A stretch of 63,728 bases of DNA, filler included, from Lenisia limosa (lineage: Eukaryota; Protista; Breviatea), in assembly GCA_001655205.1 (NCBI GenBank). It is 8 parts of 8 records of this genome, joined end to end, with 100 filler letters (N's around TTAATTAATTAA, not from the genome) between each part and the next. Parts side by side here need not be neighbours in the genome. Positions count along the whole stretch, not along the records: positions 1 to 21,994 come from LPNZ01008394.1; 7 more parts are not named here. One strand, written 5' to 3'. Positions 1 through 63,728 of this stretch are shown in pieces. How positions within the stretch are numbered: the stretch's first letter is position 1; each line of letters opens with the position of its first letter. The position numbers and the translations under genes were made by a program. The notes under the pieces are model-generated. The model did no database searches. It was not told where the DNA came from and saw only the letters and a list, made by a program, of their open reading frames with translations.

Positions 1-215
1 AAATAGAGATATCATATCTAATATAGTATATCATATGATATAGTATATATAGCTATATACTACATGTATATATATATATATATATTATACTTCTCTACTG
101 TAACATTTGATATAGTATATCATATGCAAAAATGGCTTCATATCTCTTCTGATATTGTTTTCTTTCAAGGGTCTATTGAATCTATTTCGCTTCTCTTTTC
201 CCTGACCCAATCCAG

Positions 216-3200
216 AAGCTCTGAGCGCACTTCAGGTTGCAGAAAAATCCTACAACTCTGCTGCCTCCGAGAGTAAGCTTGTCTAATGAGGGGGGGGGGG
301 GGGNNNNNNNNNNNNNNNNNNNNNNNNNNNNNNNNNNNNNNNNNNNNNNNNNNNNNNNNNNNNNNNNNNNNNNNNNNNNNNNNNNNNNNNNNNNNNNNNN
401 NNNNNATATGCAACTCGGTTCCCTTTCTATTGGGGTAAACTTTTATTAGAACTACAGATAAGCATTTTGTAGAATGATATTTGCTATGTCACTGCCTTCT
501 TTCACCTAAATCACCCTTCCCCACAGAAGAACTCATGCTTGACATTTTCTTTGGTGGGATGGAGACTCGGGCGGTGAACATTGCCAACGTGCACGCCTTC
601 CCCAAACGCATGAAGTCCATCCGCACCAAGCCGCTCAAGCAGAAGGTATGCCGTTCGTATGATAAAAGGTATCATTATCACAATTATTGCAATCCATTGA
701 GTTTTTTCAAGATTTTTTTTTTTTTTTTTTTCGTTTGTATATCATATGTTTTTACTGGACGATATGGTTGGTGACACCCTGTTATACATCCATCTACATA
801 TGATATACTAGTATACATGTATGTAAATTGTACTATTTTTTGACTTTTAGTTGCTGCTTCTATATGACGCTGAGAATTCACTCGTTCCAGGGACCGTCAG
901 TTACTGGCTACTTCTCCTTCGGTGAGCTTGTCGTTGAGGAGCCCAAGGATGATTCCGACGATGACGGAGCGCCACGTCGCCGCACTGCCAACAGCGAAGA
1001 AGATGAGGAGGAGGAAGAAGAAGAGGAGGAGCCTGAAGGTTGGGGGAATATCTTTTTTTTGCGTATGTGCAGAGTATCTGATGCTCAAACACGTAATTTC
1101 ATCAAATGTTTTTGATGTTGTAATGGAATGTGTCATGGGAAAAGTCAAACAGTATTGGGGTATCGTAAGATTTCTTAATGAATGATGTCCTGAGATATAA
1201 ACCCGAGTGATGGGATGCGGTGCTGCAGAAGCGACTAGCCTAGGCTTTGTTTGTTGGAGTGATGGGATGCGGTGCTGCAGAANNNNNNNNNNNNNNNNNN
1301 NNNNNNNNNNNNNNNNNNNNNNNNNNNNNNNNNNNNNNNNNNNNNNNNNNNNNNNNNNNNNNNNNNNNNNNNNNNNNNNNNNNNNNNNNNNNNNNNNNNN
1401 NNNNNNNNNNNNNNNNNNNNNNNNNNNNNNNNNNNNNNNNNNNNNNNNNNNNNNNNNNTTCAACCTTCTTTTGAACCAATTATCCCAAACCCTTCACAAT
1501 CCAGCGGATCCATGGGGACTCGTGACAACTCCTGAGAAACGCGTAGGCAAATTTTATAAGAATGACCCATCAAGTTGACTTGTTTACGATGTCTTCGCTT
1601 TTTGTATTTATCTCACCAGGGTCCGAATGAAATGGATTTCACCCAAGCCTATGTCAGTCTTATGAAGGTGGGATAATGACATATTATACTATAGTATATT
1701 ACATGCTCTTCTGCACTTTCAATTATTGTTAATTAATGATTCTTGGGAGGAAGGTTGTGTGAACCCAAGCATGATACCTTGAACTTCTTGTTTTTGACCT
1801 TCACAGCTCTACCGTTTCTACCTTGAACAAGACGCCAATTCAAACTGTGAGAACCCCAGATAGCTTTTTGAAACAAACATTCTGGGCACATCATTGTTCA
1901 CCTGATTGCTTCAGAAACATGAAAACAAGGAGGATTGTTTAACATATTGATATGCATATGAATGTGTGATATAGTTTATTAACGTGACTAGCCTCACAAT
2001 CCGTGCTCTTCTACAAGTTCAAAAACTTCGTTGAACCAACCCTTGACGTTCTTCTGTATGAAGTCGACTACAAAAGTTGGTTCGATGTTAGTTGATATTT
2101 CGTTAACTTTCATATTGTACATCGCATCTCTTTAGGTTGTCAGCAATCAACCATATCTCTTGGCCTGAAAGAAATCCTGTTAACTCTTTCAGAGCTTCTC
2201 ACAGCACCGCCCCTTATCTACATTGAGCTCTGCAACGCCCAAGTTAAATGGAACAGAGGAAACTTCCAAAGAGTGGTAGGCATTGGGGGTATTATTCCTT
2301 TGACTGTGTTTTATTTATCGCTGTTTTTGTTTTTTAGATATCTTATATTACTGGTTTGGGGTGTATTGTTGAAACACAGTGGATCGACAAAAAAAAAATT
2401 GTGCAGTCGCGGGTTGTTCTTTTGACTTGTTTTTTATTACTCAAAATCACCGCGTAGGTCTGTGAAGTGATCAGTTCTTGCCCCACGTTATTGTCCCATT
2501 GCTTCCTCATCATCGTTGCTCTTGACAAGAAGGCTGACTTTGCAAGATGGTGTGTTGGATTGAGAAAAAGTTCATATCATATCATATGCAAATGCGATCA
2601 CGTATTATGTATATTGAGCTCTGTTGATATCTTATTGTTTTCAATTGTGATAGTTTCGGGTTGAACATTTAATTCCAATAAAATTGGGATTTTTTGGAAC
2701 ATATACAACAGTTTCCTTTCCAAAAAGAGGAAAATTATCCTTTTTCAATGGTTTTCAACACCCACGTTCACATTCTTTCAACCTCATTTTATGATAACAC
2801 CCCGTTTAGGCTTTTCCAAACAGTGCCTCTCACTCGTGCTTTGTAAGGGGGTCTACTCTTTGGGATTGTAAACAGTTTATCCTTTTCGATTCAAGTAGGA
2901 ATGATTTTTCTCATGGTTATAATATAACATCCTTTTGTATGAATTATTGTTGAAAGTAAATGGATACAAAATTGTTTTTTTGTTTTGTTTTTTTCGTATA
3001 TGATATCATTCGGTTCATGGAATCAACATTACGCATTACTTCAGTAGTGTTTCATCCCCAGTTGATTTCTTAGGGTCTTTGCCGTTGAAGCTGTTTTCCT
3101 TGAGAAGGCTGTTGAAAACAAAGAAATCCTCAAAATCATTGGAGACGTAAGTGACTTGTTTTTAATTTTGGCTTTACAACTAAAAGAAGATATATCTCTG

Positions 3201-4873
3201 ATCCAATCCTTCGACAATTGATTATCCATTGGTGACAGCTTAGAGTGGCAACATTGCGATTGGCATCTCGAACCTGAGTGCTGCACTAGACGCCGAGTGG
3301 AAGGCTGCCGGACGTGGGCTGGAGGCTTTTCTTCTCGGCAGATTTGAATTACAGGAATATAATAGCGCTCTGAAAACCAACCTTTTTTGTCGTTTTTTTT
3401 GTTGTTGTTGTATTAATACTATACTATTTATTGGTCAGCTGAAAAGGCACATTACTTTCTCAAAATTTTCTCTTCTACACTGTATCCGAACATTCAATTT
3501 CCTATCTCACACTTTAGTTAACTTCTTGGTGAGTCTCGGAGGCGTCAAATTCCCCACGGGATTAAAGGGGGTGAATTGCCAGCATTGATATGAGAGCCCT
3601 TTACTCCACAGAACTGCAACAGTACCAACCTTCTCAACCACCATCTTGCTATTGGGGGTAACTTTGAAGGCCAAAACGTAAGCTATGGATTCAATGTCTA
3701 CCAAGAGTTATATGCTGTTCAAGCCATCTTCACTATTTAACTTTAGGAAGTATCACCCACTCCCCTTCGAAGTCTTTTGTATAACCTGACTGTCCATATC
3801 CACTTGATGACAAGGCTTCTCAGAATTGTTAACCACGAGTAACTGTCTTTAGGCCGCTATCTTCCCCAAATTTGTGCTTGTCAAGAATTGTGTATGTGGA
3901 AATCCCAAATATTGACTTTATTTTAATTTTTTATCTTTTTTTTTTTTTTTTGTTCTCTCACTTTCTTTAGAAAGGCCCNNNNNNNNNNNNNNNNNNNNNN
4001 NNNNNNNNNNNNNNNNNNNNNNNNNNNNNNNNNNNNNNNNNNNNNNNNNNGAGTTTCTTCAAAACCAGAATCCAAAAGTACTATCATTCAATATCCAACG
4101 TGTTTGTTGACAAATATGAGCATATGATATTGTTTTCATAAATCTCGAATTGTTTTTCATTTGGGATTTTCTCATTTTAATACTCCAGACGTCTGCAGAG
4201 AGGGTGAAGACGTAAGCTCAGCACCCACCAACTGTCTCAGTAAAGCGTGACTTTATTCACAGCTAATGATAATGATTCAGAGCCGCCTTCGATGCTCTTT
4301 TTAAACATTGAATTGATTCACTTCTGATAATTTCAGCGCTATCAAGTTCGCAGCGCTCCCGACCACGTAAGCTTCTTCAAGGGATTTCCTCTTTGTACAA
4401 GTATTTTAATAGCTAATCTTTTTCTTGAAGACCTTTTTTTTTTTTTTTGTTTGTTTACACCCACCCTGATTTCACGCAACCAGACCAGCACCCCGGTTGC
4501 AACGCTCGTGACAACCCATCGCAAACTCGAAGACAACCTCAAGCGCCTTGTGGCCCCGATCCAGCCCATCAACATCCTCCGCATCTCAGGATCTCCAATC
4601 CGCGACCCTGTGCAGTTGAGAGCAAACCAGGCTGCGCGTGCCAGATTTGCGGGCTCCATGGGCCGTGGAAGCCCCCAGATGAACCGAGGTGGCATGAATC
4701 GTGGCATGAATCGTGGAGGGTTCAGCACCGGAAGGGGTGGAACGAACATGAACCACGGTAATCCCACAAGTCGGCCTGCAACTTTTTCTTCCCCTCCTGT
4801 GACTGGTGCGAGGGCAATGTTGGCCATGATGAGTAGGGGTGGCAACGAAGGTGGTTTCCCTCGGTTCCGATAA
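216..4873 (+). CDS. Multi-exon protein, 5' end probably upstream of the window; helical core weakly resembling a degenerate RasGAP domain, acidic stretch, RGG-rich C-terminus
   Basis: GT-AG bounded exons give LMLDIFFGGMETRAVNIANVHAFPKRMK (~530-645), DSDDDG..EEEEEEE (~880-1038), LFYKFKNFVEPTLDVLLYEVD (~1995-2074), RVVCEVISSCPTLLSHCFLII (~2260-2549) and a last exon ending GGFPRFR-TAA at 4873. The RasGAP resemblance is by eye only; the FLR signature is not present. Confidence 0.55.
1207..1282 (+). repeat. Intronic 52-bp tandem repeat, array continues into a gap; member of a dispersed repeat family
   Basis: GTGATGGGATGCGGTGCTGCAGAAGCGACTAGCCTAGGCTTTGTTTGTTGGA at 1207-1258 restarts at 1259 and runs into Ns at 1283. 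Confidence 0.8.
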
Positions 4874-5241
4874 GTTCCTGCTATGTTCAATGTATTTTTA
4901 ATGGCTTGTGGTTTCGTTACATCGATACTGCTTTGTCAATAATAAATAAGGATAAATGATAAAGATAAAAATAAAGTAGGCTGGGAACCAAGCGATCGTG
5001 ACAATTCCCAATTTGTGACCTCTCGTACCGGGCCGGGTTCTTGCCTTTTTTTGCTACTCTGCCTCCTCTCACCAAAACTACAACAAAAGCAACAAAAGGT
5101 AATAAAGAAAACAAAGAAGACAAAGAAACAAGAACTGTAACAACAGCAGAGCGCTAGAAAACGGTTCAGATCTCCGCCAATGCTGTTGCTTTTGCGTTTG
5201 CTTTAAGCTGGTCATCACTGTCACTCTGATAACTATTAATA

Positions 5242-8200
5242 ATGTCTGCAAAAGATGTGTTTTTAGAGTCTCTCCCGCCTATTCACACACTCATACACTG
5301 GATAAACACTCTGCCACTCCCCAAATGTCTCCTCGTCAGTAATGGTAAGCCTTGACTCCCCTTTCATCGCCCAGCTGAACAGCTTTATGACGGACATGTT
5401 GTCGCAGAAATCGCCGCTTATTTGCTGATTGGAGAGGTAGGCCGTGTGAGAAAACTCCAAATTCCTTCGTTACGGGAGAATTGATTTGGTGTTGTTCCTG
5501 TCATATATATATTACGAGAGCATTTTTCAACGAACCTCTCTTCTTGTTGCAAAAGTCTCTTACAACTTGAGTGATATACTCGTAAATCGTTATCCTGATT
5601 TAGCCTCAATACAGTTGATAAACCACTTGCCCCTATACCATTAGCATCCAAAAAGCCGTTGAACATTCAGGATGTTGAAGGGCGTGAGCTGGTTCTGGAC
5701 GGGGTGCAAGATTTCCTTCTTGGCGAGCCCGGNNNNNNNNNNNNNNNNNNNNNNNNNNNNNNNNNNNNNNNNNNNNNNNNNNNNNNNNNNNNNNNNNNNN
5801 NNNNNNNNNNNNNNNNNNNNNNNNNNNNNNNNNNNNNNNNNNNNNNNNNNNNNNNNNNNNNNNNNNNTTGAAACTCCCTCATATCCCCTTCAGGAGACGA
5901 AACTGATGAATGCGAAGCCCGATTCAAATGGACTTTACATACCCTGAAAGAGGTTAGTTTTTCTTTGCGCTGGCTCTTTCCCCTTCTTTACTTTGTTTAA
6001 GAAAAGACCGGTTTTTTAAAAAAAACGTTTTATTTTTCTATATTAATCAAATTTATCCATATTATTGATCACATTAGTCGATATTTGATCCTTTTCGGAG
6101 TTACTCCGTTCAGCAAGTTACTAACGCATCAGGTCCTTCATGTCAAGCTTCATGCCATGCACGTCACTGAAATGATCGCCGCTGGAGCCGTCCGTGGAGA
6201 CCTTTCCGCCCTGACGTTCACCCTTGCGTTGTTACGCCATGTTTGCGGCAGCGCCCGTCACCCTGATGATGTGAGCAGGACTTTGTTACATCGTACAGAG
6301 CTAAGAAAAAGTCTTACTTCCTTCGATGGGCTTTTTCATTAAAGGGTGTCAAATAATCTTAGTCCCCTCATTGGTTTGGATAATGACCCTTTTTGTTCAT
6401 GTTCATAAACATACTGTATAAATTTTTCAATTTTACTCCCCCCCCCCCCNNNNNNNNNNNNNNNNNNNNNNNNNNNNNNNNNNNNNNNNNNNNNNNNNNN
6501 GGCACTCGGGCCTCCGGTGCGCTTGGGCATGTCCCCCGCGACCGCCAAACAAACCAAGCCCCGCAGGCCTGTTCAGAAGGTTTGCAATGCCAAGGAAAAG
6601 TATACAATGGTGGTGAATCTATTCAATAATGTGACTGCATTTTCTCCAACCCGCTATTACTTCGATCCGACTGCTCAATATTAATTAGCACCATAGTGAT
6701 TAGTAAGAATCTAGGTAGCAGTCAGATTGAGATCTAATTAACTTTGTCACAATTAAGATACCTCATCCCACTGAGATTCAAAGATATCGACTGTTTCTTT
6801 TTGTATGACGCCCTGTAACGTGGTGGCTAAAAATGGCTTCCTTAATGAATCTTCAGTCTACCTGATTTTACTGTCCTTCCGTTTTATTTCCCGCTGTGAT
6901 GGCGGACATTTTTATATTATGCTGAGTGTTTGCAATTAACTTGGTATAGACAGCCACCTTGGACAAACCAAACAAGAACAAAGGTAGAGAAACTGGGGGT
7001 CAGCAGTCATCATTTTTTCTTTTTCACTCCTATAGGTCCAGCAGCGAAGCCCGCGGTTAAGTCTAAAATAAACACTCGGTATGCTCAAATCACTCCAGTC
7101 CCCTCACTACCACCATTCATCACATCCAAATGTTTCGAATTTGAGCTAGTGTATTTTTTTGCTTTCTGTGTGGTTCATGGGGGAGGGGGAGACCTTTTGA
7201 CTTTACAAAGAAATAACTCTCACCTTTTAGCCCACCGTCAAGTAGACACTCCCCTCCAGAGCGCAAAACGTCTCCGGTTGGGGGGGGGGGGGCNNNNNNN
7301 NNNNNNNNNNNNNNNNNNNNNNNNNNNNNNNNNNNNNNNNNNNNNNNNNNNNNNNNNNNNNNNNNNNNNNNNNNNNNNNNNNNNNNNNNNNNNNNNNNNN
7401 NNNNNNNNNNNNNNNNNNNNNNNNNNNNNNNNNNNNNNNNNNNNNNNNNNNNNNNNNNNNNNNNNNNNGGACTACTCCGATATCATAGCCAAGGGGGTCG
7501 AGTCCCTTCCTCCTCCTTCACGCTCCACTACTCATCATCCTGGTGAGGCTTCAAAAATCTCATATAATACATATAATATACTATTACATATACATATGAT
7601 ATATACATAATTACATATACTATAATATATATGCTCCAAGTCATATTAGATTAACAACAGACTGTTTGAAAGTGTACCCATAGCTTCACCTCACCATTTA
7701 GAACCTCATCCGAAACCAATCAAGCCTCCCCCATCCAAAGCCACGCCATCAACAGCAACTTCAAAAGACAATGTGAGCGTGTGTATTTACTCTTAACAAT
7801 CACTATATTATTATCATTGATATATGATACTGAAGAATGATTTTGTTCCTCTTTTCCATAGTTCCGCCATTCTTACCCCCTCAGAATCCGAATCAGTTCA
7901 CCCAGAATGACACTGAGTCTCGACAGGTTTGCACCTTTACACGATATTACTTCGGGTTCATAATACCAGACTTAATACCTACATGTCTATATCTTGGACA
8001 TGATTATTCAAAAGTTCTCCATTCTTTTAACCCAAATGAGTGCCTAATTGAAATACAGTCCCGGTCGTACACCAGCATCCGAGAATACCGACTCCAAGCC
8101 AAACAAAGAGTCTATGACCGGCGCCTCTCTCACAAGACCGAGGATGAGGTGGGGGGGGGGGGCAAATCATTGATCTCTTTTCNNNNNNNNNNNNNNNNNN

Positions 8201-11200
8201 NNNNNNNNNNNNNNNNNNNNNNNNNNNNNNNNNNNNNNNNNNNNNNNNNNNNNNNNNNACGAAAGACGGAATATCATATTTATACCATAAAGTATATCGA
8301 TAATTAGTATATCTTTTTAACTGAAGCTGAAATAGTAAGGCTCTTTCAACAAATCCTTTTTCAGCTTTATTAGCAACACTGTTATTCATGACGGATCAAT
8401 TCTTCTCTGCTACATATTCTGTGGAGAGGTTTATCATCTGGATGAGTTTAATTCCTTTAGAAAGAAGAGGTCAAAGAGCCTTGTAAACCGCAGCCCGTTT
8501 CAAAGCCTCCTCCAGGTAAGTTGTTGAATCTTTGGCTGTCTTTTGTTGAGAATTCGATTAGCATTTTTTTCTCTAATAGCAAGGCAACTTTCTGGTTGTA
8601 TTTCCATTAATTTGAAGATCATTATACTATGAAATGTATAATATATGATAGTCAGGGAGATAATCGGCTTTATTTTTTTGAAGATCATCGGGACAATGAA
8701 GTTATTTCTTTTCTTTTTATTTCCCTTTACTGACCCAGTGCCTGTTGAGTACGAGATAGAGCGGAGTGTGTCTCCCCCTATTTGTTCTGTTGGGGCTCAC
8801 AATATGTCGGGTCCAAAGGTTTGAGGACTACACAGTTGCGTTTTTTTTTAGTTTTTTTTTTTGCAAATCCTTTTTCAGTTATTGATAGTCCCAGGCCGTT
8901 GTCATTGGCTGGATGGCAACTCTCCGGATGGCGTGGCCCTCGTCCTTAGCCGAAATGTTCCAAGCTGTTATTGATGAAGAAGGTAAGGGATCCTCTAGTC
9001 ATAGTTATTTTGACGCTCTTTATTAGTGGAATCTTTCTTTGCTCTTATTTTTGTTTTTATGATATTAGAACTGGAACCACGTATGAATGAGCCAACTTTT
9101 CTTGAGTTCTTCAAAGATGGTGGGCTACCTCCTACTTCACTGAACAAACGGTATCTAATTTATTGGAGATTTAAGGATGTATTGAGGATTTATTGAGACT
9201 CTGTCTTGATTGAAGATCAAAATGAACCCATGTAATATTTCACATTCGCTTGCTTCTAACAGCGTACAGGTGTTCTTCTCTCTCGACTTGTCAATGTTTT
9301 GGAACGGAAGCCTGTAGTCACTGGCATTATGGAGAGCCCCAAAACCAGGGCAGCGTGGGGAGGGGGGTCCTCCATAATAACCAAATATTAGCGGACTGAA
9401 ATACTTGAATCCTCAAATTTTTACCCATAGAGATCCACCATTATTTTTTCACGGAACAGTTGCGTTGTCAACGTGAGGAGAGGAATTCAACACATTCAAG
9501 GAAACAGGTACGCAGACAACTGTTCAAAATTGCATCTTTTTTCTTCAGGTTTGTTTTTATACTTCAGGCTTTCCCCCAATTCTGCCTCCCAATTATCAGC
9601 TGAGAAGATCTACAGTAACCCCGAGGACTGGTGGAAAGTCTTCACATGCCTCAAAACGGTTGGTGCTATTTTAACGTTGTTTTTTAAAAAATACTATGAC
9701 AATAACTTATGTGCTGTTGATACAATTTCACAGAATAATATGATATGATATCTCCATGCTTTCACACTTTTAGGCATTCAGCAGGAAAAGCAAAGTAAAG
9801 AAAACTTCTGCACTGACGAAAGTTGTTTCTGAGCCAATCTCCCTCCCCACTCAACCTCCCGAGCCAAAGGAGCCTGTGTGTTGGGCCTATTTTAATGCTA
9901 TTGCAATGCCTGTCGACAAGCACAGTAATAAACAACTGTTATCGATCGCAGTTTCTCTATTCTTATCCCTTCCTAGACAAAAATGGTCCGACAAGGGGGC
10001 CCTCGCCAAGGCCCAACATTCTCAACAAAACCTATTGTCAACAAAGAGGTTTGCTGTAAAGGTCGCATATATCAGTGTGCTCCCCTACATTTTCAATATT
10101 TAATCAACTTTTGCCTCTGTCTGTGGTATTTTGTTGGTGGAATTAGTTGTCAGTAGCAGGCATCGTTTTCTTATTCCATTAGCAAGCCGAACCGAGCACG
10201 TCAATCTACAACCTTCCACTTCCAGAGTCCGATGTGGGTGATGGAATGATATTTCATTGGGCTTTTTATTTGGTTGAATTGCGCTCCGTTGACCTTCAGA
10301 TTGCAAGCTATCTCCACGAACACCAAACCAAACCATCAGATGCTACAGTAAGGCTTTCATATACACATGGTTTTCTCATTCAATCATAATTACTATTTGT
10401 TCAGAAAACAAGGGGGGTCATAATCTTATCTCCCTGAAAAGTCTAAACACTGTTTAACCTGGGTTTTTTTTTGGCAGAGCAAGAACATAATTTCTCCATT
10501 CCATTGTTACAATTGGACCCCCCCCCCCAACAATCCCTATTGTCATCGCATAGGTGGTTGATGGTATCATGAACCCCTTCAGAGGCTTCTATCCCAATCC
10601 TGTTGAGGTTAGCTGGCTAGTAACTTAAAAATAGCTTCACCATACGCTACCTCCTTTTTTATACGCAAGCTTATTGTCACCATATCAATAGATTCCGCAC
10701 ACTCCGATGCCTGCTGCCCCGCTATCTGCGGTGTACTCTGGTCTTGGACCAAACGAGGTGAGCATCTTGTTTAAGGAGGTCTGTCATTCAAGGTGTAGAC
10801 AACCTCAACTGAACCATCATAATATTATAAAAAGAACAATTGCAATATTATTTTCTCCAAAAAAAGTATGTTCAAATACACAAATCGAAATATGTTATCT
10901 TTCATAAATATGCAATATGATCCGATTCTTTCTGTTGTTCTTGCTCTAAAAGTGTTCCTGGTCACCATTTTAGCCAACTTCATCACAGGAGCCTGCTGCA
11001 GTTCGGAGACCACCTATTGCAATTAAATTGGGTCAGTGGGACCTTGTACTCGCAACAAATCGAACATTATTTTAATAGTACTTAGATCTCCATAAGGAAA
11101 TTCCTAACTTCTTAGGCCCCACGCAAACAATGCTTGAACAGCAAGCGCAAAATGAAGGTTTGATGAGTCAAAAATTCTGTAGTACCAAGATACAATAATT

Positions 11201-12645
11201 CTCACCATGGTAATGATGATTGTTTGATTGAACGTAGCCAAAAAGCCTTCGTCATCGAAAATATTGAACAACACGTTGGCAAATCCCAGTCAGTCAGTTC
11301 CTGACCTCTCCGAGGTTAGCATTTTTATCCCTTTTTGCATTTTTGTATAACCGTATCATATTTGTGAGGGCAGTTTTAACCTCTTTGTTATTCTCCAGAA
11401 TGGCATTTGCCGTTGGCTCTTTGGCCTCGGCGTTGTGGCCGAAGGAGGGGGACCAGTTCCTTCGTTCACTGACATTTGGCCGACTATAACGGATGGAACT
11501 CTGCTCTGCAAAATTGTGACAAGATTATGGGTTAGAACAAACAATCACTCAAAACTATTTGTTTATCGTATTATTATTGTTAACTTATCAGGGTACCGTT
11601 TTGGCTATCACACCACCAACAACAGTTGCGGCGCGAAACAGTAACATCAGGAGGGCTCTGAATGTTCTCCGAGGTCAGACTGGTCTTGCCCAGTCACACA
11701 CACGGTTGGAGGAGTGCTTGATAGTAAATTAAGCAAGCGTGTATCAGATAAAAGCTAACATTACATCTTTAGATCCATTGCAGCTATTGAGCGAGGAAAT
11801 AGGGGCGAATGCACCGGACTTCTTCGTAGCCTAATGGCCTTCCACCACAAAATCACACACCCCCATGCAGTAGTTGAAGAAGTGGGCCTACTTTTTATTT
11901 GAAAACCAATCTTGCTGTCACATTGAATATTAACGAAATAGCCCATTTCGACACTCGCCGACCCGCTTCTCTCAAGACAATTGTACGGGCCGCCATCAGG
12001 ATACCCCTCAGCCTCTACAGTCAGCTGGAATTTGGGCAATGTTCATTGTCACTCTTGCCTTTCCATTGGCTTGTTCTCCTTATCCTGAACAGTTCTCATC
12101 TCAAAGAAAAAAAATACTTGCTCTATCTCTACACAGTATTGCAAAACAGAATTTTATTCTCATTAGGAGTTGGAAACGAAGACGGCGGACCCCGTGGACG
12201 ACACAATTGATCCTTATGGTTTGATTGGGCTGATACTTCATGTTACCCACACCATCTTCTTTCCCGTCCTCGTCTCTTTGTTGCTGTTAGATTTCTGGTG
12301 GCAACATGCATCAAAAGCCAGCTGTCTTCGTATAATGTTCCACAGCGCCTTCATCTCGCTATCTGGACCACGCACGAACTATTTCCCCAGCTTTATCCGC
12401 CAAGAAACCAGAAAAGCCAATTGAAGTTGAAAGGGTTGGTGGTTTTTGCCAATTATCAACTTTTTTTTTTTTTCTTATTTTTTTTTTTGCTTCTCTTTGC
12501 TACTGTTTATTGCTATTTACTTTGTCTATTGCATTGTTTTTTTTTCTCTCTTTTTATTGAGGGAGCTATTAAAACGCATCCCAAACCAACCAGGGGCCAG
12601 GAGCAACTAGTCAGAAATAGCAGTAAATATAGGTCTCTCTTATAA
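5242..12645 (+). CDS. Large multi-exon protein with about 3 calponin-homology (CH)-like domains separated by Pro-rich linkers; boundaries approximate
   Basis: ATG at 5242 (MSAKDVFLE..HWINTL..LYDGHVVAEI), GAVRGDLSALTFTLALLRH (~6150-6240), IGWMATL..FKDG/VLLSRLVNVLE (~8893-9345), CRWLFGLG..ITDGTLLCKIV..NIRRALNVL (~11399-11680). These match the CH pattern W(I/L)N..L.DG..L..L..NI..AL. Confidence 0.6.
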
Positions 12646-12969
12646 AGAACTTGAGCCAGCGCTCACCTTAGGGCGTAAATGTCGGTTCCCGAATAGTGAG
12701 TTCCCAACTTGGTCACGTTGATTAAAACTGCCTTCCTCCCTTCTGCACTCAGGACGCAGCTGTCGAACACGAACTCTCAGAGAACAGGTGGTTTCTTTTC
12801 TGAGTATGAAGAGTAGTTCCTCGGGGGCGCCGAGGAGGTGTAGTGGGGGAGAGGCTCGACCAGGCGTGTTGGTGGGAGAGGTGGTAACAGGTTAAGGAAT
12901 AGGTGGACCAGCACCCTTCGGGACCAGTTTGATTCTTAGTTTCCATAGTTGCACTGGTAACCATGGTAG

Positions 12970-13074
12970 ACAGCATTTTAAAAGGACAAGAAATGTATTT
13001 ATCGAAAAACATTCAGTAAACAGCACTTTTTGAAAGGACAAAAACTGTATTTATCGTAACAATATTCAGTAAAA
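12970..13074. repeat. Two tandem ~50-bp copies of the repeat also found at 15021-15060 (candidate target-site duplications)
   Basis: 12970 ACAGCATTTTAAAAGGACAAGAAATGTATTTATCGAAAAAC+ATTCAGTAA; 13020 ACAGCACTTTTTGAAAGGACAAAAACTGTATTTATCGTAACAAT+ATTCAGTAAAA. Confidence 0.85.
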
Positions 13075-15020
13075 CAAAGATAAAAAAGATACACAGGAGA
13101 GCAGCTGCGGAGTGGACGGGGACGGACTGGAGGGAGGGTGACCTCTTCCGGAGCGGGGCGGTGGGCGGTCTGGGCAGCGGGTAAACAGACTAGAGCGAGG
13201 CGGCGGGATGGTGATTACTTCTGTGGTGACGCGGCGGGTGATCTGGGCACTTGGAGTGCAAACCGTTTTATGGGTTTCACCTATCACATAATAATGTAAT
13301 AGGGATGACATTCAATTGTTGTAAATCGAATAGGTGGAGGTATGAGGGAAAGAAGGGGTAAAGTTAGTAGGGTGAGGGGTGAGGTTGGAAGACAAAGGTG
13401 AGGTTAGTGAGGTGGTGGGAGGTGAGTGAGGTACGTCAGGTACTCCCGGAACGACGGATGTGGGGCCATGGAAGGTCATGATCGGGTGGGTGGTGAGGTT
13501 GCCCGTGATGACCCCCCTNNNNNNNNNNNNNNNNNNNNNNNNNNNNNNNNNNNNNNNNNNNNNNNNNNNNNNNNNNNNNNNNNNNNNNNNNNNNNNNNNN
13601 NNNNNNNNNNNNNNNNNNNNNAGAATTGTAGGTGATGGGGATGGCGAAGGTGACAATGAAGGTGATAGGGAGTACGACAATGGTTGGACAGGTGTTGGCG
13701 AGGGCCCAGGGACCAAGGTGACGATGGAGTCCATGGCGACGGACGGGCTTTCAGGGACCGCAACTGGGAGGGCCAGCCCCCTCCTCCAAGAGGTCACAGC
13801 GGGTTTGCCAGACTCGGAGTGAGTGGTCGAGGAGGGCAATTGGCAGCTTGGCCAGTGCCTTGGAGTCGAGGAGGGATCTCATGTCCTCCTTGAGGCAACG
13901 GCAGATTCCTGCTGCCAGGCCTCCGGTGTGACTGAAAAGGGGGGCTTTATTCCTGGACGAGGGTCTGGTGGTGGCAGGCGAGAAAGGCCAACAGGTGTCG
14001 CGGCAAGCCGAAATGGCTCTCTTCTTGGTCTCCGGAGATGGGATTAGGAGCGCATCCATGACCATGGTCTTGATGGACGGGCCAATTTCCCACCTTAGGT
14101 TGACCATTGTTGAATGTTGGCAAACGGAGATCAGGTGGCGGAGGGATTCCTGGTGTGGAGGAGATGGAGCTGGGCACAGAGGGCAGTGTGGGGAGATGGG
14201 TGGATAGCGGCCCACCAACGTCTGGTGAGTAAGGAGCCACTGATGATCCGGAGGCGCATGTTCTCCCGTTTCCATGTTGGAGTTCTTCCCAGGCCCTTCT
14301 TCATGTCAGGGGGTAGGGTGTGGTTGGCATAGCACTTTTCGTTCTTGATAGGGTGGGAGATGTGGTCCCTCATTAGGCTCAAATGGAGCCGGTTGCTGTG
14401 AGCTTCCGCTGTCCTGGAAGCGTGACCAAGGCAGAAGGCACTGGTAGTCTGACCTGGGGTCCCTTCTGGTGAGACCTCCGGTGATGATGAGTACAGGATG
14501 AGGGGTCCTTGTGATTCGGTCAGGAGGAAGAGGATGTGTGGTTCCCATACTTCGACCCCTTGACCCGATGTCGCCTTCTTGGCAAGAAGGTCCGCACGGT
14601 TGTTGGTGATGGCTTCGGCACTCTTAGAGGCGGATTGGTGAGCCTTGACCCGCAGGATGGCGGGGAGGCTATCTAGGCTCCTACAAGCCTGGGAAATGAC
14701 CATGAGGATGGCGAAGGCGGCGTTCCTAGGGTGGGGTGACGTAGTCATGGCGTCATTGACGGCGTTCACCATTGCCCTGTTGTCACAGTGGATTGTAACT
14801 AGAGCTATCGGTGGGGCTATTAGGATGGCGTGGAGGACAGCTAGTCCTTCAGTTGCGTATATTGATGCTTCCATATTCGTGGCGTGGATCTTGAAATTTC
14901 AATTTTCAGCTTTGGGATGAATATTCCATATCCTGTTTTCCCGATGTAGTGAAGGAACCGTCCGTGAAAAAGTCAGCCGTTGCTGCTGTGGAGACAATCG
15001 GAATGAGAGGTAGAGGTGAA
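13064..15020 (-). mobile_element. 5'-truncated, decayed non-LTR retrotransposon (RNase H plus C-terminal CCHC region; L1/Tx1-group-like C-terminus; RT not present)
   Basis: Minus-strand RNase H and zinc-knuckle motifs (next feature), ~0.7 kb C-rich 3' region, flanked by the ~40-bp direct repeats at 13020-13063 and 15021-15060. Confidence 0.7.
13751..15000 (-). pseudogene. Frameshifted ORF2 remnant: ribonuclease HI domain and C-terminal CCHC domain of a non-LTR element
   Basis: Across frames: FFTDGS (~14970-14953), GKTGYGIF, SIYATEGLAV, IHCDN, RVKAH, NNRADLLAKKA (the D-E-D-H-D RNase HI set). Then RLRIISGSLLT / CPLCP..ESLRHLISVC and LRVWQTRC. At least three frameshifts. Confidence 0.8.
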
Positions 15021-15060
15021 ACAGCATTTTGAAAGGACAAAAAGTATTTATCGTAAAAAC
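15021..15060. repeat. Third copy of the ~40-bp repeat, at the 5' junction of the retroelement, 71-110 bp upstream of tRNA-Phe
   Basis: ACAGCATTTTGAAAGGACAAAAAGTATTTATCGTAAAAAC. Confidence 0.85.
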
Positions 15061-15130
15061 TAGCACGCGCCAAATGTCAAAATTTTGGTTCACTATGCTG
15101 AAGATATTTGGAACCTCTGAAAATGTACTA

Positions 15131-15203
15131 GCCGACTTAGCTCAATTGGGAGAGCGTACGACTGAAGATCGTAAGGTCCCCGGATCGATCCCGGGAGTCG
15201 GCA
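15131..15203 (+). tRNA. tRNA-Phe (GAA), intronless, 73 nt
   Basis: Cloverleaf: acceptor GCCGACT/AGTCGGC+A, D stem GCTC/GAGC, anticodon arm TACGA-CTGAAGA-TCGTA, T arm CCCGG-ATCGATC-CCGGG. Confidence 0.96.
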
Positions 15204-15204
15204 A

Positions 15205-15211
15205 TTTTTTT
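15205..15211 (+). terminator. RNA polymerase III terminator (T7)
   Basis: Run of 7 T starting 2 nt after the tRNA discriminator base. Confidence 0.8.
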
Positions 15212-15228
15212 ATTTCGGTATCGGCAAG

Positions 15229-16650
15229 AAAACATCGGGTGTCATCAGAGCGGCCTCTGGTGAATCTGTGGCAGAACTCGGCCGCAGCGTCTTGGCTAAG
15301 GGGTTAGAAAGCAAACATTTTACAAGAAGCCATAATAAAAAGATGTATGTGTATGGTTGGCTTTGTTTTTTTTTGTTTTGTTTTGTTATGTTTAATCAGA
15401 TGTTATATGGATGACCCCCCTCAATTTCGTATTTTTTTTATTTTATTTTTTTGACCCTACTTTTTAATTTTCTTGACTAAGCCCTCACAGCCGATTACGG
15501 ACTCATCGTCGCCAAACCCTCAGAGAGGCCCGCACGGCAACCTTAGCGCTATTTCGGCCTTCTACACCCAGGCTGTGACAAATGTAGCCAGTTCAGTGCC
15601 GGCATCGCCCTATCTCCTTGCCAAGGTGGGACTGCATTGTTTTGGATGAACTGAGGGGTTGCTTAGTTCTGCACTTTGTTTACCTTTATAGTGGATGATG
15701 TCAATTGGGGTGCCATTGGATTCTCCGTTTGCTCTTGAACTCTCTAAGGTGTGCCACGGTTATGCTATCTTTGGTACAGCTCTTCTAACAAACATATGGT
15801 ATTGTATAATGCCGAAGATGTAAATCTCTTGTATTTCGGAGAGTATTCCACTTTGGTGTTCGGAGCCTTTTCACACATTAGGTCAAATCGCTGATTGGCG
15901 GCAGCTGGATCCAAACCGCTGCTGAGGCTTTTGGGTTGCAAAAGGGGAACGATGTGTGTGGGATGGAAAGTGCTTTTTTTTATATTGTACTTTTCTTTCA
16001 TTATTTTAATATAATATCATAAACTGACGCTCTAGGTCAAGGAAGCGTTTTCTGAACTTATATACGCCGGGGTTGGGGGGGGGGTGCGCTGTTGCAGTGG
16101 ACCTCAAATCCTATTCATTTTGACTATTTAGCACATTCCTGGGGATACATTTGCCAATTTCAATGGGGCTGTTGCTGGACTGTCTGAGGATATCATCACT
16201 ATTGCACATCCGGTTGGTAATGTTTAACGCCTCTGTTTTGGTTACTTAAAAACCTCACATCAATAGCTCCGGATTGCCCACCGACGAATTGCCGCTGTAC
16301 CCCCCAAGTAATTTCTTATTCTGATGTTGTTTTGAAAAGTTGTAAATTATATGTATAAGTTTGTGCCATATCCATACAGGTCTGTCCAAATGGTTACAAT
16401 CGCAGAGGTGTAGATCATCTGACATAGAGTGACTGGGATAAGCCTTGACTGATTTGCTATTATATTTTCCAAGGAAAATCGGTCAAGACTTACAGTGTAT
16501 ACTTTTCTCTAGCTATATCATTTATATTTTGTAGATTTTTTTTTTTTTATATATGATATGAAATTTTCTGGTTTCGACCAAGGTTCCGAAAGAGTTCGGC
16601 ATCATTTTGAAACGGGCAAATGATTTTGATACTGAGAAAAAAAAGGATCA
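15229..16650 (+). CDS. Multi-exon hypothetical protein with no clear own start codon; possibly the 3' continuation of the CH-domain gene
   Basis: Phase-consistent exons: NSAAASWLR/DVIWMTPLNF/PITDSS..SPYLLAK/WMMSIGVPLDSPFALELSK/VKSLIGGSWIQ../VKEAFSELIYAG. 3' end uncertain. Confidence 0.45.
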
Positions 16651-16679
16651 AGTAATCAATAATATCCAGGTTCACACGT

Positions 16680-18650
16680 CTAGGAGTACATCTCGTTCAG
16701 CAGTTTGCGCATATCTTGGCGGTGTTTGTTCGCAGCCTATGATTTGTGAAAGAAGTTTTTAATAATAAACAGTGACATGATACATGATGTTGAGATTATT
16801 AACACCAACCCACCTTGTTTTTCTTATCAGAAGATTTTGATGCGTGTTTCAACTTAATCTTTCTTCCACTGATTGCCGACCGCACATAATCGCCATGGTC
16901 GCTATCACTGTCGCTGTCATACTAAAAGAAAATTAGGTCCTGTCATACTAAAAAAAAATAGGTCTCACGGACTGAGGCTGCAGGTTACTAATTAAAGGAC
17001 AAGATATCTTTAATAAGAAAGAGTATTTGTTTACAAACATCATAATCCTGACTGATGCGCACCAAAAAAGGAGACAAGTAGCAATATGGTACACATGTTT
17101 TCTTATAGTATATTATATACCCCAAAAACCTTTTTCTTTTTTCTTTTTGCACCATCCTTCTTGGACTTCTTGAAGCATCTGCAGATACAATCAAAGGATA
17201 CCCAAGAAGAAACAATCCATGAAACCGGAAATAACAATCGCTTTGATTAAAAATACGGTGTCTTTCCAATGGTGAAGAGCAGAAAACATCAAAACTATAT
17301 GACACAATTTAGTTACCAGCCATCATACTTGAAAGAGTCTTTAGGAGACGCGCTCTAAAGATACGTAAAAAGATATCAACTTGGAAGTTGAACAAAAAAA
17401 ACTATTAGAGAGAAATAAAATGAGAAAAATTTACTGACTTTCTATTGGTCAGAAAGAAGGAAGAGGGGGAAGGAGAATGCGTTTTAGCCACCCCTCACCC
17501 CCTCCCAGCATACCCTGCTTCTGCTTCTGGAGGGAGAGCGGCGGCGCCGGCGAACGGGCGATCTGAGGTGTTAAACAATATGTATTATGCAAAGTAATAT
17601 TGGTTGGTGTATTGAGAGTATCCCAAATAGTCCATCAAAATCTGAACATTTTGGCGTAAATACTGTTCTTTTGAAATATTTCATATGAGATGATATATAT
17701 ACCAAAATACACAAAACTTACGTTGAAGCAATAATAGAAAGCCTTAATTTACAATTTTCAACATGAAAAGAACCCACAAACCTCGATACCGACCGAGACA
17801 GTGACCAGGAGTGCCGCGATCTTCTCTCTTCGCGTCTGCGTCTTGCAACTACAGGTCAGGTCATGGGCTGGAGAAAGAAAAATCAACCTGGTGATCTCGA
17901 AGGAGAGCGCCGCCTTCTTGGCGGAGAGCTTGAGGGTGTTCTCACTGTCCTTCTCTCACGCCGCCTCTGTGCTGCTGGTGAAGGCGATTTCCTTGACGAG
18001 CGGACGGGGGACTGTGACGGAGACCTCCGTGAACGTCTCTCATGAGACACAGAACGTCTTGGTCTTCTGTCAGCAGGGGAACGCGATGAAAAAGGTGACC
18101 TGGGGAAGATCAAAAGAAAACCACCCAAAATGGACTGGCGGCTTCCTTTGGAATATGAAGAATAAGAATAAGAATAAGAATAAGAATAAGAATAAGAATA
18201 AGAATAAGAATAAATATACAAGGAAATCAATGAAAACGAATTGACAACGAATTCCCACATACCCCGAACGTGACCTTGCCCGCCTTGGCTTCCTGTTTAC
18301 TGGAGTGCGTGACCGTGACCGTCTCATATTTTCCCTGCTGTCCTTTCGAGAGCGCTGAAAGGTCACAAAAAGAACAAACTGGGTACTATGATTACACCCA
18401 CTCTTGCTGGTGATCTGGAGATTCGGCCATTTTTCGCCGGCTGGTTTCTTCTTCTACGATTAGTTGGTGAGGTGCTTCGCTCAGGAGTCCACAGTTCGGA
18501 CGCACTAAAGGTCAGATTTGGGGGAATAAAAAATTTCCATACTGTCGTCCCATTCTGCGTTAAATTTCCTTTAATATGGCTAAACTCTCTAATAGTAAGC
18601 GAAAGGTTCCACTGGAGGCGTAGAGAGAGGGGAAAGATATCTCTGACAGT
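16680..18650 (-). CDS. Arg/Ser-rich (SR-related) multi-exon protein
   Basis: Exons RRSRSRTPVNRKPRRARSRS (~18260-18350), SPSQSPVRSSRKSPSPAAQRRRERR (~17880-18090), SPVRRRRSPSRSRSR (~17520-17565); probable last exon AANKHRQDMRKLLNEMYS-TAG ending at 16680. 5' end uncertain. Confidence 0.6.
18158..18211. repeat. (AAGAAT)9 microsatellite in an intron of the SR-related gene
   Basis: Perfect 6-bp tandem array. Confidence 0.95.
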
Positions 18651-18969
18651 ATTTTTGCGTGATTTTTACTACAACAATTTCTACAAACTAACCATAAAGA
18701 CTACTATGCATTAAAAGAACCAAAAAAGAAAGAATTGGAGATTTTTCATTACTAACTTTAAAAATAACCACCCATGTTAAATAGCTATAAAAATCCAATT
18801 TTCCAAAACGCATGGAAGCAATCAAAATGCAAAACACCAATATATAGGATTGCTGTCTTCAAGTAATTACGATTAATTAAATTCGTAGGATACAGTCCAG
18901 TTTTTGAAGCTTATTAATGAGAACAACTGTTTTGTTGTCTGGAAAACCGTTCTTCAATCTTCCTTGATA

Positions 18970-21570
18970 ATGGAAGCTTCAACTGCTAAAAAGAACCTTA
19001 AAAAGTTGAGGCGGCCAGTTCTTGTGAACCTCCTTTCCAGACAGTATGTTGGTTATGTTTTCCCTGAAATTGATCTATTCTCAAAGTGGCCCGTGATTAT
19101 CCCAAATAACTTTCTTTCTATTTTTGGGAAATTCTTTATATTTATTATTCATTAATACTTTCATACCCGGCCGGGCAATAACGCCTGTTTCTCTCTCTCA
19201 AAATTCAGATGGGGAGTGAACATTTCTGAGCATGAAACGCTTGGCATTGAGGATATCATTGATACTGGACTGAAAATGCTGAGGCCTTCCCAAAACCTTG
19301 AACTTCCGGAAGTGGGCTGGGGTATTCCGGTGATTAACTGAAGGAAGTCTGAATTGTGGCGTTTGAGTCTTTTGGTGGCTATTCCTGTAATAATCGTAAA
19401 ATTACCAACAAGTCCAAATATAATTGAAGCGTTTTTCTACATTCATATAAAAGAAGCCTTTCTGTAACCATTCAGACCGCGGATCTTGAGTGCCTTCTTC
19501 TCACAACGGGGGTGACAAAACGGACGTGGACACGATTTGCTCTCGTTGACCCCTCCAATAAGCGCAAGAGACTTAACCTGTACGCCCTGGGCATGTTTTG
19601 TGTTGGGGAGGTGGCTGGTGGGAATCGAAAAACTATAAAATACCCGATAGTACTTTGCTGTGTGACTCTCAGTTCTCATGATTGGAAACGTTTCACTTCT
19701 ATCAACTTTCCCATTTGATGCCCTGCTCCTGAGACAATCTTAGTTTCAGTTTAGTCTCACCCTACAGTGATGCCAACTTCCTCTTCAAGCATCTGAATGA
19801 CAGTCTGAGTGGGGTGTCCCGCGACCCTGCTGTCAACGTCATCGAGCTTCGTCCGTATAATGCTATGGTAAGGCAGAGAGGAACAGAGGTTCAGAGGATA
19901 ACATAAGAAAGATATTACAACATATTATATTATATCATTATATCAACTTCCATTACTTTATTGACAATCTAAGTAGCATATTGTGTATTGATGAGTTGAT
20001 ATTCTTTTCTTGATGACAATTTTACTCTTTCAGTGGGTCAGAATACAAATTTCACAAACGACAAACACAAGTCCGTCATATGTTATTTTCTCGACTGCAG
20101 CCCCTTCTCTTGTTATGTGTGGTCCTGTTGGCAATCTGGTGGGTTGATACAGTGGGAAATGCCTCTTTTTGTTTATCGATTATCCAAACTATTACCGTGG
20201 CATCCATCCATGAGCTGTTCCTAGAGGTGGGATTAATGGTTTAGATTATAAATGAGGGCGCATGTTCTCTTGCTATCCACATTTTACCGCACTATGTTGG
20301 ATTATTGACCCCCCTCACATTCAGACGAAGCTTCTGGATGCAGTGCAGTCAGCCTTCCAGTGTTCAGAGGTTCGGGACTGCTCCGCCAAGGCTGCCGACC
20401 CTTGGGCCCTTTTGGCGTCCCAACTCCCGGCGGTATGCCTTTGGTGGATCCCTTTACTGCGTTTATGTACGAGCCTCACGGATCAGGACCCTAGTACCCC
20501 GGCTCCACAATTCAGTTTGGAGGGGCTGAGCTTCCTGAAGCGACCTCGAGAAGAAGACTCATCAAATTCGGGTATGAATGGAATCACTGTTACCCTCCTC
20601 ATCTTTTTAGAGTATTCTTCGTGTTTTCTCTTCTTCTTTGTCCTTTTTCTTTCTTTCTTTATTCGTTTCGCTGGCGGGTTAAGCTGANNNNNNNNNNNNN
20701 NNNNNNNNNNNNNNNNNNNNNNNNNNNNNNNNNNNNNNNNNNCTCATTTTGCAGTTGCGATTGTCAACCTGGATCTTCAAGAGGAGAACGAAAGAAATCT
20801 CAAGTTATTAAACATGGGATCACATACAAGCCAAAAGGTATGCTTCGAGGGAACTTTTTGGTTACTAAACGCCTTTCTAGTTTACTTTTTTGAGGAAGGA
20901 GAAGTGTAGTAAAAACAGCTGATATTGAAAACATGACTTAACATACAGTATATTTCTTAAGTTTAGCTATGAACACAGCTCCAGACCTTACTGCATAGGT
21001 CCCATCTAAAGTAATTGAGACATGTGTTCCCCTTCAAAGCGAATGCGCAGACCCAATGGGAATGGTGAGAGAGGAATTAAGAGGAATTAAAAGGTGGCTG
21101 TTTATTTTTTCAAACATTTTCATCATTTCCCCCCTAACCTCCTTAGGTGTCTCTCGGGCCCATTAAACTGAACATCAAGTTCACGGGACCCTCCGTCAAC
21201 ACCGGAATACGACATATGGCCTCGAACGGACAATGTGGGGGTAATAATGAAGTAAATGTAATATGATTATGAGGGGGAAATTGTATGTAAATTCTGCCTC
21301 CCCTTTAAATATTCTGGTCAAAGATTGGAAGGATACCCCATGGTACACACTCATCTTTTTAGGTCATCATTGGATTGCGGAAGACCTTTGAGGTCCCCCA
21401 GGGTTTGTTTGATTCTTTTGAGCCAAATGTGTGATTTGCATTTGTATTTTTTTTGTAATTGTAATTAGTGTAATAACAGCAGTGCTAGTGATGGATGTAA
21501 TTTTGTAATCTTCTTCCAGAACAGCAAAGGTGGCCTGATATCTTCGGATGAAAGTGATAATTACCTTTGA
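18970..21570 (+). CDS. Multi-exon protein, weakly Brix-domain (Rpf2-like) ribosome biogenesis factor
   Basis: ATG 18970 (MEASTAKKNLKKLRRP). Exons RFALVDPSNKRKRLNLYALGMF, AVNVIELRPY, PSLVMCG, ASIHELFLE and VSLGPIKLNI occur in the same order as the corresponding Rpf2/Brix motifs. Similarity judged by eye and low. Confidence 0.4.
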
Positions 21571-21574
21571 ACCA

Positions 21575-21950
21575 TCACGTTAAGATGCATTCAACAAAAT
21601 GAGTGGAACAGTGCACTCGAAAACGATACAGAACTTAAATAGAAACAATAAAATCAGTAAGTTTGGGAACACCTAAAAGATTAGAAAAAAACGAAGCCGA
21701 TGTGGTGCATAATCGACAAAATTGAAAGTATATGATATAAAATAGTAACGAAGTGGTGTACCTTTTGCATCGGGTGACTCCTGGCTCAAAACATGTGTCG
21801 TGGTAGACTTCGTGACAAACTGAAGCATAACCAGCAATTCACTTCAGCGAATAAAGCTATCATATGTAGTATTATAATTCATAATAGCGTCCCCCCCAAC
21901 CAAGACACTCGACACTTCCTTGAGAAAATGGAAACATAATTTCAGGACCA
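21575..21950 (-). CDS. 3' exons of a hypothetical protein cut by the assembly junction
   Basis: Minus-strand GT-AG bounded exons (ICDGPEIMFPFSQGSVECL; VLSQESPDAK); frames not fully resolved. Confidence 0.3.
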
Positions 21951-21994
21951 TCGCAAATCTGAAAATATGAATTCTATAAATCGTCTTAGTGTTC

Positions 21995-22094
21995 NNNNNN
22001 NNNNNNNNNNNNNNNNNNNNNNNNNNNNNNNNNNNNNNTTAATTAATTAANNNNNNNNNNNNNNNNNNNNNNNNNNNNNNNNNNNNNNNNNNNN
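21995..22094. other. Artificial assembly spacer
   Basis: N44-TTAATTAATTAA-N44, exactly 100 nt, with stop codons in all six frames. Confidence 0.95.
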
Positions 22095-22379
22095 TTAAAT
22101 CTATCACTTTAACAGTATTAAAGATAAAATCAAGCAATTTATACCCGGTTTTACTGGCAAAAAGACCCAAATTTAATTAATCACAAAGTTTTTAATTAAT
22201 CACAAGGTTTATGCGGAGCAGCATATATATTATATACTATATATATATGATATGTAATAGTATATATAATATACATTATACGTAGTACTACTACTAATAT
22301 ATCAATAGAGAAAAAAACTCCCAAATACTCAACAGCACATAGCTATTAGGTCTAACATTGTGGAAATTCCCACCCACGG

Positions 22380-25300
22380 TAATGCTTGCAATGGCGTCAT
22401 CTACGTAAGACTAGAAGGTAAGTGGGTACACTTATAATATTGAGCTAATTTCTCAAGGGAACATCGTAAATAAATTAATTTGATATCAAGATTTTTAAAT
22501 GTCAACATTTCGAAGCGAGATAAGGAGGCTTTTTGAAAACACATTACCGCAATAAACGAAAACACAAATCCGGTATACTTTGGTTGTCGCATGGTTGGGG
22601 TCTGTTGGGGTATTCAAAATACTGCAATGTAAGAAACCAAAGAGTTTTGGCAAATATTTGCATATAACAAATTCATATTAGCCGGATACCGAAGATCAGA
22701 GGTCACCACGTCCCCATTATGAGAGTGACTGAATGAAAGAACAACAGCAGCCGATAGAAGAAGCACGAGAAGCCTTGTAATGTACTTCTCTCCCATATTT
22801 CTCCGCCGTGTTTGCTACTCTGAAATCCTTTCCTTTATCTATTCCTTCTTCTTTTTGTGTTTTGTGTGTGTGCTCGCACCAAGTTCTGCAAGTTGGCTCA
22901 AGCTCCACAGCTCTCCGCCAGATTTTAAGAACATATATCCTGGTCCATCAAGCAAATTGTCTTACATTCGACACCTTGTCCAAAAAATATATGTTGGATA
23001 TAAACTTGCATTACTGGAATTGCAAGTTTGCTGCAGGTTTACTCCTTACAGCTTTTTCAACCCCTTCTTCTTTTTCTCCTGTCTTTTCTTTGATTGGTGC
23101 CTTTTGTATTTAGTTTTTTTAGTTTCTTAGTTCATCAAAACATAGCACAGCACTGTGAACAAACCTCTTCTGTGATCATGCCGATCCTTCAGAGGTAAAA
23201 GGATATTTGTGTGAAGAAGTTGAAATGATGTAATACGTACATATATGTCACATCAAAGCTGGGTCTCACAGATATGGTGTTCTATTAGAAACAGTTTTTG
23301 AAATATCACAACAATTTCATTACCTTCGAGAAACCTAACAAAATCCGAATTTTTTGTGATCAACAGAATAGAATATGAAAAGACTAAGAAATGTTATCAC
23401 CAAGAATATCATGACAAGATAGAGAGACCATTTTCAGAATTAGTACCCATTCTCCCCACTCACAAAAAGCAGCAAAGCTTGTTGAAGAGCAAGGTTCAAC
23501 GTGTTCATCTAACTCAAACCACCAAGGACATGCGACAAACAATCTAACAGCAAAACACACAGAAATGACAATACAAAGAATGACAATACAAAGGAATACA
23601 AATACACATTCAACAACAATAATTGTAATCTTTCTCCAAACTATATAAAATACCCGTGAAATAGTCACAATGAAAGGAACACTAAAGGGAAACTTACCTC
23701 AAAGAACCATATATTTTCAGTCAAGAAGGTACAAACTTCTTTGTGGTTGTTCAAGAACGAAAAAAGGATAATGATACAAAACTGGATGAAGAAATAAGAT
23801 ATTATCATATTCATCATATAATAGTACATAATATGCATGGATATGATATGTATATACTATATCATATGAAAGCATATGAATTATACGCACAACCAGGATA
23901 AAAAAGGAAATATTTATAAACACTTACAACACAGCGTTACACAAACAATGGAGAATGATGTTTTGAAAATCAATCTCGGAACAACAGGGGAATTCAACTT
24001 TTGACTTATTCTGCAAGGAAAATGCAATTGCAATTGAGCGAAGATATGGTGGATGGTTATTCCAGGACTTTCTTGGATCAGTTTCTCCACAAGACGCCGA
24101 CTCGATACGATCTCTGATTTTCCCACTACCTGGCCAAAGGCTTAATACCTATATATAAATTATACGACTCTGAGTCTAGCATCAAAGCAAAAGAAATGTA
24201 GGGGTTTATCACAATAAACCACAAACCTTTTCCTTAATGGTTTCAAGAGTCATTTCTCCAAAATGGCGAATAATTGTGGCCGAGTTATCAGTGACGGACA
24301 CCTAAAACAGAAAGAACTGTTCATGATTTCCATGAACAAACAAAAACAACATCTGAATAGCTATAAAATATATATACAAGTCGATAATTTCAAACCCGCC
24401 ACAATCATGAGCGCTTGAGATATCAACCCACGGGAGGAACAGTTATCTTGTGATATCATTAATACAGTATAAACCTATCAGCAATACCCTAGTTCCTACC
24501 TGTGCGATTGTTGGTCCCTGGTCGTTACATAAAATAAAAGTTGGGTTTTTGGACCTTGGGCTCAATTGTCCAACGGGGGTCTCCTAAGATATGACGGCAA
24601 AGCACTATACTCACACTATCTTCGTCTATGGCCAAAATCATGGTCGAAGTGTTTTTACCAAGAACAGCTGGCAAAATATTCAGGGGGGAACAATCTAAAA
24701 AGAGAAATAGCAACTACAGACCCGTTAGATTGGGGGAGAAAGTAACATACATCCTTTGCCAAATCTGAAAGATGCTCTGAGGTAGATGTTATCGTCAAAA
24801 TATCTAGTGGTGATGAAGGAAACAGTTTTATACCTTTTAGGAGTAATTCTGACTTGTTTGGCTTAGTAAGAGGGGTCATATCCTTAATTTTCCTCAAACC
24901 AACAGTGAGTCGACCAAGTTCAGGTGGTTTGACCACCTATAATAATAATAAATAAAAGAAGGAGGGCGAACCTTTCCCATAATAGATATTTTTTGACTCA
25001 TCTGAGTGAGACGAATCAGGGAGCAAAAAATATCATTAGAAAGGTGAAGTCTTTGATTGGTATCCTCGTTTAGCTCAATCCAGCGAATATTACTCCCAAT
25101 TCTAATACATAGTGGATTGCCTAAATTAATCACATCAAAAAGCACCCACTAGAAACAGGCAAGGGGGTATTGAAGTGACACCAGGGTAATTGTTGTACGT
25201 CCGTCAGCACCCCTAGTTCCGGGAACTCTGCAAGAGTTGATAAATTAAACACAAAATACAAAATGAATCAAAGGAGGTATAGAACACAATTTTCATTACT

Positions 25301-28100
25301 TTTCTCAATGATTTGAGGCTAAAAAAAAAGATATTTGTATGTATATTATGTATATGTACGTGTTTCAAAAATATATCATTTATCACGCGCCACTATTCAA
25401 GTCACAATAATTCCAATGGTCTTTGCTATCTCCTCTTGTAACAAGTCTCAGTTAAACTCAGAAAAATACTTGGGATGAACCCTCACCTTGTTACCATACT
25501 ATGATATTATCACTGATGATACTATTAATGCAGAACACCTCATAGTATAAGCATGTGCAATCCCAATAAATGCGCAAAACGCAGTGTGTCGCAAAAGAAA
25601 AGTGGTTAAGTTTTTATTATTAAGATACGCTATCAGACATTTATATACATTTTATACAACTTTATTTCTGATAACCCAAAGCCAACCAAGTTCAGGGAAC
25701 GTAGCTAACTGACATGATTCTTTCACTCGCAAAAGAAATGAATACGACCTTTCAGATACACTTCCAATAAGAATAGGGTTAGATACTTGATTATGCTACA
25801 ATGTTACTTAATACAACTCATACTCGTTGAGTAAGAAGACGCGAGGTAGCAAGATGAATTTCAGAGACGGACCAGTGAAAAGGACCACTCTCTGGGAGAC
25901 CTTCCATGAAGTCAAGTGTGGAAGGGGGTTCTAATGGTACTCGTAAAACTAACACGATTCGTACTTGTGAAAGAGTTATAAATGTTATGGAATGCTTGGA
26001 GAGCAGAGTACTGAGACTGGCTCATTTTCAGTCCCATTTCAGTAGGGGTGATAGCGCAGACAGTTTGTAACAAATACAAAACATGTTGAGCCAATGCCTC
26101 TGCTCCAACACTAGAATACCAATTTGTAGACCCTTGAGGTTCTAACGAGACAACAATAAATGGGGTCTGGGCCTCGCCTCTTACTTTCTTTGCGATATTT
26201 GCAAGTCTCATCTAAAAAGTTATGGCAATAATAATGGTTGAATACATCATGTACTAATATAATATTAAATATATCCCATGATTAGAAATCAGAATTATAT
26301 TGTCATACATCATGTCATAAAAATGAATGGGGAAAATGAAGCATAGTAGTGCTAATACGTTTGCTAACATTCGCGGCAAATTTATCAAGATTTTCTCGGA
26401 GTTTTTGGGTCAAATTACGATCATGAATGGGACCGCGAAGGGCATATTTCAAAGCTAAAAATGATGATTGAAAATCAATCAAACAGTCTCCAAAGGAAGC
26501 ATTACCAGTCGATTTCATCGTTTGAAAATCTGCCTTGTAAGCATTCAAAATAACGTCTTACTAAAAGTGCCTTTAACCTTATTGTGAGTGATTGGGTCAA
26601 TGAACTCAAATGAAGAAGATTCTAAACTGTCATAATATCAAAGGTAATGAGGTCACCTGGAAGATCAAATTTAGTTGACCTGTGTTCGCGTGATGCCTGC
26701 TTATTTGACTCCGAAATATAGTCACAAAGGGGCATATCATCAATAGAGAACTCTTAAAAGTCAGGATAGGAAAGACAACACATACGTGTTGCTACTTGTC
26801 CAGCAATTGACCGGCCTGAACATTAGTTGCAAGTTGATCTTCTCACCAAGGGTTTCGATTTGCTCTTTAGAATTTGAAGTGATAACATTGTTTTCTGGAA
26901 AAGGAATAGAAAAGCCGGTTTTGTTTGAGGGATTGTCCATTGCAGAGAACTCTTGGAGTGAACGGAGCCCTTCAATGCCAATAGGTCTATTCACAGAGTT
27001 CTAGAGAATTACTAACTCACACCTAGCTTACAATATCCAAAGTAGCAGAAGAGCTGGGTGGTTCTATTTCATGCTCAAATACTTCTTCCTGTATGTCAAC
27101 CAAGTCCAAGTACTCAAACATGTTCCTCTTCGTCAATAATGGCACTGTTATCATAGAGAATATCAAAATACCTAATGTGGAGTGAGAGTCATCGTGCACA
27201 TACTTTCCGTCAGAGACCATATGTGAAGTCATGTTAACATTTTGAGGACCCAAAATCTTTGGTGGCTCCCAAAGAACGATCTGTATTCTGTATTTTAAGA
27301 AATAACACATATCGATATGATATATCTTATCATCACCAACCCGAATAAAAATAGGAGAATATCGCAGGACGTTGAGTCGAATTTTCCTGACTGCATTTCC
27401 TGTTTCTTGATAGCAACCGTCTCTTCACTGACCTTGTGGAATGAAAATACAAACAAGACTAGACATTACCACCCCCTACAGAAAGAGCAAGCTGCACCCA
27501 TTCAACGTCATGTAAAAGAATTGTAAACAAAAAATTGGAAAATACAGTGAAATCACTTCCAGGAACAACCTGATTGTAAATATTGAAAATGAAACCAACA
27601 AATGCGGCAACTGCATGGAGAAAGCCTGGTGTACAGTAGCCATGAAGTACATCATTTGGAAAAATGTATCTGCGAATAGATGCCTCTCTTGATTCAATAT
27701 TGTTAGACGACTGGAAACGGGTTAACTAGAAATATAAATGTTTAAAGACACAAAGGTGGTTTGGTAAGGAAATTAAAAGATTAATTCAACATCGATGATA
27801 GACATAATGAGAATAATCTTCAAGCAAAACTCCCCACCCCTCTCTCTCACCGGATTTTGGGACCATCCGATAAACTGTCTGCAGTAATCCACTGTTTCTT
27901 TTCCAATGTGGAGTGGTTGCGATTCGCAGTCAACTCTGAATGTGTATTCAGTCATCACATTAATGGTGCAATAATGTTTTGCTGAAATGAGTTAGATATG
28001 ATATAATAATAATAAAGGTGTTTATTAGGGCAGACTTACCTCAGATAACAATCAACTTCAGCAAAAACGAATAATGAGTTGCGGTAGACAAGGAATAATA
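22380..28100 (-). CDS. Large AT-rich multi-exon orphan protein with many very short (25-45 nt) introns
   Basis: Chain of minus-strand open segments (27773-27958, 27476-27697, 27023-27310, 26761-26994, 26315-26548, 25912-26211, 24894-25145, 24655-24936, 23914-24126) separated by GT-AG introns. No recognisable domain; ends uncertain. Confidence 0.5.
22973..23035. repeat. Left arm of an imperfect inverted duplication (partner 28200-28259)
   Basis: ACCTTGTCCAAAAAATATATGTTGGATATAAACTTGCATTACTGGAATTGCAAGTTT matches the reverse complement of ~28204-28259. Confidence 0.8.
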
Positions 28101-28199
28101 ATAATCAGGGCTCTAAGCTGATAATAATAATAATATAATATACGCAGTGGGAAGGGCTGATGGGGTTGGGCTGGGGAAGGCAAGGGGAAAACAAACTTG

Positions 28200-28259
28200 G
28201 AGTAAACTTGCAATTCCTGTTATGCAAGTTTATATCCAACATTAATTTTTGGACCAGGT
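28200..28259. repeat. Right arm of the imperfect inverted duplication (partner 22973-23035)
   Basis: AAACTTGCAATTCCTGTTATGCAAGTTTATATCCAACATTAATTTTTGGACCAGGT. Confidence 0.8.
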
Positions 28260-28394
28260 ATAGCGTTCAGTTCCATGTGTTTTCCTGCTTGCAGTTAATA
28301 GGTGGCAGTACGCACGCTATTCAACAAACGCTATCATTTTTTTGTTTTAATTTTTCGTTTTCAAACTTTTGCTCTGTGACATTGACAAACAATC

Positions 28395-31300
28395 ATGATC
28401 GAGGAGGTGCGCTTATAGGGCTCTATTGGATTGGGTTTTCAAAGGTTTTTCAGCCTCTGATTCGTTCCCCTCTTTCTTTGAGACATCTTCATATGCGTCT
28501 GTCTTCATATTTTTTTTTCAATCAGTTCTCCTCAATTCTCTTTAATTGATAATTAAGGTGCTCTACACGGGCTCTGCCTTTGTTGGATTGGCGACTCTGT
28601 CTCTCTCTGGAAAGAAATATGGTAAGACTGCGGATCAATCATATCTCTAGCTTTTCGCGTATTTAGTATCCCGCATTCATGTCTCTTCACGTTCATTTTT
28701 GAGAATATCTAATTGAATTTGTTCATTTCATTGTTTTTATTATTATGTATTGTTTTTGAGTATTCTTCTTCTTCTTCTTCTTCTTCTTTTTTGATTTATC
28801 AATTACACCATTTTCATCATGGCAGAACATAGGATATAATCTATTCTTGAGTACCTTGAATGTTTCACCATCCTGACGATTCAGTTGAAGCAGCTTTCCG
28901 TTGGGCCTTGGCGTATCCACGAACACTTGCTACAGGCTACACCATCGCTGCTTGGTGAGGGCCTTTTTTTCTCTCTTTGCACATTGCTTTTTGTTCAGTT
29001 TCAAGGTAAACCATTGTTGATTTAGTATATCATTGCAACATTTTCTCCCATATATATATATTATGTTTCCTTTGGTGACGCTTTTTATTCAGTAAGAGAC
29101 CACATATAACTCCTCTTCACCCGTGTGTGATTTCCCAGGTGGTTTGCAGTCACGTCTTTCATTGTGGCTCTTGGTGGTTCCGGGAGCCCTTCGATCAGAG
29201 CTGGTAAGTTCTTTGGCGACGCTTCATTTGTGGTTATAAAAACCAATTTCTTTTTGTTTTTCTATATCACAGCCCTTTTTCACTAGTACTACATCTATTA
29301 TATTGGTATTTCGGCTTCCATATTAATATTCTGTTTTTGTTCCTACTCTTCACTCCTTTTTAGGGCTTCTTTTCGCAGCAGTTATGATGGCATTTGGGCC
29401 ATTCCTAATTCTCACACCAACAAAGCCAATTGTTCTCAAGCAAGAAAGGTTTGAATGAAGATAATGATATCTGTGCTGTCAATTTTTTAAATTGGTTTTC
29501 AAATGGTTTTTTTTTTCATCTTTTCAGTTTTTTGAAGAAAATGGCGCGTGGAGCCCAAAAGGAGGAAACTCGTTACGCATCGTTTGGACTCTTTTGTGTG
29601 ATTACCCTTTTACAAAGTTGGGGAGGGGATACATCATAGCTTTCTTTTGATCACTGCTCAGGGATAAGTGTCAAAAGAGAGCTGTCTCTCATGGAATGAT
29701 TTTTGACACAGATAATAGTTTGACCTTTTACATTTGAATCATCTAATTATCTTCAGTTTGGGTGGTATACTGTCTCGCAGTTGTCATGGACGATATCGGT
29801 GTTTCATGGCGCATTACGGCCGCAGTTTGCATTTGGTTTGTGGGGATATTGTATTCCACATTTATTATTGTCATCAGTATCAGTGTTAGGGAGACAGACT
29901 TTTTCTGTAGTCCACCTTTTTTTGATGCATTATTTCCCCCCTCTCACTTTTTAGCTATTACCTTGTGTGCCTCTTCTACCTAGTTGTGTTCTACAGTGTG
30001 ATGATGAAAAAGGATGTGGTTGTTCATGGGATCAATTTGCGAGAGCAAATCAGAAGAAACCTCTTTTGGAAGTTTGGTGACCGCAGGTTCGACCTTCTTG
30101 CAGCGAGTATGAGGGTTGTGTTTGATTGCTGTAATGTGATATGGCGCCAAAGGACTCTTGCATTTGCAGTATACATTGTATTTTGTCGTATTTAATGTAC
30201 CCGCTCCTTACCACTTATATTCTGCTAAATATACATGCACATGTATTTCTCATTATTTTCATCAAACTCCCTTCTCCAGAGTACTATGTCCACGTGTACG
30301 TTACGATGTTTGTCATTGTTTTGGTTTCTGTCGCAGTGTTCTGTGTTTTGGCCCTGATACGACTCTTAGCAGATGGCGAACGTTGGAGGGGCGCGGGGCG
30401 GGGGGTGTTTTGCATTTGAATTCAAATTTCCAAATGATTTTGTTATTGCGAAGGATATTTAAATTACTGCACTTATTTTATCAGTTTTTTTTATCAATCA
30501 AAAATAACTGAACCACCTTCAATCATATCTTTCGTTTTCCTTATCTCTTGACAGCTGTATTCGTGGTGGCTACGTTCATCATGGCCATCATCACACTTGC
30601 CGTGTTCTCCATCTTCATTCTCAATGTGGCCTTTAACCCTGTTAGTATCACAGAGGTATGGTGGTATGGACTGGACGATAGCATCCCCTTTTTTACACTA
30701 TTATGTGTAAGTTCAAACCAGGTTACTGACATCAAAACAAATAGTTCGAAAATCGATAACCCCACAGACTGTGACCGCATCTGGAGAAGTTGTCCGCTTG
30801 TCCGACATCAGGGGATTCCACGTACTCAGAAACCAGGATAGAAGCGTTAGCGAGGGTGGAAATGGAAGCGTTGGCGAGGGTGGAGATAGGTTTTTTTGTG
30901 GTACTTTAGGGTGGATGGTGCACAATTGTTTCATCATGTGGAAGTATTGGTTTGCGAAAACTCTACTCTGTATCCGATAATCTTTCTTCTCAAACACTCG
31001 TTAAATTATAGATTATATCGTTATTGTAATATTATAAAATGGGCATCTCTACTTTTCGTAGCAGTATGCTGCCTTTTTTTTAATTCATCGAATGTCCACT
31101 AGTACATAAGAGGAAAAACTCTTTTCAGAAGTAATTTATCATTATATCATTGTTTTTTTTCTGCTCAGCTTTGTCACTTTTCAGATGTTGGTTAACTACT
31201 ACTGTCAAGCAGATGCACAGAAGGGATTGATTCAGGTAATGCTTGAAGCTCAAATTACATCATTTTCACCACTACAACTACTCAGAATAATGTCCCTCGC

Positions 31301-33650
31301 TCTATTTCTGATTGTCTTAGTCTTCTTTGGAGCATTTGTCCTCCGAGTGCGAAATCCGACCAGCCTTTACTGCCACGTACTGCTTCCCTTCTTGGTGAGT
31401 GGGGGGTACTGCTTTACTTCTTTTTTGAGGGTTAGATTCCATGTTTGTGTGGTTCTTAATGTTATTGACAACATCACCAAGCAACATGATATTGGTTTAT
31501 GAGGTTCTCTAAACTGCCAACAGGAATAGTACTCTGACCAAAATTGATTCTACAGGGGTTGTTGCAAGCAACTCAGCTCCCTCTTCCTGACCTCTCTCAT
31601 TGCCACCCATGAGGACTATTCTGAATCATGGGCTCTAGCTGCTTCCTTTGAAAGTTGCCGGGAGGCTTATTTTTATTATTGTCTTTATAATTCACGATTC
31701 CTTTTTGCTTCCATTAACTTTTGTGGATCTCTCACGATTAATTGATCACACTTGTATTGCTATGAATGAGTGAGGTTCTCTATTATTCCAAAAATTACAA
31801 TAAAACCTTTGCAGCACTGGACATCTGTCAGCCTCTCATTGAAGGACCAATTGTCGTAACCGAAGTTCAAAAGAAATTGGTACGAAAAGTAAAACTTTGT
31901 GTTCTCCAATTGTTTGAAATCGATGACATTGCTTCAACTGGTATATTTGAAAATAAGAATTGGCTGTATGTTGCATTTTGAAAATTTTATCGTGTTAGAA
32001 ACAGCTAACAAATCAGGAAGAGCTATCGTTGGCTTATACTCCAAAGACTGATGATGATGGCAAAAGTGCCAAAGAACTGGATAAAAAATCCGCCTTAATA
32101 ACCAGTGAAAAAACTGTCAGAGGATTCGGTATTTCATTTGTTAATATGATAACGACTGGCCTAAACGGTTCACATTGCTAGTGATGAGTAATTGTTTAGA
32201 AAGAAATCAACGTTGTATGCAAGGCTTCAGCATCAGTCATTAATACGTTCTACAAGCAAATGGACTCGGACGGACTTACCACGTGAAGGGGTGGTAGTTC
32301 ATATGGATGTACATATGAGATTGATTAGAAATTAGAAAATTAAAATGATATGGTTTGACATAGTTTTAAACATCTTGTGTTATAATCTAGTGTGTTATCG
32401 TTTTTAGTTCGGAAGCTGAACTGTCGTTACAATGTGGAGGAGAGACGAAATTACCCAGTCTTCTTAATGATGAAAAAACGTGAGTGTGGTGAAGGAATTC
32501 CACTGCAGTTTGATGTTATTTTATTGACCTCATCACCGCAATTTTTAGCTTTGATAACTCTCTTTATATCTCCCTTCCTGTATTTTGAGCTCATATTTTG
32601 TTCTCATGACCCAGGCCGTCTTCCCAATGGATTCTCGGGGATATCTGTAATTGGTGAGGGACATATTGCAGTTGGCTTCTTTTGAATATTGTTTCTATTT
32701 TGGTGGATCTTTTTTAATTTTTCTACATTTGGATTGTCTGTTCCTTTTAAACTTCTAGCCACCCAGCTGTGTCGTCAAGTCTCACGTACTGCGTCACAAT
32801 CATCAATGAAAACACAAATGCAACATCCAAGGTTTGGATACGACATTTGCCAGTACTAATCTCATGTTCTGAACCTCCCTGTTTTCTCAAGGATTGATAT
32901 TCTATCAAAATCCTCATTTCTATATATTCTGTACATCTGTTTTATTTCCAGACTGCGCTTCCAAGAAACAGTACAGGAGCCCAGGTACTGTCACAGTTTG
33001 GAAACCCTGAAGATGATCTCAGATACGATAACCGCGTTGGGGGGGGGGGGGGNNNNNNNNNNNNNNNNNNNNNNNNNNNNNNNNNNNNNNNNNNNNNNNN
33101 NNNNNNNNNNNNNNNNNNNNNNNNNNNNNNNNNNNNNNNNNNNNNNNNTATCATTATTTTCTTTATTCTTGTTTATGATATTGTTTGTTTGATAACTAAG
33201 TAGTTATCACTGGTTTAATCTGACTCCTTCAGCCTGTAAGCAACGACCAGAGTATGGACTTCATTGGAGTCAAGTCTGGTGATTACCTCTACATTTCCAG
33301 CCGACCACCGTAGGCGAGACGCCTGTTTTCCTTGCATATGATATATTTTACTCGATGTTTTGATGTTCTTGCTTAACTCTTATCTATGCCTCACCTGATT
33401 AGGACTAAGGGATGGGTGCGTACAACGAGGGTGGGAGGGGGCGCTATTCTTGGATTATTTTTTTTAACAGTGTGTACCCAAAATCGTTTTTTTTACATTG
33501 CTGTTCTGTACATTAGTAGTATTATGCAACATATATTATTGTTTATGGAGATTGTGTTTTGACTAAACTCTTTGAATCCTTTCATTATTAGAGTTTGAAG
33601 ATGAAAAAATCGGCTGGACCTCCAAGAAATGCCTTGGTAAGAATGAATAA
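28395..33650 (+). CDS. Multi-exon polytopic membrane protein with a C-terminal SH3-like segment; may continue into the next model
   Basis: Hydrophobic exons WFAVTSFIVALGG, GLLFAAVMMAFGPFLIL, VWVVYCLAVVM, YVTMFVIVLVSVAVFCVLALIRLL, AVFVVATFIMAIITLAVFSIFILNVAF. SH3-like GVKSGDYLYISSRPPTKGWVQFEDEKIGWTSKKCL at ~33233-33640 depends on a GTACAA donor. Start codon inferred. Confidence 0.55.
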
Positions 33651-33896
33651 ATCAACACTACATTACCATATCGCACATCATTGCCCTAACTTCATCTACA
33701 GCTTTCTGCACTATAAATACTGTTGTTCTATTCGACAATTACGGATTCCCCACAGTCCCAAAGAGACCATAAATAGTTTTTTTTTCGACTGTAGGGAAGC
33801 CCTTGACAACGTTCGCTGTTCTGAATATTGGGTAACCGTCTCGTTGGTTGTTTCCGGATCTTCAACGTCATTTTGCATTATTTAATTACTTAATAG

Positions 33897-36800
33897 AAAC
33901 CAATGGCGGTCCCGTGTGCTGCACCTCCCGGGCGCGGTCCCCCGGTTCCTCGGGTATGTTAGCCGCGTAGCCACCTGAAAAGGATAGTATTTATTTCCAC
34001 CTTCAACTATGAAGTTTAATGCTGTTTGTGGATACTTTTTTGACTATTTAGTCCGCGCCTCCTCCAATGGTTTGTTCGATGTTCCTCGGTTTTTTTTGGG
34101 GAATGCTTGTGTTGATATTAGCTTTTTAGGAAAACATCTACCTTTGACCATCTTCTCATCTGTCTACTCTTACTTTAAACTATTTTTATTCTTAGAGTAA
34201 AAGAGCAATTTCCATTGTGCTCTACACTTGTATCCGTTATTAAATAATATCGCTATTATGTTGTTGAAGTATTCTTACGCTCTCACAGGCAAGAGGTAGA
34301 GGCGGTGGTGGACCTCCTCCTGCTCCAAGTAGCCCTCCAGTTTGAGGGGAATTGATTGATAAAACCCCTCTTGATTTGAAGTTTATTTTTTCTCTCAGAC
34401 TATATGCTTTTTACAGAATCATATAACTGATTAGGCTGCTGCTTTTAATCTCATGTCTTCTGCTGATGAAGATATGGTATGACAGGGGGTAGGGTATAAT
34501 GGGTTACCAGTAGTTATCAGACTCGTTTTGGAATTTCTTAACCGCAACTTTTGTACAATTGATCTTCTCAGATGGGAACTTGCTCCGCTTTATCATACAG
34601 TGTAAGCTTGTGACAACTCTCAGGTGAAATATCAATCAGTAAAAAACAAAGCCACATCCTCTTTGATCCTTATTGTTTTAGGCCAGGGATGACTTTGAAC
34701 CAAGTCGGAGACGCCAATCCTCTCGGATTGTTAAAAATTCCAGAAACGAAGAGGACAATTTCATTGTCCCTTCTGCCCCTGAAGGTATGAGTGAAATGCC
34801 TGTTGAAATACATTTAGCGTAAAATACAGGACAATTATTCTCAGCCATGCTATTCATTTTTTTGATTTACCAGAAATGGATCTCTTTGGTGCTGAAATGG
34901 AGAAAGACCGAGACATGGAGATGATGAAAACCGCCGAGGAGCCTTGTGAAGGATTTGAACCCGAATTTGACGTAACTCCATCTGCAGTTCCTATGCAAGA
35001 AGAGCCAATGGCAGAACCAATGCCCGAACCGGTTCCCCTGAGTACACCGCAACCCGTGTGTGAGGAGAGTATTGTGATGAGCGATGCACCACAACCTTGT
35101 GGAGAAGCTGTCCTTGACATGGAGCCTCCTGTACCTCTTATTGAAAAGGTGGGTGTCAATCTAAAATGTTATTACGGACTTGGGCTCAAGAATTTCAAGC
35201 ATTTGCTCTTCAAAACATGACATGTCAGATTCTGGAATATTTGCAATATTTAATTACTCTAGGCCGGAGTGGTGGAAGAAACTGATGGAATCATGGAACC
35301 AGGTTAGCTTCGTTTGTTTATGCTCGTGTTCATCAGAATCAACAGGATCTAATATTTAGAACTTGATGGAAGGGCTGAGCCTGCTGTCCAACCGCAAGCT
35401 ATGGTATGTATGACAAGGCTAGTCTGTCACAACTCTTACCTTTTTATATACAGCTAGTATATAATTTGGAATAATATTAATGAATGCACTTTGTATTTGT
35501 AAATGGAACCGTAGGCCANNNNNNNNNNNNNNNNNNNNNNNNNNNNNNNNNNNNNNNNNNNNNNNNNNNNNNNNNNNNNNNNNNNNNNNNNNNNNNNNNN
35601 NNNNNNNNGGGCTCTTTATATTTTTCTTAAGCGAAAGTCACATTATTGTCTTGCTGTTAATCTGTATCAATATGAAGAATGATATTGCTAATCTCTTTCC
35701 ACAGTTCCTTTGACTTTTTCTAGTTTTCAATGGATGAAAGCCTTGCAAGTTCAATCTGTGTAGACAAAGCCGATATAACTTTTGATGATGGTGGGGGTAC
35801 GTCAAATGATTTATTTTTTGCATTATTTATCACCATATTGTGGAACATTTATTTCTCTTACAAATAACTACTTCCATAGATTTAGATGAGATTGCAGCAG
35901 AGCTAAATGAATTGGAAGAGGTGGAGGGTGATGAAGATGATTATGATGAAGACGAAGATGAAGCGGCTGAATTTGATGAACCCGAAGAGGAATATTGGCC
36001 TGAAGAAGAGAAAGAGCTACAATTTAAAAAGATGGCTGAAGAAGAACGCAGAGGGGATGAGGAGTCGCTATTGAGAAGGCGGAAAGAAGAAGAGTTCAAG
36101 GCCTACGAAAAAGAAAAAGACAAGGACGTAAGGAAAGGAAAGAAGATGAAGAAGAAATTCAAAGCTGATCGTCGAATGTCTTTTGATGACTCAGACAGTT
36201 GCCACTCAGACGAAAGCAGTGCGTCCGACCTGGACTCTTCTTCTTCTTCAAGCGTTGACGAACATTTAAGAGTGCTGGTGGGTGGGTAAACATGGTTCAA
36301 AAATAACTCTGACCTTAATTGATCTTGATATTCGTTCTGCTTATACCTCCAGGCAAAAAGATCCTATCATGGTATGGCAAAACAGGAAAAGTACAGAGGA
36401 CGCAGACGCAGAAAGTGAGAGTGGTCATTACCTTGTGTAAAATGCGTTCAATCGTCTTTTTTTTTTGATGATAACCAGAACTGAAATGATATTATCGTGA
36501 GCTGTTATTATTTCCCAGGTCCAGAATTCCCCTCCCTCCACCGATTCCTCCTCCAATACCCACTTTGAGACATTTCATTGGTGCTGCTACTGCTTTTGTT
36601 CGTTTGGTCAACCCAGGTTTGCCATAACCGGAAGTTGAATTGTGCACTTGTGTTCGTTAACCCTCCTGCTGAATGATTTTGTCTGAGAATATAATGAAGT
36701 GTAAATCATTGAGAAAAATTGTAATATTGTCCACCAGATCAGAAGAAGTGTGTCTCTTAGATAATTGCCAATCTTACTTTTTAGGTGATGCGTGCAGTTA

Positions 36801-39800
36801 CACAATTATTGACTCTCCTTGTCTTGCTATTGATCTCAAGAAGCCCACAATTACTGTATGATATATTGATATGACTTTTGTGTTTTCTGTATTAATCTTG
36901 GTCAACCTTATATTATTATTCACATATTTAGGTTAATCCGAAAACAGGAATGGACCTCAGAAGACCAGTAGAGGACTTTTTTGGTTTGTGGGAATCTCTT
37001 TTTTGTAAAAAAGTATACCCAGAAATTTTCTCGTTATTTTCTGCTCTCTTGCACTTCGCAAATGGCAGTCTGTACCTTTTATGTGTCAAACTCTGAGTTT
37101 CATTTTTTGTGCTTATGTTTCAGCAGATTCCAAATTTGAGGAACCAGCACCTCTCATTGACCTATCTGCACCTCCGAGCCATGTATGTTCATTTTCATTG
37201 TGATAGTTTTGAAACATTGTGTTGAATTTTCTCCCTTGAACTGGTGAGATCATATTTTCTATGGAACAATTTTTAAGACATCATAGACATCCTCTTGAAA
37301 TCAACTAATTTCTGTAAGGCAGCTGCAATTATAAGTCTACCAGAAAACCACAATGTAATTTCAATTTTCAGCTCTTTGTAAAAGCAAATCTCCAAGTTGT
37401 TCTGTCAATGGCAATCCCTCAATCATAGGAGTGAATATCCCTCAATTATAGGAGTGAATATTTTATCGTTTTGTGAATCTAACTTTCTCACGTTTGAAAA
37501 AACAGATTAACAGCTGTCAGTGATTCATCATTCAGTCCCCTTGTCCCCCAGCTCCGATGCCCGGACCACCACCTCCCGGGATCCACCATGTTGGCTTTAA
37601 AAAGCACACTATCAACTTAAAAATGAACTTCCAAGCTGTCTATATGTGCTTTCTATGTTTTGATTCGATCAATCCTTTATACTTCTTTTCCCATGCTCTT
37701 AGCTGACAATATAGAGAGACCTACTATTGCTCCATCCCCCACCGCCACCGGTGAGTTATCAATTTTAATTAACTTAAACCCTTCAAGTTGGTATATTCTC
37801 CATAAAGTCATGTGTTTGTTGCTATTCCAACAATTGACATTACTGTGCCTAATGCACCCTTTCAGATGACAAAGACCGCTCCTCTCCCGCCACCTCCACC
37901 TCCATCAGCACCTAGTATTCGAAAGGCAGATCCACTGGCCCTTAAGGTAGCCTAAAAACTGCTGTGTACTATTTCTGCTGACAATCGTTTTACTACATAA
38001 CCATTTCTGTTTGAAGTTAAACCTTATTTCAATATTCTGTTACCATCATTGGTGATTTTTTGAACATTCACAGGTACCCATTTCTGAAGTTCAACAGAAA
38101 GCAAAAGACATAGTTGATGAGTCCCCTGCAATGGCACTGAGACAAAGAATGCAGACGTTGCGCTCCCTACTTGAGGCTCAGAAAGGTTAGTGAAAAGACT
38201 AATTGACTAAGGATAGCATTATAAAATGTAGTGATGCTTTTGACATAGATAATAATAATAATAATAATAATTAAAATAAAAATCACTAAGGATAGCATTA
38301 TAAAAGATAATAATAATAATAATCAAAATAAAAATAAGTCAACAAATACTCCAACTAACGCACCAGATTGTGCGACAAAGGGTCTTATGCCTCTTCCAAA
38401 GTATGTGTCCTCTTTATGATTGAATATATGAGGACTGTCTCTTTTATGTAAAAATGACTCGACTAAATACATTATCACCCCACCACACCACCAGTGCCGT
38501 ATAACAGTTCAAGGCCTAAGACCGTCTCGAACGCTATCAAAACCAACAGTTCTCCACCACCTGCTGTCATTACTGTTGGGGGAGGGATAATTTCTGTGTT
38601 ACTTGCTATGTTAGCTTTTTCAAATTACTTCATCTCGTCTTATCATACACCCAGAGTGGCCAGTGGTCCGCCGGCATAGTGTCAACCGACATATCTGGGG
38701 CAGACTTGCAGTGCTGCGGAATGAAACCGAATGAACGTTGTCCGGGAGAGAAGCCTGTGGGAGGGTGGTGCACCGACTCAAAGTGGATGGTTGAAAGTAT
38801 TTAGTACATCATATGTATGTGTGTTTTGTAAAAAGATATCATAAACCATTAATCTGTTGACAAGATTAAGCGTAACTTCCCTCCCCCAGAAAGCCCAACA
38901 AGGATACCACTCAACGTCCATCTACAATGTTCCTGTTGTCAGAGCGAGTCAGCCTGATGTGTCGGTAGTAGCCACTACTGACCAGGAGGCCACCATCTCC
39001 GTTGTGACAACCAATGATAAGGTCAGAACACCCTAGTAAAACAATAAAGAAAGCAGATACCCACCCCCTCCCTTCCCTAGCAATAGCCATTTCACCAATT
39101 GTGTGGAAGTGTTGAAAAGTGGAATATAAAAAGCCCAGTTTTGCCCAGATACTTTTTCCCATGATAGGCTTTCTGTGTTAGAGCTTATTGTTTTAGGAAG
39201 TTGTTGTCGTTGGTCCAGAAACGTCGAGCTTCAAAGTCTGCATTTACACTATGGATGTTGGCAAGTCGACCCCTTGCAAGCCTGCCGGTAGGTATCATTT
39301 GGCGTTGCTCTTGCTGCTGAAGCATCTACATGGTGGATACATACATACAAAAACATGACTTAGCTGCAAAAGTGTGTTTAACATCGCTTTTATTTGAGAT
39401 ATTGAACAACAAATATTGAACAAACAACCTCGGGAGTTAATAGTTAAATTCCTCCTTATTACGTACTAAGGTGGGGGGGGGGGGGGGNNNNNNNNNNNNN
39501 NNNNNNNNNNNNNNNNNNNNNNNNNNNNNNNNNNNNNNNNNNNNNNNNNNNNNNNNNNNNNNNNNNNNNNNNNNNNNNNNNNNNNNNNNNNNNNNNNNNN
39601 GGTCAACTGATCATATTCTTGCTGTCCTCTTCACACTCAATTACGTGTGTACCACAGTATCAGATAAAAGGAAGTTAGAATATTTGTGTGCAATAAAAAG
39701 AGGAATAAAAGGAACCGTGGAGCATCAAAATGAAGAACCACATGATATATTTCATTATGATTCTGCACATTCACCTCCTTTCAGGTCTTAAAATTGGCAT

Positions 39801-40400
39801 GCACCCGAAAGGCGATGCGAAGGTGGTGGGAACCGGGGATGAGGCAGTTCAGCGAATTGGACTGAAGTGGCCTGGTCAGAGGTGTGTTCGGGCCAGGCCG
39901 ACAAATGCGCCTTTCCAGGCCGAACCTAGACAAGTGGGGGGGGGGGGGTCTTTATCGATGTAAATTTCTTGTTTCTTTTGGATTTTCAAACCTTGTAATA
40001 ATTATTAATCTTCACCTTATGTTCTAGTTTTTCTAAATTGTTATCTTTACCAGTTTTTTTATGTCATCATATGAGACTCAAGGTCCACAACGCATAACAC
40101 AAACATATAACCAAAAGAGCAACGCATGTTCAGATTTCATATGAAATATTAATAGATTGTTGACATATTTCTTGCGGTTGTGATCGTTTTGTCGTTATTC
40201 CATACCATCTTTGCTTGAGGTTGAGCACGTTTGGAGGTCCCCTCTATGTTCTTAATGTGGTCGACTAAGCCAGTCTTATCAAGTCGTTTCTGAAAGGTCT
40301 TATTGTTTGTGGTGATGTTTTCTCCTTCTCTGACGAGAGTGTCTGTCTAAAATTTAACTCAAATTTGGGAGTAATAATAATTGAAAAACCAAAACAAACC
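33897..40400 (+). CDS. Multi-exon Pro-rich and acidic protein ending in an M60-like peptidase N-terminal-domain-like region
   Basis: Exons 34876-35148 (Glu/Pro-rich), 35880-36283 (acidic/basic), poly-Pro exons 36519-37946, then QGYHSTSIYNVP (38890), GLKIGMHPKGD (39784) and LSTFGGPLYV (40220), resembling the STG-Y, IG-H-D and SPFGG-IY motifs of M60-like N domains. No HExxH found. Confidence 0.5.
38206..38336. repeat. Intronic tandem duplication (79-bp period) containing (AAT)n
   Basis: ACTAAGGATAGCATTATAAAA at 38206 and 38285, each followed by GAT(AAT)n..AAAATAAAAAT. Confidence 0.8.
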
Positions 40401-41031
40401 TGATTAATAAGTAACTTATCTCGAAGATTTGAGCATAGTTCCAACATTTCAATTTATAGTACAGAAAAGAATCTCACTATGGAGGCAGGAGAAGGCAGTC
40501 TGTCAATCGTACTACATTGTAAATTATTGTTTTAAAAGGCCTTTTTTTATTAGAACACGTTGGCACGAGGCATGGTGATCAACCAGATTTAGGGATAAAG
40601 ATGAATTATAACCGAAAGAATACAAAGGACAACATTTCAATACAATTACCCGGGAGGACTGGAGTGTACCCGGGTGACTGAATAATTAGCACTCATACTT
40701 ACAGGTACATAGTGACAGTAGATAATATCTTACGCTGCAAATCTTTATCAACCTAGTGGCCTTGAGCATATCATATTTCATATCGACATGCACGCAAGTC
40801 TGTTTTTATTATGACTTTACTACTGTTTGCTGTTTGAAACAACATTTTTCTCTTTCCACATTTCTAAATTGACGCAAAAATATCAGTTCATTTCTTTTTA
40901 AAATAAGCTAGATCATGTTATATATCATAGTGAATTTGGCCAGGTTTTTTTTGTTGTTGTTTTTTTCAGTGTGTAGATTTGTTTTCGAATTGCTGTCCTT
41001 GTTTTTATTGTTTTGGACCTCTCTCTTAACA

Positions 41032-41133
41032 ATGCAGCTGCCTGGTGGAGGTGCCAGACAAAAGCCGAAAGTCGAACTCATGGAAAAGCCTCAGGCTGTT
41101 GAGCCGAAACGGAATATCCATCATCATAAACGG
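41032..41133 (+). CDS. Probable first exon of a hypothetical protein cut by the assembly junction
   Basis: MQLPGGGARQKPKVELMEKPQAVEPKRNIHHHKR followed by a GTGGGG donor. Confidence 0.35.
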
Positions 41134-41143
41134 GTGGGGGAGG

Positions 41144-41243
41144 NNNNNNNNNNNNNNNNNNNNNNNNNNNNNNNNNNNNNNNNNNNNTTAATTAATTAAN
41201 NNNNNNNNNNNNNNNNNNNNNNNNNNNNNNNNNNNNNNNNNNN
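41144..41243. other. Artificial assembly spacer
   Basis: N44-TTAATTAATTAA-N44. Confidence 0.95.
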
Positions 41244-41345
41244 AATAATGAGAAATGCAGAACCTTCAAAAATAAAAAGCTCTATCCAGCACTAAAATAA
41301 GGAGGGAGGAGAAGGGGGAGGGGGGCAAGCGAGAGAATCCCAATA

Positions 41346-41480
41346 CCCCAACTTCTGTGATTGCCCCATCTTCTGTTATTGCCCCATCTTCTGTTATTGC
41401 CCCATCTTCTGTCATTTCCCCAACTTCTGTCATTGCCCCATCTTCTGTCATTGCCCTATCTTCTGTCATTGCCCTATCTT
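41346..41480. repeat. 18-bp minisatellite, ~7.5 units
   Basis: CCCCATCTTCTGT(T/C)ATTG units; reads (IAPSSV)n on + or (TEDGAI/M)n on -. Confidence 0.9.
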
Positions 41481-42129
41481 ACTGGTGCCGCCCCAAGCTT
41501 ACTGGTGGATTCTGTGTTGGCAGTTTTCCCCAGTGTATCGAACGACGTGCACTGTAATGTCAAAAAATAGCTACATACAACGGTATCCTTACTTCTTACT
41601 CAATACCTTGCCTCNNNNNNNNNNNNNNNNNNNNNNNNNNNNNNNNNNNNNNNNNNNNNNNNNNNNNNNNNNNNNNNNNNNNNNNNNNNNNNNNNNNNNN
41701 NNNNNNNNNNNNNNNNNNNNNNNNNNNNNNNNNNNNNNNNNNNNNNNNNNNNNNNNNNNNNGCGACAATGTCCTTGCCAAATTGCTTCAGAATATCCAAG
41801 AGACGAATGGATCGATCTGTGTGAATGAGAAGCGAGCTTGGCTTCAATGTCTCGTGAAAAGTCGATTGATACAAGATTCCAGTTGGAAGTGAAGTCATAA
41901 AAAGAATTCTTCCCACGAATTAATATAAAAACAAAGTTACAAAATCTATGATCGCGTGTCAGGTATTAATAATAATAAACTATTATTCTCAAAAATATAA
42001 ACTGATTTTATAATACAAGGTAGAGGGATTGTGGATAAATAAGGTACACAAAAAGAGCTAGATGATAGACGGAGTATGGGTATAGAAGGGCGAGGGGAGT
42101 ACCAGCTTTTGTTAGCTACAAAAGAGCTG

Positions 42130-44860
42130 ACCTTTAGCCTTGAGCATGGCATCTGTGACCACACGCAAAATGTCCAAGCCAGTAATTCGAAGCTAAAAGG
42201 GTGAAGCTTGAGCATCTCATTCCCCTCAAAGGCTCAAAATGATCCATTATTAAAGCCCAAGCCTACCCTGGGGGTTGTTGACGCCAGAAGCAGCAAGGCA
42301 AACCCTTCGAGCTGGATCGTGATTTAAGAGGGTATGAATGTATAAATATTGTAATATAAACAACAGCTGGGATAAGGGTGTTATATGGAAGGCTGATTAT
42401 GGGGGCGAGGGGGTACGCAGAAATAACAGAATGATAAGGCAAATGAATGGATTAATACCTTTTAATATTTCCCTTTTCTCTGGTAAAATGGTGTTCAAAG
42501 GATCAAATTACACCTCCAAAAGCCAACTCTGAAGATCTGACTGATAGGCTTGGCAGGAGTTTGCGTCTTTGTCCTGGGGATGGGATAAACCAAGAGATAC
42601 AATTTCGCCCGAGAGGATGGTTGTTTCTCAATACTGTGCACTACTATTCAAACTTATCTCCAAAATTTGACAAAAAGCAAAAAAAATCAGGGCTTTTGCT
42701 TGATAAGAAGACTGATAGCTTTGTGAAACTGTGAATCCTCACCTAGTCCGTGGAGGAGCAGCTGGGGGTGGTGAAGACTCACGCGACATGTTGGCCATGG
42801 ATGAGAGCTGTGTAGTTAACATCAGGATGATAATTAGAGGAAAAGTACATAGTGTATCATATAATACAATACAGATATATGTACACATATCGTGGGGATT
42901 TCGTTGAATCAAATGGATCCTTTCTCCTAACACTCTATACATGTTAACACCCATTACGTCATCCTATAGCTCCATAGAACACCCCTCCATCACACATTCA
43001 CGGCAAATCCACATAAAATTAGGGCTTCACTTTGAGCCGAGAAAAATACAAAAATTTCTCGATAAAACCTCGAATTTTACCGATATTACCGATTTTTTCC
43101 GGACAGGAGNNNNNNNNNNNNNNNNNNNNNNNNNNNNNNNNNNNNNNNNNNNNNNNNNNNNNNNNNNNNNNNNNNNNNNNNNNNNNNNNNNNNNNNNNNN
43201 NNNNNNNNNNNNNNNNNNNNNNNNNNNNNNNNNNNNNNNNNNNNNNNNAAGGTTGTTCTCTGCGTTGACAATGTGTTTATTGAGACACGCGGGTGCTTGG
43301 CCTGGATGGTCAGATGGGCGTCACAACAATAAGATGAAGTGATCAAAGAATCTTCTGTATCCACGACAATAAGATAAAGTGATAAGCCCTCAGACTCTTC
43401 TGTGTCCATTTGCCCTATCAATTTTCGAAAAAGGTTCGGATAACAGGAGGAGTGCCCCCCCCCAAATAAATAGTATAACCAAGAGCCACCTTACCAAGGT
43501 TTTCCATTTCTTTCAGTAGTTTGAGAACCTTTTCAGTCAGATGATTTAAACGGAATTTCAAGATATCATCCATAGTAACACGAGAACCGTAAGCAACAAA
43601 AGAGTACATCACAGCCACCCCAGAAACAGGTCTTTACATCACATCAACCCCAGGAACAAGTGTCTTTACATCACAGCAACCCCAGGAACAGGTGTCTTTA
43701 TAATCCACTAATGACCATGCCCACTACCAAGCCCGTTGCCCACAATTTCCGCCGCATAAGACAGGGCCTTGGACTGCAGCACCGGTATAGTCAAAGACCA
43801 CTGGATCAGCTGATCTACGACCTAGAGGGGGAGTAAAATTCGACAATTTATGAAACAAAAAAAGCCCAAATCAACTCTGTTTGCTGACAACACACAAGGG
43901 TTGAAAACAACAAAAAAAACAAAGCCCAGGCCAGTCGCCTCTGAAGCACCACATCCCAAATTATGAAGAGAGAAAAACTGTATTCTTTTTGACATTGACA
44001 CTTATATGGTAGTAACCGACCATATCATTGCTGTCAGGCCAGAGCTTCATGTAAGTACAAAGGAGGTTCTCAGCGTTTTTCCTGTGAAGTTCAATGTCAA
44101 CAAACAAAAGTAAGTAGTATTAAGTACTACCGGCGTAAATTCAATATGAAAGCTGAAATACTAGTGCTCCTTGCTAATTAAAATTTGAAGTGAGACCTAT
44201 TGTCAAATGGGAACTCCATTTCAGACACCTTAATTTCAAATTTTGTTCATTCTTCAAAAAATTAATTGCACGGGGTCGGAATTACCCCATCCTGAGGATA
44301 GTTCATGGAGTGGTAATACCATCATCGTATTCCAATATTCTGCCCTGATATTCCAACCTTCTTGAGGGGCTGTTGCAGATACAGAAGGGCCTGAATAGTT
44401 AGGCAATGGTAGATAATAATCTCCAAGTATTGTTTTAAGTTATAATAAATATGTAATTACCAAAAACCTTGAATAAAATTTGTGAAAGTTAGCCTAGCCA
44501 CTCTCCCTAAAAAGGAGATTTGGAAAAACTGTCAAGGTATTAAATCCTACCGTTACTCTGTACAATGACATATTGCCACAATGCAAATACCAGGCCACCC
44601 CCCACCCAAGGACTTTCACGAGCATCCGCCCTCTGTAAGTTGACGGCAAGACATGGGGCACCACTTTGAGGAGAAGGTCCAAAATGGGGTATGCCAGACT
44701 GTGGGGGGTGGGGGGTCAGATAGCAAATGAACAGTGATTATCAACACAGACAAGATATTAACAAATACACAATCCAGCATAGTGTTTAATGAGGCAGTTT
44801 TCTCAATACGAATTGCCCCGTCTGAAACTGGATTTCCGAACAATATCGGTACAACCCAAT
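42130..44860 (-). CDS. Multi-exon helical (ARM/HEAT-like) hypothetical protein
   Basis: Exons LAYPILDLLLKVVPHVLPSTYRGRMLVKVL, KNAENLLCTYMKLWPDSNDM, VVDQLIQWSLTIPVLQSKALSYAAEIVGNGL, DDILKFRLNHLTEKVLKLLKEMENL and LRITGLDILRVVTDAMLKAK with GT-AG boundaries. Confidence 0.5.
43020..43089 (+). mobile_element. hAT-like MITE, left end (right end lost in gap)
   Basis: Starts TAGGGCTTCACTTTG, followed by CTCGATAAA/CGATATT motifs shared with the other copies. Confidence 0.55.
43605..43700. repeat. Intronic tandem repeat, 3 units of 30-32 bp
   Basis: Units of the form TACATCACAGCAACCCCAGGAACAGGTGTCTT with a few substitutions and a 2-nt length variant. Confidence 0.85.
43872..43957 (-). repeat. Dispersed ~85-bp intronic element, copy 2
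   Basis: High similarity to 59125-59206 and, on the other strand, to 1211-1252. Confidence 0.8.
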
Positions 44861-44981
44861 ATCAAACCAATGCATGTGGGTGGGTGTGTGTAATATGTGC
44901 ATGTATGTAGAGTATCTGTGTGCTTATGTGTATGTGTGTTTGTATATACATGTACGTGTGTGTATGTACATATATGTATAG

Positions 44982-45040
44982 TCAAAGCTCCGGACATCAT
45001 TCAAAATTCCCGGACACATCAAAACTCCCGGACAGCTTGA
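44982..45040 (+). repeat. Dispersed ~60-bp element made of three TCAAAAnTCCCGGACA-like motifs, copy 1
   Basis: Nearly identical to 63056-63115. Confidence 0.8.
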
Positions 45041-45217
45041 GTTTTTCCCTACAAAATCACCATAAACCACCCAAAAACCCTATTTCCCTTTTGTTTTCGA
45101 GAGTAATCTCAATCTTAATTTAAGCATGAAACCCCAATTTAACATATTGTCGGGTCGAAACCAAATTAAGTCCCTGAGCTCTCTGTTAATGGTCCAAATA
45201 CTGTCAAAAACAAGCAA

Positions 45218-45317
45218 NNNNNNNNNNNNNNNNNNNNNNNNNNNNNNNNNNNNNNNNNNNNTTAATTAATTAANNNNNNNNNNNNNNNNNNNNNNNNNNN
45301 NNNNNNNNNNNNNNNNN
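45218..45317. other. Artificial assembly spacer
   Basis: N44-TTAATTAATTAA-N44. Confidence 0.95.
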
Positions 45318-45369
45318 AACTGTCAACTGTACTATCACATATGTATGTATTCTGTTTGATACAAACCTT

Positions 45370-48300
45370 CGAAATTCAAGGCAATCTCTTCAGTGTTTTT
45401 CTTGATTTCTTCAAGTTCAGAAGAAAGCTCCTCAAATCTATAGCTTTAAGCGAATGTGAATACTGTTACATCAAACCAACACATTAGAGGTTACTCTCAT
45501 AATACTAATACACAAGTTGAAGAGAAGACTACAAAAGAGCAAAATTTGAATAAATAAGAATAACAAAACATAATCCACAGTTATCAATTCACAAAGAAAT
45601 GCAGCAAGTGTTGTAAGAAATAATTACGTCCCTTGATGAAAGCTGAACATTGAGAAACGAAAAGCCACGTACTTGTCCTCGTTTTTGCCCTGAGAAAGAG
45701 CCGAGTCAGACACAAACTCCGTCAAGGCCCTCACTGCCTCCTCAAGCCCGTCAATTTGCTGAGTGTTATGTTGCACTGATTCTGAGGTGGCTGTCATCTT
45801 ATCGGTTACCTTGAGGGTGAAGGCAAAGCTCGAAAAAGAATCCTAATTCGTAGACATCCACCACATAATAACCCACACCGCACACATTACAGATGACGAA
45901 ATACAAAAGCCGCAAAATGAATAACACACAGCTATTCAATATGTTATACCACCTCCCTTTGCCTCATATCAATGCACCCCCCTCCCACCTCGGCCACCTC
46001 CTGTGACACCCCAGCTGTTTGCATACTCAATGCAGCGGTTGTTTCGGCATGTCTGGGGGGGGGGGTAAACAAATGGTATGTATGAACCAAACAAATAAAA
46101 CTAAAAATAACTTGATTATATGTAGTGGAATCCGATTCTAGTAAAACAATAAAATAAGCAACAATTAGAAGGAAAAGCTGAAAAAAAAAAGAAGATAAAA
46201 TGCAGAAGGGGCACGGTATTTGAGGACAATCAACATAGTAAGCATAATTATTGATATATTTTATATATTCTATTACGTATTATACTAACTAATTGATGGA
46301 AAAACTATTATTTGGGAAACTAGCTAGAGGATATTGTTCATAAGTGGGTGGGAGTGGGGGATGGATGCGGTGATGGAAGGAACAACCGTCAGTGTCTGTT
46401 AGCCCTTTATTACCATGTTTTGTTTTATCAACTTACTTCGAAATCAAACACGATGTATATTGAATATAATAGATATAGCAATGAGAAATAACTAAAAAAA
46501 AGATTGTAGCTGGCACCCACGCTTATAATAAGCATTATATCATAATGAAACAAAATAACAGAAGACACACAACATAATACGAAAGAAAAAAAAGAGAAGA
46601 AGGGCAAAATATTAATATTAAACAAATAGAAAGTCAGTCTAGATTCCATTCCAAGGTTCATAAAAAATGACTATAAACCGAAGCAGTCGCCCCGCACCAC
46701 CTTGACAAAGACGAAAATATTACTGAACCAAACAGCCTCCCCATCCCCTTACAAAATACTGAAAGCTGCCTGGTCTGCTTCGATCTTGGCCACCCTCTCA
46801 GAGAGCTGGATGAAGTAAAATGGGACTTCAATTTAGTATCAAAAAATCTGAATGCTATCAAACAAAAAGCAATAGTGTCTGAGACTTTCAAAATATTTGT
46901 GTTTAATTCTTGCTTTTTATTACAACTTAAATGTCAAATGTAAATTTGTTTTCAATTTGGAGAAAAGAAGATCGAATGCTTGGTGCCTTAAAGGAGACAT
47001 TGTCCCAAAATAGTAAGTTTACCATGGTGTCGAATAAACTATTCATGTCCTCTTCTAAGTATCCCATTAGTAAAATGCCTCATCTATCCGTTCACCTTGC
47101 TGTTTGAGTCGTGAATATCAGAAATGATTGCATTGGTATTTTCAAGCTCATGGCAATCAACTTGAGTCTAAAGCGTCAATGGGTATTTTTCTCCTTCCAG
47201 TTGCAACCAAACCCTCACTCACTTCCCTCTGCTCCTGCATTGCCGTAATTCGAGTATGCAGCACCTCAATTTCCTGAACTAGTAGGGCGATATCCGGCTT
47301 GATGACTAGGGTCTAGACAGGCGGTTANNNNNNNNNNNNNNNNNNNNNNNNNNNNNNNNNNNNNNNNNNNNNNNNNNNNNNNNNNNNNNNNNNNNNNNNN
47401 NNNNNNNNNNNNNNNNNNNNNNNNNNNTCAGAAAAAAACTCAATTTCATATTTCGATATTATCTTCGATTAAGAATACCCATCTTTGTTCCCAACCTTGG
47501 AAGATTCTGCCATTAGCTCCATTGAAGTGACACTGGAGGCCCGGCTATGGTCAAATTAGGATTCTGATAAGCTCTGGATAACCTATATACACATCGATAG
47601 CTATTTGAAAAAAAGAGACGCAGATCAAACCTGCGACTTGCCATTTGATTCATCAGGTCTGCAATTTGCTGTCCGTGTAACACCAACGCTGACTCCACTG
47701 CCTCCTGAACTGGATGAAGGGCAAGACGGTACAACGAAAAATGCGCTCGTGGTTGTGATACAAGAATAGAGTATGTATTATGTGATATGCCCCCCACCCC
47801 TCACAATCCTTAATACTATCATTATTATCTAGCACCTGAGTATCTTCCAAAACCATCATAGTCGTAAAAATATACTCCTCAAACACATATATAAAACACT
47901 TAAATAATCACCACCAGTCTATGTTTCAACCCCACAAACATATTAATTTTAAGTCATCTATGATTATTATATCCCTACCTGGGTATCCGCAAGTACCACC
48001 GCATCATCCTGAACTTTACGTTCGGTTTCAGCCAAGGTTGCAGCGAGGGTGGCTACCTCAGCCTCCACCCCCTGTATGTGACTCAACAGGCGTGGTACGG
48101 CCTAGATGGTCATGATTGAGTTTGAACACATAATACTAGCACCAACTTCACAAAACCCACTCAATAGGAGAATGCATAATAAAATGAGAAACAAAAAACG
48201 ATGAATCCGACAAAAGCCACCCACACCATCATGTGTACGAGAGTTTGAGTATTGGAGAACAATAAATATCCCAATCTTTGTCTTACAAATCTGTGCAACT

Positions 48301-51300
48301 AACCTCGGTATTTCGGTTCTTTTCCAGTTCTTCAAAGCGACTATTCATCTAAAGGATTATTGCGGTGATGGTTACTAGTAGAAGGGATCTTCTGTATCAC
48401 ACAAACTTGAATGAGTGTCGTCAAATACTATATCGATATATATCTGTATTTATTCAGATAATTACTAATAGTACATCATATACCATGTTACTTCCTACCT
48501 TCGTTACAAGAGATTCCAGAGGCAATTGTGACGATGCGGATAGCGAGTCAATTCGTTCTGTGAGTGCCTGAAATGTCAGAATTGAAGGAGGAACCTTGTC
48601 TTAGTTCAATCAAGCCCACTTCTATGTCTTCCTTTGTTGCAGGGAAAAGTGGAGTGACTGCATATTCTTCTGTGAGATTAATAATACCACCAATATTAAT
48701 AAAGAAAAATTGTGAGGAAAAAATATATATATAAAAGGTTGAATCAATTGGGGGTACGGCGATATTNNNNNNNNNNNNNNNNNNNNNNNNNNNNNNNNNN
48801 NNNNNNNNNNNNNNNNNNNNNNNNNNNNNNNNNNNNNNNNNNNNNNNNNNNNNNNNNNNNNNNNNNNNNNNNNNNNNNNNNNNNNNNNNNNNNNNNNNNN
48901 NNNNTACTAACTTTAGAACAATCAAGTTCCCCTTATCTCAAAGACATCCTAATTCCCCATTCAAGGCTCATATCCTTGGTCATGCATGCAAGATTACCAG
49001 GCGGCTGTTGCTGAATGTTTATCACATAGTAATTAAATGATTATGGTTGTAGTATAGACAGCAGAGGGTGCCTATGTCGTTTTTCGTGTAAACTTTTGAG
49101 AAGCCCTTCATGGTTAATGGGGCCAAAAATTAAGTTAAATGTCAGCTGTTGTTTGACACCCTTTAGATTAAAAGAGAATTTCAAAAAAATTCTCGTACAA
49201 ACCCGTTTTGACACTACTCATACAGTCTTTGCTGCGTTGCTGGGCACGACGATGCTGTGAAGCTTTTGGATTTTGCGCCAGTGTTCTTTTAACTGCACCT
49301 TAAAAATCCTGGTGGCAGCCATTCTGACTTCACGAAGTTCATGCTGAAGGAGTTGTACCCTTGACCGACAAATACCGAGGGATTCAGGAAAATGGCTCTC
49401 ATTTGATGGGTGACACGAGCCTTGGTGCATTTAACGTGGTAACCCGGCACTGATTATCCATAATCTTTCTCTACATATATTACTGTAGCATAATATATAT
49501 TATACTAAGTATGATATATCTGCGTTCCTCCAAGCATGGTCTTCTATTTTACCAATATCTGCTACTCTTTGCATTGTTCAGAATAGAGATACATTAGGAT
49601 TCAGTTTATTTCATAACGTACTACGTTGTTCAGACTAATCCAGGGTGGTTATGTGTTGGGGTTGCCGCCCAAAAGGCTAAGATCGTGGGGGGGGGGGTGA
49701 TAGCATTTGGGATTAAAATGACCGATAATCATCGTTTCCCTATAGCTATGTATATATTACATGATATGGGAGTTATTGTTTTTTGATTGATGAAATTGGA
49801 AAATGGCAACTGTGATAACAAGTGTGTCCTTTTCCTTTTATGTTTAATAGGATGCTCTCGTGTGTCACGGTCAAGCTTTCGGGTAAAAACGTGTATTACC
49901 TTGCTTCTATCCTTAATACTACATGAATAGTGTAGTATTTATTGTCTTGGCTTGCGATTACTTGAGAGACATGCTCTCACAAGGTGATTCATACAACTTC
50001 CGGCTTTTTTCAACATGAGCAAAACGGCACACAATGTTAACATTCTTACGTGTAGTTGAAATTGTAAGAAGGTTTAAGGAAAATAACTTCAGTAATCAAG
50101 TATATCCAATGCAGCTGACTTGATAACAGTTAGGTGAATATGATTATCAATCCATTTTTCTTCACAACTACTTAGGTCATTCAATCTACCCTTTAAGGTT
50201 GTCCCCTCCCGCATACCATTTACAGCAACCACGGCTTCCAACGCAGAAAGTCGAGCGTCGAATTGCTCAGAAATACCACTGGATTTCGATTCATCCTCAT
50301 TATCCCCTCTCTCCCTCTTTTCTTCATCAGTCTCGTCTTTCTCTACCTTTCCTTCCATATTCTCTTCAACTTCTTCTTCTGTCTTCTCTTCTTTCATCTC
50401 CACTTCTTCTATGCTATTGTCCTCTTCAACCACAGTAGTACCTTCGCCCTGCTCTTCAGTTCCATTTTCTGTCGATTTTGCAACAGTACTCTGGACTTCA
50501 GCATTATGACTGTGCTTCTCCTTCTGGTTGTGTGCGTTCTAAGTCAAATGAGAAGCATTCTGGGAGATAGAATTATTCCTTCTATCGCACATTCAACATA
50601 AAAAGACAATATAATGATGGAAAAAGATTCTATCTTTTCCCCTAGTTAAAATGATTATCAAAGAACAAAAATGCATGAAGAGTTTTGAATGGAAAACATG
50701 GTCATATTTGCTGTGGGTCCCTTGAACCTCAAAGGAGGCCACGCGTTGCTTGAGGGATTGCATGGCTACAAGAAGGTCGGCAATGGCGTCTTGTGATTCA
50801 ATCTGAAGCGTTAGGGGACCTTCCTTCAATAAAAATAAGCAAATAAAATTGGAACGTTTTGGGCTGAAAAAAATATTATCCTGAGAATTTTACTCTAAAT
50901 TTCAAGACTACCACCCCAAGAGCTTCACTTTTGGTTCCATAAAATGAATCCTCGATAAATCCTCGATGAATTCGATATTTTCCCGGTCTTTTGGAACCGA
51001 AAGNNNNNNNNNNNNNNNNNNNNNNNNNNNNNNNNNNNNNNNNNNNNNNNNNNNNNNNNNNNNNNNNNNNNNNNNNNNNNNAGCCACCCCCACACAAAAA
51101 GGCGGACAATACAACATTATTTGATAAAAACCATACCGCACATCATAAATACAAAGAGCCCTACCTGCGACGCTACGAGGTCGGAAATAGTCACTGGCGG
51201 CTCATCGATTTGACTAGTTAATGAGAATTAAAACAAAGCAGATCAGGGCCTCTCTGTTTGAAGTTTTAAAAAGCGTGACGTATCAGAGCCATATTAATAA

Positions 51301-52500
51301 CTTGGTACTTACATTCGTAGTACACAGAATAACATTGGTAAGAACACCCCACTCCCACCTGTCAGATTCAAAGCTCTTCGCAAGATCGGAGTTTGACTTG
51401 TCAGCAACCTTTGAATGATCAACAGGACAAAATGACTATTATTTGTGATGGGTGTTGCCATCCAAATAGTAATGAGAAAGCACTGCTTAGACAGATCGAA
51501 TATGTTATAGAGCAATATAGTATCAGATGTTTAAGTTCTCTTTATCATACATCTGAGCAGGATTTTGCACTGATTCACAAACCTGTTCGTCCTCATCAAG
51601 CGTGTCTTCATCCAATTCGACACCTTCAGAGACGCCAGTAGCATCGTGATGTTCGATTTGATCACTTGCATTTGTTACTTCCATAAAACTTTCTTCATTG
51701 CTTGTATCTGCCTCCATATCTCCCGTAGGTTGCATAACTGGCTGGCAGAGGGATTCAACCTTTTCAGACAGAGACTCGAGATGGGCTGTAGAGTGAGTTC
51801 AATTCTACTTTTGATTATATAACAAGGAGTATTTCATTTTATAGAATTGAAGTTTATACTCTCAAAAAACTATGATATGATATGCAGTTGAGACCGGACT
51901 CATGCAAAATTCAATTGATATTCCTCCTATCACCTATAACCAAATCACAACCCCCTCCCAACCCTGAATATCTCTAATCGAGTTGGCAGCTCTCGGCTGA
52001 TCGGACTGAAGATCGGAGATCAGTTCAGCCTGCATGTCCAGGTCGGAGCGTAGGGCCTGTGTGGAGGCGGCAACAATGTCCTGAACCTCGCCTGCGTGTT
52101 AGATATTAGCGTCGTTGTTACTAGAAAACATAATCTCTAAATAGAACAGCGGGACAAGTTCAATTCATCTTGGCGGTTATTATCTCTCAATTTAAGAAAA
52201 AAATCCATCAATCTTCTATACATTATTTGTTTGCCAAAACCCCATACCAGTATTGGGGCGTGTAAGTAAGGCCGTCATCACGTGATTAATATGGTCCTGA
52301 AGGCTCATAAAAAGGACCTATTATCCAGACGGAAACAATTTATCGGCAAATGACAGCAAAAAAAATAACTCAGTTCAAGCTACTCCTTCACACAATCTTC
52401 CACACAATCTTCACCCCACCCCTGTACAATGAGAAATACCCCACTCTCCCACTTCTCGATCATGTGATTTGACAAAGCCTGATGTGTCAATATCCCAATT
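45370..52500 (-). CDS. Very large multi-exon coiled-coil/acidic protein (partial)
   Basis: Heptad-like exons: RFEELSSELEEIKKNTEEI, QQIDGLEEAVRAL, LSERVAKIEADQ, LVQEIEVLHTRITAMQEQRE, GVEAEVATLAATLAETERKVQ, QFDARLSALEAV, DAIADLLVAMQSLKQRVASFE; Glu-rich exons at 50089-50433 and 51523-51735. Confidence 0.6.
50919..51003 (+). mobile_element. Degenerate hAT-like MITE copy (right end in gap)
   Basis: AGAGCTTCACTTTTGG..CTCGATAAA..CGATATTTT..CGGTCTTTTGG, colinear with the 43020 and 56042 copies. Confidence 0.45.
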
Positions 52501-52517
52501 TGCTTCCTCCAAGTTCG

Positions 52518-52617
52518 NNNNNNNNNNNNNNNNNNNNNNNNNNNNNNNNNNNNNNNNNNNNTTAATTAATTAANNNNNNNNNNNNNNNNNNNNNNNNNNN
52601 NNNNNNNNNNNNNNNNN
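52518..52617. other. Artificial assembly spacer
   Basis: N44-TTAATTAATTAA-N44. Confidence 0.95.
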
Positions 52618-52619
52618 AC

Positions 52620-55600
52620 ACGAGCTTGATGGGCGTCTTTCCTTGCCTCGGCTAGGGCCTTCTCCAACGCTTCAATTCGGGCAGATCGGTGCTTTGCAGC
52701 CTGTTGTGTGAGACAAAAAATAAAATAATAGATAATTATCATAAATATGTTATCATATACATGTACATTAGTTGTACTGATACAAGCACATTCCAAAGTT
52801 GATAAGCTACAGCCCTACCAAATCATGGAGTTCAGTCCGTGACCTTGATAGTTCCGAAGTTAAGGCCGCGGAGTTAGCATTGCTTGAGTTCTGGCTGTTT
52901 AGGACCGATCTCAGCTCGGCAATTTCATCTTCAAGGGGAACAATTCTGTGTAGTGAGATGAGGTTTTCGTTTCTATTCTTCGCAATATAATTAATGTAAG
53001 TTTAAAGCCCATGATGATTTGCTCATTTTCAAACAAGCTATCATCTTATTTTATCCAAATAACACAATGGATTACTTACTAAGATCGACTTCTCATACCA
53101 CCAATTCCACAAAAACAAAATAAGGTCTGCTCAAAAGTTCGTGCAATCACGTTTTTGAGATTGTAATACCCAATCTTCAGAAAATGTGCTTAACAATATC
53201 CCCCAAGAAAAACGTCAAAATTACTTGGAAGTTCTTCTACACATCCGTCCGTTACAGAACACCCGCTCCCCCTCTACCTGGCTTCTGTATTCAGAACCTT
53301 AGCCTCAGCCTCAGCCAGTCGCTGCACCGCTTCCCTCCAAGCCGCAAGGGATTCATCTCGAGAGTGCCGGGCATCGTGTACGCTTTTTTCAGCCTCAAGC
53401 TGGACAGAGTAAGTGGTAGGATATATCATATGATATGTCATATAATATCGTATGTATTAATTCAGTATAGTTACTTAATATCTCCATGTTAGATATTTGG
53501 TTGCTTCCTTTCCTGTGGGCATATTGATGATATTTTTGAAGTTTGTCTGATTGGAGAGGATATGGGGCATACTCTAGCGTAATACGCATTATCAGACACT
53601 TGTGCTTACAATTAACAATTAATATTGTACAGAGTTGAATCGAAAGGGAAACTTGATTCAAAATAAAAAGTATCAAGCGGAGTTTGGAATCGGAGTTGAA
53701 AGGGAGTAACGGAACTTTATAGACATGAAAAATAAAGCAAGGGCATATCTGGCCGAAGATATCCATGTCATCATGCTTATCAGTAATACTATGGAAAGAG
53801 GGAAGGAAAATAGAACCAAAGAAGAGTACGCTCAAAGCGATTACTCAACTCTTCACTTTTCTATCTCCATTTAAACTACGCCATATTCTAATCATATCAT
53901 CTCTCAGACTCTTTCATACTCTTTCCACTCACCACAGTTTGCTCAGCAGACAACTTTTGGGCCTCAGCGGCATTGGTCGCTTCCTTCACCTTTTTTTTTT
54001 GTTAGATTTGATGAAAAACACTCAGCTTTATATAAAACCAATCCTGCAAATGAAATGATGTGGGGCGACACAACAAATAGTTTTGCACCACGATATATAA
54101 TACTTATATAATAATTTTTCGCATTCAAGAATTACTAGTGATTATCCAACCTGTTTGTTATGTTTTGTAAGATCTGCCGCTGACTCTACTCGCTCGTTCT
54201 AAGGAGTTAAAGAATGGCTTAATTTCACTTTTGCTACACATACATGTATGTACATGCTAGCAATATACTCCAAGATGGTATAGCTGATAAAATTAAATCA
54301 AACTCCTCCCATATTCAGCACGATTTTTCCTCAATTCAAAATGATAAAACTGGATTGTCAATTAAAAAAAAAAAAAAAAAAGGGATATTGCATCATGTAG
54401 CTAGAAGANNNNNNNNNNNNNNNNNNNNNNNNNNNNNNNNNNNNNNNNNNNNNNNNNNNNNNNNNNNNNNNNNNNNNNNNNNNNNNNNNNNNNNNNNNNN
54501 NNNNNNNNNNNNNNNNNNNNACGGACGATGCCTGGAAATAATAAATAGGGGGGTGGGGGTGAAATGGAAATAAAAACAGCAATGTGAATTGCACCCAGAC
54601 CCACATCAGACTTAAGAGACTCATCAAGGCGTTTAGAAAGACCGTCGGCAGTAGCAGATAACGCGGCAAGCTGGTGGTGAAAATGAGAAAAGGTAATTAT
54701 TATGAATTATTCACACACACACATACAAGTTTTAGATAACAGAAAAAGGTGACTAGATCACAATATCATTGGTTCAATGGCAAAATTGGGTGACTTGAGA
54801 TAATTCCAACCTCTTATTAAGGGGTGATTGATTTCTATATTCAGATAAAAAGAAGTTCCAATTTAATTAATTTTATTTACTATTTTATTTACTATTTTAT
54901 TTACTATTTTATTAACTTGTTTGTTAAGTGAGCGATTGATACAATTTTTTTTCCGAAAAATATTCTAATGAAGCGGAAGCGGTGACGGGCAAGCAATCGT
55001 CTTGAAAGTTCTACTGAAAATGTATAGCGTAAGAAAGGGAATGCGAATTATCCACCTTATTGTTTGACTGATTTTTTGAAGGAAATCCCTGTATTGTGGT
55101 CTTTGAGGTCGGCACACCCCTGCTCCCGCGATTGTGGCTCTTCAATTCGCTAACGTTGGGTGCTTTAATGTTTTTACTCCAAGGAATTTTCTTGTGAAAT
55201 TGCGTTTCGATGAACCTTTAGTAATTGTTGATATTACCAGCCACCACAAGCTATTCAGGCACTTGCTCAGTTGTACTCAGAAGGTGTGTGAGCTGTTTCC
55301 TGATGGAGCAGCACGAAACAATCAGCGGAGCCGTGATTCAGGTAAAAAATGATATAACAATTACTCCTCATTCAATGGTCTTTGTTTACGAATTTGACAA
55401 GTGGGGTTGCGGTTGTATTCCTTCTTGAAGCGGAGAAGTAGACGCTTTTACTGCACTGTATGCCCTGCCTGTTTTTTCATGTTTTAGGGAAAGGCAAGAC
55501 GTTGACAGGTAGTTCTTGGTAAAATCCTTCTGTAACCAAAGCCCTTCCGAGTGTCAGTATGAGTATAGCCTTTTTTCAGAGAGGACAAAATTGTTTTCTT

Positions 55601-57044
55601 CCCCCTCCCCCCCCCCTTTTTTTTTACATGTATGTATATCTTCATTTTTTACAGGCTGGGAATCCAAAAATATGTCTGGGTTAATTGTGTTCAATTATAT
55701 ATTCCATTAGGCTGAGTGGGATAAACAACAGTTTAAACTATTGTTAACACCTCTTGGTACTCTTTTTTTCTTGATTTTTTTCTTTTTTTCTTTACCCACT
55801 TTTGATTTTTTGAGCGGTCCGTACCGTACCTGACCGCTCATTTAAATATCGCAAAAAGACCGGACCAGACCGGACCATTCGACACTACAACTATTTAAAC
55901 TCCTTTGTTTTTGAACTGTCCGGTCCGGTTTGGTCTTTTTGGAATGAAAATTTGAGCGGTCTGGTCTTTTTGGAAATTGGAAAATGAACGGTCCAGTCTT
56001 ACGCGTAAAAGGAGAGTTAGATAGTATGATAAGAGTATAATTAGGGCTTCCCTTTGGTGCTAAAAAGACCGTTTAAATATCGATATTTATCCAGGATTTA
56101 TCGAGAATTTCGGTCTTTTTGGGCCCGTAGTTAACCCCTAAATATAAGGATACTGGCTCCAATAGCCCCCCCACCCCTTCACTTTTTCCTTATTGTCAGT
56201 GTTTTCAGCAGCATCAGCGAAGGCCTTGCGCTCTGATTCCACATTACCTGGGGTGGTGAAACAATAAACAACATATTCCATTGTTAAAAACTAAAATGAA
56301 CGAAAAGACCTTATCACATCTGTATTGGATTATTAAGTCTAGTTTTCTACTCTAGGAAATGAAGAATCATGTGATGTGAATATATCATATAATATCTGGA
56401 GATATGAAATACCAATAGATGGTGGGTACAAGTATATGGCCGAACCGTATAATAAAAATGAGATAAAATCTGGATGATATTGCCGTACTTTTTAGTTCAT
56501 TAAGTTGAGCTCGAAGAGTGCTAATAGTCTCTTCAGCAAGTCGAAGCTTCAACTTGTCTTCAGCCTGGGGGGGGGGGGGCGCAAAATAAGAATGATGTTA
56601 ATCGACATATAGTATCATATGTATATACACAATTATAATTATACAAGTATATAATATCGACATACAATGTATTAGCTCTTTGGGAATGTTGCAATACACC
56701 CTTCCCCTCACTCTCTGTTTGGCAGCAGCATCAATAACTTGCTGCGACAGCTTGGCAACCTTAGAGCTGGCCTGCTCTGCTCTCAACATACGTTGGTCTG
56801 CTTGATCTGCCCTCTCATTGGCTGCTGAAACCATTTCATTGGGGTCACCGGGCTGACCATTAGAAATTACTGCTCTTGATCTAAAACGATTATAACAAAA
56901 TAGAAATTCCACAATGGGAATGTGTCTCAAGAAATCATATGTCGATTGACATGAAACACAAGCACAAGACATAGCTCACCGAAGAGTTGCAATGGTTTCA
57001 TTTGCTTCGTCAAGAGACGCTTCGAGACTCAAGTTGGCTGACTT
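52620..57044 (-). CDS. Multi-exon coiled-coil protein (partial; possibly the same gene as 45370-52500)
   Basis: Exons SLEASLDEANETIATLR, AANERADQADQRMLRAEQASSKVAKLSQQV, LEDEIAELRSVL, RIEALEKALAEARKDAHQAR. Confidence 0.55.
54871..54913. repeat. 12-bp tandem repeat (TTTTATTTACTA) x3.5
   Basis: Direct reading of the sequence. Confidence 0.85.
55811..56000. repeat. Cluster of inverted repeats built from GACCG/CGGTC motifs (MITE-like relic)
   Basis: TGAGCGGTC/GACCGCTCA (55811-55819/55832-55840); CAAAAAGACCGGACCAGACCGGAC (55852-55875) versus GTCCGGTCCGGTTTGGTCTTTTTG (55918-55941), 21/24 complementary. Confidence 0.7.
56042..56140 (+). mobile_element. hAT-like MITE, 99 bp
   Basis: Ends TAGGGCTTCCC ... 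GTTAACCCCTA; 8-bp flanks AGTATAAT/AATATAAG (6/8). Confidence 0.65.
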
Positions 57045-57144
57045 NNNNNNNNNNNNNNNNNNNNNNNNNNNNNNNNNNNNNNNNNNNNTTAATTAATTAA
57101 NNNNNNNNNNNNNNNNNNNNNNNNNNNNNNNNNNNNNNNNNNNN
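57045..57144. other. Artificial assembly spacer
   Basis: N44-TTAATTAATTAA-N44. Confidence 0.95.
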
Positions 57145-57209
57145 CACTTTGCTGAAACTCCTTATCATTTTTATTTTTTAAGGCCTAAAAGTGTTTTTAG
57201 ACTGATTTT

Positions 57210-58476
57210 ATGAACAATATGGGACGTAATATGTCAAAAAGATGGGGTTTCATGAAAGGTGAAGTTAGTGGTTTAGCACGTGCCGGAACTCCGCCAGCTG
57301 CTATTTTTCGAAAATTGTGCCGTCGCTACCCGGAATTGTCAAGGCGAAGTGTGTTCCGTTGGTGCAAGGATATTCAAGATGGGAAGTCCCTTCAGAACGA
57401 AAAGCCTCTCGGAAGACCGCGTTCAACTACTAAGGAACAAGATCAACGAATTGTGGAAAAAGTTGAAGAAGAGCCTCTGAAGCCAGTCACACAACACAAG
57501 AAGGAGTTGGAATCTGAAGGAATTCAGATTTCGGAGTATGTCATGCGCTGTGTCTTGAAGAAAGCTGGACTGTACTGTTATAGAGCCAGAAAGAAGCCTT
57601 GGATTTCGCCAAAGAACCGTCAGCATCGATTGGAATGGGCAAGCTGTCGTGTGACTTGGCCAATGTCAAAGTGGTATCGAATCATGTGGACTGATGAATC
57701 AAAGTTTCAGTTATTTAAACCTGATGGAAATACTCGAGTTTGGAGAAAAAAAGGTACAGCCTGGGATGAAAAGCATATTGTTCCTACTGTTAAGCATGGA
57801 GGTGGACGCGTTCTGGTCTGGGGTGCTATTGGAAAAGGTGGTGTTGGAAAACTCTACCATATAAAGGGTATTATGACGAAGGAACTTTATCTGAATCGCA
57901 TTCTTCATCGTCAGGTCAAGCCTTCTTTTGAGGTTGGTGGATTGTGTGAATACACTGCCATTATTGTTCTTTACATACTGTATTTGATGATCTATTCAAC
58001 ATCAATGGATTATGTGAAATAATAAATAAAATTGTTATTACAATTAGAATAAACAACATTCCAATTTTTATGTCAAAAGTAATGCAGTTTAGATTTGCTG
58101 CGGTCATGTTCAATTGAAAAATGCAGTGTTTCAACAGGATAACGATCCTTAGCACACGGCAAAAGTAAGTTCTGTGCGTTTTTATCAGCGTTGCTACTTT
58201 TGATTCACATTATTATTGCATATTCTGACTAATTAGGTGTGTAAAAGATATTTTGAGAATGCTGAATATGAACTGATGGATTGGCCTGCACAAAGTCCAG
58301 ATTTGAACCCTATTGAGCATGCATGGTATCTCCTTGACAAGAAATTGCGTGAATCTGGTGTCAAACCAACCTCTGAAGCTGATATGATGGAAAAATTGGA
58401 AGATGCTTGGTCTAACATACCACCATCTGCAATTAAAAACCTAATCGACTCCATGCCACGTCGGTGCCAGGCCGTT
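57210..58476 (+). mobile_element. Tc1/mariner (Tc1-type, DD34E) transposase gene with two spliceosomal introns and an in-frame TAG; 3' end cut by the junction; TIRs not seen
   Basis: Exon 1 57210-57932 (HTH, GRPR, KKPWIS, WTDESKF, TVKHGGG, VWG); exon 2 58093-58164 (VFQQDNDP*HTAK); exon 3 from 58237 (WPAQSPDLNPIEHAW..SMPRRCQAV). Splicing keeps the frame and gives 34 residues between the second D and the E. Confidence 0.93.
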
Positions 58477-58576
58477 NNNNNNNNNNNNNNNNNNNNNNNN
58501 NNNNNNNNNNNNNNNNNNNNTTAATTAATTAANNNNNNNNNNNNNNNNNNNNNNNNNNNNNNNNNNNNNNNNNNNN
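58477..58576. other. Artificial assembly spacer
   Basis: N44-TTAATTAATTAA-N44. Confidence 0.95.
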
Positions 58577-58933
58577 CCTATCGAAGGTTCTTACTGTTGC
58601 CCAATACAACCGTTAACAGACAGCCTTAGAAGCAAGTAAGCTGGTGTTGCTCAGAACAATGTTTAACCGATGTAGAGATGATGATTTACGTTCTCTTCTT
58701 CGTTTACGTCACTTTGCAGTATGTTATAAATAAAGATAAGAGCATTAAAGAAGTCTTGTTACTACTACTAGCCGACTTTTCCGACATTTTGAAGAAGTGG
58801 TTGGCGGAACATATTAAAGAAGAAATGAGAGAATTATTAGTTGATTGAAATGTACTGTCAAATCTTCTGGACATCAGGTTATATTGCCAGTTTATGAATA
58901 TGGGAACAGCTCTCAGTTTTGGTGTAACCCCCC

Positions 58934-60670
58934 CTAACACTTCCTTTTCTTAGCCCATCTCGTCAAAAATGGGGGGGGGGGGNNNNNNNNNNNNNNNNNN
59001 NNNNNNNNNNNNNNNNNNNNNNNNNNNNNNNNNNNNNNNNNNNNNNNNNNNNNNNNNNNNNNNNNNNNNNNNNNNNNNNNNNNNNNNNNNNNNNNNNNNN
59101 NNNNNNNNNNNNNNNNNNNNNNAACAACTCTATTGGCTGACAACACACGAGGGTTGAGAACAACAAAACAAACATAGCCAAGCCAGCCGCTTCTACAGCA
59201 CCGCATGGGGGTGAGGGGTGCAGGAAAATAACATGAATTGAGGANNNNNNNNNNNNNNNNNNNNAAAAAGACAACAAGAAAAGACCCCCACCAAACAACA
59301 AAATCCTAGCCTACCGGCAGCGTCTGTAGTGAAGGGGCTCTCGGGAGAGACGTCTAGACCGCATGACGGCGGACGGTCGGGGAGAACCTCGCCGGTTTTC
59401 TCGGAGGCAATCAACATGCTGTATTGTCAGATTAAGGCGTTGTTATTAGGGGGGGGGGGGGGGNNNNNNNNNNNNNNNNNNNNNNNNNNNNNNNNNNNNN
59501 NNNNNNNNNNNNNNNNNNNNNNNNNNNNNNNNNNNNNNNNNNNNNNNNNNNNNNNNNNNNNNNNNNNNNNNNNAACGTCTAAGATAAACATCGGAACAGT
59601 ATCTTTAGCGTCATATAAGCATGACGAACCTTAAAGGATGCTGTGTCTCGGCAGCCGGGGTGTCAGGGATGAACCCGGAAACAGGCTCAGGTTTGATGAC
59701 GTCAGCGAGGGCCTTTTTCATTTCACTAACCTAATATGGTAAGTCACTTGCGCAATAGGTAATTTAGAAATTTGAAAAACTATCACTACCAATGATTGGT
59801 GTGATGCATCTTCTCAATTAGGGTTTAACTACGATTCGAAAAAAGACTGAATTTCTCGAAATAAAATTACCGGTAGATTTCGAACCGAAGTGAAGCCCTA
59901 TTCACAATACACAGCACCATACCGCTCCAGTAGTTGGCGGGATGATGGATGGAACCTTGAAAGTACCCACTCTGAAATAGTAAAATCAACGACTCAAAAA
60001 AAGTTCCAAAAAAAACTATGCATGATGTAATATTCAACAGATTGTGTTGATAAATTTCTGTCAAAATTTATAGTTCCCCCCCCCCCCAACTTATTCTTGC
60101 GTGCCGCTGCCGCAAGCAAATCCTCTCCAGCGCCCTCGGAGTCCTTTGCTGTCAAGTCCATCAAGTGGGTGGAGTCCTTAGAATGCTCGGAAGGCTCAGA
60201 AGCCTGGGCCAGAGCAGCCGTTGATAGACCTAGAAGCCCGGAAATCGTGCTGGGGAGTTGGCTCTCTTCCCTCTTACTCAACTCTTCCTTCTCTTCTTTC
60301 TCCTCCTTCTTCTCTACTTTCACTTCAACCTCTTCCTTTTCTTCTTCATGATTCTCCTCCTTTTGCTCCTCCTTCACATCATCCTTATCTTCTTCTTCAT
60401 CAAACTTCTTCTTTTCCTTCACCTCAACATCATCTTCTTCCTTGTTCTCCTCAACCTTTGGCTCAGTTTCCTTCATTTCCGCTTCTGCTTCCGGCACCAC
60501 CGGTATTGACGGAATAGAAGCGCTCAGCAGGTCATTGGCCGTGGTGTTAGCCGGAATCTGGGTCTGAGCAATGAGGGAAGTCGCGGCCTGATCAGTCATG
60601 AGGCTCGGAGCGCCCGTGGTTCCGAGCATTGTTCCGACGGAATTCTGAAGCATCTCGGCTGAGGGAACTA
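58934..60670 (-). CDS. Multi-exon Glu/Lys-rich hypothetical protein (partial)
   Basis: Long exon ~60091-60668 (EAEAEMKETEPKVEENKEEDD..) followed by a GTTGGGG donor; downstream exons VSEMKKALADVIKPEPVSGFIPDTPAAE and HVDCLRENRRGSPRP. Confidence 0.55.
59125..59206 (-). repeat. Dispersed ~85-bp intronic element, copy 3
   Basis: CAACTCTATTGGCTGACAACACACGAGGGTTGAGAACAACAAAACAAACATAGCCAAGCCAGCCGCTTCTACAGCACCGCAT aligns to 43872-43954. Confidence 0.8.
59819..59900 (-). mobile_element. hAT-like MITE, 82 bp
   Basis: Imperfect 11-bp TIRs TAGGGTTTAAC / GTGAAGCCCTA (9/11); 8-bp TSD TTCTCAAT/TTCACAAT (7/8); the reverse complement aligns to the 56042-56140 copy. Confidence 0.75.
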
Positions 60671-60680
60671 GACAAAATAA

Positions 60681-60780
60681 NNNNNNNNNNNNNNNNNNNN
60701 NNNNNNNNNNNNNNNNNNNNNNNNTTAATTAATTAANNNNNNNNNNNNNNNNNNNNNNNNNNNNNNNNNNNNNNNNNNNN
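60681..60780. other. Artificial assembly spacer
   Basis: N44-TTAATTAATTAA-N44. Confidence 0.95.
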
Positions 60781-60959
60781 ACAATTTCGGAGGGTTGCAA
60801 ATTCTTGGTCCGCTATTCTTCAGTCTCATCCGAGAAAGTAGCTTATTGTTCTCGATGTGGCTAAGCCTGTTTTTTATGAAACTTTCTATTTTGGTAGTTC
60901 AGGTTGATGGCTATTTAAAGGCAATTTGTCCCACTAAAAAAGGCGCCTTAACTCCACTT

Positions 60960-62780
60960 TAATATGGCTAACTTTTGATGCCAAACTGCCCCATCAGAGC
61001 CCGTGCTGCGTCCAAGACGTCAATAAGCATTGGCAGTTTATATGCGAACGGCTCTTTCGATCCACGATTCACGCCAAGTGACACAGTTATCGCTTGAAAA
61101 AAGAGCGCCTTCTGTCTGGAGGAGTCACGGTGCATCATGCATGTAATTCGACAACAGGTGCGGAGGTACTTGAACCTAATGGATTAGAGTAGAGAGAGAA
61201 AGGTAAATGTTTGTATGATAATACATAATAGAAATATTTTAATTAATCACTAAGATATGGATTACTACATGAATATTTCAGTGCTATATTATTGATGTAT
61301 CTGCTCATGTTGCCCCTCCCCAATACTTAATCGCCTTGATGACGAATTCGATATTGTCATGATCTCCACTTTAAGGCAGGTAACACTCAATAAAGCCGAT
61401 GATATCCCCTCCACACAATCCATCGATTGGACTTACAAAAACTTACCTTGACAGCAAGGTCGAAGTCATGAAATTGGTAGAGTGCTTTATGCAGGGAAAG
61501 CAAGCGGCCTGAAAGGATATCCTGAACTGAATAGCCACTGTCCACATGGGCAATGGAGAATTTGGCAAAGGAGCGGACGTCATCATTGAAGTTTTGATAG
61601 TCTTGAGTTAGAACAATACACATACAGAACTTTGTTAGTGACACTCTAGCAGTATTAAGGATCATCACCATCCTGTCATATTTCGGCATTTTGTTCCCGT
61701 CGAACTCCATAGGCCCCCCATTGGCGGAGCAGACATTGAAGAGCAAATCTGGTTACATCAAAAAAGGAACCTTCGTATTCTCTGCAGATGCCTGCCCCAA
61801 AGTGCCAAAGGGTGTGGAAGAGTCCCAAGCCCGACTTTGTCAAAAAAAAAAATTAGTGGGCTGGCACATATCCTTGCCCTGGACAACCTTGGCGGACTCC
61901 TCAGTTAACATGGAGCCCACATCACCAATTCTACTCTATTAGACACCGCCCCCACTGTGATATGAATACCCCTCCCCCAACCGAACGCAACTAGGATGTT
62001 TCTGTAATTGACTATGTTTCAGGAGAGGGTCTGTTTTCTTGTTTCACAGCATTATCGTACCAAAACAAGTATTACCTTGTACTTTTCGTCTCAGTTGGCA
62101 CTCAGGAATTAGCGAATCATCTCAAGTTGGTGTTATGTGCTTCTAGCAGCTACCTTTTCCAGGGGAAGGAATGTTGTCAACGCAGGTGAGGGAGTATCGA
62201 CTTTCGCCTAAAGAGTCGCCACACAATGCACAACCGAAGTTGAAACGCGACTGGAGTACAGGAAGGGTATACACTGGCATTTTATGAATTACAAAACGGA
62301 AACTGCCATCATGGCCTTTCAATTATATTTCTCTCTTTGCCAGTTCTTTGCTGTTTCCTAACGGTTAACTTGTCACCTTGATTCTCAAAGACTTCTGGGG
62401 TTTTGTCACTGCCCCTAAAGGAATGGAAAACCATATAAACGGACTGAGTTTTATTTTCAAAATAAATTAAAACAGACTACCAGCAGAATCGATTCCAGGT
62501 AATGTTAGCAACTGAATCACGAGTCCGACGCTTTTCCGTTTCATCATCTAGAAGATTAAGTACAAACTGACCTCCAAAAAGAGTATCCACCCGCTTTAAT
62601 AGCATTGTCAATGCACCTTTATCACGATGGTACCCCCATGTTCCCTTTCCTTCCGGACGAACTGACTTACCTGTACTGAACACTCCTTTTTGAGCATTCC
62701 CTTCCACTATGCGATGTTTAATGACGTCTTCGCATTCATTGAAAAGCAACAAGGTCAAAAAAGGTTGGGACTGTGGCATG
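60960..62780 (-). pseudogene. Intron-containing, probably decayed DUF6589-like gene (possibly transposase-related)
   Basis: Ordered motifs NQGDKLTVRKQQ (~62350-62385), LGLFHTLWH (~61805-61830), YQFHDFDLAVK/SGDHDNIEFVIKAIKYW (~61320-61480), FKY.. (~61160). One splice acceptor looks damaged and the 3' frames contain stops. Family call from remembered motifs only. Confidence 0.45.
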
Positions 62781-63055
62781 CAAAGTTATATACGTACATA
62801 CATGTATATAGTAACATATATTATATCAATAATCCGCAATAGGAAAAAGTTGTGAGTACCTTAGCTACCAACTGGTTCTTTTTTTTGCAAAAAATGACAT
62901 GAATAGTGATGTAAACAGAGCCCTGACATTTCGGTCAAGACTTATCCATATGTATGTATATCTATCTCTCTCTATTACATACTACATACATGTCGTACAT
63001 ATTATCTATTTTACACTTATACATATTGTAAATATATTTTTTTTTATGGGGGTCC

Positions 63056-63115
63056 TCAAAGCTCCGGACAACATTCAAAATTCACCAGACACATCAAAAC
63101 TCCCGGACAGCTTGA
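63056..63115 (+). repeat. Dispersed ~60-bp triple-motif element, copy 2
   Basis: TCAAAGCTCCGGACAACATTCAAAATTCACCAGACACATCAAAACTCCCGGACAGCTTGA, framed by GGGGTC (63049-63054) and GACCCC (63120-63125). Confidence 0.8.
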
Positions 63116-63728
63116 AGTTGACCCCTTGTATGGGTCAATTGTAGTGTTAAATACAAAACTGGTTCCATAGATTCAACCTCCCAATGTTCAGTAGGGATAG
63201 CTCTGATACTAAACATATTTGTCCTCATGAACAGTACACTTTTTTTGCAAAAATAAGATCTGATAATAACAAACTTCTTTGAATCTAGTTTTCATATAGT
63301 GACTATTTTTTGTAAAATAGGATAGGGTAGAGGCAAATCCCAATGTTTAAGGGGGTAGGGTCCAGGAACAATGTGTATATGAAAGGTATATATATATCAT
63401 ATCTAAATATCATATATCATATGTATATATCTAATATATACATTACATAGCTAGATGTATATAATCATAAAATATCAACAAAGATGCAATTAAAATGTGT
63501 CCTTTGTATAATATCAAGTATCAACTCTAACCATATACATATATATCGATATGTATACATATGATATCATATATGTAGGTGAAGGTACATAATTGTGTCC
63601 AGTCACATTATTGTGTCCACTTTTTTATTCTTTGAATTTTTTGCTTAAAAAACCCTTTGTATGGATAATTGTAGATAAATATTCATGTATTGATGTAATA
63701 AATTATTTTGGGCTGAGGCCTGCTTCCA

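Follow-up and report, generated by a model that had tools for sequence, protein, structure and literature searches.

Positions 12970-15065 of the window (the whole 63,728-nucleotide stretch of Lenisia limosa DNA analyzed here) very probably hold three successive insertions of a single non-LTR retrotransposon family, placed ~65-70 bp upstream of a tRNA-Phe gene and pointing away from it. Genome-wide, there is strong support that the family targets the upstream flanks of tRNA genes, within a zone of ~50-85 bp and in the orientation opposite to tRNA transcription. The largest insertion, copy B, lies head-to-head with tRNA-Phe and carries, in this order, an RNase H domain, a CCHC finger and a 3' UTR of ~0.7 kb. 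A repeat unit of 34-50 nt is found three times at the locus, twice at the 3' end of the element (12970-13019 and 13020-13072) and once on the tRNA side (15021-15062). The features of the locus, including the short target-site duplications (TSDs) that separate the copies, are listed in Table 1.

Table 1. The tRNA-Phe locus of the window, with insertions and TSDs assigned according to the favored reading.
Feature	Position	Strand	Remarks
tRNA-Phe(GAA) gene	15131-15203	+	ARAGORN; Pol III gene with the insertions in its upstream flank
tRNA-proximal short TSD copy	15061-15065	-	Sense TGCTA; the next G/T overlap the start of copy A; read directly
Copy A, mini-insertion of ~34 nt	15027-15060	-	Family 3' terminus alone; 71-104 bp upstream of tRNA-Phe
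TSD copy between copies A and B	15021-15026	-	Sense TGCTGT
Copy B, 5'-truncated remnant of ~2 kb	13027-15019	-	From the linker before RNase H to the family 3' end
RNase H domain of copy B	14560-14979	-	Frames split near the N-terminus; motifs, profile, hhalign
CCHC motif, C-x2-C-x12-H-x4-C, zf-RVT type	14120-14185	-	Downstream of RNase H
Stop codon of the CCHC-bearing frame, copy B	13751-13753	-	3' UTR begins after it
Assembly gap in the 3' UTR of copy B	13519-13621	.	Real missing length ~61 bp (alignment of five other copies)
TSD copy between copies B and C	13020-13026	-	Sense GTGCTGT
Copy C, mini-insertion of 44 nt	12976-13019	-	Family 3' terminus only
Distal TSD copy	12970-12975	-	Sense TGCTGT; original flank beyond

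The reading of the locus depends on where the element ends. Alignment of the family copies revealed a fixed 3' terminus, ...GTCCTTTCAAAA, combined with variable 5' truncation. A 22-nt pattern representing this terminus occurred 118 times in the genome, compared to no occurrence of the reversed control, and this count sets the family size at a minimum of 118 copies. Among 44 termini located on more than 30 contigs, the last ~80 nt were common and were followed by divergence into unrelated flanks, while the 3' matches of most other copies stopped at window positions 13027-13030. The terminus has the form ...CAAAA, and longer A runs are only occasional. No terminal repeats of the element were found; what looks like a repeat on either side of it is in each case another copy of the 3' terminus. 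The first-pass annotation had placed the element terminus at ATTCAGTAA, said to follow each unit. This sequence does follow two of the three units, but not the third, and it is not the terminus: its form in the sense orientation is TTACTGAAT, located upstream of the final ~35 nt, and the real end is found at the opposite side of the unit.

The repeats had previously been regarded as unusually long TSDs. Since the 40-bp unit is the 3' terminus of the family, found beside unrelated flanks at dozens of loci, it is not a TSD. The TSDs read at four other loci and in the window were 6-11 bp in length and variable in sequence. On contig C5829, an 11-bp TSD surrounds a 670-bp copy that had entered an older one at its 5' end, at 57-68 bp upstream of tRNA-Asn, and an 8-bp TSD surrounds a mini-copy of only 23 nt; a similar nested pattern, with a 7-bp TSD, was seen on C10590. 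Such nested younger copies, with TSDs of 7-11 bp, lie inside the older ones and closer to the tRNA gene. Mini-copies of 23-82 nt were identified upstream of tRNA-His, -Asp, -Leu and -Asn. In addition, an inversion of the twin-priming type is present on C11617, where the inverted and the direct parts meet at the same element position, and C9329 probably represents a second twin-priming 5' inversion.

Within the window, copy A could be aligned to the canonical 3' ends of the copies on C7066, C4856 and C10590, and the homology of copy B with the C11617 copy begins at ~15019. Two DNA searches for copy B gave 39 and 66 genome matches. The 103 N of the window that interrupt it correspond to 61 bp between the same flanks in the collinear copies (53 bp in one of the five). 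As these five copies are collinear over the gap, both of its sides belong to one element copy and, since it is located downstream of the stop codon, it causes no reading-frame problem. The short repeat nearest the tRNA gene resembles the TGCTGT found after each of the three 3' ends but differs from it in reading TGCTAG, which counts somewhat against its assignment as a TSD copy. No empty allele of the tRNA-Phe locus was found in the assembly; three other tRNA-Phe genes of this genome have ~25 bp of the upstream flank in common and are element-free. The earlier proposal of a second, nearly completely truncated insertion for the extra 50-bp unit is supported, with the tRNA-proximal unit as a third.

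Two other ways of generating the repeated units were considered. In the first, units 1 and 2 (12970-13072) would be a local tandem duplication of the 3' end and its TSD, created by slippage or unequal exchange, and copy C would not represent a separate retrotransposition. The two units are indeed adjacent, in register and 88% identical, and a few other copies also have two units. However, the occurrence at other tRNA genes of mini-copies of 23, 34 and 82 nt, each with different TSDs of its own, is what abortive retrotransposition predicts, and the duplication leaves the third unit, beyond the large copy, without explanation; we therefore regard it as unlikely. The second, which we consider very improbable, retains the units as a long TSD of the large copy, or as a hybrid in which only two insertions occurred and the TSD-unit-TSD block (~57 bp) of a mini-copy already in place was duplicated as the large copy inserted at widely staggered nicks. 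Formally, such a duplication would produce the observed order TGCTA(G)-unit-TGCTGT-large copy-GTGCTGT-unit-TGCTGT. Against it stand not only the measured TSD lengths and the presence of the unit at the 3' ends of copies at dozens of unrelated loci, so that it is not target DNA, but also the differences between the supposed TSD copies (9-10 nt in length and ~5 further positions) and the recurrence at other tRNA genes of stacks in which short TSDs lie between the mini-copies.

The association with tRNA genes was examined across the family. A tRNA gene was located within 400 bp of the 5' side in 22 of 53 copy clusters, in the opposite orientation in all 22 cases, while only one of the 53 had a tRNA gene on the 3' side; a single contrary 3' end facing a tRNA gene is found on C7964. 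The position- and orientation-specific placement proposed from the window, in which the tRNA gene lies ahead of the element's 5' end, is supported for the family. The enrichment is highly significant (P = 5.5e-26) against a generous random expectation of 1.6%, for which the tRNA count used, 1917 first-look candidates, is only a rough upper bound, as is the orientation bias (P = 4.8e-7) in its own test. The element boundary nearest to the tRNA gene lies at a median distance of 76 bp, with an interquartile range of 66-84 bp. When tRNA genes were sampled independently of the element, an upstream head-to-head copy was present at 13 of the 61 with the best scores. ARAGORN assigned the adjoining tRNA genes to at least 13 isoacceptor types, and neither the TSDs nor the flanks contain a common motif, which indicates that the specificity is positional. 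For about half of the clusters the 400-bp range contained no tRNA gene; N gaps, contig ends or other repeats border many of them, but some may be untargeted. Members of other repeat families are also present in the same tRNA flanks.

Random insertion followed by retention only near tRNA genes, as gene-free safe havens or repeat-rich islands, is hardly credible: the age of the copies would have given selection time to act and other repeats share these flanks, but retention cannot account for the uniform opposite orientation, the ratio of 22 upstream to one downstream location, the narrow range of distances, or the repeated hits within the same few bp with fresh TSDs inside older copies.

Targeted insertion could proceed by target-primed reverse transcription (TPRT), in which the bottom strand would be nicked and the CAAAA 3' end of the element RNA copied from the nick. 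The common 3' end, the variable 5' truncation and the twin-priming inversion are hallmarks of this mechanism. Early abortion of most cDNAs would then yield the mini-copies of 23-90 nt. The site would be chosen by position, not sequence, and by analogy the element ribonucleoprotein would most likely be tethered to the pre-initiation complex of Pol III (TFIIIB/TFIIIC). Tethering to the Pol III machinery has reportedly been shown for TRE5-A of Dictyostelium. If a tether sets the distance from the tRNA gene, new copies would arrive at the same distance, and therefore in or beside the older copies, which would be pushed outward. Use of the same staggered nicks in all three events of the window would leave TGCTGT present four times.

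Copy B retains no more of ORF2 than the C-terminal region (RNase H and CCHC finger) and is inactive. Its ORF contains at least three frameshifts. These, together with a divergence of ~10% between family copies, agree with the old age suggested for it in the first-pass annotation, which had also correctly described a minus-strand remnant with an RNase H motif set and a CCHC C-terminus, followed beyond its truncated 5' end by tRNA-Phe. All five catalytic positions could be read on the minus strand: D of FTDGS (14960-14962), E (14848-14850), D of HCDN (14782-14784), H of KAHQ (14638-14640) and D of NRAD (14590-14592). With D-E-D-(H)-D in order and homology detectable by the family profile, the domain is a type 1 RNase H; on C11617 the region is in a single frame.

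No significant match was obtained when the RNase H and CCHC pieces were compared directly with Pfam and with PDB sequences. The distant matches of the family profile were PF00075 proteins, aligned over the same RNase H residues, and hhalign gave 96% probability (E 1.5e-9). The similarity of the CCHC motif to Pfam zf-RVT was weak (E 0.095-0.1). No relative outside the copies in its own genome scored above ~45 bits among 1.84 billion proteins, and a word-based protein search found just two other copies of the family. Protein-cluster look-ups for the family led to unnamed metagenome proteins.

No reverse transcriptase (RT) or endonuclease linked to the family was detected by an RVT_1 genome scan, motif scans of all loci or tblastn with the element peptides, and all RTs found in the RVT_1 search were unrelated to it. 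No assembled copy extends 5' of the RNase H linker or is contiguous with an RT or endonuclease, and the furthest-5' 95 bp of the family are unique in the assembly according to a DNA search. The assignment to LINEs is consequently based on the C-terminal domains and the insertion anatomy.

The closest parallels are found in dictyostelids. The TRE5 elements of Dictyostelium insert 44-54 bp upstream of tRNA genes in the opposite orientation (31-98 bp for TRE5-like families of other dictyostelids), use all kinds of tRNA genes, are frequently 5'-truncated and may hit one tRNA gene several times (PMC5911963, PMC5006619). The present family follows the same orientation rule as TRE5-A, -B and -C of Dictyostelium; its median distance is 76 bp, and its insertion zone is located ~15-25 bp further out. 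TRE5 ORF2 comprises APE, RT and a zinc finger without RNase H, and the element ends in oligo(A), whereas in the family described here RNase H is followed by CCHC and the end is ...CAAAA. It therefore does not fit the TRE5 clade proper. The host also differs: its genes, as judged from HSP90 and GSK3 (exons read singly), contain many introns of 40-60 nt, unlike dictyostelid genes, and its assembly comprises 49 Mb, the genomes of dictyostelids being 23-34 Mb (PMC5006619, supplement). No nuclear-receptor domain was detected in it and Zn2Cys6 gave two weak hits; a GSK3 exon was placed loosely with opisthokonts, and its best matches in a word search did not exceed ~50% identity.

Dictyostelids also have non-LTR elements that carry RNase H and insert selectively upstream of tRNA genes, namely NLTR-A and NLTR-B (PMC5006619), in which RNase H takes the place of the zinc finger (PMC5911963); in the present family, by contrast, a CCHC finger follows the RNase H. 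NLTR-B of Polysphondylium pallidum is located 39-64 bp upstream of tRNA genes (PMC5006619), while NLTR-A of Dictyostelium purpureum inserts at 2-6 bp. The RNase H blocks of the NLTR elements (PMC5006619 supplement) contain local motifs, for example ..ILHA...APP.. and V(K/A)AH, as in the present family, a likeness noted by eye and unscored.

Ty1 and Ty3 of yeast and DGLT-A of dictyostelids likewise target regions upstream of Pol III genes, via the Pol III machinery, and represent convergent safe-haven strategies. However, they are integrase-based LTR elements that do not use TPRT, and both orientations occur among the insertions of Ty3 and DGLT-A. R1, R2, the Tx1 clade, NeSL and CRE/SLACS resemble the present family in being non-LTR elements with restricted targets and stacked or tandem copies at one site, but what they recognize is DNA sequence within a repeated gene, whereas the specificity observed here is positional.

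Surveys from 2016 and 2018 describe Pol III-adjacent integration in LTR elements of yeast and amoebae and, among non-LTR elements, in dictyostelids only. The present family is a possible, still tentative, candidate for the first tRNA-targeting non-LTR lineage beyond the social amoebae: a LINE with RNase H and CCHC, without a close relative among the proteins searched, which might have evolved TRE5-like integration on its own in an intron-rich eukaryote. Another LINE family obeying this orientation and distance rule, in a host whose gene structure looks unlike that of dictyostelids, would add a data point on how frequently the safe-haven strategy evolves, and it would offer a second system for studying how a TPRT machine is tethered to the Pol III complex. 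In annotation, stacked LINE tails of 20-90 nt upstream of tRNA genes may be mistaken for target repeats.

In a DNA search of the assembly, the coding part of the element had 39 matches and its 3′ part 66, most of the latter ending at window 13027-13030, within the second of the three 40-50 nt units. The first-pass annotation had located these units correctly, as all three were recovered, but had taken them for unusually long TSDs. The unit core was followed through every occurrence in the loci retrieved. The 44 termini found, on more than 30 contigs, all have their last ∼80 nt in common, with ...GTCCTTTCAAAA as the end, and the sequence beyond it is unrelated. The genome contains 118 matches, with at most two mismatches, to a 22-nt pattern from the 3′ end, and none to the reversed control. 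Since the common end at these 44 termini and 118 sites runs into unrelated flanks, the unit is the element's own 3′ terminus, and its recurrence at unrelated loci overturns the reading as a TSD. ATTCAGTAA (in element sense TTACTGAAT), which was thought to follow each unit and to form the element terminus, sits upstream of the last 35 nt of the element. Its absence from the third unit is due solely to the truncation point of that mini-copy, which lies a few bases further inward.

The window locus consists of three minus-strand copies stacked upstream of tRNA-Phe, the sole tRNA gene found in this piece by ARAGORN. Its segments are listed below as read away from the tRNA gene in element sense.

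Features of the window locus and of further loci used for comparison
Feature	Position	Strand	Length	Remark
tRNA-Phe(GAA)	15131-15203	+		
40-50 nt unit, three occurrences	12970-13019, 13020-13072, 15021-15062			
Native flank, tRNA side			∼64 bp	first segment
TGCTA(G)	between native flank and copy A			
Copy A	15060-15027	minus	34 nt	
TGCTGT	between copies A and B			
Copy B	15019-13027	minus	∼2 kb	from proline-rich linker before RNase H to canonical terminus
GTGCTGT	between copies B and C			
Copy C	13019-12976	minus	44 nt	
TGCTGT	between copy C and outer flank			
Sister subfamily	L083 (C2790) 1708-2986; L082 (C9329) 1238-2939			upstream of tRNA genes (Arg, Val)
HSP90 and GSK3 genes	G000:C3968:7291-9116; L086 (C11551) 5746-7006			

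The same hexamer follows the three 3′ ends in the window and was not seen after the ends at other loci. This repetition cannot be chance: TGCTGT is a real TSD, regenerated by three insertions at one pair of nicks. The proposal that the extra 50-bp unit is a second, nearly fully truncated insertion was borne out, copy C being a 44-nt insertion of its own with TGCTGT. A model in which a single insertion duplicated an older mini-copy along with that copy's TSDs is very improbable, as it requires a 57-bp duplication, against TSDs of 6-11 bp measured in this family, and a subsequent deletion of 9-10 nt.

Copy B is interrupted by a run of 103 N, where other copies have 61 bp (53 bp in one). Because five other copies run collinear through this region, both sides of the gap belong to a single copy. 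The gap lies ∼130 bp past the stop codon of the CCHC frame (13751-13753), and in another copy, whose sequence was read, no single open frame joins the two sides of the gap. We treat the region as 3′ UTR, which makes frame continuity across it irrelevant.

Immediately outside copy C lies a second, unrelated repeat (12777-12953). It recurs on contig C8761, directly at the outer edge of a mini-copy located upstream of tRNA-Leu(CAA), and also on C8925 and C3367. It may be a remnant of another element that seeks tRNA flanks. The window tRNA-Phe has the T-loop ATCGATC, with A in place of the T54 normal for elongator tRNAs. A full gene on C11202 and a fragment on C11617 are identical to it, and C1938 and C7402 match it at 96-97% over the gene and short flanks.

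The distance and orientation of the genomic copies relative to tRNA genes were then recorded. ARAGORN found tRNA genes adjoining about half of the retrieved element loci, of the kinds Asp, Pro, Gly, Ser, Glu, Leu, Gln, Asn, His, Arg, Ala, Val and Phe. After overlapping loci had been merged and the element matches grouped into 53 clusters, a tRNA gene was present within 400 bp on the 5′ side in 22, on the opposite strand in all 22, and within 400 bp on the 3′ side in one. The chance of a random point lying within 400 bp of a tRNA gene on a given side is 1.6%, a generous upper bound based on a raw first-look count of 1917 tRNA genes, which gives P = 5.5e-26 for the observed 22/53; for orientation alone, P = 4.8e-7. 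Between the tRNA and the nearest element boundary, the median distance is 76 bp (interquartile range 66-84 bp, minimum 48 bp). Many of the tRNA-less clusters adjoin N runs or contig ends, or have other repeats intervening before a tRNA gene. In a sample chosen independently of the element, the 61 tRNA genes with the highest scores in the genome were compared with the positions of the 3′-end pattern and the BLAST loci, and 13 were found to carry a head-to-head upstream copy. The one contrary case, the sole exception to the orientation rule in this unbiased sample, is on C7964 (G000:C7964:21606-21627), where the 3′ end faces the tRNA gene from 211 bp upstream, on the same strand. The tRNA-targeted, RNase H-encoding LINE family suspected from the window alone is strongly supported.

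Insertion anatomy was also readable at other loci. On C5829, the 11-bp duplication AGTCCTTCCTC brackets a 670-bp copy upstream of tRNA-Asn. Because this duplication also makes up the first 11 nt of an older and shorter copy, the younger copy inserted into that older one, at 57-68 bp from the tRNA gene. Further outward lies a 23-nt mini-copy flanked by CCGCACCA. The same nesting, with the 7-bp duplication TTTGTCT, is seen upstream of tRNA-Leu on C10590, while upstream of tRNA-His on C312 a degenerate 10-bp duplication separates a 34-nt mini-copy from a larger copy, as in the window. The duplicated sequences have no motif in common across loci, and it is therefore position rather than sequence that determines the site. 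On C11617 (L005, 379-1010), a copy lies ∼47 bp or more upstream of another tRNA-Phe gene that is interrupted by a 10-N gap. Its 5′ part is inverted and joins the direct part at the same element position, a twin-priming-type signature; the one antisense match, on C9329, looks like a second case. A fixed 3′ end, 5′ truncation, short variable TSDs, inversions and a positional and orientational rule are thus established for the family. Copies would arise by target-primed reverse transcription starting at a nick on the strand opposite the tRNA sense strand, and cDNA synthesis would mostly abort, leaving the many tails of 23-90 nt. By analogy, the Pol III initiation complex may tether the ribonucleoprotein, and the tRNA gene would then be the point from which distance is measured. 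In TRE5-A, the ORF1 protein binds TFIIIB, and insertion occurs 44-54 bp upstream in opposite orientation (PMC5911963).

Reading the frames of copy B confirmed the RNase HI motif set, the CCHC and the frameshifted ORF described earlier for the minus strand. The series FTDGS, ATEGL, HCDN, KAHQ and NNRADLLAK and a C-x2-C-x12-H-x4-C motif of the type that Pfam names zf-RVT are spread over three frames within 15073-13751; at least three breaks interrupt these frames, two of them near 14880-14960 and one near 14200. A single frame holds the RNase H N-terminus, FTDGS included, in the C11617 copy. Since RNase H did not reach significance in Pfam or PDB sequence searches, a profile was built from four domain copies (A3) and run against 1.84 billion representative proteins. 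Two own-family proteins apart, its matches score 35-45 bits. PF00075 RNase_H covers the aligned residues in eight of ten matches scanned (the exceptions being an own-family protein and one other), and two of these eight also carry RVT_1. Profile-to-sequence comparison with one PF00075 match gave 96% probability (E 1.5e-9) across the E-D-H-D region. Judged from these comparisons, the predicted RNase H of copy B stands.

The last 300 nt of 16 copies differ pairwise by ∼10%, the best pair being 95% identical. No copy in the assembly extends 5′ beyond the RNase H linker; the C11617 copy reaches 95 bp further 5′ than the window copy, and those 95 bp are unique in the assembly. An RVT_1 scan of the genome found no RT of the family; its hits were one group II intron-type RT, one gypsy-type element and two or three fragments of unrelated LINE RTs. 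Either the family has died out, or its long copies are missing from the assembly. The group II intron-type RT, a 359-aa open frame on the 1148-bp contig C6086 (L067), is organellar or a contaminant and unconnected to the family. In a sister subfamily, RNase H is ∼43-50% identical and the 3′ part shows 82-93% DNA identity, the 3′ module being either conserved or exchanged between subfamilies. Between two family copies on C2913 (L011, 1208-1723) lies an RNase H that belongs to a further element (KAHQ...GNNIAD; PF00075, E 0.009).

Surveys list only the dictyostelid TRE5, TRE3, NLTR-A and NLTR-B as tRNA-targeting non-LTR elements, with no TRE-like elements reported from Physarum, Acanthamoeba or Protostelium (PMC5006619, PMC5911963), and our literature search found no later reports of others. 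The Lenisia family, which adds to this known type of system, matches TRE5 and NLTR-B in integration behaviour. It falls outside TRE5 proper because it has RNase H and lacks an oligo(A) tail, the reverse of TRE5 on both counts. It shares short RNase H motifs with NLTR-B, compared by eye with the alignment in the PMC5006619 supplement, but differs from NLTR-A and NLTR-B as published in having a CCHC finger after RNase H. Whether tRNA targeting was invented independently depends on the family RT and on host identity.

Dictyostelid genes have few introns. In the HSP90 and GSK3 genes of the present assembly, exons read singly are ∼85-400 nt long and introns ∼40-60 nt. The assembly spans 49 Mb (window G+C ∼40%), compared to 23-34 Mb for dictyostelid genomes (PMC5006619 supplement). 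A genome search found no nuclear-receptor domain and two weak Zn2Cys6 domains. With its larger size and many introns, the latter the chief clue to the host's affinities, the host genome does not look dictyostelid. An SSU rRNA match on C6212 (L088, 1501-2599) covers the whole eukaryotic model in just 1099 nt, resembling an rRNA copy that is internally deleted or else greatly reduced.
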